Shown: one piece after another, positions 1 to 64,000 of the stretch
Position numbering within the stretch: position 1 is the stretch's first letter
How the letters are laid out: each line of letters starts with the position of its first letter
Source of the DNA: Lytechinus pictus
Taxonomy: Eukaryota
Length of the DNA stretch: 64,000 nt
Direction of reading: 5' to 3'
Assembly (NCBI RefSeq): GCF_037042905.1
Contig: NC_087252.1
Span: forward strand, 1,118,001-1,182,000
Made by a program: the position numbers and the translations under genes
Notes under the pieces: model-generated
Told to the model about the DNA's origin: nothing
The model's input: the letters and a program-made list of their open reading frames with translations, nothing else
Database searches by the model: none

Positions 1-680
1 GGGGGGATTTTTCCATATTATATAGGCTGCTATATGAAATTCTGATTCGGGGGGGGGGGTGCACGCACACCACTTCCCCCCCCCCCCCCCGTCCCCCATG
101 GTCGCCGCCAATTGTAGGAACCAAATGTTGGAAGCATTATTTCCTTGAATATTATAATAGATGATTAGTTCGTTGAAGAAACGTGGCTACAATTAAAGAA
201 TTTCATAATTCCATTGGAAGTTGAACAAATATCAAAATAAAAAAAGGGGGCTCTATAACTCATATTGAAGGAAATGTCATGTTAGATGGTTAATATATAA
301 ATATATTTTCTATTAAGGACTTCACGAAGAAAGCGGGGGTAAGAATAAACGCTATAGTGATTATGATGCGAACTATTTTCTTTTATTTACACTAAGGATA
401 AATCGAGTTGTTCTTTGAACTAAAGTACGTTTTGGATTGGCGTTTCAGTACAATTAGCTTTTAGTAGCAATACTCAACAGCAGCAAAAAAAATTGGATCA
501 ATACGTATTTATATCTTGCTTCTATTCAGCTTCCCTCTTATAATTCCATACAGTAGAGGTGTTCGGTATTATTTTGCACAGAGTCCTAAAATGCTTTTGG
601 CTCAGAAATTAATCTCATTTGCGAGTGCAATACATATGACAATTATCTTTTGCTACATATTGCAATCGTTGATAAATTTG

Positions 681-1169
681 TCAATTTTCATATAAAGCAT
701 TCAAGCCCAACACACTGTCCATACATGTGTACTCTGAAGCACTCCCCATTGGCACATACTCGTGTGCAAGATCGAGGTAATTCGCATTCGCTTTCTTGTC
801 ATTTCTCTGCTCGTCTCCTGATTGGTCCGCTGGCGATGTCACGTGCAATCCTGGCAGCGTGCGACTCCGCTGCATGGACCTGTCACCGACCGCACCGGCG
901 CTGCCACTGCAGGCACCGTCCGGGATCATATACTCATTTTCACGCATCGGTAGACGATCGGAGTGAGATCGGTTCACGTTCGCTTCTCGTGGTTGAGCCG
1001 ACGCCTGGTAATATTTGACATCCGATGATTTCAGGGTGAGGCAGATCTTTACATCTCCCATATTCCCGCTAGGCCCTATCTCCGCCGTGGTCTCACACAC
1101 CATTGGGGACATCGTATTGGGGTTCGTAGGTCCTTGGTAGTCGATATCTCTACATACAACAGCAGGCTC
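681..1169 (-). CDS. Gene A terminal coding exon (cytoplasmic tail with YMIP, YLDL, YVPM, YTCM, YEN-stop)
   Basis: ORF 681..1178 with a pyrimidine-rich ...gatgcag acceptor (phase 0). GC-richer than its flanks. Joined CDS is 864 nt = 287 aa + stop. Confidence 0.75.
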   Translation of the reverse strand, partial: EPAVVCRDIDYQGPTNPNTMSPMVCETTAEIGPSGNMGDVKICLTLKSSDVKYYQASAQPREANVNRSHSDRLPMRENEYMIPDGACSGSAGAVGDRSMQRSRTLPGLHVTSPADQSGDEQRNDKKANANYLDLAHEYVPMGSASEYTCMDSVLGLNALYEN

Positions 1170-1231
1170 CTGCATCACATCAAGAAAGAAATTAGATGAT
1201 TTCCAATGGTATGTTGATAAATTGAAATATA

Positions 1232-1339
<108 letters not shown>

Positions 1340-1715
1340 TGAAAACAAATGTTTACGCACGTTTAAAAATTCAGAAATGACATGTGAAATTAGAAAAAAA
1401 GTGAGATCAGACGCTAAAGGATACAACAATAATATTTGTTTAAAGATGTAAATTTATGACGTCATTCTATTTTTAAGTTAAATATTACGTGAAAAAAAAA
1501 TCAGATCCACCCCCTCCCCCCCCCCCCTCACCGAACAAAGTTTCTTGCAGGTGCACCCACCGAATAACCTAATAAATTAGTGTTGTGTGTTTAATACATT
1601 TTTTTTTTATTCTAAGTCTCATTAAACAACTGTTCTTGAATAGTTACTGAGCTCTCTTGAAAATACAACTCAATCAATGTAACAACTTTTTTTCCTTTTT
1701 ATTTAACGGATTTAC

Positions 1716-1862
1716 CTCCGGTATATTTTGAAGCTGTGACGTAGTTGTGTATCCGCTTGATGGCGCAGGTGGTTGGTCATCAAACTCTATATAAGGGGAA
1801 ATGTCGCCATCTGTTGGTCTGGTTGTATTGCTGTTGGAACCTTGCTGTCGTTTTCTGCTTGA
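1716..1862 (-). CDS. Gene A exon 4 (SSRKRQQ...SPYIEFDD...NIPE)
   Basis: Within ORF 1674..1886. cattaag acceptor, GAG|gtaaat donor, 147 nt, phase 0-0. Confidence 0.7.
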
Positions 1863-1966
1863 CTTAATGAGTGAAAAAGTGAGCAAGAATTACACTACTA
1901 CTGTATAAACTTGATAAAGGGAAGATGCATGAAGAAGGGGAATAGAGCAAAATGAAATGGTTATGC

Positions 1967-2501
1967 CACTGGCGGATCCACGGGGGGGGGGGGGGCACAG
2001 CCGGCTCGTGCCCACCCCCTTTGAGAGGCACAATTAAAACTTGTAATCAGCGGCGTACCCAGGATTTTCCAAAAGGGGGGCAAATTTTTTGGAGGATATT
2101 TTGTCCGCTAACAAATTTAAGGATTTCGTACCAGAAAAGAAATTGACAAGCAAAAAAAAAAAAGGTCTTCAAGTTCATTAGAAATTATTAATTTTGCTTC
2201 TCAAAGGGGGGGGGGGCACGTCCCCTGGAACAGTTGTGACTCGTCAGGGGGGGCAAGGGTACGTCCCCTGCATGAGTTGTGACTCGTCAGGGGGGGGCAG
2301 TCTGCCCCTCTTAGGTACGCTATTGCTTGTAATGTAAAAATGCCGTTAAAACGGTGTGCCCCCCCCCCTTTCTGCTTGTCAATTTTTATGTTGACGAAAT
2401 GTACTCGAAATGAACTCAATTTTTGGTTCAAATTGGTTGTCAATTTTTTTTCTCGGGAAAATGTGCCCCCCCCCCTTTGGAAAATCCTGGATCCGCCCCT
2501 G
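1967..2501. mobile_element. hAT-type MITE with a second hAT-type MITE nested at 2048-2325
   Basis: Outer TIR cactggcggatcca/tggatccgcccctg with 8-bp TSD GGTTATGC. Inner cagcggcgtacc/ggtacgctattg with 8-bp TSD CTTGTAAT. Confidence 0.85.
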
Positions 2502-4411
2502 GGTTATGCTACAGTCTACCAACGAAACCGACCCTAAACCGACTAATGGTCACGCCCAATTTACCAGACCATTCAATGGGCCTAATTTTGCTATCATTTT
2601 CACAGAACATCGGGTAAATTGGACCCGAGGTTTCGGGAATTAAGGATGCCCTTTTTTCGAATGGTCTGGTAAATTGGACCCAAAGTTTTGGGGAGTGCCC
2701 TTTTCTAGAATGGTGGGGTTTCACGATTGCCTTGGCCCGACGCGACAGCCGCCAGTGTGATGACGTCATAAGCCCATTCGGCGTTGTGACTGTTGCAATA
2801 TTTGGAATCATATGACAGTCGCATGAAAGCGACTCAAGGACCCTGTTGCATGGAATCTTTGATTTGGATTGGCTGTTGACCTGCGTTACCATGGTAGTTA
2901 CCATTGGATGGCAAAGTTACCACAATGGTAACTTTGGTTATGCAACCATAGCAACGGAGCCCAGACCGATTGAAAAAACATTGATCGGTTTGAAATTAGT
3001 TTTTCATGCGTGTGACAGAAACATTTTAGTCAGTACAGTATTGTCATAACTGTCGAAACGGGAGTGTTTATTACCAATTTCCTCACCACTCTCAATTTAT
3101 ACAAATAATGTATCAATAAGTTTAGAGTATCGATGGCCTATAAACACGACTTTTTAATTTGCAGGCAAGATTGCCTAATTGAATAGGCAGGATTGCCTAC
3201 TTTTTTAGTTGAATTACGGAATCCTTTGACTACGTTTTGTTTTTTAACACTAAGGCCTTTGTATCAGACATGGTGACAATTCAATGAAGAAAAAAACAGA
3301 AGCCCGTTTAATAAAACTTGTAAAAAACAAAACAAATGTGCAATAACAGTTTAAAGCTGCTGAACTCATTCTAAGGATGATAAAGGTCAATTATCAATAA
3401 CGTAAACTTGAGAAGAAAAGGAAAAAAGAAATATATACAAAGAGCAAATAGGGACTAAATAGTCTAGATTAATTTTGTTCGATGAATACTCATTTGCCGA
3501 GTGGTTAAAGGTGAGATAAGAATGAAAAAAATTGGATCATGATTAGCGGGAATAAAAGTGCTATATAAAATGATCATAGACCCTTTTATATATTTATATT
3601 CAATATATATTGAAAGTTAAAACAAAAATGATCATAGCTCCATCACAGGCCATAAAATAGACTTGCAAACGTGGAAATAGAACAATGATGCATATGAAAA
3701 GTCAAGATTTCAAATAATCTTTAAGATCATATTGGGAGATGATACAACATTCCAAATTTTGAGCAAAATTCATATCGTTGTATTTATATCAAAATTCATA
3801 TTTTTTTACATTGTGGTGTTATTTAATGTGATTTAAAGTCCTAAGTTGATAAAATTGTAAAGATGAGTGATTTATCAATGGCATTGATTTGATCAATGTC
3901 ATCAGTAACTTATCGTACACTACTACACTTAACTTGAAGAATATGATAGGCAACATATTTTTTGTACAAATTATACCCCGCTTCCACAAATATACCTGGA
4001 TTAGAAATGATTCTGTAAGAATAGATTGAGCGCGGGTCTGGAGCGGATCGACCGCGCGAGAAATTTTGCATGTTTAGAATGCAAAATTGGGCCAATTTAA
4101 GCACTTTGACTGAATTCAAACAGGAATCCACTCATAAACAGTAGCATAAAGCGTTCGATGATTAAAAAAATATTTCCTCTGTCTTGAAAAGACGGGGAAT
4201 GAGTGTGCATGTTTCTCGATCTCCGAGAAGTGTGGGAAAATATCCCCCATCCACCCGTGATTTACGCCCGTGAATTGGATACAGCAGGAGTAAAGAAGGA
4301 ATTTAGACGCTTATCATGCTTATATATAGACGGAATTATTTTAGGTCGGTTGATTCTCAAAATTGGTGCCTTAGAATATGAGGATGCCATACATTTGTTT
4401 AAGATACTTAC

Positions 4412-4473
4412 TCCTCTCTGTAAGCGCTCAATCTTCCTGATGGCCGAAGATGCATTTGGGATTTGAAATGAAT
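4412..4473 (-). CDS. Gene A exon 3 (NSFQIPNASSAIRKIERLQRG)
   Basis: Poly-T + caag acceptor, GTAAGT donor, 62 nt, phase 1-0. Exactly bridges the phases of exons 2 and 4. Confidence 0.7.
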
Positions 4474-4685
4474 CTTGAAAAAAAAAATGACAATGAAATG
4501 TTAAAAAGGGGTTTTGTGATATAAGTAATCCGTTTAGATGATATTTACCGTATCATTAGCTTAATAGACTTTATTGACAGTGATTTGTTTACGTTCATTA
4601 TGCAGTCATGGATGATGCAATTGAAGGCTTTTATTTCCATTGTGTCTTTCTTTTCCAGTTCATTTCATTTTTGTCAAATAATTAA

Positions 4686-4906
4686 ATCATCAAATCATCG
4701 TCTTCATCATCACCATCATCATCATCATCATCATCACTATCACCATCATTATCATAATCATCATAATGACCATCATCATCATCATCATCACCATCTCCAT
4801 CATCATCGTCGATCACCATCATCATAACCATCATTATCATCATCACCATTATCATCATAATCATCATAATGACCATCAACATCATCATCACCATCGTCAT
4901 CACCAC
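4686..4906. repeat. (CAT/CAC)n trinucleotide repeat; degenerate CAT/GAT tract also at about 55440-55780
   Basis: Direct reading. Source of the spurious poly-H/D/M ORFs. Confidence 0.95.
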
Positions 4907-5165
4907 ATTTTTACAGAATTCTTTACTTTGAGGGCAGGACGCGTAAAAACTTTGAAGAAGCTCGAAAGCGAGGGAGCGAAGCGACCGAGCTTGTCATTGG
5001 GACAATTTTCAATTTCTAATGTAGAAATTAAAGATTCCATGCACATTTTTGGTGAATTTTTTCAAAATTTTCAGTAAATGGAAGTTTTCAAAATTTCTGG
5101 GGAGACAACTGCATGATCACCACTACCACCACCATCATCATCATCTTGTCTGTGACTTGACTTAC

Positions 5166-5276
5166 TTGGTGCTTTGGGTCTTATTGTCCATACGACGAAG
5201 ACTACAAAGATGACTACACTCAGAAAGATGAAAACAGCCATTAGTATGGCAAATTCCTTGGACTGCAAGACATGTT
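5166..5276 (-). CDS. Gene A exon 2: transmembrane helix (EHVLQSKEFAILMAVFIFLSVVIFVVFVVWTIRPKAP)
   Basis: ttgattgcag acceptor, GTAAGT donor, 111 nt, phase 1-1. Encodes a ~22-residue hydrophobic stretch followed by basic residues. Confidence 0.75.
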
Positions 5277-5351
5277 CTGCAATCAAAGATAATACATCGT
5301 TATATAACGCGTATAATCGTGAAACCGACTCCAAACCGACACAAGCTATTA

Positions 5352-7026
5352 AGGCCTGGTCACACCGCCCGAGCAATGTTGGAGCGGTCGTGGAGCGGTA
5401 GGGAGAGAGGGTCGAATTTCGACAACGCTCGTCACCGATCACAACATTGGGGGAAAACAATCGAAAACATGGGCGTTGCCTTAGCAGTGGACCGCTGAAG
5501 CCAGCGTAGCTTTAGCGTTGGTTTAACGGTGGCGAGCGTTGGTTTAGCGGTGACTCGAGCGTTGATAGAGCGGATTTCTGCGCATGCGGGCGTCGCACAG
5601 TGGGCCAGAATGAGTTGAAAGTGCGCCAAAATTATTTTCCGTGTTATATTTTTACTTTAACATGAAGATTAAGGGTAATTTGGGGCGTAGAATCGACTGA
5701 ACATAATTTAAAGCCCATATAACGTCACTTTGATACCAAATTTTGATTGGCTGCTTAAAACCTGTCTGTGAAAAAAAAAATTACGCTAAACAATGTGAAG
5801 TATACAAACTTTGTGTTATGTTTTACATAAAGATTGATCAGAGTGAATGTTGGTTTATGCTTCTCACATGCCTAAAAAGTGTGTATGAGATCCTGAAAAT
5901 AATTTTATGGCATCAAAATGATCATTAGATTAAAAAAATACTAAAATCTGAAAAATATTAACCGTGCTTTATCAAGCTGTTTAGACTTGGTTAAAACGCA
6001 GAGTATATAACACAACGAATGTTTTACTTTGATGAGGGTTTTTGGCTGAAATTATTCTACAAGTAACTTTTATCTCTGGAAGAGGGCTGGGTTGCCCTTA
6101 TATGCGTTATCAACCCTCATTTTGTTTACATAATGCCCGGAATTTCATGGAATGGAAGGGGAATCGTCCCTGCCGTGCAAAATTGCAAAAATGAACGGCA
6201 ATGTATACACCCCACACGGTGCGCTGCGATGACTGCACGGTATAAAAATAACCGTTTTTTAACAGGTTTTTGGGGTGATGTCTCAAGTAAAATCGGCTCT
6301 AACATAAAAACAGACAAAAACGGGCAGCTAAATTTGGTATCAACTTAAAGCTTAGACACCGGGCGAAATGATGATGATAGAGTTTATTAAAACGGAAATC
6401 CACGGAAATCAAAACGTTTCTCATGTAAATGCAAAAAAACATGGATTATCAGCCCATTTCGATTCCAAATGAGCTCCTTATTCATTTCTCCCCGTATTTA
6501 TAGCCAAATTCTGGTACCGCTCCGACACCTCCATACCAACGCTAAACCAAGGTTCATCACCACAATGGATCGCTACTTTAACGCCCAGCACCAATCCAGC
6601 AATCCCGTGTCCGCTCGGAAACGCTTACAACCGCTCCCCCAAAGTTTGTGAATCGTTTAATCACCGGCCGGGCAACGCTGGCGAAGCAGCGGTTGTCCAG
6701 CGTTCAAGATTTCTGCGTTGGCCTAGCGGACCCAAGCGTTCACGAACTTTCGTCTAGCGGTGCCAAACTTTGACTGGGCGTTGTTAGAGCGGTAGTCAAC
6801 TTTGCTGGAGCGGAAAATTGCCCGCTCCTCACCGCTCGCAATATTTTGAGCAGCTCAAAACTTTCGGAGCGGTAGGAGGGACCATCAGCGGTGGCCGAGG
6901 GTATTCGGCGTTGCCTTAACGGAGGCCAACTTTGGTTAAACGGTGGTGAACGGTAGCGAGCGGTGATGATTTTTTCTCTCCGCTCCACGACCGCTCCAAC
7001 AACGCTCGGGCGGTGTGACCAGGCCT
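5352..7026. mobile_element. Non-autonomous TIR DNA transposon (PIF/Harbinger-like)
   Basis: ~45-bp TIR aggcctggtcacaccgcccgagc...ggagcggtcgtggagcgg and its reverse complement. TA/TWA flanks, GC-rich subterminal AGCG repeats, AT-rich insert inside. Confidence 0.85.
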
Positions 7027-7554
7027 TACGTCAATACTAATCGGACATAACCTTAGTCGGTTTGAAATCGATTTCATTCACTCGAAAAACAGAAAGAGTT
7101 TTTTTTTCCCAATATTGGGTTGAAAGGGAACGTGCATGTTTGCAGGTAATTTTTCCCTCCAATATTTGGCAAAATGCATGTTTGAAGGATAAATTTCAAC
7201 GCAACATTGCGTAAAAATTTACAAAATATTTGGTATCTTTTTACCCAACAAACATGCATGTTCCCATTTTACCCAATATTGGGTAAACTGTTTTTAGAGC
7301 GTTGGTAAGACTGAAGCATTATTTGTTTCTATTTTTTATTTTATTTTTTTTATTCATTTCTACCATCCGTATAATTTCGAATGCATGGTCACTTTATTAA
7401 TGTAATAATCTGTTGACAAAAGACTGATTTCCTAGACTAAGAAGCAAACGCAGGCTTGTAATTAATTACGTCACGAGCTTGTTGATCTCTTAAAGAAATT
7501 TGTGAATGCAATATATATATATATGTATATATATATTATATATATATATGTATA

Positions 7555-7630
<76 letters not shown>

Positions 7631-7689
7631 AATTTCAAAAGTCTCTCTACGTTAAGGTTTTGTGACTTGACGTAGCTTTCACGCGCATT

Positions 7690-7822
7690 GCGTTTCAAGG
7701 AATAAATTCTTGTCCGGCACCAATTCACGTAACCTGGGTTGAGTCCACCATGCACCTTAAGTCATGGATGGGATTCGAACCCACATCCGTTTGGTTCAAA
7801 GCCCGGAGACTAATCCACTGGA
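7690..7822 (-). mobile_element. tRNA-derived SINE fragment
   Basis: On the minus strand: B-box-like gggttcgaatccc and a ctcaacccagg core shared with the SINE at 37280. Confidence 0.6.
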
Positions 7823-8007
7823 ACAAATCGTTCCGTGTTTTTATCAATTTTAGGTTAGAGACATTCAAATCGGTCAGTAATGAATGTAAGTTTGATGACA
7901 ATGTATTAATGTCAAAAATATAATACAATGATTCAACCACAGATTCAACCCAAAATATAACATTTTTTGTATGATTTAGAGAAGCAACACCCCCCCCCCC
8001 CCTTCCC

Positions 8008-9328
8008 CCAAAAAAAATATTGGGTAAAAGTACTCCATGAGGGTAATCATGTGTCCAACCAACATTGTGCATTTTTATTTATCCAGTGTGATGAAAATTT
8101 TGTCAATTCTAAAGTAATTGCTGCTTATTTTTTTAAACCTAAATGGACAATATGCTTCCCGCATTGGGTAAAATACTGCCCAAAATGGGTTGGACACATA
8201 ATTACCCTCGTGGTGGTAAAAATTTTACCCAATATTTTTTTTACAGTACATCCACCCTTAACCAGTACGCCAACGCGCAGGTGGAACATTCTCATGAACA
8301 GATTACTCTTCTCATAAAATTGTCCTTCCTTAATAATCATTCAGAACATTTGACAACTCTTTCGAAAGTGAAAATAACCAATATATCTCGGATGAATCAT
8401 AATGTGCTTTTTATCGATGTAATTATGAAAAAAAATAACTTTCAATTTGACAATCTATTCACAAATGATTTCCAAATTTTGATCAATATTGTTTGCAATA
8501 TTTTCACGACTTTCCATGGTATACATGTTGACTTTGAGTGTACCTTGATTGGAACAAATATGATAAATAAATCAAATCAATCCATGAAATAATATATATA
8601 TTCTTTATATTACTATCAACGAGAGCAATCTTGTCTCTCATAACAGCCATATATTTTGACCTACACATTTAAAACGCTCTTTAAAATTAACACTCTTCAC
8701 TATATATGAACCTTACAGTACACTCTTAAAATAGTTAGGCAAAAAATGCCCAACTTTTAACCAACCCTGGGCAACATACTGTCCACAAAACTATTGTTTA
8801 AAATGTGCCCAAAATGGGTAATAAAAACTAATATTTGAGTAATAGATTTGCTCAATTGGATAATGATTGCCCAGGATATATTTATAGATAATTATTACCA
8901 ACATACATTACCAAAAACAATGGACAGTATGTTGCCCAACATTTTAAGTTCGTAGTTTAAGAAAGTGTATAAACAATTTCATTTTCAATATTTAAATTAA
9001 GCAGTTAAGCATGGACGTTTAAACATAAGAAAATACAGTGATTAGCGTTGTATGTAATTTTAAACTGCGTTTTTACTGTGAAAGTACACTCTAAAAAATA
9101 TTGGGTAAAAATGCTCCATGAGGGTAATTATGTGACCAACCAATATTGGGCATTTCTTTCGGGCATTTTTATTTATCCAGTGTGAAGAAAATTTTGCCCA
9201 TTCTAAAGTAATTGCTACTTATTTTTAAACCTTACTGGACAATATGCTTCCCGCATTGTGTAAAATACTGGACATATTATAATAACCCTCGTGCTGGTTA
9301 AAATTTTACCCAATATTTTCTACCGCGT
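8008..9328. mobile_element. Cluster of CAC-terminal (CMC/EnSpm-like) MITEs: about 8008-8247, 8721-8968, 9088-9328; related copy about 7079-7302
   Basis: aaaaaatattgggtaaaa / ttttacccaatatttt inverted ends. The 8008 and 9088 copies align along their length. Confidence 0.7.
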
Positions 9329-9491
9329 ATTTTCCTTCAATAGTTTTAATCTTCAAGCATGCAACAACATGATTCCTTCTTTAACTATAGTAACAATAAT
9401 AAAACTTAAATGTATTTTTTAGCAAAAAATACTAACAAAGCCGATTAAGTACAGGTCAGTTGCGGGGAAATTATATATGATTATGCTTTAA

Positions 9492-10076
9492 AGGACAAGT
9501 CCACCCCAACAAAAAGTTCATTTGAATAAAAAGAAAAAAATCCATCAAGCATAACACTGACAATTTCATCAAAATCGGGTGTAAAATAAGAAAGTTATGA
9601 CATTTCAAAGTTTCGCTTAATTTCACAAAACAGTTATATGCACTTCGTGGCTGGTATGCAATTGAGGAGACTATGACATCATCCACTCACTATTTATTTT
9701 GTATTTTATTATATGAAATATTCTAATTTTATCCTCATTGTCAAGTGATACAACGATTAATTCCTCGCTGAACATATGGAATTAGCATTGTTTAATACTA
9801 TATGTTCCAGTCAAGTTGGTCCTTATTGTCAAATCTATTAAAAATGAAATATTGTAAAATTCAAACAATAAAAAACAAAAGAAATAGTGAGTGATGGACA
9901 TCATCGACTGAGTCACCTAGTTGTGCATATCACTGTTTTGTGAAAAAATAAGCGAAACTTTAAAATGTCATAACTTTCTTACTTTACATCCGATTTTGAT
10001 GACATTTTCAGCACTATGCTAGTTTGATTTTTCTCTATTTATTCAAGTCAGCATTTTCCTGGGGTGGACTTGGCCT
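9492..10076. mobile_element. TTAA-TSD MITE (Kolobok-like)
   Basis: TTAA|aggacaagtccacccc ... ggggtggacttggcct|TTAA with long imperfect inverted arms. Confidence 0.88.
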
Positions 10077-10801
10077 TTAAATATGAATGTTTATTTCATC
10101 ATTTGACATTTTCTTATATACTTTCATCTGCGTACAGAAGATAGAGAATTTTTATCAAGATAGTCCCGAATTGGTATCGGTTATATTCTTTGCTTCTGTC
10201 CTTAATAATCAGAATAAAATCCCTGTATCATATATGTGTGAAATATGAATCAGATATGAAGAAAATCAATCGAATTCAATGTCAAAGAAAAAAGGCCATA
10301 TTTTTGTTAGATTGTTGGGGGGGTTGTTTAGACCTACAGCACGTGTTTACTCTAAAAAGATAGGAAGAAATCGAGTCAGTTTAGACCCTGAAATCAGTCA
10401 GTTTGGGTCATATTCCAATTTCAATTTTCATTTTCAAAATAATTCAATTCAATTTTCAATTCAATTCTTTATTTCATTTCCATTCAAACATAATACAAAG
10501 TAATATAAAACGGATAAAATTTTACAGATAAACATTCTTATCTCGTAGAAATATTAAAAAACAGTATAAAATTGAGCATAATTGGAAATGAGGGGGTCCA
10601 CTAAAAGCAATGCTTGTAAAGTGTGGATCCCCCTTGGAAAAAATAGTAAATTGTCAACTTAATCATAATATGCAGGAAAGAAAAAAAAGAAGGATCGAAA
10701 AGTTGGAAATCAGATTGTAGGGCTAGTCACACAAGGCAAAGATTTCATAACATCCAACCCACTTATATATTATATATATATTTATATATATACATAAATA
10801 T

Positions 10802-10999
10802 CCTTCATCAGGATCTAAACCCATATATGAAATACAAAATATAGGCCTACTAATAACAATGATAAATACAATGCAATGCAAATATATAACGTTATATATT
10901 GCATTGAATTGTATTTATCATTGTTATTAGTAGGCCTATATTTTGTATTTTATATATTGGCTTAGATCCTGATGAAGGGCATGTGCCCGAAAGCTTGAT
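10802..10999 (+). mobile_element. Penelope-like element remnant: ~177-bp palindrome ending in a minimal type-I hammerhead-like motif
   Basis: Near-perfect inverted repeat centred on aacgtt (~10890). Motif atc-CTGATGA-a-gggc-atgt-gccc-GAAA-gctt-gat at 10966-10999. Confidence 0.6.
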
Positions 11000-11271
11000 A
11001 AAGACGGGTATTGATTGACCTTGCTACGGCCCTCCCCATACACTTGATCTCAAATATGATTATGAAGGAGACCCGTACACGTACATCGCCAAGATTGATT
11101 ACTTAATCATATTATATGTGTCTCAACAGGCTAAATCGGCAGCTCCTATAACTGTTATGTTAAAATAGTGTGGCAACGAAAAAACATTATATACAAAGAG
11201 AAATATGAATATGATGATCATCGCAAAATCAATGAACAAATCAGTTGAAAATCAATATTGAATTTACTTAC

Positions 11272-11326
11272 CAAAGAACAGGAATGCTAGCCATAGTGCA
11301 AATCTTGGTATGTCATGAAAAGCCAT
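11272..11326 (-). CDS. Gene A exon 1 (signal peptide MAFHDIPRFALWLAFLFF) of a single-pass membrane protein with a Tyr-motif-rich tail
   Basis: ATG at 11326, 18 hydrophobic codons plus 1 nt, then a GTAAGT donor (phase 1). Phase matches the exon at 5276. Not in the ORF track. Small intervening exons cannot be excluded. Confidence 0.6.
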
Positions 11327-12136
11327 GATTTCATTTTCCTTGGGAAATAATATGATAGAATTTCCAATGTTCTTCAGAATTAGACAAGATTAGCAAAACC
11401 TATTCGTTTTTTTCTAGAGCGAAGCACATGCAACACAATCAAGAGTTCATTTAGCATGCATGTTCAGTAACAAGCCGTTCGATATTGCAAAAAAGAGAGA
11501 TGTGTTTCCTGCCTGTCTGTCACTCACTCTATCATTTATCATTTTCATATCACTTTCGGAATTACATCGAGGAGCCTGTTATCAAAAGTTGATTTGCTTT
11601 CGATCATAATATGAGGAAACTTATCATTTTCAAGTGAATATTTTACAAGTATACACATCACGCACTTCCCCTGATATGTCAAACTTAAAGCAATATTTAT
11701 CAATATTTTTGTTAATGGTGTACAACTTTGTATACGCTGTCAAAAAAATGACATGATGTAACAATTTAATAGGTTGTGAAAATTATATTCCCTACATCAA
11801 AGAATCTGGCAGTATCTGATATGAATATTTATGAGAACGTTTGAGATCTGGTCTCAGTATAGTTAAGATACGTAACATGCTTTTTAATGGGTGATAAAGT
11901 GAATTTGAACAAAGTGCAATCATTTGTGTGTGAGGGAGAGGGTGTGGGTGTGTGTGTGTCTGACTGGAACTCCTTGCTCATTTGGACTTTCATGGCTTCT
12001 TATGCATGATATTGATTGACTCAAATTCTAGATCAAAATCACTCACACTTTCCTGGTTTCCAAAAATAGTCATGATAGTAGGAGGTATAGTGATAAACCA
12101 TCATGGAATTGTTTTGGTTGCATGAATAATTGGGAG

Positions 12137-12360
12137 GATTGATTGATTATTTTGATTGATTGATTGGTTGGTTGGTTGGTTGGTTGGTTGGTTGGTTGGT
12201 TGGTTGGTTGGTTGGTTGGTTGGTTGGTTGGTTGGTTGGTTGGTTGGTTGGTTGGTTGGTTGGTTGGTTGGTTGGTTGGTTGGTTGATTGATTGATTGAT
12301 TGATGGGTTGATTGATTGATTGATTATTTGATTGATTATTTGATTGATTGATTGATTGAT
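12137..12360. repeat. (TTGA)n-(TTGG)n compound tetranucleotide repeat
   Basis: Direct reading. Confidence 0.97.
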
Positions 12361-12405
12361 GGAACAGATCGAACAATTCAATCAAATTTAGTGCACCATC
12401 TGAAC

Positions 12406-13993
12406 CAGCGGCGTAACAGGGGTCGGTGGCCAGGGGGGGGGGGGCAAGAGCCAAAAATTTCCCGGTCAAATGGTGTAATGAGGCGACTATTTTTAGAGGG
12501 CCAGACATTGCGTATCAGGCAGAATTTATCTTTAAAAATAAAGTTGCGAGCGAGCGAGCAAATTTTTTTTACATTTTTAATTCAAAATTCCACTTGTGTG
12601 ATAGATTTTGACATGATATCCAGAGAATAATATATTTCACTCTTCTCTCTTTCCATTCCTTTTTTTGTGGTCTGTATGCCACTGTGAACATGATTCTTTG
12701 CGGCAGTAGCGTGAAGAGTAAAAAACGAGAGGTGCAGTATGTCGCATGTGCTAAAAAGCTGCGTAATATAAGTCCCGAGCGAGCGAAGCGAGCGAGAATA
12801 AAAATCAAATTTTTATGAGAATTTAACTTTGAGGTTTTTTTTAATTATTTTTTTCAGTAAATAAAATCATATCCTACACTTTTCCTTTGCTTTACTTTCC
12901 TCCTTTTTTTCTCTTGGTTGTAGAACATTTGCCGGGACCATGGCCCAACCCTTCCATACTCATATACGGCAGTGCTATGCGGTTGGGGTCCGTCTGGAGC
13001 TCCCGGAACTTTTTGATATCAAAGCCATATTTAAACCTCGCAGATTGCCGCTATTTTTAATCAAATCGCGGGTATATAAATATAGCTTTTACACAACACA
13101 TTTATTCAACCCAGTTGAATCAAATATTTTGAGAGGGCAAAACATAGCAATATGGGAAAAAATTAAAAGTCGCCAGCGTGCAAAGCGAGCTGGAAAAATA
13201 AGCCTCTTGAAATTAAATTTTAATTATGTGATAGATATCCATTATATTCAGCAAATAACACATTTCATTGTTTCCATTCATTTCATTATACGTTGTCTCC
13301 TATAATTTCTTTTATTTCCTCTTGGGAGTGGAACCAAGACCCCCCCCCCCCCCCGCGCCTATACGCCAGTGATTGAACGTAAAGCTTTATGTAGGAAGGG
13401 TCCCTACAGGGGGGCGTTATAGAGCCATTTGAAGGTTATAGATGAAGAGCCCCTATTGCGTGGGGTCTGGGGCAAAGCCCCGGGAGCTTATTTGCATGAA
13501 TTTTAGCAAGCTTATAGCACAATGTTTTATGCAGTCCATCTTTCTTTCCGCTCTTTATTTTCTATCCTCGGCAGCCCGGTCATGTATTATTATTTTTTCT
13601 TGTCCCTTTTCTTTGTTTTCCAATATAGCTTTTGACTAATTCCATTCTACCTTCATTTCCCGCTATTGTTTGCCATTTTGTCATCTTTTAAATTATATCC
13701 AATCATGCTATTGCATTACATAGGCCTATTTCGGAATGATTTGTTCTTTCTCAAATGTCCTTTCGTTCCTTTTCCCGCTTTCCTTCCTTTTCCATTAAAA
13801 ATATTGTTTTTCTTCTTCGTTTTCTTTTCACTTTTCCATTTCATTTTCCCTTTCCTCCTTTCTTTTTCCCCTTCCTTTTCCCTTTCCCTTTCTTTCTCCC
13901 TCCTTTTTCTCCGTTTTTTTTTTCCCGGTGAAATCCGCCAGAGGGGCAACTTGCCCCCCCTGCCCCCCCCCCCCCCCGCCTATTACGCCTCTG
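12406..13993. mobile_element. Cluster of degenerate hAT-type MITE pieces
   Basis: cagcggcgta/tacgccagtg/tacgcctctg ends, poly-G/C runs, gcgagcgaagcgagc motifs. TSDs not resolved. Confidence 0.5.
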
Positions 13994-16900
13994 ACCATCT
14001 CAGAAAATGGGAAATTTTCACCCGAATAGAGGTGACGAGAAATGCACGGATACCATGGATTGATACGATACTGATAGTACAGGAGGCTGTGTACTTCCGA
14101 GTGTGTGTGTGGGGGGGGGGTACGGGTGCTGTGCGTGTGGGTGGGAGTACGTGTGTGTGTCCGATTGTGTTTGTTTGTGCTGGGGCTTTAGATGACGGGG
14201 GGGGGGGTTGAAGACAGATTAAACTTCTCACAGACCTAATTCAGTCAAATTATGCATGTTCATTATGTTTAAACAATTATCAATGATGTATTTCTTTTTA
14301 TATGAAAAATGAAAATGTTTTGTTGATTCTACTGAAATTTATGGGTTGGTTTTTTTTTGGAGAGAAATAAAACATTACTTTAAAAAGAAATCAATCAACA
14401 CTTTATGGTTCGATCTGTTCGATCTTTTGGGGGTAACAAGAATCCCAAAATAACCCCAATAATTCGTTTTAAATCGTATACTTTCTCCTCTGTTAAAACA
14501 TGTTTACACCAGGAGTTGGGTCACAGGCAAAGGCCATGCCACAGGAGCAGGGTCGCACCCCCTTTTCCCAGGCGCATACGACCAAAGATAGTATCTTTGA
14601 TTTATTACCACGCATGCTCATTCCAATCCAAGAAGGGAGATCCCCGACAAAATAAACTTCACTCGCGCGTCGTTAAGCTCCTGTAAAGGCTGTATGTAGG
14701 GCTGCAAGCCGACGGCGACGTGGACAAATCTTTTGGGTTTTCTCTTCTATTTTATGTCTAATTTGCTTTCCAGGCTCATCAGAAAAGGTAGATTCTGAAG
14801 TAATTAATTTTGGCTTCATTTTGTTAATTGACGTTTGTTTGCATGTCGCAGTGCTTCTTATAAATGCTTGAAGTTTTCGGTAGCTGTAAATTCTATGCGA
14901 AGGCCCTAGCTCCGGCCCCCCGATCCGTCCGGTACGTTGAGCCGAGCCGAGCCAGGAATCCGCTGGTGCATGATGTTATTACCGTGCTATAACATTTGTA
15001 TAATAACGCTACTCACTACAGATCTATATTATTGAATACCATGGCAAGCTCTATTTAATGTCGTCCTTAGCTGGTTCAGAGACTGTATCTACAGCTAAGT
15101 ACACATGTAGATATTTCGGCCTACTTGTGCAGAAGCTGTAAATAATTGTAAATTAATGTAATTTGTAAACGAAACAATCTAGGCCTAGTCATATTTTTGT
15201 CCCAGATTTTTGTGTATGATCAGACTTAGTCTTAGACCAAAAGCTTCAGACTCTGTTTTATTGGTTCCGCTAAACTCCGTTGGCTCCACTCACCAATTAC
15301 AGAGACCAAAGTTCTAATTCGATCTGTACAGGGACTCAATGGCCATATGTTTAACTTTATGTATTAAGTTCGGATAAACCAGGGTAGTGAAGTTGCGCGA
15401 CAGCCGAAGTAAGCCACTGTTTTTTGTCCTTTAAAGTTTATTTTTTTCCTGTTTTGGTGCATTTCAGGCCAAAGTGGAATAATAATCTTTATTTTGGTCC
15501 AGTTTTTTTAATATATTTTTATGAAATAAAGACAAAAATCGATGAGCCCCGTCGGGGGGATTTTGCATTATTTACCCCCTAATGGCGGCTGCACGATCGC
15601 GAGCCGTCTGTGAACAAGGAGAAATTTTTTTAAAATGTTTAAAAACTCCTCAAATTTGACGGCTGCCAGCTGTCTAGGCCAAATAATGAACGATGTGCGA
15701 GAAGAGCCAATTGATATAACGGGTACCGCACCCCTTCCGATATCACTGCTTCTCGCTAGCATAGCGGGAAGAGGTCTTGACTGCAGTTACAACGAGGTGA
15801 GTTCGAATCCCAAGTTAACGCAACACCAGAAATCTGAAGTGAAGAAACCGGAAGTCCCAACAATCTTTGTTATTTTAGGTAGGGGGGGGGGGTACATATG
15901 GAAGTCTTTCCTAAAAAATATGCAACGCTGTTTAATATTCAAACCTTAAACTTGAAGGAGTTGTTTAAACAGTTTAATTAAACAAGTGTTTAAAAATCTT
16001 TAAAAAACAATAAATTATGCATGGTTGTTTAAACGGTAATAAACAACTGCTTTATATACATGTAGTAAACAGCGTTGTATAAAAATCAATCAGCATTTTT
16101 ACTGTGTGTCAAAGTTCATCCAGATTGTTGACATTACAGGTGAAAATGACTTTTTTTTAATCTAAAGTTTTGATGATCACATAATTTATGCCTATTTGTG
16201 AAATCATTTGATCCAACAATTTTTATTTACAATTTCTTTGTAATCTCACTAGTTTATAAAGACACATATTGATTTTATTTTTAAATAGTGTTTGTAATGC
16301 TTGAAATTTGAATGTAGATCTATAGGCCTACAGTAAAATAAAAATTACACAGAATGTAAGTTACCTCAACTACATTTTTTTTTTAATGTTATAAGTTTTT
16401 AACTTTTTAAATGACCCCCTCATATACATATATACTGTTCTCTTCTTGTCTGATTTAAGTATTGTTCAGATTTTGGTTTATTGTTTTGTGTAGTGTATGT
16501 TTTCTTTATGCATTGGAATATATTGTACTGTATTACTATTCTGTAATAATCATCTTTACACTGTATTGTTCTTTTTATGAAGTGTGGAAATAAATGAATG
16601 AATCAATCAATCAATCATCATAACTTGGTTTATATCACTACTGAACTTTTGTTTGTAATTTGAAAGTTTAATCAAAGTTCAAACAAAAAATGCCCAACTG
16701 TTCACATTGCGATTTTCACAATTAGTTAAAACTTTAAACAATACCTAGACCTAATCAATCAGTTCATGGTAGTAAAGCATTTTTTACTTTGGTATATGAA
16801 TGTATATGAAATTATGAATTTTGAAAAATAAATTTGATCAATAGGCATTGTTGATTAGTCTTTAGCTCAGCATATAAAACTGTACTTGTAGTACCGTAAC

Positions 16901-19900
16901 GTAAAATCTCTTTGTTGACTTCATTTACATCCAAACTGTTGCTGCGCTAGCGCCATGAGCGTCTCTGCACTATGTGTGCACTCAATAGTTTAATTTAGTC
17001 TAAATTAATTATTGGAAACAAATTTTAATTTTTCACTTTTGCATTTGATTTTTAGAATTGATTTAGAAGCATATCCTTCTGTAATTATGTGCTCCAGAAC
17101 AGATTTATTTTGTGTTCTTAATTGTTGAAATACTTGTATGTGCAATTGTAGTGGGGTTGAATTGCATTTATAATGAAAAATAAGTGGGAGGGAATCAGAA
17201 AATTTGATAATGATGATAATAGGAAAATGATGATTGAAATGATAGTGATGAAGGTGATGATAATAATTAGGAAATATGGAGAAGAATGAGGTGGAGAAAA
17301 AGAAGACAGATGGGGAAGAAGAAAAGAAGAAGAGGAAAAATAAGAAATATAATTCAGCAATGAATACTCGCCATTCATATAAATCATGTAAGTCAATTAC
17401 TGGCTATTGCTAGATAACAGGTCAAGTCCACCCCAGAAAAAGGTTGATTTGAATCTAAAGAGAAAAATCAAACAAGCGTAACGCTGAAAATTTCATCGAA
17501 ATATGGTGTACAGAAAGTCATGACTTAACTCTTAATGTGTCATGAACACATTTTCGTGCAATGGTCATACAGCTATTGTTATGCCTATTGCATTTTGAGG
17601 AGTGCATTGCATGCATGAGTGATTCCATTGTTCAGTTCAGCTTATGGTCAAGAGGTTTAACATTATTGTCTCAGTAGTGATTCCCTTTTTTTGTAAATAA
17701 AACAATTGAATATAGACTCTTTGAAAAAAGATGGCACTCGCTGATTCCAGTGAATGGCACATTAAGAGTTATCTCTCTTAAAGTTATGCTTAGTTTTCAC
17801 AATATGCACAACTCAGTGATATGCAAATGAGAGATTCAATGATTTTCTTCTTATAATATTTCAATTTTTACAGATACATGTACCTTTAGGACCACCATAA
17901 CTAAATCATTAAATGTTAATTGTAAAAGAACTTAATTTCACATGTTCAGGGAGGAATAAAACACTGTTTCATAAGACGAGGAGAAAATTAGAATATTTCA
18001 TATAATGAAATACAAATGAAATAGTGAGTGGGTGACATCATCAGTCCCCTCATTTGCATATCGACCAGGATGTGCATAACTATTTTGCGAAATTAAGTAA
18101 AAATTAAAAATGTCATAACTTTCTTATTTTACTTCCGATTTTGATGAAATTCTCAGTGCTTTGCTTGTTGGATTTTTCTCTTTTTATTCAAATAAACCTT
18201 TAGTTGGGGTGAATGTCCTTTAACTGTGAATCCTGAATACTTTCAGTAAAAGTTCTCTCCCTTTCTGCGGCCCCTGCCATCCATGTAAAAAAAAACATAG
18301 GCTCTACATTGTATTTTTTGTTGCATACATGTAGTGCTAAACAAATAGTCTGTTAGTTACAAATGAGTTCTTACTGATAGCGTTGAATTGATAATACATT
18401 CCAGTTACCTGGCAACTTATTTATTTTATACCAGGTTACCTAATATATGTACAGAGGAAATAAATTGTTGAATTGCCTCTTTGCACAGTTCTCCCCATTT
18501 GTTTTCATCACACATGGTCTAATCCTAACTCATCTTTAATCGGTCCGTCTACTAAACCGTAGGTCTATTATCTTAGTCACCATATTTTCACATTGGCTTC
18601 ATTTTTTCCCCCTAGACCATGTAAGTGAAAAAAACATTACATGTCACAAATCCCTACTTTAAAGGTCAAGTCCACCCCAGAAAAATATTGATTTGAATAA
18701 TTAGAGAAAAATCAAAGTAGCATAATGCTGAAAATTTCATTAAAATCAGATTTAAAATAAGAAAAAAAAATTATGACATTTTAAAGTTTCGCTTATTTTT
18801 TCACAAAACAGTGTTATGCACAATTCAGTGTCATGCAAATGAGACAGTCGATGATGTCCCTTACTCATTATTTCTTTTGTTTTTTATTGTTTGAATTATA
18901 CAATGAATTCATTTTATACATGTACATATTTGACAATAAGGACCAAACATGTTTGGTCTTTATTTGTTTTTCTCTTTCCCCTATTTCTTACCTCAAGTGA
19001 TAAACCCCTCTCTATCTTTCTTTCTCTGATTGCTGTTATATTCTCTCATTCTAAAAACTAAGTTATTCTCAGATGACTGAACTGAGACATACTGTAAGTA
19101 TAATCAGTACACCTGATGGATTTACTTAAAGCTCAAGTCCACCCTAATCAGGTTGATTTGTGTTAGGTAATAAAACCAATATTTCTTCAATTGTTTAAAC
19201 ACCATTCCTAGCATAAACTAGCAGGTGAATGAGGTAATCTTTAAGCATTTTTCAAGAGATGGAATTTTAGTCTTTGAAGTAATTAAATTGATTTGCTTGA
19301 TGCTTACTATGTTTTCCAAATGTAATCAATAATAAAAATTTATTTATGTTTTTCTCTCCTGAAATTAATACACTGCCAATTACTGAAAGCTATTCTGTAT
19401 TTTTTTTACTATTTTCACTTTGATATATTTCTTGTATTTTTGTTGTTTACCAACAATTGACATGCATGTTATTATGTAAATTCAGATTATCAGTTAATGA
19501 AATGTCAACGTCAATGTATTATTTATTTATTTATTTCTTATACATGTAGGTCTTCTTTATACAGGGTAGCCCTTTCAATATCGAGTATTGTTCTGCCAAG
19601 GGGCCCTGTCTATACAGATAAAAACATTTAAAATGTACACAATAAATTACAAAGTAAAACCTTACATAATACATGATAATAATAAACAAAACAAAATAGT
19701 ATTATACTTCGGATATTAATCTGTACAACCCTGTACATTTCTGTCTACAGTTGTCTATATGTGAGAATTAAACGTTTCTCTCTTGTACATTTACAGCTGG
19801 TGCTCTTTGCCATATGCTTGAAGTATGGCAAACAACCGCCGTGATTTATCGGATCAATGTTTGCTGTATAATGAACTCAAGTCCTCTCCTCTCTGAGAGC

Positions 19901-20345
19901 TAATTACATACATCGGACCAATACTGAATTAACACGTTAAATCTGCCACATCATATTCCTATCTGAGCTCAGATCCACATCATCACCATAAATCGTTGCT
20001 TGATCCTGCTCAAGTTATCGCCACGTGGGATATCATGTATACTCTATGAATGTTTCAGTGGGTTTTTGACACCGCAAGAGATTTATTGAGGAACCTTTTA
20101 TTATCAGGCTTTATATACAGGACAGGGTTTGGTTCATTCAGCTGTGTTCAAAACAAAAACCAGTTATACTGTATGTGAGGTGTAGAGCCGTTCACATGTG
20201 CACAACAATTGCTGTGTGTGACATCAATAGAAGAAAGAGTTTTCTGCTATTTTAGGTAAGTGATAAAAGACTACATGTAGGGCCTATGTGGTTGTTTACA
20301 CACATAATTGATAGTGTTTTTTTTTGTTACAAAAAGAGTGCTTAA

Positions 20346-20938
20346 AGGACAAGTCCACCCCAACAAAAAGTTGATTTGAATAAAAAGAGAAAAATCCAAC
20401 AAGCATAACACTGAAAATTTCATCAAAATCGGATGTAAAATAAGAAAGTTATGACATTTTAAAGTTTCGCTTAATTTCACAAAACAGTTATATGCACATC
20501 CTGGCTGGTATGCAAATGAGGAGACTATGACGTCATCCACTCACTATTTCTTTTGTATTTTATTATATGAAATATGAAATATTCTTATATTCTCCTCATT
20601 GTCAAGTGATACAACAATTAATTCCTCACTGAACATGTGGAATCAGCATTGTTTAATACTATATGGTTCAGTCAAGTTGGTCCTTATTGTCAAATCTGTA
20701 AAAAATAAAATATTGTATAATTCAAACAATAAAAAACAAAAGAAATAGTGAGTGATGGACATCATCGACTGACTCACCTAATTGTGCATTATCACATGTT
20801 TTGTTAAAAATAAGCGAAACTTTAAAATGTCATAACTTTCTTATTTTACATCCGATTTTGATGAAATTTTCAGAACTATGCTAGTTTGAGTTTTCTTTAT
20901 TTATTCAAGTCAGCATTTTCCTGGGGTGGACTTGACCT
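20346..20938. mobile_element. TTAA-TSD MITE (Kolobok-like), near-identical to 9492-10076; older or partial copies at about 17419-18222, 18662-18950 and 19128-19160
   Basis: Same TIR, TTAA on both sides, co-linear with the 9492 copy. Confidence 0.88.
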
Positions 20939-21699
20939 TTAATTGACCACCATATATAGAGTGGCATGATGGAGCAGTCCACATACACATCTATTGCTGT
21001 TTATAAGACCCTCTTAGCTTAAGGTCTTTCACTGGCCTTACACTAACTTCCCTTTGTGTCTGCCTACTCCTTTTCTTTCATCCCCTTCTCTAACCTGATT
21101 GGTCATCACTACTCTCTAATGCCCTTTTTGTCTCCTTGTTTCTAGTATTGCTGTTGCATGTCTGTGGTCTATATTATGGTTGTTCCACTTTTTATGTTTG
21201 TCATTTTGCCTCCGACGAAGATTCTGCTAGGATCGAAAGCTTAGGCCCCTTTTGACTTTCTAATTTACTCCATTGGCTCTCTTTTATTAGATAAGCAGTT
21301 TTCAGCAGCTTCTTTTTGCTGTTTATAAGAAAGAGTTTTCTGCTAATAACCATAGGTAATTGATAATGTAATATCTGTGCATAAATCATGTTTCAAGCAA
21401 ATGACCTTGTACACTTGGACCCTGTAGGTCTTCACATTTAGGCCTTCATTTTTATTTTTTACTGTTTTTATTATTTTAAAATAATAAGAAGTAGAGTTTT
21501 TACTTAGGAGTTGAGGAAAATATGTCCTACAGAGCTGTTCACATTTCATACCCTTTCTTTTCAAGATGCCAATTTCAAATTTACCTGTATAAAGTATAGG
21601 CTAAATAGTAGGGTTATTTTTACACACTTGATTATTGATGTTTTAACTCTATTCTTAAATGTCAGCAGGTATTAAGACTGTAGAAATGTTCCCAATAAT

Positions 21700-22123
21700 G
21701 TTTTCAATAAAGCAAGTAGTAAAACTACCTATTTCTCATAATTCAATTTATTTTCAAGGACCTATTCTTTGGAATAATTTACCGCATTATATTAAAACAT
21801 GCCGAACCCTCAATTCTTTCAAACGTTATTATAAATTACGTCTTTTAAGTTTGTATTCTTAATTTGCTTGTATAACTACGCTATATATTTTGAATGTATG
21901 TGTTAATATATGTTTTCATTTATGTTATCTTTTTTGTAATATTTATTGATTTTGTCTTATAGTTGTTGGGTCAACGCTCAATAAGGCTATCTGCTCTTTT
22001 TTGTTGGCCCCTCATTCTCATAAATATGTTTTTTGTATGTTGTCACAATGTTTTACTTATGTACCTTATGTATGTTTTTCATGTTTTTATTGAGAGTGTA
22101 AATAAATTGAATTGAATTGAATT
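21700..22123 (+). mobile_element. 3' end of a CR1/L2-clade LINE
   Basis: ORF2 C-terminal motif FQGPILWNNLPHYIKTCRTLNSFKRYYK, followed by an AATAAA-(TTGAA)n tail. Confidence 0.7.
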
Positions 22124-22494
22124 AGTAGGCATGATGTACAGTGAAAAATGAAAATCTATGGCTGTTCATACATGTTATTACTCACCATAACAGTGGGAAT
22201 TGTTCAAAATACACAATATTTTAATGTTTCAAATCTATATTTCATTTTGTTACATTTTAATAGCAAATAATCGCTAGTCTTTGTGTTACCGGGCCATGAT
22301 GTACACATATGCACATTATTATGCTGCTTTTATCAGATATCCTCCCACTATTTTTTCTTTGTCTTGAACCATATGGTCCTCATTCATAAAAGATCACTCC
22401 AACAATATTTTCTAACACTTCATTGTCTTCATGCAGCTACAGATTGCATGTACAATGTAAAGCAGGCTATTGGAAAGGTGTATGATACCTTTTT

Positions 22495-23105
22495 AATAAA
22501 TAATAGTAATAATAATAATAGTGATATTTTATATAGCGCGCACACCGTCCAGAGACGCTCATGGCGCTAGGCCAGCAACAGTTCCTTTAGATAGCAAATA
22601 TTATATACACGTACATTACAAACAGCTACTTAGATATAAATAGAAATCTTGAGTCACTACAAGTATAATCCTGGAATGGAAATTCCCAGCTACATCCTGG
22701 TGGGGCCTGGTGCCCTTGTGCTTGCTGCCCCGTTCACCGACAATTTAAGGGGCAAGCCCGGTCAGCTCAGTACTCACAGGAGCTCTAGCAAATAAGGGCA
22801 CCAGCCCCCATGGGAAGCTAGTCAGACCAGCGTGTGATGACACAGAGTGTACCTTAAATGCATACAAAACAAATATTATTTCTTTAAAAATGTACATAAT
22901 TATACAGTGTATATAGATTTAGTTGTGAAGGTATTAAAGGTTGAACATATAGGTCTTAAGGTGTACTTTAAATGTTTCATGTACTTTAATGGAGCAAAGT
23001 GACTGAGGAAGTTGATTCCACAACTTGGCCGCAGCATGTGAGAAGGACCTATCCCCCCAAGAATGTCGGGTACGAGGAATCAGAAGCAAATTGTCACTTC
23101 CAGAT
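22495..23105 (-). mobile_element. 3' fragment of an L2-clade LINE
   Basis: Minus-strand PRTRHSWGDRSFSHAAAKLWNQLPQSL with an (ATT)n tail and a gcgctatataaa end. Confidence 0.65.
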
Positions 23106-24519
23106 CTTTACTGGTTTTGAAAGCACTTTAAATGATACTGTGTGACATCATTGTAGGTACAGAACCTGATTGAAACTTTGATCTGCAGGTGGCTCTTCAT
23201 ACAAGACTACCACAAGTCTCTGTAGGCTGCAAATTCAGACCCTGTTAAACTTAAGTTAAGGGTTTGCACAGCAGATTTTAAAAGTACTCTCTCATAGACT
23301 GTCCATAAATACACAAATTTAAAAATGCCATTAGCTTTCAGCATTATCTTTTTTTTTTATTCAAATCAACTTTCCCTAAGGACTGTAGCTCTGATTAGAC
23401 CTAAATAAAACTTCAATTTGCTAAACCAATGCTAGCCATTAGACGATAGATATTGAGGCCTGCTATTATATGTGTTTGTACGATAGATATTGAGGCCTGC
23501 TATTACATGTGTTTGTACATGTAATTTTTTTTTATCCCCCTCTAGTATAGCGCTATTAAGCAAATAATCACTGTTGTTGAAGGTGATGGGCAAACTATCA
23601 CTTACGAGGCAAGCTGGATGTAGCAAAGCTGAGGAAAGATAGCAAGTACATCCAGCTTGCCGAGGAAGTGATAGTTTGCCTCATCACCAGAAATCAAGAG
23701 GTGATTATATGCTTTATATTCCGCATCGAGAACCTCAATAAACAAAGAAACCGATATCAATACGTCTCTTTAAGATTTTTTTTTTTTAATCAACTTTCTG
23801 TTGAAAAAAAAATCCATTGAGACGACTATGCTTGTTTTAATGCTAGCGCTGTATGTAATCTGTGCGCAAGCATCCAAGATCTTGCTCTAACAAGATTTAT
23901 TTGGACATCACAAAGGAAGTTTACAATCACAACAAAACAATCGAGGGGCGATGCACTTTTTTGCGCATATGTACACAGCGTGCGCCCATCAAGATCTTGC
24001 ACGATCAACACTGCAGGTGATGGAGAAGGATGGACCAAAAAATTTGAGTGGCAAAATGTGCACGTACTCAAAATAATTCATAACTCGTTATGATCCAGTG
24101 GCTGAAAAGGATCAGCGAAACAAAAGAGGTTTATCACTGCAAGTGATGATTGATGGGGAAACTATACCCTTTATCACGTCTTAGTATACCGGATATAAAG
24201 TATTTTAGCCGAGTTATAACAAGTGGTGATCAGATCAGTCATATTGTAACATGCAATCAGAAGCATACATGTATAGATATGCATGGTCGCAAGTTGTAAT
24301 CAATCTTGATAGACAATCAATAACCACTTGTGATTACGGAGAATTCATATGTGATTTATCAACACTGGTGATAATGATTGATAGAGTAGGTCCATTGAAG
24401 GTTGCAGTAACTTCATGAGGGGGGGGACTCATGTATAAAGGCAGTATGTGTACCACCATGTATATAGTGTCCGTAAGAACCCCTTTTCAAGCCTTGCCAG
24501 CCGTTTCCTCTAAAGCATA

Positions 24520-24870
24520 TCGAACCAAAGATTGTGGGTTCGAGTCCACCCCGGGCGGATGACTGAAGCCAGTGCGTTGTGTGTAAACGTCTCTCCCCTG
24601 TTCCATAGATGCAGGCTATGTTACAGTGGAAAATAGTCCATCTCTTGGAAAAGACGTTATTGGAGGCCCCGTGTAGAGGAGAGTCACCACCTTTGCACGT
24701 TAAGAACCCACTGCACTATTCCTATATATATGTAAGAGTAGGGGGAAACCCCGGTGTTGTGGTATACCTGCACTCCCCCTAATCAGTTTAAGGAGAGACC
24801 TGCGGGTCACAGTGATTCAGTACGCTTTTCACCTCCCAGGCCCAGGTGACGCCAAACAAATAATAATGAT
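24520..24870 (+). mobile_element. 5'-truncated tRNA-derived SINE
   Basis: B-box-like gggttcgagtcc, GC-richer body, aaacaaataataat tail. Confidence 0.55.
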
Positions 24871-25324
24871 ATAATTTTCACCCTTTTTCATTGACCAAAC
24901 CGTTCTCCCCCATTCGTATTTAATAGCCTCTCATAAAGTCATAATAATAGGCATATGTTCTCAGAGACCCATTGTTCATGTTAACTTCCAGTTATCAAGC
25001 ATCCCCATTTGCAGAGGGACATCTGATTCATGTAGTTCTTGAAGCCCCTCATCTCATAAACAACTTCTATTCTTGAGCCAATGGTTTCAGATGGTTGGGC
25101 TACATACCCCTCCCTATACCCTGATCAAATCCAGTACCCCCCCCCCCCACCTTGGGAATAACTGCTCAAAGGGGGTATAGAGGGATTAGACCAAATTGCA
25201 TAATTAGACCAAATGGCAATTCACCATGTAGGGTATTCATGTATATATCCAAAGTTCAAAATATAGTTCTGAAATTTTTTCATAATTTGTGTCTTGTTTT
25301 CTTTTTTTTAGATTATTATTATAG

Positions 25325-25499
25325 ATGAAATACAGCACAATGGCTCTTTCAGGTCCACTCCTCCTGCTTGCTGTGTTGTTGGGTATATGTCAAGCCAAAG
25401 TCAACTTCCCGAAGGACAACAGGGTGGATGTGGAGTTTCCTCCGAAGATCACCTACAGGAAAGATGGTGTCATTTCAACTGGGCATCTTAGACCGTTTG
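25325..25499 (+). CDS. Gene B (ER-luminal JmjC/cupin_8 oxygenase with EF-hand and HDEL) exon 1: signal peptide
   Basis: MKYSTMALSGPLLLLAVLLGICQA-KVNF... A strong acceptor lies just upstream (25311), implying an upstream non-coding exon. Donor G|gtaggt, phase 1. Confidence 0.85.
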
Positions 25500-25552
25500 G
25501 TAGGTGATGATCATGGTCATTCTTGAGGTCGTGCTAAGGTGAAAATTACTCT

Positions 25553-25643
25553 GATGATGATGATGATGGTGGTGATGATGATATTGATGATGATGATGAT
25601 GGTGATGGTGATGATGATGATGGTGGTGATGGTGATGATGATG

Positions 25644-25675
<32 letters not shown>

Positions 25676-25731
25676 GATGGTGATGGTGATGATGATGGTG
25701 GTGGTGATGATGATGATGATGATGGTGATGG

Positions 25732-25766
<35 letters not shown>

Positions 25767-25835
25767 GTGGAGATGGTGGTGATGATGATGATGATGATGA
25801 TGATGGTGATGGTGATGGTGGTGGTGGTGGTGGTG
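25553..25835. repeat. (GAT/GGT)n trinucleotide repeat in intron 1 of gene B
   Basis: Direct reading. Confidence 0.97.
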
Positions 25836-26137
25836 TTAGTGGTGATTGATGGTGGATAATAGTGACTGCCCCAATGATTATGGTGATATACATGTACATG
25901 TATGTGATGATTAAAATTGTAATGCCAGAGATCATGATGATGATGATGAAACATTAAGATAATCATTATTGATGAATACTGGTCTAACAGACATAAAACA
26001 GTCTTACCAATCATTTACTTTCCATACCAATAGTAATAACCATCTACTTACTGAAATTCCACCATACACAGAATTCCCACTGACACTGACAGACATGACT
26101 CACATAAACTCCTAACTCCCTCCTTCTCTTTTTGCAG

Positions 26138-26303
26138 GATACCAAAAGAAACCTACGAGTCGTGTCAGGGAATACAGGGAGCCGCTTCCTCCTAAGAACT
26201 TCTGGGAGGACCATGTCCGTCACCGGGAGCCTTGCGTCTATAGGGGCGCTGTCACCGATTCGCCAGCAATGACAAACTGGACTGATGACTACTTGAATAA
26301 AGA
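26138..26303 (+). CDS. Gene B exon 2 (YQKKP...FWEDHVRHREPCVYRGA...WTDDYLNKE)
   Basis: tttttgcag acceptor, GA|gtaatt donor, phase 1-2. Contains the cupin_8 N-terminal motif (F...P.V..G......W...YL). Confidence 0.9.
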
Positions 26304-26327
26304 GTAATTTGGTTCAAGGAGATTTAA

Positions 26328-27083
26328 CCCTAACTAGGCCGGGCTTTTTTGGCTGTTCTGTGGCCGGGGGGGTTGATTCAACCCCCCCTGAGATTTCGGC
26401 CGCCGATCACGCGAGCACCGCAAAAATTTGCATGCTGGTAGTGTGCGATGTAATCTACAAGGCTGTATGGTTAATTTTTCCAAAATAATGAGATTTTATT
26501 TTATATGAATTAATTATGCTAATTTGTGCATAAATCATACTTTTTGCTCTAATTCACTAAATAAAGCTCCTAGAATGCTAATTTTTGGTAAAAATATTCT
26601 TTGTAGCATTCTTAACAATGGCAATTGAAAAAAACTTCGGTTTGGAAATCAATTTCTTATGTATTTTATTGTTTTATGAATTTCTTATGTATTTCACTGT
26701 TTTTCAACCTTTTGTTTTTCTTTGTTTTTTTCACCAGATTTATTGCACAACCTTTTTGAAGCATAATTATGCTAAAATCAATTGATTTCAGCTGTTTAAA
26801 GTAAAAATAATCATATCTTTATGAATAAGATGAGAAAACTCAATTTGCATTGACTTTGTATACAAAATCATGTTTTGGAACAATTTTTAGTCTGACATGC
26901 ACTTACAAAATGTTGCGTAATTTCGGAACTGCGTACCCGGGCGTCGTAAATTTGGTGTCAAAAGATGCGCGAGACTTAAAAGTATAAACTCTGCAAATGG
27001 CGCGGTCAAAAAATTTCGCGCGGCGGAATGATCGCAGAAAATGTTGAGGGGGGGTTGATTCAACCCCCCCGGCCTGTTTAGGG
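26328..27083. mobile_element. piggyBac-like MITE, 24 nt downstream of the exon-2 donor of gene B
   Basis: TTAA|ccctaactaggccgg ... ccggcctgtttaggg|TTAA, with a subterminal ggggggttgattcaacccccc hairpin at both ends. Confidence 0.88.
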
Positions 27084-28304
27084 TTAAGATTGGGGAGTCT
27101 GATTTTTTTTCCTAATCTGTTCAAACTATATTATTTTTAGCCTGGAGTACCCCTTCAAATACTCCAAAATGAACATAATAGGAAAACTTATTTTTCACAT
27201 ATAATAATCTGGTCATTTTATAGGGCGCCAAGATATATTCGTAAAATATCTATACACTAGAAATTGGTCATTCCAACACATGACTTTACATGTATGCACA
27301 TCCCTCAATTCCCTGGGAAGTATTGTCATTACTATGTTGCATTATTATTGTTGTTATTATTATTTTCATTATTATTAGTAGTAGTAGAATAGTAGTAGTA
27401 GTAGTAGTAGTAGTAGAGGTTCTATGATATTTGCTCCAGCGAAATTTGCTCCGCTCTAAATTCCACACACTAATCGAATGACCAACTTCAACCCTGGGTT
27501 TAACACTATACCCTACCCTACAACTACAGATAAAACCCTATTGCAACCCTAAACCTTAGTCGAAATTAAGCCCGGAGCAATTGTCGCAAGAGCAAATGTC
27601 ATATCACTGTAGTAGTAGTAATAGTACTAGTGGTAGTGTTACTACTACTACTACTACTATTGTTATCATCACTATCATTACTTGGAGGGCCACTTCCATT
27701 GATGAGTGGATACTAGGCCTGACCAAAGAAACGCGTAAAAAGGATCTCTTTTTCAAGAATTGGCACGTTACGTACGTAACATGATAAGGGTGTCAAAAAC
27801 ACTAAAATACTGAAGAAAAGGGTATATTTGATATTTTGATAGGAAAGCTATAGGTTTACGGTCAAATTTGCGTGGGTATAAAAAAGATTGAAATGCTTTA
27901 TAAAGGATGTATTCTTTGCCCCAACACTTAATATGTTCAGAGTCCGATTGGGCGAGGTGTGGGAGGTGGGGTGGTACTAAACCCAGTGTTAGTAAAGGTA
28001 CAGCCGACATCCGTGATCACGTCATAACAATTAAAATATCGGCGTCCTTGTTTTAGGGGTCATTCAGGGAATATTTGTCAAGAGTACCGTTTTGATTCCA
28101 ATATTTGTTATGGGTAGGGTTTTATACGCCAATGGGGATGCATTTTCAGAATATGGAAAACACTTGTTTAGGGTGCTTTTCGAAACCTCATGGTTGCGCC
28201 TGGTATCCCCTTGTCAACATAAGTGCCCCCCCCCCCCCGGTATCATTATTATGTTGCATCATACTATTTATAGTATTATGTAACTTTTTTCATCCTCGAC
28301 CCAG

Positions 28305-28458
28305 GTACGGTGACCTTGATGTCTTGGTAGAGTTAAAAAAGGAGCAGCGAGGATCCAGAAACAAAAGAATGAAGATCTCCAAGTTCCTGAGCCATTATGG
28401 TGTTGAAGACTGGTATGTGGTGACAGTTCTACCGGACGAGATGAGACATGAAATACAG
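28305..28458 (+). CDS. Gene B exon 3 (YGDLDVLVELKKE...DEMRHEIQ)
   Basis: cccag acceptor, CAG|gtgatt donor, phase 2-0. Lies within ORF 28105..28488. Confidence 0.9.
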
Positions 28459-29029
28459 GTGATTCACCTATTCATCCAATCAGATTGAAGGATTTCAGTA
28501 GCTTTTAACTGTTATTGTAAATTTGCTATTGTATCAGGTTTTATGAAACTGCCCCAATGGTGCAGCAGCAGGTGCTCCCAAATGATTTTTCCAGAAGTGA
28601 AAAAAGAAAGAAGAAGAAACAGGGGGAAAGGAAGAAAGAAGATCAGAAAAAAGAGTTTGCCAAATTGAGAATAAATATCATTACATTCAGGTCATCACCC
28701 CCCCCCCCCCCATCAAAATATCCCTGTGCCGTTCCTGACACTTACCGTAGCAGATTCTAATTCGACCAATAAAATTTCTTTCACTTTCCTATTATTTGTA
28801 TATCTACTAAAAGGATATTCAAAAACTTTTTTTAATATTTTCAAGTCTTCAAAATAAATATTTCATTTCTTGTTATGTTGTAATATTAAGTGCAAACAGT
28901 TTTTTTGGTTCAGACAGGAATCACCTGAGCTTTTCAGACTAAGCTATACCTTTTTTTTAAAAAGATATCTGCATTAGAAAATTTGTGTTTCTTTACCACC
29001 AAATTAAAGAGAGGTACATGTAGACGTAA

Positions 29030-32000
29030 TTCTCTATCTCTTTCATGGTGGTTTATTTCTAGGAACCCGATAGCTTGTTGTGTGGAAACTTCAAGTGGTT
29101 CATGATTATCAATCTCTTTCATTGTGGTATTTGCAAGGTACCCAAACCCTGCTGTGTGATACCTTCAAAATAGCATATGATTACCAATCTCTCTCATTGT
29201 GGTTCTTTGCTAGGTACCCAAACCCTGCTGTGTGGTACCTTCAAAATAGCATATGATTATCAATCTCTTTCATTGTGGTATTTGCAAGGTACCCAAACCC
29301 TGCTGTGTGATACCTTCAAAATAGCATATGATTACCAATCTCTTTCATTGTGGTTCTTTGCTAGGTACCCAAACCCTGCTGTGTGGTACCTTCAAAATAG
29401 CATATGATTATCAATCTCTTTCATTGTGGTATTTGCAAGGTACCCAAACCCTGCTGTGTGATACCTTCAAAATAGCATATGATTATCAATCTCTTTCATT
29501 GTGGTTCTTTGCTAGGTACCCAAACCCTGCTGTGTGATACCTTCAAAATAGCATATGATTATCAATCTCTTTCATTGTGGTATTTGCAAGGTACCCAAAC
29601 CCTGCTGTGTGATACCTTCAAAATAGCATATGATTACCAATCTCTTTCATTGTGGTATTTGCAAGGTACCCAAACCCTGCTGTGTGATACCTTCAAAATA
29701 GCATATGATTATCAATCTCTTTCATTGTGGTATTTGCAAGGTACCCAAACCCTGCTGTGTGGTACCTTCAAAATAGCATATGATTATCAATCTCTTTCAT
29801 TGTGGTTCTTTGCTAGGTACCCAAACCCTGCTGTGTGATACCTTCAAAATAGCATATGATTATCAATCTCTTTCATTGTGGTATTTGCAAGGTACCCAAA
29901 CCCTGCTGTGTGGTACCTTCAAAATAGCATATGATTATCAATCTCTTTCATTGTGGTATTTGCAAGGTACCCAAACCCTGCTGTGTGATACCTTCAAAAT
30001 AGCATATGATTATCAATCTCTTTCATTGTGGTTCTTTGCTAGGTACCCAAACCCTGCTGTGTGGTACCTTCAAAATAGCATATGATTATCAATCTCTTTC
30101 ATTGTGGTTCTTTGCTAGGTACCCAAACCCTGCTGTGTGGTACCTTCAAAATAGCATATGATTATCAATCTCTTTCATTGTGGTATTTGCAAGGTACCCA
30201 AACCCTGCTGTGTGATACCTTCAAAATAGCATATGATTACCAATCTCTTTCATTGTGGTTCTTTGCTAGGTACCCAAACCCTGCTGTGTGATACCTTCAA
30301 AATAGCATATGATTATCAATCTCTTTCATTGTGGTATTTGCAAGGTACCCAAACCCTGCTGTGTGATACCTTCAAAATAGCATATGATTATCAATCTCTT
30401 TCATTGTGGTATTTGCAAGGTACCCAAACCCTGCTGTGTGGTACCTTCAAAATAGCATATGATTACCAATCTCTTTCATTGTGGTATTTGCAAGGTACCC
30501 AAACCCTGCTGTGTGGTACCTTCAAAATAGCATATGATTATCAATCTCTTTCATTGTGGTATTTGCAAGGTACCCAAACCCTGCTGTGTGATACCTTCAA
30601 AATAGCATATGATTACCAATCTCTTTCATTGTGGTTCTTTGCTAGGTACCCAAACCCTGCTGTGTGATACCTTCAAAATAGCATATGATTATCAATCTCT
30701 TTCATTGTGGTATTTGCAAGGTACCCAAACCCTGCTGTGTGGTACCTTCAAAATAGCATATGATTATCAATCTCTTTCATTGTGGTATTTGCAAGGTACC
30801 CAAACCCTGCTGTGTGATACCTTCAAAATAGCATATGATTACCAATCTCTTTCATTGTGGTTCTTTGCTAGGTACCCAAACCCTGCTGTGTGATACCTTC
30901 AAAATAGCATATGATTATCAATCTCTTTCATTGTGGTATTTGCAAGGTACCCAAACCCTGCTGTGTGGTACCTTCAAAATAGCATATGATTATCAATCTC
31001 TTTCATTGTGGTTCTTTGCTAGGTACCCAAACCCTGCTGTGTGATACCTTCAAAATAGCATATGATTATCAATCTCTTTCATTGTGGTATTTGCAAGGTA
31101 CCCAAACCCTGCTGTGTGGTACCTTCAAAATAGCATATGATTACCAATCTCTTTCATTGTGGTTCTTTGCTAGGTACCCAAACCCTGCTGTGTGGTACCT
31201 TCAAAATAGCATATGATTATCAATCTCTTTCATTGTGGTATTTGCAAGGTACCCAAACCCTGCTGTGTGATACCTTCAAAATGGCATATAATTACCAATC
31301 TCTTTCATTGTGGTATTTGCAAGGTACCCAAACCCTGCTGTGTGATACCTTCAAAATAGCATATGATTATCAATCTCTTTCATTGTGGTTCTTTGCTAGG
31401 TACCCAAACCCTGCTGTGTGATACCTTCAAAATAGCATATGATTATCAATCTCTTTCATTGTGGTATTTGCAAGGTACCCAAACCCTGCTGTGTGATACC
31501 TTCAAAATAGCATATGATTATCAATCTCTTTCATTGTGGTATTTGCTAGGTACCCAAACCCTGCTGTGTGATACCTTCAAAATAGCATATGATTATCAAT
31601 CTCTTTCATTGTGGTTCTTTGCTAGGTACCCAAACCCTGCTGTGTGGTACCTTCAAAATAGCATATAATTACCAATCTCTTTCATTGTGGTTCTTTGCTA
31701 GGTACCCAAACCCTGCTGTGTGGTACCTTCAAAATAGCATATGATTATCAATCTCTTTCATTGTGGTTCTTTGCTAGGTACCCAAACCCTGCTGTGTGGT
31801 ACCTTCAAAATAGCATATGATTATCAATCTCTTTCATTGTGGTTCTTTGCTAGGTACCCAAACCCTGCTGTGTGGTACCTTCAAAATAGCATATGATTAT
31901 CAATCTCTTTCATTGTGGTTCTTTGCTAGGTACCCAAACCCTGCTGTGTGATACCTTCAAAATAGCATATGATTATCAATCTCTTTCATTGTGGTTCTTT

Positions 32001-33984
32001 GCTAGGTACCCAAACCCTGCTGTGTGATACCTTCAAAATAGCATATGATTATCAATCTCTTTCATTGTGGTTCTTTGCTAGGTACCCAAACCCTGCTGTG
32101 TGGTACCTTCAAAATAGCATATGATTACCAATCTCTCTCATTGTGGTTCTTTGCTAGGTACCCAAACCCTGCTGTGTGGTACCTTCAAAATAGCATATGA
32201 TTATCAATCTCTTTCATTGTGGTTCTTTGCTAGGTACCCAAACCCTGCTGTGTGGTACCTTCAAAATAGCATATGATTATCAATCTCTTTCATTGTGGTA
32301 TTTGCAAGGTACCCAAACCCTGCTGTGTGGTACCTTCAAAATAGCATATGATTATCAATCTCTTTCATTGTGGTTCTTTGCTAGGTACCCAAACCCTGCT
32401 GTGTGATACCTTCAAAATAGCATATGATTATCAATCTCTTTCATTGTGGTTCTTTGCTAGGTACCCAAACCCTGCTGTGTGGTACCTTCAAAATAGCATA
32501 TGATTACCAATCTCTCTCATTGTGGTTCTTTGCTAGGTACCCAAACCCTGCTGTGTGGTACCTTCAAAATAGCATATGATTATCAATCTCTTTCATTGTG
32601 GTTCTTTGCTAGGTACCCAAACCCTGCTGTGTGGTACCTTCAAAATAGCATATGATTATCAATCTCTTTCATTGTGGTTCTTTGCTAGGTACCCAAACCC
32701 TGCTGTGTGGTACCTTCAAAATAGCATATGATTATCAATCTCTTTCATTGTGGTTCTTTGCTAGGTACCCAAAACCTGCTGTGTGATACCTTCAAAATAG
32801 CATATGATTATCAATCTCTTTCATTGTGGTTCTTTGCTAGGTACCCAAACCCTGCTGTGTGGTACCTTCAAAATAGCATATAATTACCAATCTCTTTCAT
32901 TGTGGTATTTGCAAGGTACCCAAACCCTGCTGTGTGGTACCTTCAAAATGGCATATAATTACCAATCTCTCTCATTGTGGTTCTTTGCTAGGTACCCAAA
33001 CCCTGCTGTGTGGTACCTTCAAAATAGCATATGATTATCAATCTCTTTCATTGTGGTTCTTTGCTAGGTACCCAAACCCTGCTGTGTGGTACCTTCAAAA
33101 TAGCATATGATTATCAATCTCTTTCATTGTGGTTCTTTGCTAGGTACCCAAACCCTGCTGTGTGGTACCTTCAAAATAGCATATGATTATCAATCTCTTT
33201 CATTGTGGTTCTTTGCTAGGTACCCAAACCCTGCTGTGTGATACCTTCAAAATAGCATATGATTATCAATCTCTTTCATTGTGGTTCTTTGCTAGGTACC
33301 CAAACCCTGCTGTGTGGTACCTTCAAAATGGCATATAATTACCAATCTCTCTCATTGTGGTTCTTTGCTAGGTACCCAAACCCTGCTGTGTGGTACCTTC
33401 AAAATAGCATATGATTATCAATCTCTTTCATTGTGGTTCTTTGCTAGGTACCCAAACCCTGCTGTGTGGTACCTTCAAAATAGCATATGATTATCAATCT
33501 CTTTCATTGTGGTTCTTTGCTAGGTACCCAAACCCTGCTGTGTGGTACCTTCAAAATAGCATATGATTATCAATCTCTTTCATTGTGGTTCTTTGCTAGG
33601 TACCCAAACCCTGCTGTGTGATACCTTCAAAATAGCATATGATTATCAATCTCTTTCATTGTGGTTCTTTGCTAGGTACCCAAACCCTGCTGTGTGGTAC
33701 CTTCAAAATAGCATATGATTATCAATCTCTTTCATTGTGGTTCTTTGCTAGGTACCCAAAAACTGCTGTTTGGTACCTTCAAATGGCACATTATTGTCTA
33801 TCTCTTTCATTGTGGTTCTTTGCTAGGTACCCAAACCCTGCTGTGTGGTACATGTACCTTCAAAATAGCATATGATTATCAATCTCTTTCATTGTGGTTC
33901 TTTGCTAGGTACCCAAACCCTGCTGTGTGGTACCTTCAAAATGGCATATAATTACCAATCTCTTTCATTGTGGTTCTTTGCTAG
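29030..33984 (+). repeat. Intronic minisatellite, about 64 x 75/76 bp, derived from the exon-4 3' splice junction of gene B
   Basis: Unit ...tctttcattgtgg(ttctttgctag/tatttgcaag)|gtacccaaaccctgctgtgtg(g/a)taccttcaaaatagcatatgattatcaatc runs directly into the true exon gtacccaagagcctgctatgtggtaccttcaag. Confidence 0.97.
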
Positions 33985-34176
33985 GTACCCAAGAGCCTGC
34001 TATGTGGTACCTTCAAGCGGTTCATCCAGGAGACCAACCTATGGATCAGCAGCGGAGGAACAGCATCGGTCATCCACTATGACGCTGATCACAACCTTCA
34101 CTGCCTACTGGCTGGGAAAAAGAACTTCATCATGATACACCCAAAGTTTGCCAAGTACTTGGAAATGGCAGAAAAG
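33985..34176 (+). CDS. Gene B exon 4: catalytic HxD (VPKSLLCGTFKRFIQETNLWISSGGTASVIHYDADHNLHCLLAGKKNFIMIHP...)
   Basis: tttgctag acceptor, AAG|gtaagg donor, 192 nt, phase 0-0. FIH/JMJD5/TYW5-like pattern LW....T...HYD...N......G.K. Confidence 0.92.
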
Positions 34177-34194
34177 GTAAGGTTGTTGGATTGC

Positions 34195-34690
34195 TTGAGG
34201 GAGGGAGGGAGAGAGAGAGAATGGATGAGAGATTAAAGAGAGAGAGGAAGATGAGAGGCGGGGTGGTAGGGATGAGAGAAAGAGGGAGTGTGGGAAGAAT
34301 AGATTAGATGCGGGGAAGAGGAGTTGAAGGAAGAGAGGAAATAAAGGATGGGGAGGAGTGGAATGTTGAAGGGTGGAAAAAAGGAGCTGAAAGAAGGGAG
34401 GGAGAGAAACAAAACAAAAAACCAAGAGAAGAAGTGAAGATAGAGGTAAGAAGGAAGAGTGGAAGAGATTGAGCAAAGAATGGAGGAAAATGAATGGAAG
34501 GAAGGGAGTGAGGCAGAGGGAAAGGAGAGAAAGTATGAGGGAGAAAAGGTGGGATGGATAGAAGACTTGGAGAGAAAGGAAAAGAAAGAATGAGAGGAAG
34601 GGAAGAAGGATGAAGGAGGAAAAATAAATGGGATGGTAAAGGAAAGAATGAGTGGAGAGGGGGCAATGAGGGGGTGAAAATGAAAATAAG
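34195..34690 (+). repeat. Purine-rich (GA) low-complexity tract immediately after exon 4
   Basis: Almost exclusively G/A on the plus strand. Confidence 0.9.
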
Positions 34691-37279
34691 AAATATCCAC
34701 ATACCTGTATTATGGTTTAATAGATTACATATTTTTTTATATTATGAAATTTTAGATATTCTAAACGTCTCTGCCCCAATGGTAGTTTTCAGTCACTTGA
34801 TCAGAAGTCTTTCCTTGCTCTACAAAAATAAAGTGTAATTGCCCTTTCTTTAGCAGAGCAGATGATATTTCATTAATAACCATTAATACGCTCCCCGGAT
34901 ATCATTAGCTTATATTCTTGAAACATGACCCGATCACTCAAAATGTGTTTTGGTTTCTGTCATGAATACACATTGTTATCCTGCCAATCAAGATATTTGA
35001 TACAATAAAAGCTTCCAAAGATTATTACTAATTTCCATTGATTGAGGATATTAATTGTTCCCCCTGTTAGCTTTCAATTGATACTTAAGTACATGTAAAA
35101 CTAATGGTTTTTTCATTTCTATCGAAAGACAATGACATGTTTGACTTCCACTAATGTAGACTCCTACTTATACTTAGCAATTAATTTTCTTGTTTGTATC
35201 CTCGTACCACATTTCCTAATAGTAATGCACCCCTCCCCCCCAAAAAAAACAGCTAGATAACTTAAATGAATGAATGAATGAAAGAATGAAGTGAATGGAT
35301 AATTATATATTAAATGAATAAATAAATAAATGAATGAATAAATAAATAAATAAAGAAATGAATAAATAGATAAATGAATAACAGATTAAGAAACACAATG
35401 TAAGAAAAGTGTTTCATATCTTTGATTTCCACTGATAATAAAATTGAAAAGGGTAATGTTTACTTTAATCCATTATCAAATACGTTGTATTATGTAGTTG
35501 TGATGTTAGGTACATGTATGGGGGTTTTTTAAAGAAGAAATGTACGAAAGTTGAGATAATCACCAAATAGTCTAGGAGATAGGGGGCTTTATTCAGAATT
35601 TTTGGTGGGGAAGGTTTGACAAGCTTATCCGGGGTAAAATTGTGCGCTGAATCCAAAAATGTCACTCTTATTGACCGTACTCATGCCATTTTGGCAAATT
35701 TTTGACCAAAAATGACAATTTTGACCACTCTTTGGAAAATGGTCCATTAACAGAATGCTTTTGTAGCCACATGCAATTAAAAGGGTCTATCTTATTAAAG
35801 TAAAAATGCACCCAAATTCCAGATAAAGTGGTTTCATTTGCCAAATCACAATAGAAGTGGTCATTTTGGTTATATTTTGGCCAAAAATGCAAATTTACAT
35901 GATTTTTTGTCCGAAATGTGTTACAATTATTGATCAGAGCTACGATTGGATGTCTGTAAAAATCCACATTTATTTTCAAAATGTGCGCTGGAACAATCAA
36001 CCTCATGTAATTTATTCCGTTAGTTTTGACCTGTTAGGGTCATTTTGGGTACTTTAGACATAACTAACCATTCGCGCAGTTTTGCATTATTAACTGTTCA
36101 AATAGGCAGGAAATTGAGGTCTTCAGCATGTTTTATCTTCTTCCCTTATAAAATGATAATGCATTCAAAGTCCTTATTGTGTAGAATTTCATGCTGATTC
36201 CAAATATATCAGTCTTAATGACCCTATTCAATTGCTTATGCTCATTTTGGCCACTTATGGCCCTCAAAATGACCAACGACATCAGTTCAATTTATCCAAA
36301 AATACTTTGAATGTTACCAGAATCGTAACAAGGGTGTGCTGTGACACCTAACTCTGGTGAATGAATCTTTAAAATTGAGCATCCCCAAAGTTGACTACCT
36401 TGGTCATTTTGGCCACCTTGACCCCCGGGATTGAGCCCTGCTCATTGTGTATATTAATCCAGGCTATATCAAACATGATGAGGATAAATTTAAGATTGCG
36501 TTAATATTAGCATCAACTATTGTTAAATGGGGAAAGTTTGAAAGCTTCTGGGTGGAAATCAATGAAATGATTCCACACAGACCAGTTTTATTGGCCTAAC
36601 TATTGGACCCTGTGGTTATTTTGACCACGTTTCCCTCAATATTGACTAGTGACCACACATGCTTTGATGATTCAAAACTGGCTCATATGTAGGTCAGTAT
36701 CATTATCAGCATGAGCTACCATTGATCGGTGAAGAGTGTTAAAAAATTTGATAAAATCCTTTACATCGAGCATACATAAGGTTGTTTGACCATGCACTGT
36801 GGTCATTTACATGATTTTAGCCACCTTGACCACACAGTAAATGTTTATGGAAACCTCACATATATGGGGCAGCAAATTCAGGAATGAGACATTTTAGCAT
36901 CATTTACATGTAATGTTAGGACATTTTTCTAGATTAATGATTCCAAATATATCAGTCTTAATTACCATTTATGAGCTAGTGGTCATTTTGGTCGCTTTTG
37001 GTCCCGACAATGACCAATCATATTTGCATGTATCAAAAAGGATTCAAATGTTGTTGTCGCTCCGTATTGTTAATAAGATGTATTATTGATTTCAATATAA
37101 TACTGCTAATAGTACATAATCAAAATGTTGTAACCATTTTGGCAATTTTGACCATTTATCCCATGTATGACTTTTGTAAATAAACATAACTGAGGAGCAA
37201 TTGTGGAAATGCGTTTCAGTTCCTTTCGATTGGAAATATTGCAAGCTCACCTTGAGTAAAAAATTGTGCCAAATACATC

Positions 37280-37492
37280 CAGCCATGGCGTAATTTCCTT
37301 CAGCAAGAAACTGATCCGCAGTGTGCTGCACTCAACCCAGGTGAGGTAAATGGGTACCGGTAGGAAGTAATTCCTTAAAAAGCTGTGTGCGCTATGAACG
37401 CCTAGCTTAGCCGGGTAATATAGGAGCGCCTTGAGCACCTAACAAGGTGGATATGTGCGCAATATAAATACCCTATATTATTATTATTATTA
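37280..37492 (+). mobile_element. 5'-truncated Deu/Nin-core-type SINE inserted in the left fold-back arm
   Basis: tgcactcaacccaggtg...aaatgggtacc core, L2-like agcgccttgag...gcgcaatataaat 3' end and (ATT)n tail. Absent from the right arm. Confidence 0.7.
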
Positions 37493-38497
37493 TCACCACT
37501 GTCTAATACGGCCCAATTGGTCATTGTATGGTCCTTGAATAGCCATAACATCATTCCCTCCTTTTTAATTTAAATTATACAGAGAACTATGTTCTAGAAG
37601 AAGGCACTAATCCTCAATTCAAAGGTGCGTCATTACAAAGCAATCGGTCAAAGTAAATTTCACGAATAGATTTGACCATGATGCATTTTTTATTACTTTT
37701 GCCATTTTGTATAATGTTTCACAAACCTCATATTGGCATGATTGGTAAAGTTGAAAACTTGCCCTAAGTAATATTGTTAAAGAGTGACCAAAAATCGGCA
37801 CAGAGAATAATTTCATATAGAGAATGTGTTTTATTACCCAGTATTCTTCAAAAGAATTAAGGGTTAATTTGCTGCTCACCAATCATGCCAATGTGAGGTT
37901 TGCAAAGCATTGTAAAAAAAAAAAGATGGTCAAAATGAATGATAGTCAAAACTCTTAGTGAACTTCACTGTGACCTATTTCGCTTTGTAAATTCTCAGGC
38001 TATTTAGGACCAAAGGGGGCCAAAGGGGCCACAGTAGACAGTCACAAGATATTTGGCACAATTTTTACTCAAGGTGAGCCTTTTATATTTCCCATCAAAA
38101 GGGATTGAACGCATTTCATCAAGTTCATAGACCTACAATTGCTGCTCAGTCATGTTTATTTCAAAATTCACACATTGGATAAACAGTCAAAGTAGCCAAA
38201 ATGGTCACATTTTGATTATGTACTATTGTTAATATCATATTGAATTAAATAATTTGTCACTGATTATGATTGATACAACAAATCTTACAAAAATACAGAG
38301 CAACAACATTGGAATACTTTTGATGCATCCACTTGTCATTGCTAATTGTAGGGACCAAAATGACCAATAAATAGTAATTAAGACTGATATATTTGAAATC
38401 ATGGTATTAATCTGATTCAAAAAGTTTTTGCAATATGTCCTATCTAATATAAAATGATGCTAATAATATCTCATTCCTGAATTTGTTTCCATGAATA

Positions 38498-39358
38498 GGG
38501 GAAGGCGGGGTAAGTTGAGCATAGGGGCAAGTTGAGCCACCACCCCCAGGCCAATAATGAATGAGTCAGACATTATGGCGGTGTCATGTATTGATGACCC
38601 ATTTACATAACCCTTAACCCCACCACATTGTTTTCAACTTTGAAACAAAAAGTACTTTTTAGAGGGAAAAATACAAATTTCAGCCAAAAAAGTAAAAAAG
38701 GGTGTGAAATAGATAAGTGTTTTTTACACACACACGTCTTTACATATAAAAAGACATAAGAACAACATTGTCAGTCCAGGTATGGATCTTCATTCTTGTC
38801 ACAGTCTTTTACATGATGGATGCATAAGAAATGTGTAGATGCGAAATTATCTCATTAAGTTCGGACTGGGGTAAGTTGAGCCTGCCAACATGGGGCAAGT
38901 TGAGCCATTGTAATTCTTATGGTAATGTAAATTAAAAAAAACAATCAAACCTTAAAAAGCCATCGATATGCAGGCAGAAAAGAGCAAATTCACATGACAG
39001 TTCTTTTACTTTTAGAAAATGTTAGTATTTATAAAGAATTAGCAAGTGAAAAGACTTTAAATTAAAAATTGACATGCTGGTTCTTCCCGCATACATTTTG
39101 TACATAGTTTTTGTGGCTCAAATTACCCTAAAAGGTGACACAACTTACCCCACAGATGGGGCAAGTTGTGCCACTTGACATCGTTTTTTTCAAACGTCAC
39201 AACTACTTTCAGTGTGGGGGTAGAACGTTGTATATAGGTGAAAAAGATTTCCCAAGAATCATATTCAAAGGCAAGGTACTTATTTCTACAATATTATTAG
39301 TCATATCAATTATGTCATGCAAAATGCAAAAAGTGTCACAACTTACCCCGCCTTCCCC
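38498..39358. mobile_element. TA-TSD non-autonomous DNA transposon nested in the right fold-back arm
   Basis: TA|ggggaaggcggggtaagttg ... caacttaccccgccttcccc|TA with internal ggggcaagttgagcc repeats. Confidence 0.85.
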
Positions 39359-40396
39359 TATTTACAAAATGTTCAATGTGCCTAAAATCATGAAAATGAC
39401 CAAAGTGCATGGTCAAACAACTTTATGTACTTGATGTAAAGGTTTTTATCACATTCATTAAACTCTTGATTATTGGTGTTGTACATGTAGCTCACGCTAC
39501 ATTTGAGCCCCTTTTAAATCAAATAATGTGTGGTCACTAGTCATTATTGAGGAAAAAGTGATCAAAATAACCACAGGGTCCAATAGTTCGGCCAATAACA
39601 CTGGTTTATATGGAACCATTGCATTGATTTTCACCCAAAAGCTTTCAACTCTTCCCTTTTAACAATAATTGATTCTAATATTAACACAATCCTGAATTGT
39701 CTCCTCACCATGGTCGCTATAGGCTGATTTAGTATACACATTGGGCAGGGGACAATGTGGCCAAAATGACCAAGGTGGTCAAAATATTTTTTGGACGCTC
39801 AATTTAAATGATTAATACACCAGTGTTACTGTAGGTGTCACAGCACACCCTTGTAACGATTCTAGTAACATTCAAGTATTTTGGGATAAATTGAAGTATT
39901 GAACAGATGGTATTGGTCATTTGGGGGGCCAAAAATTGGCCAAAATGACCATAATCTTTTAAATGGGGTCATTAAGACTGACATATTTGGAATCAGCATG
40001 AAATTCTACACAAGAAGGACCTATGCATCATTCCCATTTTATAAAGGAGGAAGATAAAGCACACCGCAGGCCCTCAAATTCCGACCGATTTGCACAGTTT
40101 TGCACTAAATGGTCAGTTATGTCTTTAGTACCCAAAATGACCCTCATAGGTCAAAAGTCAAAACTAATGAAAACTATTGGAATTAATTGCATGAGGTTGA
40201 TTGTTATGATCCAGCGCACATTTTGAAAATAAATGTGGATTTCCAAAGACATCCAATCGTAGCTCTGATCAATATTTGTAATACATTTCGGACAAAAAGT
40301 CATGAAAATTGTCATTTTTGGCCAAAACATGGCCAAAATGATCACTTCTATTGTAATTTGGCAAATGATACCACTTTATCTGGAATCTGGGTTCAT

Positions 40397-41249
40397 TTTT
40401 GTCTCGCCCACCAGAGGTGAAGGCGAGACTTACAGTTTTTGTAGGGATCCAAATGTCGTCCGTCGTCCGTCTGTCACAAACCTAATGACAAAGCTCCACA
40501 ACCATAAGTCGCTTTTGAACTAAACTTGGATGGTAGATGGTTGGGGGACCTGCATGTTATGCTGCAGTCGGAGGTCTCACGGTAAGGTCAAAGGTCATTT
40601 TCAGGTCAACGTTAAAAATTTCATGCAGATCAACATTAAAGTTTACATGCAAGACTCTCTTATGACACCTAACTCCGCAACCGTAAGTTACTTTTCAACC
40701 AAACTTGGATGGTAGATGGACTTGAGGGACCCGCATGTTATGCTACAGTCGGAGATCACATGGTGAGGTCAAAGGTCATTTTCAGGTCAACGTTAAAGTT
40801 TGCATGCAAGACTCTTATGACACTTAACTCCGCAACCGTAAGTCGCTTTTCAACCAAACTTGGATGGTAGATGGACTTGGGGGACCTGCATGTTATGCTG
40901 CAGTCAGAGGTCACATGATAAGGTCAAAGGTCAATTTCAGGTCAATGTTAAAGTTTACATGCAAAACTCTCTTATGAGACCTAATTCCGCAACCGTAAGA
41001 CACTTTTCAATAAAACTTGGATGGTAGATATACTTAGGCGACCTGCATGTTGTGCTGCAGTCGGAGGTCACATGGTAAGGTCAAAGGTAATTTTCAGGTC
41101 AACATTAAAGTTTACGTGCAAGGCTCTTATTCCATCCCAGTCATTTCACAATAAAGTTTTGATACAATTCTGTTGCGTGCCCTCGCAAATCACAATATTT
41201 CTGGTTATTTTCATAAGTGGACGAGACGCAAAATCGCTTTTGCCTTGTT
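40397..41249 (+). mobile_element. Helentron-associated (HINE/DINE-1-like) element with four ~156-bp internal tandem repeats
   Basis: Inserted in a T-run. 5' gtctcgcc..ggcgagac inverted repeat, (GTCC/GTCT) microsatellite, 3' subTIR gacgagac and gcaaaatcgcttttgc hairpin. Absent from the left arm. Confidence 0.75.
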
Positions 41250-41539
41250 ACTTATGATAGACCCTTTAATTGCTTGTGGCTACAAAAGCATTCTGTTAAG
41301 GGACCATTTTCCAAAGAGTGGTCAAAATGTTCATTTTTGGTAAAAAATTGCCAAAATGGTCAAAATGGCGTGAGTACGGTCAATAAGAGTGACATTTTTT
41401 TAATCAGCGTACAATTTTACCTCGTATAAGCTTGTCATACCTTCCCCACCAAAAAATCTGAATAAAGCCCCCTATCTCCTAGACTAAAACAATCTTTGCC
41501 TTCTTATGTTTATTCAGTCCATAGTTATTTGGCTTTAAT

Positions 41540-42075
41540 GGTATCTTTTTATAGAACCTTATTTTTTCTGATCTTGATTTTACAAACTTGATGTTAATAT
41601 GATCTACATGTACCTATTCCAGTCTTTGGGCTTTGTCTCGATGTTTATATTACCTACATTGTCACGGCCCTATATTTGGGTCCGGAAAGAAAAGAGAGAG
41701 GTAGACTTGTGAACGGATACTCAGTACAACAAAACCCTGACACTTTGAGTAAATTTTATAATAACATTTAATTAATGATGTATACAAAAGTATTTGTTCC
41801 AATCCTCATAGACACAACAGTTATTGATTTTTTCATTCCTTTTATTTTAGCCCTTTTTTGAAGAATCTGGCTATTCTAAAGTTGATGTTGAAATGATCAA
41901 CTTGTTCTTGTAGCTGAGTTTCAGTTTTTCTTGGATGTCTATATAACCAATGTGTTTTATAACCGATTGATATTCATCACATTGCTTGCATATTTCCTTT
42001 TATTTCTGCCCTTTCTTGTTGGATCTGGCTATTCTCAACTTGATATTGATGTGACCGCCATGTTCAAATACACTT
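41540..42075 (+). repeat. Three degenerate copies of the exon-5 acceptor and exon start of gene B (pseudo-exons)
   Basis: 41851 reads PFFEESGYSKVDVEMINLFL*, 42009 reads PFLVGSGYSQLDIDVTAMFKY, and a weaker copy lies at ~41555. The real exon reads PNFVGSGYSKLDVDMINMFQY. Confidence 0.85.
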
Positions 42076-42148
42076 ACCTACATGTATCTTCATTCACAGT
42101 GATTCTTGTTTATGATTTATTCCTGTGTCTGCTATTTGTTTCAATTCA

Positions 42149-42405
42149 GGGGCCCGTCTTACAAAGATTTGCGATTGATCTGATCAATCACAACTATAGA
42201 TGGCCAGCAGCATCAACATCTATGTTTGTTCAAAATATCTTCTAACTATGATTTGTATTCATGCATTCCATGTTTTCTTGAAAATTCACTGTGCTTCTCA
42301 TTGTTTACCAAGGACATTTGTGCAAATTTCCAGTAGAAAAAATTATGACACTGATGGATTTCCATAGAGTCACGATCAATCGTAACTCTTTGTAAGACGG
42401 GCCCA
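42149..42405. mobile_element. Short MITE; a related copy at about 47115-47749 contains a nested MITE at about 47171-47341 in the putative 3' UTR of gene B
   Basis: gggcccgtcttacaaaga / tctttgtaagacgggccc TIR with CWG-type flanks. Confidence 0.75.
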
Positions 42406-42489
42406 GATTAATAAGCTTGGCCTCCACATGTTCAATGAGTCAACATTGTAATATTTATTATGATTATTGGTCGTTTCTTTCTCTTTCAG

Positions 42490-42622
42490 CCCAATTTTGT
42501 CGGATCTGGTTATTCTAAACTTGACGTTGATATGATCAATATGTTTCAGTATCCCGACGTAGCTAAAGTCCAGTGGACCTGGGCAACACTCAATCCTGGT
42601 GATTGTCTATATATTCCCGCAG
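42490..42622 (+). CDS. Gene B exon 5 (PNFVGSGYSKLDVDMINMFQYPDVAKVQWTWATLNPGDCLYIPA)
   Basis: ctctttcag acceptor, G|gtaagg donor, phase 0-1. Contains the JmjC L.PGD.LYIP motif. Confidence 0.92.
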
Positions 42623-43489
42623 GTAAGGATATTCCCTCTTCAGTACTAAAATGCTAATGTTGATTTGCAGATAAACGCTAGTTGTCATAACGATTTAAAA
42701 ACGAATAGGTGGAAATATCTTTAATGTTTTCTATGTATTGCCCTTCTCTTTTCTGTAATCTCCAGAATTTTAAAGTTTGAGGAAGAAAAGCCCACACTCC
42801 TACAATGATTTAAAACCCTCTGTGATCAAAATTTTACTCCATGACATGATACTGATTTGTTTTATTATTGTTGTCTTGTATGTATTTATATTGAGCACCG
42901 GTGCGAGCACTAATTGGCCGGTGGCTTCGGCCAATCACAGAGCGGCTCACACCCGAGTTGAGCCAGACAATAGCGTGCAGCCGGGCACGCCACCCCTCGC
43001 CGACGCTATATAACCCGTGCGCAGCAGCGTCTTTGCTCATTGCCTGACAAAGTCTAGCAGCTTGCAGACAAAACGTCGCTTTCCAACTACGTTTGATACA
43101 TTGTGAGACAATTGGTTATTTCTTCTACTCAACCCTTAACCACGATTAACCACATTATATTTTTATGTTTGATGTTCAATAATGTGTTTGGTTCTTATTT
43201 TCAATTTTGATCTTCATGTACGATTACCTTGTAATTACTGTGAACAAGTTCTGTTACTACTCCTTGGATCTTTGAATTATGTATCCATGCTTAAACCAAA
43301 TAAATAGAATAAAATGAAAAATATAAATAAATATATGAAGGTGTGTACTTTATTCTTTTGTCAAGCAATGGTGAATTTTTTTTTTTCAAATGCATGCACT
43401 GAAGAATCTGTCTAGTTTGTATTGAAATTTTGGATCAACAATAACAGTCGATACATCGTTGTAGCTTATGGTATTTTTCTTTCAAAAGT

Positions 43490-43830
43490 AGGAATAATAA
43501 TAAAATATATAGCGCCATCTATCCAGAAATATTCTATTCCGAGGCGCACAAGAAAACAAAGAATGAGAGAGTTTTGATGAGTGTCAAAGTGCCAATAACT
43601 AATACTGTTAAAATACATAAGACTTCAGTTTAGATTTGAAGGTCTCCAGTGATATGATTTTTAAATTCAACGGCCAATTATTCCTGATAGAATGTGCTGA
43701 GGCAGAGAAAGCTTGCGCACCATTTGCTACACGTGTCTTGGGAGTCTTAAGAAGTTGCTGGTGTGATGATCTTAGGCTACGAGTCACTGTATAAGGCATG
43801 ACAAGGTCTTGTAGATATTTTGGTGCCATA
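43490..43830 (-). mobile_element. 3' fragment of an L2-clade LINE
   Basis: APKYLQDLV...RSLRSS..LLKTP......AFS...FKSKLKSYVF with a gcgctatatattttattattatt tail. Confidence 0.75.
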
Positions 43831-43906
43831 CCATTAAATAAACAACTTAAAAATCATTTTGTCCTACTTACAGTAATTTCTTCAATATCCTCGTTTCTAA
43901 ATCCAG

Positions 43907-44070
43907 GTTATCTACACCAGGTTCGTTCTCATGGCAGGAGTGTATCAGCTACCATTCTCTTCACATCTCTGCCCACGTTTGATGACTCAGACTGTAGCAG
44001 AGATGTTATAAATACCTACACCGGTCTGGATGAGGTCAGAGTTCTCTGGACATATAAAAAGGGAGACAGA
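43907..44070 (+). CDS. Gene B exon 6: distal metal-binding His (GYLHQVRS...)
   Basis: atccag acceptor, AGA|gtgagt donor, phase 1-0. The ..H.V.S JmjC motif completes the HxD...H triad. Confidence 0.92.
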
Positions 44071-45685
44071 GTGAGTATCTATGGGAAAATATATATTCAT
44101 TTATCTACACTACTTCACTACTTATCTGTGTATCTATATATTTCTATATCTGTCTGTCTATCCTCGCTTTTATTAGCTTTTGGCAAGGCCTCGTGACTTT
44201 GCTATATTCCTCATCAAGTAGTGGGTGATACAAGACTAGTAGCGACCCCGAGTTAGCGCAAGGTCAAGCAAACTTAGTCGTGAGGCCTTTTGAAACCTGG
44301 AGCAGACTTGAATGTATGAATTATTCGTGAGCATGCCAATGCACCAATCAGCACCATCGGTCTTTGTACGGGGTCATACAGGGTTCATTGATGCGAACGA
44401 TACCTCGCTGATTGGCCGAATCGGAAACAATGGTTAACATAAGAAATCCTAGTCAGGTTCCTAAAGGCCCTGTGACTGGGCTCGCAATCCTTGCATTCAC
44501 TAAGCCTTTCCTGAATAGTCTGTTTTCCATTCGGTAGGCATTTGATATAAATATTGTTACTGACACAGGTCGTTGTTTAAAGGCTACGTTTTTACAAGAC
44601 TTATATTTCACTAGCTTCCGAGGTGGTGTACAAAACAAACAGCGAATATCCTGAGATTTCGTATTTTGTGATACAGAGAGAGACTCTATATTCCATGAGG
44701 CGTAGCCAAGTTCAATAGAGCATCTCTTATCCACCTTGTATGAAATCTTGTACCTTCACGTCTGTGCCAATAAAAATGGGCATGGTGATCACAAATAAGT
44801 CACCAGAAATTGTTCTCTGTAAATAATGAAAGGGTCTCCAAAAGGTAAAAATGGCATATTGGTTCATCCAAAATTGTAATTCTTATTATATGTACTCTCA
44901 AAATGAGTTTTAATGTTGAATAAAAGATGAGATATAGGAGTTTTTTTAACACCATATTTTGGACAGTTTGGAAGTTTCAGAGATTGCACAGTAAGCTCAT
45001 CTCATGCTTGAATGAACTGTTAAAATACGGTGGTTCCCTATGATCATACTGTTACTAAACTCCGGATCATCACAATATCATTATCAGGCTTAGTCCACAA
45101 TCTGTTCAATAAAGCACAAGCACACATTTCCATGTGGTTATCTTTAAATTAACGTATGTACAAGGGTTTGTCGCTCGCAGTCATCTCTGATCGGAGAACC
45201 ACCATTTTCTCGTACTCTAGCCTTAGTCTGAACTCCAGACTATAATATCAAAGTACATACCCGTCACATGAACCTTGAAAATCAGTCCTTGTTTTGCCCT
45301 ATATATTTAAAGCTGCAAATGAGTTTCTTCCACATCCAATCAAGTACTTCTGCAGGTTATTGTTGATCAGTTTTGACAAGCTACATGTATTAATCAGTTT
45401 AAAGCCGAGGATGCACTTTTTCAATCTCAATAAAAATCTCAGAATTCATTTTTGTTGACTTATGGTTGGTTTTGCAGAGGCGCACTTCACAAATATAGCC
45501 CTACTGCTCTCCAAGGGACAGTCTTACCTGGGCATCTGTGTTTGATGCTCAGGTTTCTTTCGTTTGTCCTCTAACGTGTCTGATTTTGGGAATGCTCTAT
45601 ATAAATATCCTGTATTACTATTATGTTGTATGAAGATAAATTCTAACCCTGCTTCTCTCTCTCTCTCTCTCTAACCTTCCTAAAG

Positions 45686-45859
45686 GTGATTGAGATGGGT
45701 TACATGAACCCTGAAGCTCTCCGAGACAGTTTTCTCACACTGCTCGGAGAATCCCATCAACTCAACTTTGAGAAGTTCAAGTATTACTTCATGGATATCA
45801 CCAAAGAGGATGAAGATGAGACAAACTCCAGGGATATAGAGTATCCGATGGCTGAAGAG
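45686..45859 (+). CDS. Gene B exon 7 (VIEMGYMNPEALRD...YPMAEE)
   Basis: (CT)n tract + taaag acceptor, GAG|gtatgg donor, 174 nt, phase 0-0. Confidence 0.88.
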
Positions 45860-46917
45860 GTATGGCATGCATTCAAAATTATCAACAATTTTACAAACAG
45901 AATGGCGAAAACCCCTCATTTGTAACTCAAAGCTCTACATCTAGATACCTGGGCTCGTATTCAAGCGAAATTATTGATTTTACTTAGCTAAGAAAAATGT
46001 AACTTCTGAAGGTTTCCATGGCGAAGAAGAATAATGTAGTAGGTTTTACGGTACACCATGTATCTTTCTTGGGCAATTGTTGAAGAAAGAAAATTGCTTA
46101 AATCCTGTATTTATATCACATTTGAGCCAAATTTAAGGAAAATATTTACTAATAATCATTGTGCGTGATAAAGCTTGAGCCAAATAATGTGCAATGATGA
46201 ATAGACCAATGGGACCACAATGTCTCTAGATTTTAGAGTGGGAACTTTTGTTACACTTAACAGTCCTGTGTCATTTTGCTTCAAAGATTAATACAAACTT
46301 TGAATGAATTCCACAACTATTAAAGAGTTTCACTCAAATTCTCAGTAGCGTGCATCATATTGTTGTTAATATTGTTTGTCTGTCAATGCAACGAGGACCA
46401 GCCAATCATCCAGGGGTTTGTAGTATTTTGGCTTGTTTGGTCTTATGGATAGTCAGGCCAATCAAGGATTGCCAACACTGTAGCGGCAGCTGCCAGTATT
46501 CCGTCCACAATTACAGAGACTATTCAGGCCATTATATTACTATGTATGCATCACCCGCACAGGTCGGATCATACTCACAGGACGTGCACTACATGGTATT
46601 CATTATTGAGGTTATGTGTAAGATACCATATACAGTTAAAGCTGCTTATAGTGAAAAACCTTTCTTTATAGTGGCCTTCAAACTTGTTTCCCATTGGAAA
46701 GGAATGTGTGTTCTAGAACCTTTCTATAAGGGCAACCTGTCTGCAGTGGCCACTTTTCTGTTTTGCTAGGACAGCCTTAATTGACAGGTCTGACTCTATA
46801 GCATAAGTGTAACTCCAAGTAACACTTAACTGTTTGTCAAACACCACCCCCCCCCCCCCCAAACATAGCAAGTCAAATTGAATCAACTTGTTTTCCTATC
46901 TTCTCTCTAAAATCCAG

Positions 46918-47064
46918 GCTTTTAAGATGTTTGACCATGAAAACAAAGGTTACGTTACGAGAGAAGAAATCGTAGAGATGGACGTGGAGTACTTCAAAGA
47001 CTTTGCCAGGATCCTAGATCTTCCAAGCGGTCCCACTGCAGACGATATGCACGATGAGTTATAA
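46918..47064 (+). CDS. Gene B terminal exon: EF-hand (DHENKGYVTREE) and C-terminal HDEL
   Basis: aatccag acceptor; AFKMFDHENKGYVTREEIVEM...DDMHDEL-TAA. Joined CDS is 1305 nt = 434 aa + stop. Confidence 0.9.
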   Translation, partial: AFKMFDHENKGYVTREEIVEMDVEYFKDFARILDLPSGPTADDMHDEL

Positions 47065-48267
47065 CCTCTAGCTCTTCTAGTACCCCTTCAGTCACGCCTC
47101 TGAAACTGGCTCCAGGGCTCCTGTCTTACAAAGAGTCTCGACTGATCTGATCAAACGCAAATGTGGAACTGGGGGCGATTTCATAAAGCTGTTTGTAAGT
47201 GAAGAGCGACTTTAAGAACGACTGGTGATCCTTTCTTATGTGCTAAACCATCGCTAATGAATATACCATTTACCACAAGAAAGGATCACCAGTCGTTCTT
47301 AAAGTCGCCTCAACTTACAAACAGCTCTATGAAACACCCACCAGATGTGTTCAAACTGTTTTCTAGATATCTGATGTATACTCATGCATTCATTGTTGTC
47401 TTGACAATTTGGTGTGTTCCTCTTTGTTTACAAAGGACATTGTGCAAACTGCATGCAGAGCTGCCAAGTGGTACTGGTTTTCAGTAATTATTACTGAAAA
47501 ATGAGAAAAAATACTGGTGGTTTCATGCAAATTACTGATTTCTAAAGTGTCAGTTAATGCGTCTTATGGTATTTCTGTGGAAATACTGATTTTCTCACCA
47601 AAATACTGATTTTCAGCCTTTCAAAAAATAGTGAAATGTTCTTGATCAGGTTGGCATCTCTGTTTCTGTAGTAAAAGATTATGACAGTGATGGATTTCTA
47701 CAGAGTTGAGGTTGATTGAATCAGTTGCAACTCTTGGTAAGACAGGGCCCAGATCGATCAAGATCGTTGACAGACTATCGGTTGGTTGGGGTAAGTTTCA
47801 TTGGTGCGAGTGAAACCTTATTTATTGTAGACTGTCAGGATTTGATGTCTTGTAATAGCTTTCTATTGTATCTTGGATGGGGGTGGTTTGGGGGTACCAT
47901 GACATTTGCTCCGGTAACAATTGCTCTGCTCGAAATTCCATCTATTAATAGAATGACCAACTTGAACCCTGGATTTAACACTATACCCTACCTTAAGACT
48001 AACCCTAAACCAAACATAAACCCCTAATGCAACTCTAACCCTATATCATAGATGAAATAAAGCTTGGAGCAAAAGTTGTGTGACCGGGTTTTGTGTCAGT
48101 GCCTTGAAATTGTATAAACAGATTCTAATTTTATATAGCACAACTAAAAAAAAGAACTTTTCTTGTAATTTTAGTTAAATCAGAGAGAGAGAAAATACTG
48201 GTAACTTATAACCATTGAACTCTACAACAGATAATAGCCTAGAATTGCGCTAGAATATGAATTTGGG

Positions 48268-48445
48268 AGGCGCGATAGCTCCGTCGGTAGAGCGGGGTAT
48301 TCGGATTCTGGTGACCCGGGTTAGATTCCCACTTGGTGCGCTAGTAGCTTTTGGTAAGACATTTATCCTCATTACCAGGTCCCTCGGAGAGGACCTTAAG
48401 CCACCGGTCCTCTGGTTGCTTGCTTACAATCATTCATGCTTTCTT
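48268..48445 (+). mobile_element. tRNA-derived SINE (SINE2)
   Basis: tRNA-like head with A box (tagctccgtcgg) and B-box-like gggttagattccc, continuing into a non-tRNA body. Confidence 0.7.
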
Positions 48446-49793
48446 TAACAATTGGGTAAAAAATCACCACCATTTACCATTTAAATTTTTATATATTCAA
48501 CTCATAAATATTTTTCTACTGTACTATTGTAATTGAAACTGACATCTCAAGGCTAACCTACGTAGTATACATGTATATACTTAGTATATCTATATATTGA
48601 ATAGAAAACTGTTTTATTATACCCCTGGTGTAGTGGTATTCACAGTACTGTCTTCCATTTTTATCTTTGTCTTTCATTTTATCAAGCAATACGAAATATA
48701 GTTTCAAATTTTTTTTTATTGCTTTCTGCATGGTATATGATATTTAAATCTTAAACATTGAATCATGCTATAATAATTAATCATATTATTGTGCCTTTGA
48801 TATGGTTTACAGTATTAAAACATTTAAGTACAAAGCATTATAAAGCATTTTTTTAAATCTTGATGAATATGATGCTGTTATAATTGTGCCTTATTATACG
48901 TTATGCTAGGCCTATCTATAAATGTTTTTGAAAGGAATGTGAGGATAACATAACAGTACCCTATTCAGTATCTATACTATTTGAAATTACTGAAAAAGGC
49001 CCCCGGTACTACAATACTGCAAGAATCTTCAGGATTGAAGGAGGCAGTCAGTGTAGGTTGAAGAAGAATTATATTGATCTAACTATGTGTATGAGAAGGA
49101 TTTCTGCAACCCCCAGCCCCCCCCCCCTCTTCTTTTTTTTGTCCGTAAAACTAATTAATTTTCATGAAAAAAATAAACTGATACAAGATAAATTTCATCT
49201 GGAGTATAGCCTTTCACCTTGAAGAGATTAGAATACTTAAAGCCATTCCAGAAGACTAAAAACAAATCCAGAAGTTGAGATGATAATTATATGAAATGGA
49301 ACAAATATACTTCGGTATTTTACTTTCCTCTTCTTTTTTAAAGTAAATCATATTCTTTTATTTTAATGAAAATATATTTTGTGGGCCAGTTTGTGTATGT
49401 TTATTTTTGAAAGCTTATGAGCTTTTGGTATGCTTGTATGTTAGTATTGTTTATTATTTGTTTTCCACTTCTGGTGAACTCTTTTACCATGACATTTTAA
49501 ATGTTACTGAATCAATGAGTAAATTGATGAAATAGAAGCCACAAACAAGGATCAAAAGATTGACGTGTCATTCAGGTAATCAATTTTTATTTGGTTTTGT
49601 ACAAGTTATCCTTATTTCTTTGAAAGAATGTTAAATGGTCTTTTGTCTCATTCCTCCTGGTCTAGTCCTTGATTGCCCACAATCAATCCATCTAATAAAC
49701 ACTTGGTCTCATTTCCATTTAACTCATTTATTGTTTCGTCAAATTTCCAGATAGACTACCCAGATGATCTTTGTAGGTTTCCATGGTGGAGTT

Positions 49794-50240
49794 TGTAACG
49801 TGGAGAAGGTTTACGGTTCACCATGTGTAATATGAAGAAGGGAAAGGAAATACAGGCAGAAAAATTGAAATGGAAAGACGAGAAAGGATGAAAAGAGGAA
49901 ATTAGAAGTATTCTTTGAAGTCCTGAAAAGGACTGTAAACCAGATGAGATGAGCTGAATATTAGAGGTATTCCTCAAGACGGCCGACAGTCAACCTGCCC
50001 GAAACGTCAAGTAACCTCTCTTCACTTCAACCTGCTACTAAAATCATAGCTACTTAAGCCACATTTAGCTCATCTCATCTGGTTTACAGTCCTTTTCAGG
50101 ACTTGACTCACTTCAAGAAAAGAATACCTATAATTTCCTCTTGTCATCCTTTCTCGTCTTTCCATTTCAATTTTCTGCCTGTATTTTCCCTTTCCCTTCT
50201 TCATATTACACATGGTGAACCGTAAACCGTCTCCACATTA
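49794..50240. mobile_element. ~165-bp inverted duplication around a Penelope-like end motif
   Basis: Arms about 49794-49959 and 50063-50240. The spacer contains cctcaagac...gcccgaaacgtcaag. Confidence 0.6.
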
Positions 50241-50829
50241 TAGACTGCCCGTTTTGTATAATATCCACTTTGTCTTACACCCAATAAAAGTCCATATGAT
50301 TAAGGGAACTGGACCCAACTTTTATTTTATGAAGTGTGATTTTACTAGATAGATGAAGTGGAAATGACACCATCTGGAATTAAGACTAAAAGACAGACCA
50401 ATTGAGTATTAAATGAGAACATCTGGAATTAAGACTAAATGACAGACCAATAATTAGACCAAGGGATGATCAGACCAACATTGGAAGATTTCAAGTCCGG
50501 TGTTGGTGTTGGTGTTAGAAGCACAATTTAGATTGTGTTTTCTAGCTTCAAAACCGACTCTGATTTTGCACAAATGATACAGATCACAATATTGATGGTT
50601 CAACACTGAGTGAGTGGCTTTTCAGGACCAATTTCATTTAACTGTTTGCTATGCTCATGTAAAAAATGTAAACACCAAAAGGTCAACACTGAACTCGAAA
50701 TCGTCCATTTAATTAGACCAATTTGATATAAGTAGGTAAGTCTGCAAGCACAGACTCAGATTTACACTTTAACCAAAACCAGGTCTGGTGTGAAGACTAG
50801 ACTCCAAACTCTCCATCGGTATCAATTAA

Positions 50830-51244
50830 AGGCCACCGCACACCTTACGACTGTTCGTGATCCGATTTTGGAACAAATAGCATTTTGCTCATTTTCTGAA
50901 AATGTGAATGGAACATATCATTTTATTTGAGGTTAAAATTAATTGAAAGGATACTAATGTAACCATTTTGAAAGATTGCAAGCCTTTATTTTGGAGTAAA
51001 GGCCCAATTAGTTTCAAATTGTAGCCAATCGTACGACTGCTATGACGTCATTACGACTAGATATTAAATTCGCTTTTATTCTAATAAGGATGAGAGCATA
51101 GTCACAGGTTTGAAAATAGGAAATCTTACGATGATTTAGAACATTACACAGCGAGATATTCCAAGTCTCAATAGTAGCATCAAATTCTACTACATTTTAT
51201 TCTGAAATCGGGTCGCAGACCAATCGTAAGGTGTGTGGTTGCCT
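50830..51244. mobile_element. PIF/Harbinger-like MITE
   Basis: TAA|aggccaccgcacaccttacga ... tcgtaaggtgtgtggttgcct|TAA. Confidence 0.82.
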
Positions 51245-52419
51245 TAAGAACCAGCCACAGCACATAGTAAATCTAGTCTTCCTACTTCAGACTCTGCATT
51301 ATGCACTATACCAATTGCGAAAACAAGGGTCTGTGTCTGCAGACTATTAGCAAGTTTAGCCATGATGGTGTTAAATAATCTGATAAACAGACCTGTAAGT
51401 AGTCCAAGTCGGCTTCATCTCACCCACTGGTGTCCGTTTGAAGTATTTTTCTACAGTATCCCAAATGTGGCCTTCAGTCCATGTCTTCCTCACCCCCCCC
51501 CCCCCCCCCCCCACCCATCCCCTTGCTCTTACTCTTTCGCAATCACTCCGAACTTTTCGCATTAACTACGGGGAAACTCTCCAACGCATCAATTCCTTCG
51601 AAAATGCAAGTCAAATCACAATGGAGAGCTGAGAGGCTTTTGTTGAAAATTGGTGGACCGGGACAGCATCTAAATCTCTTGACTCTGGACAACAAAATAT
51701 TTGCAATTGTTCGTCCGTTGCAAATCTTTGGATGATCTGCTGTCCCAGTCCACCAACTTTCGACAAAAACCTCTCAGCTCTTCATTGTGATTTTAATTGC
51801 ATTTTCAAAGGAATCGATGCGTTGTAGAGAGTTTCAAATGCGAAAACTTTATCAATCCTCTATTTCACTTTCTTTTTATTTGTGAAATTCTCTTTCTCTG
51901 CCCCCTCCTTTCTCTCGTTTTCTTTTCTCCCAGCATCTTCCGCATCTTCTATTTCTATTGGTTCAATATTTTACCACCTCAATATTACAGCGTCTTTATT
52001 CCAAGATTATCAAACAAAAAAAATTGATCATTATTCAGCATAAAAGAATAAACTTTTATTTACATCAGGTCCAATAATTTTCATTTTGTCCATTGTATAG
52101 TATGCAGCTTTTATATAAATCGATGGTTAATGCCTTCTAAAATATGACCCCAAAGGGATTCCTTTTTATAATTGCCGTAGAGTAAGCAAAAGGCAACCTT
52201 ACGTGGAATAATTGCATAAGTTGAAGCAATTTGTTCAGTCCGAAATGAACAAAACATCTCGTATAAACACAAGATTATTTTAGCTCATACGTCGAAATGA
52301 TATTTGTTTCCCCAAGGGATTCGACTTCATACTTCGCTTTCAAGTTTTTCATATATTTGCCTCGTGCCCTCTACGTCAGGTATAATAAAGCAATGATACC
52401 GTTCATGATTCAGCAACTG

Positions 52420-52653
52420 CACTGCAAAAACTCAGGTGTTGATTTAACACAAGCCCGGAATCTAGTATATATGTCCACATCAAGGGAGTGTTAAACAGCA
52501 ACAGTTTCGTTTTGGTCTAACACCAGAAAGGTGTTCATACAACACCAATTAGTATCGGTTTGAATCCAGACTGGTGTTGTTTCAATACTTCTCTGGTGTA
52601 GACATATATAGATTCCGGGCTGGTGTTAAATCAACACCGGGGTTTTTGCAGTG
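52420..52653. mobile_element. CACTG-terminal (CMC/EnSpm-like) palindromic MITE
   Basis: cactgcaaaaac...gtttttgcagtg with long inverted arms and a 2-bp TG duplication. Confidence 0.85.
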
Positions 52654-53127
52654 TGCTACAGGTCACATGGGCCTATTAACAATAGGAAGGCAAAATATAT
52701 TCATTCGAGCCAACCCATTTTCATTTTTGTATATAGCTAATTGACAAAGTGTTCGAATATGATTGTCCATCTAACATTGATTCCATGGACGGTAACTACT
52801 GAAATTTCTTTTCACAAAGTGGGAAGAAATATCACCAAGTTTGGAACTAAATATAACTGGCGGAAGGATTAGGGCTATTTTACTGTAAGTTTCAGGTGAT
52901 GAATTTGATCCATCAGGAGATGTCCTAATAAATGCCGATTTATTTTGTTTTAAATGAGCTGGTCGACGGACCCTTTTCTGGTCAGATATGGATTGTCAGA
53001 CATCCACTGGTAGTAAACATTCGACCCCCGAATTTAATCCTTATTTTTTATGATTTTAACACACAAATCTATGGGAAATGTTTTATTCCGTTGAAACCTC
53101 AGCAACTGCTACAGCTCTTAAAATCCG

Positions 53128-53267
53128 TCATGTAGGGTTCTGTGTATTCTCCTGAAACTTTGGTTTAATAAAGCGTGGAGGACTCATGCTGAAGAATAGA
53201 ACGCCCTCTATGGACAGGAGGAATATGAAAGATATTCTGTAGCTACCCGTTATGTCCGCAAGCATTC
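53128..53267 (-). CDS. Gene C terminal exon, TM12 (GMLADITGSYRISFIFLLSIEGVLFFSM...NPT-stop)
   Basis: Long polypyrimidine tract + gacag acceptor; G.L.D.TGSY SLC16 motif. Joined CDS is 1659 nt = 552 aa + stop. Confidence 0.9.
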
Positions 53268-53802
53268 CTGTCGGAGAAGAGAAAACGAAAGAAATAAAAT
53301 GTCATTGCAATCGAAATGTTATTTGATCTTGGAACTAAGAAAATACAGTAGCTCAGCTTCAGGTCGATCTTACATGGGAAGATAGGCAAAAGTCAAATCG
53401 AAGATTTTTTTTTCTTTAACATCGTATTTCAGTGGGCTTAAAGGTAGGCCTATTGCCTGAAGGAAATACAAGTGCTATATTTCAGGTAGCTTACCAGTTG
53501 GTCAACATCCACCTTGAATACTTTCCCTTGGATTTGGTCTCGTCCAACATAGTCTAATCTTAGTTCCGTCTACAACAATTTGGGCTAATATCCTCATGGT
53601 CTGACATCACTCAGTATATAGATGGTTACAAGAATACTGTTTGTGAACCAAATTTTCATTTGACAGAGTAAAAGGTTATACTGAGACGAACCGGAAATTA
53701 CATCAAATGGGCTAGACCGAGTGTAGGGTAGACAAATCAGCCATTCGAGCAAATTGACAGAAATGGATTTATCCCCTGAGATGCTAGGTAGTTTTCGCTT
53801 TT

Positions 53803-54081
53803 ACTACGGGGAAACTTTCTACAACGCATCGATTTCTTTGAAACTACAATTAAAATCACAGTGGAGAGCTGAAAGGCTTTTGTCGAAAGTTGGTGGACCG
53901 GGACAGCAGATCAGTCGAAGATTGCACTGGATGAACAATTGCAAATATGTCGTTGTCCGGAGTCAAGAACTTCCCAACTTGTCCCTGTCCACCAAATTTC
54001 GTCAAAAGCCTCTCAGCTCTCCATTGTCATTTGACTTGCATTTTCAAAGGAATTGGTGTGTTGTAGAGAGTTTCCCCGTAG
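53803..54081. mobile_element. TA-flanked MITE; 3'-truncated second copy at about 51564-51836
   Basis: ctacggggaaact ... agtttccccgtag TIR. The two copies align co-linearly. Confidence 0.75.
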
Positions 54082-54167
54082 TAAATGCGGAAATTGTGGA
54101 TTATGACTATCTAAAAATCATACCACTACTTGTAGACCGAATGAAAATAAACTGTTGTACTACATAC

Positions 54168-55343
54168 CTGTAAGGTAAGTTCCGAATAGTGCACCTATTC
54201 CAAAAGCAATCTGTATCACGGCAAAGACTTGCGGAAAGGCCGAGCGAGGTGTTCGTTCCTTTGAGACGTAAATCATGAACATGTTCTCTTCGTTGATGGC
54301 AAATGACGTAATGAATGATGTAACAATCATGACAGGAAAGCTGGAGAAGTAGATGTCCGCAAGCATCGATGCAACATTGGCTATTCTGAATAGAAAGAAG
54401 AGATCATAGGCGGAGATGCATCGAGGACCCAGAAGGACACCACTTAAGATGCGAGAAACGAAACAAGCAATGGACGTGGAGTACAGAAGACAGTTCAACG
54501 CATAGATGGACTTTCCTTGGCTCTGGGCTCGCGGTATAAAGAAGGAGTGCCAACCTCCGTGTACCATGGCAACTAATGAATTTGAAATCACCAGGACGAT
54601 GAGGCATTTGTCCTGGATGTAGATGGAGTTCTTCAAAGCTTGACGAACTCTGTTAAAGGGGAGCTGTCCAGTTTTATATGAAGATGAATGGTCGTTGTTC
54701 TTTGACCTGCACAGGTTGTTCTTTTCTTCTTGATGTTGCTCTCTGGTTTGGGGTTGACTGATTTCCATCAGTGAGCATAATTCACTAGATCCATCTCCAT
54801 TGTCTCCTTGGGATGTTGTTACAGTGGCTGGAGGAGGGATATCTTTTGATGATCCCTCATGGTGTCGACACAATGTTCCATAGGGTTCTTTGTCATCAGG
54901 TTGAACTGCCTCAGAGAACTGTCTTTGATGGTGTCCCGAATTATGCACAGCGGGTGCACTCTCCGAAACCTTTACGATATTTGTCACTTCTGATGGACAT
55001 TTATTAATCAAGCCGTCAATCATGTCCTTATCCTCGAAAGACGTTTCTTCAGAATGGCTCTGCCATTTGGATGAATCCGAAGGTCCTTCCGTTTTTGACT
55101 TGTCGCGAATAGTTGTATCTACCATCATGGTGAGAGGTATAATATTAGAGGTGATCGCCCCCATGATCAGCATGGCGCCCCTCCAGCCATAGACATCCAT
55201 CAGGTAGGCTGCAAGTAAAGGACTAACCAGCATCCCAAAGGCATAACCTGACTTGCTGATGCCGAAAAGGGTGTGGAAATGGTCATGGGCGTGTACGTCC
55301 AAACAGATCACCAGACACTGAGATAGAATATTTCCACCTAGAC
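54168..55343 (-). CDS. Gene C exon 3, TM4-11 with a large hydrophilic central loop
   Basis: ORF 54160..55356 with the YGWRGAMLIMG SLC16 motif. acag acceptor, G|gtatgt donor, 1176 nt, phase 1-1. Confidence 0.92.
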
Positions 55344-55995
55344 CTGTATTGGTCAAACAATTAAGATTGTTGTTTTGATTTTGTAGATGATCATATGGTG
55401 AAATAACATGATGAGATGGTCAACATAGCAAAGATTGTGGTAAGGATGAGAGAGTCTACTGTGATAATAAGGAGGAGGAGGATGATGGTATTGATGACGA
55501 CGACGATGATGATGATGTGGATGAAGACTATAAACATAGTAATCATTATCATGATCATTTCTATCTCTATAGCAAGTATCGTAATAATCATAATTTCCAT
55601 CAATGTCACTATCATAGTCATCACAACTGTCAACATAATTATCAACTTCATCATCAAAACGGTAATTCATTGTTATTACTGTCATCGCCATTATCTTCCT
55701 CGCTTTGACCTTTGTCATCATCATTATCATCACATCACCACCAACACCACCCATACTGTCATCGTCATCATGATCATCCCCTTCGGCATGAAAATGAGAT
55801 CTGGGGCCTTTCGTGATCAATTTCAGTATTGTAACTAATGGTAACTTTGCCATCCAATGGTAAATACCAGGGTAACAGTGACCAACAGCCATTCAAATCA
55901 AGGATTCCATGCAAGTTACCATTGCAATGCAAAATGACCATAATATGGTAACCCAAATACAAGTACATTAGTAGCTTATAATTAGCCGTACTAAC

Positions 55996-56139
55996 CTGCA
56001 AAGGATAGACAGACAGCCAGTTCAATGTTATTGGTCACTGTGGAACTTAGAAGAAGACCCAACGGTGCTAAAACAGATCCTGTGATGAGTAGAGGGCGTC
56101 TTAACCAAGCGTAGCTGTAAAGACTTGCCACTACCGGTC
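55996..56139 (-). CDS. Gene C exon 2, TM3-4 (GPVVASLYSYAWLRRPLLITGSVLAPLGLLLSS...)
   Basis: atcatag acceptor, G|gttagt donor, 144 nt, phase 1-1. Confidence 0.85.
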
Positions 56140-57291
56140 CTATGATATTCAACAGAAGAACAACAGTCAAAGTTTTAATTAACAGTGATTATTATATGCG
56201 CCTGCATGGCTAGAAAGCCGAGGTCATAGCAAAGGGCCCAAGGCTACGCAATTAAGGCTTTCATGCCTCTGATGCCAGGGACTTTTGATCTCCAAGACCA
56301 AAACCAAGGATTTTAGACTTTCGAGGCCAAAGACCAGACATCCATGACCAACAATGACTATTTAAAACAAAAACAAACTCCCGTACTTGCAGAAAATGGC
56401 CATTTAAGGACGTTCCACAGTTAAAGTGAAATCCATGTCATTTTCACCAAACTTTGCATATTGATACTTTAGAACCTTAATATTCGAAATATGCAAAAAT
56501 TAATATAGATCCATGTGCTTGGTTTTTTGCCATAAAACTTCAAAGTTCACCCAAATTGATGTTCTTAACAATTGCGCATTCAAAAGAATTTGGCATTTTT
56601 AGACCGCCCAAGATTACTACAATGAGTTTAAACCTCTATTACTCAGTCAAAATACATGAAAAAGTAAATAATTGTATCGTTAGAATGGAGAATCTATTTA
56701 TAGTGCTATTTGTTTGCAATTTTAAGTTTAACAGCACTGTCAGATCTTAAAAATGTCGTAAAAGATAACAAAATCCCAATCTAAAAAATGTAAAATTTCA
56801 GTAACAAACTACAAACGTACAATAAATGCTGCACTTTATTCAAAATCCATGTCATTTTCACCAAAATTTGCAGAGTTGTAGAGGAAGGTATACCTAAGAG
56901 GTACAAACATTAAAAAATATGGGTTCATGTGCTTGTTTTTAAACTATCAGCATTTTTATTAGAGCAAATGTGCTTTTGAAAACACCAAAAATGCGCCGAA
57001 TGCTTAGTATCTATGTGAAGAAAAAATCAAAACCACTCTGCCATTTATTTAAACTCGGGGTAATATTCGTGATTCTTGGCAGCACTGCAGAGTAAAGTAT
57101 TTTGAAATTGTAGAGAATATTTTTTTGAATGGTCCATGGAATAATTCAATTTTTTAGCTACATGAAATATCGCATCGGATCTGCAGTTAAATGCAGAAGA
57201 TGATAAAAAATCAGCTCATACCCGCAGCTAATTAATCACCTGTTCATCCATTGTGACGTCAGCGCGCAGAGTATAAACCTTTGGTGTAAAC

Positions 57292-58476
57292 CAACGAACG
57301 TAGAGGTCAGCAACACACAAGCGTGTTGCTATAAGGAAGGTCAACTCGATACGCGCATGCAGCTGAGCTGCGCGCGTATTTTATTGTTCATGCCAACGAA
57401 ATCAAATGCCGATCCAATACAACAACAAATTAGTAGCGATCAAAAAACGAATATGAAAGAATATGACTACAACAATATCAAAGATAACTTAAAAAATATG
57501 TTGAGGAATATACATACATATAAAAACATACTTTGATATTTAAAACTTTACAAATATAAGTTTCAGGAAACTAAAATCATAACCAAATCGGTGATTGTTG
57601 TTATCAGCGATTTCACCAGACGGCTGTATTAGGTGATTTGCGTCGAGACGATTTTGTGACCACTCGCAAAGCATTTCGGGATTGAATATAACCACCTTAT
57701 TTTCTCTGAGCTCTTCGCTGAACCCATCATCACAGTGCAGCTGCAGCGCAGCGCGCAGCCAATGCAATGCATCCGATGCATGGGTTGTTTTATCGCCGTC
57801 CATGCCAAGGTCTCGGACTCAGAGTTGAAATTTAGACCCGGATTTCGGGGATACAGCGCCTTTATTTCAGATTTATAGACTTAAAAGTCAAATGACATTT
57901 AAAATTTGAAATCTAACCTTGAACAATCATCGTTGATAAACATCAGCCCTGAAGCCATTACACTTCAAATCAGGCCAGGCAAATTAGACGTCATTGTCTA
58001 AGTTGCTAGATCTATGACGAGTCGCCTGAAGCCCCAGCGCATCATCAACGTCACTAGCTAGCTGCGCGACCGGCCCAGACTCGGCGCACCCAGGCCAGAA
58101 AAATGACCTCGATTATTACGGTGGTTGTCTATGCATTTATTAGTGGTGCAGCGAAATTCAGCAGAAGAAAATAAGAGATATGAGGTATCCTCGTCACAGG
58201 CTTAATATTCCAAAATGAGGAAAAATGTCAAAATCATGATTATTTAAGCTAAATATTTTCTTTAAAAATGTAAGTAATATTTTTAATATTTATACTCAGA
58301 ATAACCGATCTAATAATTGTTCATTAAAAAATATTTGAAATTAACAAATGAAAAAAAATCAACTCGACAAATTTCCCAAAACCCCACCTTATTTTTTAAA
58401 GTGGTCACAAAATTCGAGCGGAGTTGACCTTCCTTAGAGCAACACGCTTGTGTGTTGCTGCCCTCTACGTTCGTTG
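57292..58476. mobile_element. Non-autonomous DNA transposon with ~57-bp TIR and 8-bp TSD (P- or hAT-like)
   Basis: GTGTAAAC|caacgaacgtagagg... / ...cctctacgttcgttg|GTGTAAAC. It appears to be inserted in an older element starting about 56406. Confidence 0.85.
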
Positions 58477-58539
58477 GTGTAAACTATGCGTAGATCATAA
58501 TGCGCACAAAGAAAACCCACATTGCAAAGCGCTACTCAG

Positions 58540-59566
58540 GGGAGCGTTTCATGAAAGGACTTGTCAGACGTTTTATCCGACAAGTCCCATTTTATCCGAC
58601 AGTTGCCATAGTAACAGTGCTTCTTAGCCAATCAACATAAGGAAAGATGTCAGATCTGACAACTTGTCGGACAAAAATGTTGATGAAACACTCCCCAGGT
58701 CTACGTTGCGCATGGATGAAAAATAACACATTGAAGAGTCCTTCTGGAATTACCTTCTTACTTGAACACGAAAATTACAAAATTCATCGGAATAATCTGG
58801 CTAGAAAGGAGACAGTGCCGTGCAGAGTGTTCACATAGAACGTGGACATGTGTTTCACCCTCTTGAGATGCTCTGTTAAAATGTCATGATGTGAAGAAAA
58901 TTACCCTGTTGTTCATAATTCTCCACACTGCAACCGCAAGGGTTGACATGGGACTTAGTTTTCTTTCAAGCAGGGAACTGTGGGCCTATTATTCTACCAA
59001 ACTTTTAAAAAGAATGAATGGAAGCATCTTGACTTACCCGGTCCGAACGTGAACGCATTGAATAAGCCCAGCGAAATGCCAATGTCTGCAGATGATATCC
59101 CCAAGGTGTCTTTGAACTCTGAGAAGAAGACACCGACCGATGTAACAGTGCCGAGAACGAAACAGGTCTGTACGAACAAGACAATAACCACCCAACCAGT
59201 GGCCATGTTCATCGACTGAAGCAATGAGGAGGCCATCGTCACCTTTATTTTGCTTCCTTGTTGCAGAATCGGTTGTAGGTCCAGGTCCCGCGGTATTCTT
59301 GAAAATAGAGAAGATATGAATTAAAATTTGTGTTTAGAATCTTTATAGGGATGGGAAGTACACGATTAAATTGCAACATGTCGTTCACAAATTGCAACTA
59401 CAGTCCTGGGGAGCGTTTCATCAATATTTTTATCCGACAAGTTGTCAGATCTGACATCTTTCCATGATTTTGATTGGCTGAGAGGAACTTTTCCTATGGT
59501 AACTGTCGGATAAAATGAGATTTGTCGGATAAAACGTCCGACAAGTCCTTTCATGAAACGCCCCCC
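58540..59566. mobile_element. Two ~155-bp MITE copies (58540-58696, 59408-59566) in opposite orientation
   Basis: gggagcgtttcat/atgaaac(a/g)c(t/c)ccc TIRs. The bodies are reverse complements of each other. Confidence 0.8.
59038..59236 (-). CDS. Gene C (SLC16/monocarboxylate transporter family MFS) first coding exon, TM1-2
   Basis: MASSLLQSMNMATGWVVIVLF...SVGVFFSEFKDTLGISSA resembles the SLC16 N-terminus. G|gtaagt donor. An upstream acceptor near 59297 makes the start codon uncertain. Confidence 0.85.
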
Positions 59567-60110
59567 AGGTAAAAGTTATGGAAAGGGTGGCATGCGGTGT
59601 GATCGAGGTCCCCTCTTTTCTCGAAATTCTTCATCAATGGGCGGGCCATATAATGATTCATGATTTTTTTTATTCATGATAGCCTCGTAAAGGATGAGGA
59701 AAAAAGAGAACGAGAATAAAGAGGGATACACATGATATAATTGTCTGCAGAGTAATAATATGACGATTCGTGTTTATGATGCTTTAAGATATATTGCTGC
59801 AAAATGCCGTTACTGATTCAAGTAAAAGGGATCTGATAAGTGCTTATGTATAAATTGGTGATACGTTAGGACGATTGGATACTATTTCCTATAGTATGGT
59901 GGAATTGTCTTTAATGATGTATACTTATGGTTGTGTAATGAACGTTTATAGGTTATGGGATTAAAGTCCGTACATTTCGTAGATATAGCTTAAAGAATGA
60001 TCGTATGTACAAAGATTATTCATAATTTTGATGTTATAACTTCTCGGTAAATCATTTTATCGTTAACTAGAAAGTCCTATATCCATGGTAACTCGTGCTT
60101 TGTATCGTAG

Positions 60111-60340
60111 CAGTGCCGTACCTACGATTTTCCAGAAGGGGGGGGGGCAAATTTGTTGGAGGATATTTCGCCCGCCAAAATATTTGACAAGCAAAGAACA
60201 AAAAAATCTTCAAGTTCAAAAGAGCGGCCACTTCTGGCTCATGGCTCGTCAGGGATCAGTTATTACTTGTCGGGAGTTGGGGGCAGGGGTACGTCCTTTG
60301 CATGACTCGTCCCCCCCCCCCCCCCATAGGTACGCTAATG
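60111..60340. mobile_element. hAT-type MITE, same family as 2048-2325
   Basis: Shared internal sequence (gattttcca...gggggcaaattt...ggaggatatt...ctcgtcaggg). 8-bp TSD TATCGTAG. Confidence 0.85.
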
Positions 60341-62534
60341 TATCGTAGTGAATAAAGTAAAAGGAAGATCGGAGGTGATACATTTTCGTAAGACTCCTGC
60401 CTTATTTCTTGTTTATGTGTTCGTATGACAGACGTGGTTGTGCTCGGTAATGATAAAAATGATGCTGATGATTGAAATAACGGTGATAATGTTGACGATG
60501 ATAATGTTTGAAATAATTGTGAGATGTTGATATGATACTGCTGTGAAAGATAATAAGCCCGTTCGTAGTTCCACTCTGCGCATGATCTGAAGATTCTGCG
60601 CATGATCAGAGGAAGTTCATTTGTACTTAAGTGACACGGTGGTTTGAAATTTAATGAGATAAGCACCAACTACATGTCTCGATTATTCATATATTCTTTT
60701 TAATTGTGTTTTTCATTTACATCTCTAAAAATACAACAATGCGTTCACAAACGACTGGTATTTCACGGTTGCCAAGTACATTGTACAACATGCTATATAA
60801 TTATGCATTCAAAGTAGAAATGCAATTGATACCGTCATAGATTGTTAATTGATGTGATATTCTAGTCACCTGGTCCATTCAATTTCTTCATCCCGCTATG
60901 TAAGGCATGCATACGCAATATCTTGCTTTGAAATCTGCCTATCTTAATGAAAAAAATGAAAGGTCATTTGACCAAAATTGTTCATGAAGTAACTACGAAC
61001 TGGTCTATAGCGCTGATTTTGATGATGCTAATGTTTGAAATAGGGCCTACGTATGAAGGGTATATTCATTAGCTAGGTTAGGGTAAAATCCATTTATTTA
61101 GGGTCAGGGTAAAGTCTATTTCATTAGGGTCAGGGTAAAGTCAATTTCGATGTGAATGTGTGTGTTTGAAATATGTAAAGGGTAAAGTCCATTTCATTAG
61201 GGTAAGTCCAGACAGTCAAACTAATTATAAAAAAAAAACATCCATTCGCTCGTGTACAAAAAATACCCTACTACTTTTTTCTAAGTCCGCTATAACTTTC
61301 TCCTAATAAAAGATATCCCATTCACTCTTGTACAAAAAATATCCATCAGAATTGTTTGAAGTCCACAATGCCTTTCTCGTAATAAACTCTGCCTCATTCA
61401 CTCGTGTACTAATTCAAAACGTGTGTACTACTTATGGGATGCCCATGTTGAGTCGAACACAATGAAATAAAGACAAACTTGTGAGTTCTTGAATGACGAC
61501 AACAATTAAAATTGTATCTATAATACCAAGAGGTCTGGCATTTTGATTTATTCAAAATATGAAATGATGCGATAAAACACAATAAAATATTGGGTTGTAT
61601 TATGGTACTGACAATACAATATGCATGATTGGTCTTGGTTATATACATGCTATATACGGGTCGCTAATACCACGAGTACAGTGCATTTCTTACTAAATGC
61701 CTTTAGCTCACAGATTAAGTACTAGCTCACCCATAAAATTCAACGGTTGAATTCGTATTATTTGTACAATCAATGTTTACGCCACTAGCGTACCTACGGG
61801 GGGGGGGGACAGATGGGGCAGACCACCCCCCCCCCTCTATATTCAGTTGGGTTTAACGGTTTAAAGTTTAATGGTGAACCCGAGCACAAATCACAAATAG
61901 GCCTAATCACTCCTTTGTGGTGAGTGTTGAATGTAGATAACAACAATACAATGTTCGGCGAGCTCAGAGAAACAAATTATATGAAATGTAATATTTCGTC
62001 ACCTTACTTAATAAAACTAAAACATGACAGAACTTGAACATTCAAAATATATACTTTTTTCTGGTGGGTTGACCAAGGAGATATCACTCCTTGGGTTGAC
62101 AAACCTTTGAGTACCACTGTACATGTAATAAATATACATGTATATAAGCGTACCACAGACACATTTTCGTGCCAATATTGCACTTGTTATACAATCGCAA
62201 TAATTCATTTTTCTTATGCAGGCTTACGAGTGGATCAAAATTAGGTTAATTTCCCGACGAGGGGCACTCGGCGGATTTTGAACGGGAAGGGGTATGCGCG
62301 GTCCCAAAGTCTGAAACCACACCCTTGCGGAACTGGACTTGCTTTGAAATGAGGAGCTTAAGAACAATATAGCCCTCTGCAAACGGGGGTGATTGGGGAC
62401 TGGAATTTAACATGAAGAGAACTTCAAGAACTGACTCAATTTGATGGGGGCGGGGAGAATGGTTTCGTCAATGAAAAAGGGTGAAAACGATCTCCCTGGT
62501 AGTTGCTTGCGAGCCGTGGAAAGGGGTCCTTTAA

Positions 62535-64000
62535 GCTGTGGCCACATCCCGTCGTACTTGCACGTGCGCGCAGTCTACGTGCGAAAACGTGGGCAAAAAT
62601 CGGGAAACTCGTACGTCACGCACGTGGTGAGTACCGACTCGGTACGGATTTGGCAGTGCGCAGACACGACGCAGAACTTTTAGTGCAGGAGGAACTTTCG
62701 CTGCGTGCAGGCTACGTTCGAGCTACGGATTTGCCCCACGTGCGCGCACGCACGCCCTCGGTACTGCAAAAGTACGCACAACGCACCGAATCCGTGAGAC
62801 TTTTTAGATATTCGCCGCGGCCACTTCCTGTACCGAAGGTGCACTTAGCAAGTGCGCGTTGCCGCACGGATAATTGCGTGACCCGTGCTACTCGGCACTT
62901 TCCCAATGTAATTATTCAAATGAACGTGAAGAACTCACGTGCTCGTGCGGAGTAAGCATGTGATCAGCACTTACAACGCACGTCGTGCTCAAATATAAAC
63001 AAGAAAACACAAAGTCATATTCTATTACCATGTTCCACATAATGACCTTATTCTTATTTATTCACACACTATATAATACATTAATTTCATGAACTATGTC
63101 TAAAGTTCATTATCATGAGTGCTTGAAGAGTTGTAGAATGTAAACAAATGCAATCGAATCGTGTATCATGAGTTCAAACAAAGACAGTGTATTAGTCCGC
63201 CAAATAAAACAAAAAAAGAATTAAAAAAAATGATTTTTCATAGATTTCTATGAAATGAGATAATGCTTATTACGAGTTCCTGCGTTCACACAACGAGATC
63301 CTGCCATTGATATATAGTCAATATCATACTGACTATATATCAATGGTGTAGATACTTTCAATGTTTCAGGAGTCACCGCGCCTTGGAACCTGGACTGAAA
63401 CTCGCCATCACTCTTCGCTTTTTGGCAACGGGAAGCAAGTCCATTGCGTATGACTTCCGGGTGGCACACAATCACACGTAGACAATTCCTTCTTTTTTCT
63501 AAAAGGAAAGGCAATCCCCCTCCCCATAATGGAGAATATAAGTTTTAATTGGCATTATAATTGGAGTTAGTTTTGCCCAAACCTTTCTAATAGTACATGG
63601 ACCTTTTCTATTCAAGAAGGATTGCTTCAAAACTGTCAATATTCTTTATTACAAAATTGAGGAGTTAGAAGTAGCGAATGAAATAATTGTTTATAACACG
63701 TCAAGTAATATTTGCCGTCCAAGTTATCGATGTTAATAAAGGTGCCACGTCTTGCTCATGCCCTGTCACTTGAAGCTGCTCTGCCAGTATCAAAAGTATT
63801 TGGAGTCTCTGTGGTAGAAGAGGCGGCATTTTGAAGGACGTCAGAAGATCAATCTCTATAAATATACCCCACCACATGGGGGGGGGGGGGGCTTACGTTC
63901 ATCGCAAGTGCATGCAGTTGCAACCTGCGCGTAAGTAAGAACGGCGTACGTGAGCAGCACGTGTAAGTACGGCCTCCATTCCAAAATGTGTCGAACGCAC
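62535..64000 (+). mobile_element. PIF/Harbinger element derivative with a transposase remnant (runs off the window end)
   Basis: 63377-63472 translates RALEPGLKLAITLRFLATGSKSIAYDFRVAHN, a Harbinger/HARBI1-type transposase motif. TAA|gctgtggccaca left end and GC-rich cacgt/gtac subterminal repeats on both sides. Confidence 0.75.

Follow-up and report, generated by a model that had tools for sequence, protein, structure and literature searches.

So-called mirage minisatellites have been described in amphioxus for Adh3, troponin C, the globins BflGb6 and BflGb9, and PGBD5, in the portions of the reports used here (PMC3087553, PMC3902484). Their units are given there as 10-160 bp in size, and in BflGb6 the edge units are excluded from homogenisation (PMC3087553). 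A human counterpart is the 37-bp VNTR in intron 7 of F7, which presents identical competing splice sites; according to the part of that study cited here, only the site adjoining the real exon is used and the pseudo-donors are silent (PMC1557585). Our survey of openly accessible papers found no echinoderm case and only two relevant papers, both on amphioxus. Here we report that intron 3 of a gene of the sea urchin Lytechinus pictus, located in a window of 64,000 nucleotides (the whole stretch analysed, to which all coordinates refer), contains 65 extra head-to-tail copies of its own junction with exon 4, which probably form a minisatellite that is tolerated and plays no part in regulation.

The host gene has eight coding exons (a slash marks a splice junction):

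25340..25499, plus strand: coding exon 1, signal-peptide-like N-terminus (gene model, database protein)
26138..26303, plus strand: exon 2 (gene model, database protein; also on record 1 of the RNA-like contig run X1)
28305..28458, plus strand: exon 3, donor CAG/GTGATT (gene model, database protein; on record 1 of X1, adjoining exon 2)
33985..34176, plus strand: exon 4, HYD motif, start GTACCC, donor AAG/GTAAGG (gene model, database protein)
42490..42622, plus strand: exon 5 (gene model, database protein)
43907..44070, plus strand: exon 6, distal His of the JmjC triad (gene model, database protein)
45686..45859, plus strand: exon 7 (gene model, database protein)
46918..47064, plus strand: exon 8, EF-hand-like stretch and C-terminal HDEL (gene model, Pfam search)

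The product is a JmjC/cupin protein of 429 aa ending in HDEL, and 428 of the 429 residues (99.8%) are identical to a Lytechinus pictus database protein, which carries the true junction and starts at 25325, five codons before the exon 1 model. The true junction is read through alike in proteins of L. pictus, S. purpuratus and Diadema. Pfam assigns Cupin_8 (E 2.4e-34) and JmjC (E 2.1e-6) to the host protein, and among solved structures JMJD5 comes nearest (E 7e-14). The preliminary description had placed the HxD metal ligands behind the array; this holds for HxD itself (HYD at residue 191 of the gene model, exon 4), whereas the distal His is encoded by exon 6. The HxD...H arrangement is kept as in JMJD5/JMJD7/TYW5-like cupin_8 oxygenases, to which the urchin protein adds the signal-peptide-like N-terminus, the EF-hand-like stretch (under the Pfam cut-off) and HDEL; because of these three additions, the protein is predicted to reside in the ER lumen. 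Its label 'lysine demethylase 8-like' is an automatic annotation.

The array and its parts are as follows:

28459..33984, plus strand: intron 3, 5526 nt, 89.7% array (gene model)
29029..34016, plus strand: junction-spanning minisatellite with a 75/76-bp unit, 65 decoy acceptors and the true one (TRF, unit splitting)
29030..29137, plus strand: diverged 5' edge, comprising the oldest acceptor copy (AG ends at 29062) and unit 1
33752..33984, plus strand: units 63-65 at the 3' end, of which two are diverged and unit 65 provides the working acceptor

TRF reports this region as one array (period 76, 65.9 copies, 95% matches, score 8805) whose unit crosses the exon-intron boundary, and splitting it at the junction motif yields 66 AG sites, namely the 65 decoys and the true acceptor ending at 33984. 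Unit length is 75 or 76 nt, apart from a single unit of 82 nt, and 20 distinct sequences occur among the 65. Aligned with the initial 33 nt of exon 4, the head of the consensus unit is identical at 29 positions and departs by three substitutions and one deletion. These data bear out the earlier account of some 64 acceptor-plus-exon-start copies filling about 90% of intron 3, each with a copy of the first ~32 nt of exon 4 that is 1 nt shorter. That account also held dozens of decoys to be identical upstream to the true acceptor, which is correct for 36 of 65 over at least 25 nt (mostly 29 nt; at least 40 nt in one) and incorrect for 22 of 65, mainly in the 5' half of the array, whose terminal acceptor is another one with a higher purine content (GGTATTTGCAAG). 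AG is kept in every decoy, and AG/GT is found at the true site and in 64 of the 65, unit 1 having AG/GA; the preliminary description had overlooked this feature, as it had the older junction copies of intron 4 described below. As had been proposed, any of the 65 decoys, once used and kept in the mRNA, would lead to a stop, which comes after 11 codons in 58 of them and after 13-64 codons in the other 7; the further claim that every AAAATGGC unit shifts the frame fails for unit 30, which stays in frame to the stop of the next unit. We also considered the array as coding sequence and rejected this, as stops interrupt its frames and, among the stop-to-stop frames listed, none is longer than 145 aa. 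The word 'decoy' is used here for convenience; it implies a function, and none was seen.

The pattern of variation matches ordinary minisatellite turnover, to judge from the unit sequences. In the core (units 2-62) only 9 of 76 columns vary and units differ on average at 2.7 positions, while the edge units 1, 63 and 64 depart from the consensus in 17, 9 and 6 columns, respectively, and neighbouring units are more similar to each other (Mantel rho 0.16, p 0.0005, 2000 permutations). Retention of AG was dropped as a sign of selection because, with just 9 of 76 columns variable, its presence in all 65 decoys is the chance expectation; selection could also account for the invariance of AG/GT and for the sweep of a stop codon through the core. 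Unit 1 retains 41 nt of likeness to exon 4 (32/41 identical) with no frameshift and therefore marks the probable original event, which would have been a tandem duplication of a ~75-bp piece made up of ~34 intron and 41 exon bases. The inner copies would then have multiplied and been homogenised by slippage or unequal exchange as the edges drifted, a process suggested by the pattern observed.

How the last copy comes to be used is best explained by exon definition, which is likely here from the urchin sequence and the analogy with human data, where, among exon-defined sites, those nearest across the exon are favoured in the part of the study cited (PMC9225289). The spliceosome would pair the strong donor of exon 4 with whichever AG lies closest upstream, invariably that of the last copy, and inner copies, with no good donor within exon distance, would leave with the intron. 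By a crude count of U1 matches over nine positions, the exon 4 donor scores 7/9, any GT inside the unit at most 5/9, and the seven real donors of the gene 5-8/9. Counted from the true AG, exon 4 has 192 nt; starting at the last three decoys it would have 268, 350 and 425 nt. The gene's other internal exons measure 133-174 nt. An equally crude count of purine-rich enhancer motifs, in which exon 4 has 5.7 per 100 nt and the unit has 0, is only suggestive. Were an inner copy occasionally spliced to, translation would end at one of the stops found and the transcript would probably decay, which would represent a cost rather than a function. Two other candidate discriminators were rejected. A short hairpin of AGGUACC with GGUACCU spans the AG in the true junction (z -0.74) and in a common decoy (z -1.93) alike and is missing in two other units (4 of 66 junctions folded), so it does not mark the true site. 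The AG-free zone upstream of the true acceptor is 74 nt, whereas for 61 of the 65 decoys it is 37-40 nt; the long zone is shared by four decoys, the additional AG is situated 5' of the probable branch region, and old alleles are apt to persist in edge units.

The gene has 14 junctions, two of which carry copies, the second set being located in intron 4:

41561..42054, plus strand: exon 5 acceptor and exon start in three old copies, all decayed (43.7-62.6 bits)

These copies (41561-41611, 41825-41906 and 41993-42054) are 78-79% identical, score above the maximum of 32.8 bits among 100 shuffles, and duplicate an exon start that is CC, not GT. AG survives in the middle copy only, two of three having lost it. 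Together with the array, the set displays junction copies of two ages within one gene.

Read evidence was drawn from 4 of 23 listed runs, comprising two of rRNA-depleted raw RNA, the RNA-like contig run X1 and one DNA-type run from a related organism. None of the runs listed for the 3' stretch is annotated as RNA, and the two raw runs belong to a set of three raw RNA runs picked out by species label. Depth on decoy units 1-2 (29012-29213) was zero in 4/4 runs, at a raw depth of only ~2x. Neither of the two raw RNA runs, in which exons are covered at ~1-2.6x, nor X1 has RNA on these units (0 of 3), and the two raw runs contain no read of a splicing intermediate there at an exon depth of ~2x. 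As a rough expectation, each raw run would hold ~10 reads if 20% of transcripts held half the array and ~2 reads at 5% decoy use. In X1, a contig of 1467 nt runs from exon 2 into exon 3 and departs from the genomic stretch at the exon 3 donor, with no piece on units 1-2; its length fits the eight-exon mRNA (the displayed part being exons 2-3), bearing in mind that contigs lose rare transcript forms. The exon 2-3 joint was absent among the joints listed for the two low-depth raw runs, which had 117 further joints beyond those. The zero depth of the DNA-type run on units 1-2 is uninformative because part of exon 3 is likewise at zero depth in that run. The sequenced animals may carry a shorter array allele. 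Silence of the decoys is thus weakly indicated at the RNA level. Read placement was swamped by interspersed repeats of introns 2 and 3, to which the joints and loose ends listed were confined.

Since 64 of 65 decoys read AG/GT, any inner AG that is used would rebuild a donor, CAG/GTACCC, which might be re-spliced to a later AG, so that the intron is removed stepwise and errors correct themselves. Juxtaposed AG/GT is indeed used in recursive splicing, as far as the cited part of PMC8605326 goes, and the donor so rebuilt agrees with U1 at 6/9 positions, inside the span of the real donors of the gene. None of these matches falls at +4 to +6, however, and GTACCC is far from the near-consensus donors of the ratchet points described in that source, which lie in introns of ~50-73 kb as against 5.5 kb here. 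The AG/GT is simply inherited from the first codon of exon 4 (four of the seven acceptors of the gene are AG/GT), the same junction arises at the true exon, where re-splicing must not occur, and no intermediate reads were seen at the low depth available. We therefore consider such stepwise removal very unlikely. Just as doubtful is the extension that acceptor mirages reach dozens of copies since GT-starting exons let missplices rebuild a donor and re-splice, making the array a recursive ladder of 64 sites, even though the intron 4 copies with their CC start stayed few and decayed (one contrast only). If it were true, the array could expand without cost, and AG/GT junctions should be enriched among the longest mirages genome-wide.

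It had also been proposed that copy number could set the balance between productive and NMD-targeted mRNA, some transcripts being spliced to inner AGs and destroyed, so that array length sets expression. The premature stops of all 65 decoys, far upstream of later junctions, and the 36 acceptors indistinguishable from the true one over at least 25 nt would suit this proposal, and human tandem repeats can shift splicing, according to the part of PMC10078293 cited. It found no support in the RNA, with neither reads nor contigs on the decoy units in the three RNA runs (raw depth ~2x). In addition, the stops are a trivial outcome of the 1-nt deletion in a non-coding copy, the older intron 4 copies are losing their AG, and described mirages leave the mRNA unaltered in the portions cited (PMC3087553, PMC3902484). 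We regard this regulation as highly improbable. Finally, that an array real in kind was inflated in length or mis-joined by the assembly is the least probable reading, for although its copy number is taken from the assembly, it contains 20 unit types, three linked variants travelling together, a positional gradient and diverged edges, its longest exact internal match is just 416 nt, and the window has no N.

Taken as a tolerated minisatellite, the array is an amphioxus-type mirage, ordinary in kind and extreme in size. The kinship suggested in the preliminary description holds on the four features tested (tandem boundary-spanning copies, a unit of minisatellite size, splice signals kept, and a homogenised core with diverged edges), and BflGb6 has the same layout of acceptor plus exon start. 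In amphioxus the mRNA appears normal, and the urchin database proteins use the true junction. Unlike the amphioxus cases, the host is an echinoderm and nearly all units are AG/GT; the 65 extra copies over 5 kb compare with 3-6 units in BflGb6 and 2-7 in PGBD5, in the portions of the reports cited. Repeats often seed at splice junctions in marine invertebrates, through a mechanism described as unclear in the source paper, and for the cause of this a genome-wide count would be worth more than a single locus. Drosophila ratchet points (PMC8605326) likewise have AG/GT juxtaposed inside an intron, although those described in the part cited are single and conserved, with near-consensus donors, very long introns and a cryptic exon, whereas the 64 urchin sites are weak, repeat-derived and contained in 5526 nt, and differ in both donor strength and intron length. 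The F7 VNTR, as far as its cited description goes, is similarly a junction-spanning repeat giving identical competing sites; it repeats donors (5-9), whereas the urchin array repeats acceptors. The acceptor array thus mirrors a donor array that served to dissect donor choice, and provides a natural test of acceptor choice: in F7 the copy transcribed first wins, but in the urchin the last must win, after up to 65 look-alikes have been transcribed.

The repeat ahead of exon 4 in the JmjC/cupin gene is a real, very large mirage, that is, a tandem repeat copying an exon-intron boundary. The features considered here are:

25340-47064, + strand, coding span of the host gene (JmjC/cupin oxygenase)
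29029-34016, + strand, minisatellite array (TRF: period 76, 65.9 copies, 95% matches)
41561-42054, intron 4, three degenerate copies comprising the exon 5 acceptor and the adjoining exon start (78-79% identity)

Both TRF and cutting at the junction motif place the array in intron 3, as the preliminary description had reported; it occupies 89.7% of this 5526-nt intron and contains 66 AG sites, namely 65 decoys (array copies of the acceptor and exon 4 start) and the true acceptor, ending at 33984. The 65 units comprise 20 distinct sequences; over the 33 bases that open exon 4, the head of the common unit is identical at 29 and carries one deletion. The claimed upstream identity of the true acceptor to dozens of decoys holds for 36/65, which share at least 25 nt with it, but not for the 22/65 ending in a more purine-rich acceptor variant, which are concentrated in the 5' half. 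Splicing to a decoy with the rest retained would reach a stop in every case, 58 of them after 11 codons. A feature overlooked earlier is that the AG is directly followed by GT (AG/GT) at 64 of the 65 decoys.

The host gene model has eight exons, GT-AG introns, and a single open frame of 429 residues (428 identical in Lytechinus pictus XP_054760227.1; 75-78% identity to S. purpuratus and Diadema proteins), and in the proteins of all three species exon 3 leads directly into exon 4 at its true start. The near-complete identity makes L. pictus the most probable source of the window. The product matches Cupin_8 and JmjC, and weakly EF-hand, with JMJD5 as its nearest solved relative. Of its metal ligands, the HxD noted earlier is encoded in exon 4 and the distal His in exon 6. 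The protein begins with a signal-peptide-like segment, contains an EF-hand-like stretch, and ends in HDEL; an (H/R)DEL tail is present in all eight relatives examined, and an HDEL-type tail plus hydrophobic start in six. These features suggest a family of predicted ER-lumen oxygenases, and the demethylase label is probably wrong.

With regard to array history, unit 1 is still alike to exon 4 over 41 nt (32/41 identical) without frameshift, and therefore a duplication of ~75 bp across the junction was likely the first event. A short inverted repeat (AGGTACC ... GGTACCT) spans the true junction (33975-34015) and that of most array units, the common ones among them; it could have aided the first slippage. 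In the core (units 2-62), only nine columns vary and units differ from one another by 2.7 on average, whereas units 1, 63, and 64 diverge most (17, 9, and 6 columns). Adjacent units are more similar than distant ones (Mantel rho 0.16, p 0.0005). Three of the variants are linked, and the longest exact match within the array is 416 nt. Such variation has the pattern of minisatellite turnover, which argues against a pure assembly artefact, the copy number being that of the assembly.

When each of the gene's 14 splice junctions was compared with the window, copies turned up for two, the exon 4 and exon 5 acceptors. The three intron 4 copies of the latter score 43.7-62.6 bits (maximum 32.8 in 100 shuffles), and only one retains its AG. 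They appear to be a second, older case, in which junction copies left alone decay, splice signal included. A short element bounded by terminal inverted repeats, noted by eye, lies downstream of the last old copy and ahead of the true exon 5 acceptor (~42150-42405); a similar piece is present at approximately 47660-47770. Other repeats include a 157-bp tandem repeat in intron 4 (40494-41130; 3-4 copies, 83-87% alike) matching none of the gene's junctions, and a weak two-copy 76-bp repeat (61230-61412) with no adjoining exon evident on reading.

Four of 23 listed sequencing runs were mapped on 26100-29213, a segment that takes in exons 2 and 3 together with decoy units 1-2 and the unique 5' part of intron 3; at the 90% setting, reads of any common unit are expected to fall on unit 2. 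Depth on units 1-2 was zero in all four runs. In the two raw rRNA-depleted runs, the reads on exons derive from a transcript of the plus strand, at a depth of only ~1-2.6x; by a rough estimate, ~10 reads on the array would be expected per run if decoys were used at 20%, and ~2 at 5%. Therefore, heavy steady-state decoy use is unlikely if the sequenced animals carry a similar array; this conclusion is limited to such use and is compatible with low or NMD-hidden use. The DNA run among the four, from a related organism, had zero depth on units 1-2 and equally on part of exon 3. Dense high-copy interspersed repeats in introns 2 and 3 (26330-28600) attract hundreds of unrelated RNA reads. A 1467-nt contig from run X1, presumed to be RNA, joins exon 2 to exon 3 and departs at the exon 3 donor. 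The other 957 nt of this contig would accommodate exons 4-8 (810 nt) and a short tail, which suggests that the true acceptor was used.

Exon definition most likely selects the last copy. By a crude count against the U1 consensus, the exon 4 donor has 7/9 matches and any GT within a unit at most 5/9, and the exon would measure 192 nt from the true AG but 268-425 nt from the last three decoys. Among human exon-defined sites, those closest across the exon are preferred (PMC9225289). Local folding, applied to 4 of the 66 junctions, did not separate the true site from decoys. Alternatively, a wrong splice to an AG/GT decoy would rebuild a CAG/GTACCC donor (6/9 matches by the same crude count) and might be corrected by re-splicing, which the 64 AG/GT decoys would permit; however, we regard this as improbable, because the rebuilt donor's strength and the 5526-nt intron length both fall outside the classical description of ratchet points (PMC8605326), and AG/GT occurs at 4/7 acceptors of the gene anyway. 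The earlier proposal that decoy splicing and NMD tune expression via copy number seems slightly less probable still, the premature stops being in its favour and nothing else. The array is likely neutral, and it offers a natural test of acceptor choice.

The proposed likeness to amphioxus mirages was borne out in four mirage features; bearing on a further one, silence of the extra sites, is the zero depth on units 1-2 given above. The term was applied to exon-intron boundaries copied in tandem in the Adh3 and globin genes of amphioxus. One of these, BflGb6, which shares the acceptor-plus-exon-start layout of the urchin array, shows concerted evolution with edges excluded and apparently normal splicing (PMC3087553). 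Further mirages are mentioned for troponin C and PGBD5 (PMC3902484). A search covering main texts of the open-access literature found no echinoderm case. Tandem repeats can affect splicing generally (PMC10078293). On the donor side, the equivalent of the urchin acceptor array is human F7 intron 7, in which only the first of 5-9 identical donor sites is used (PMC1557585).
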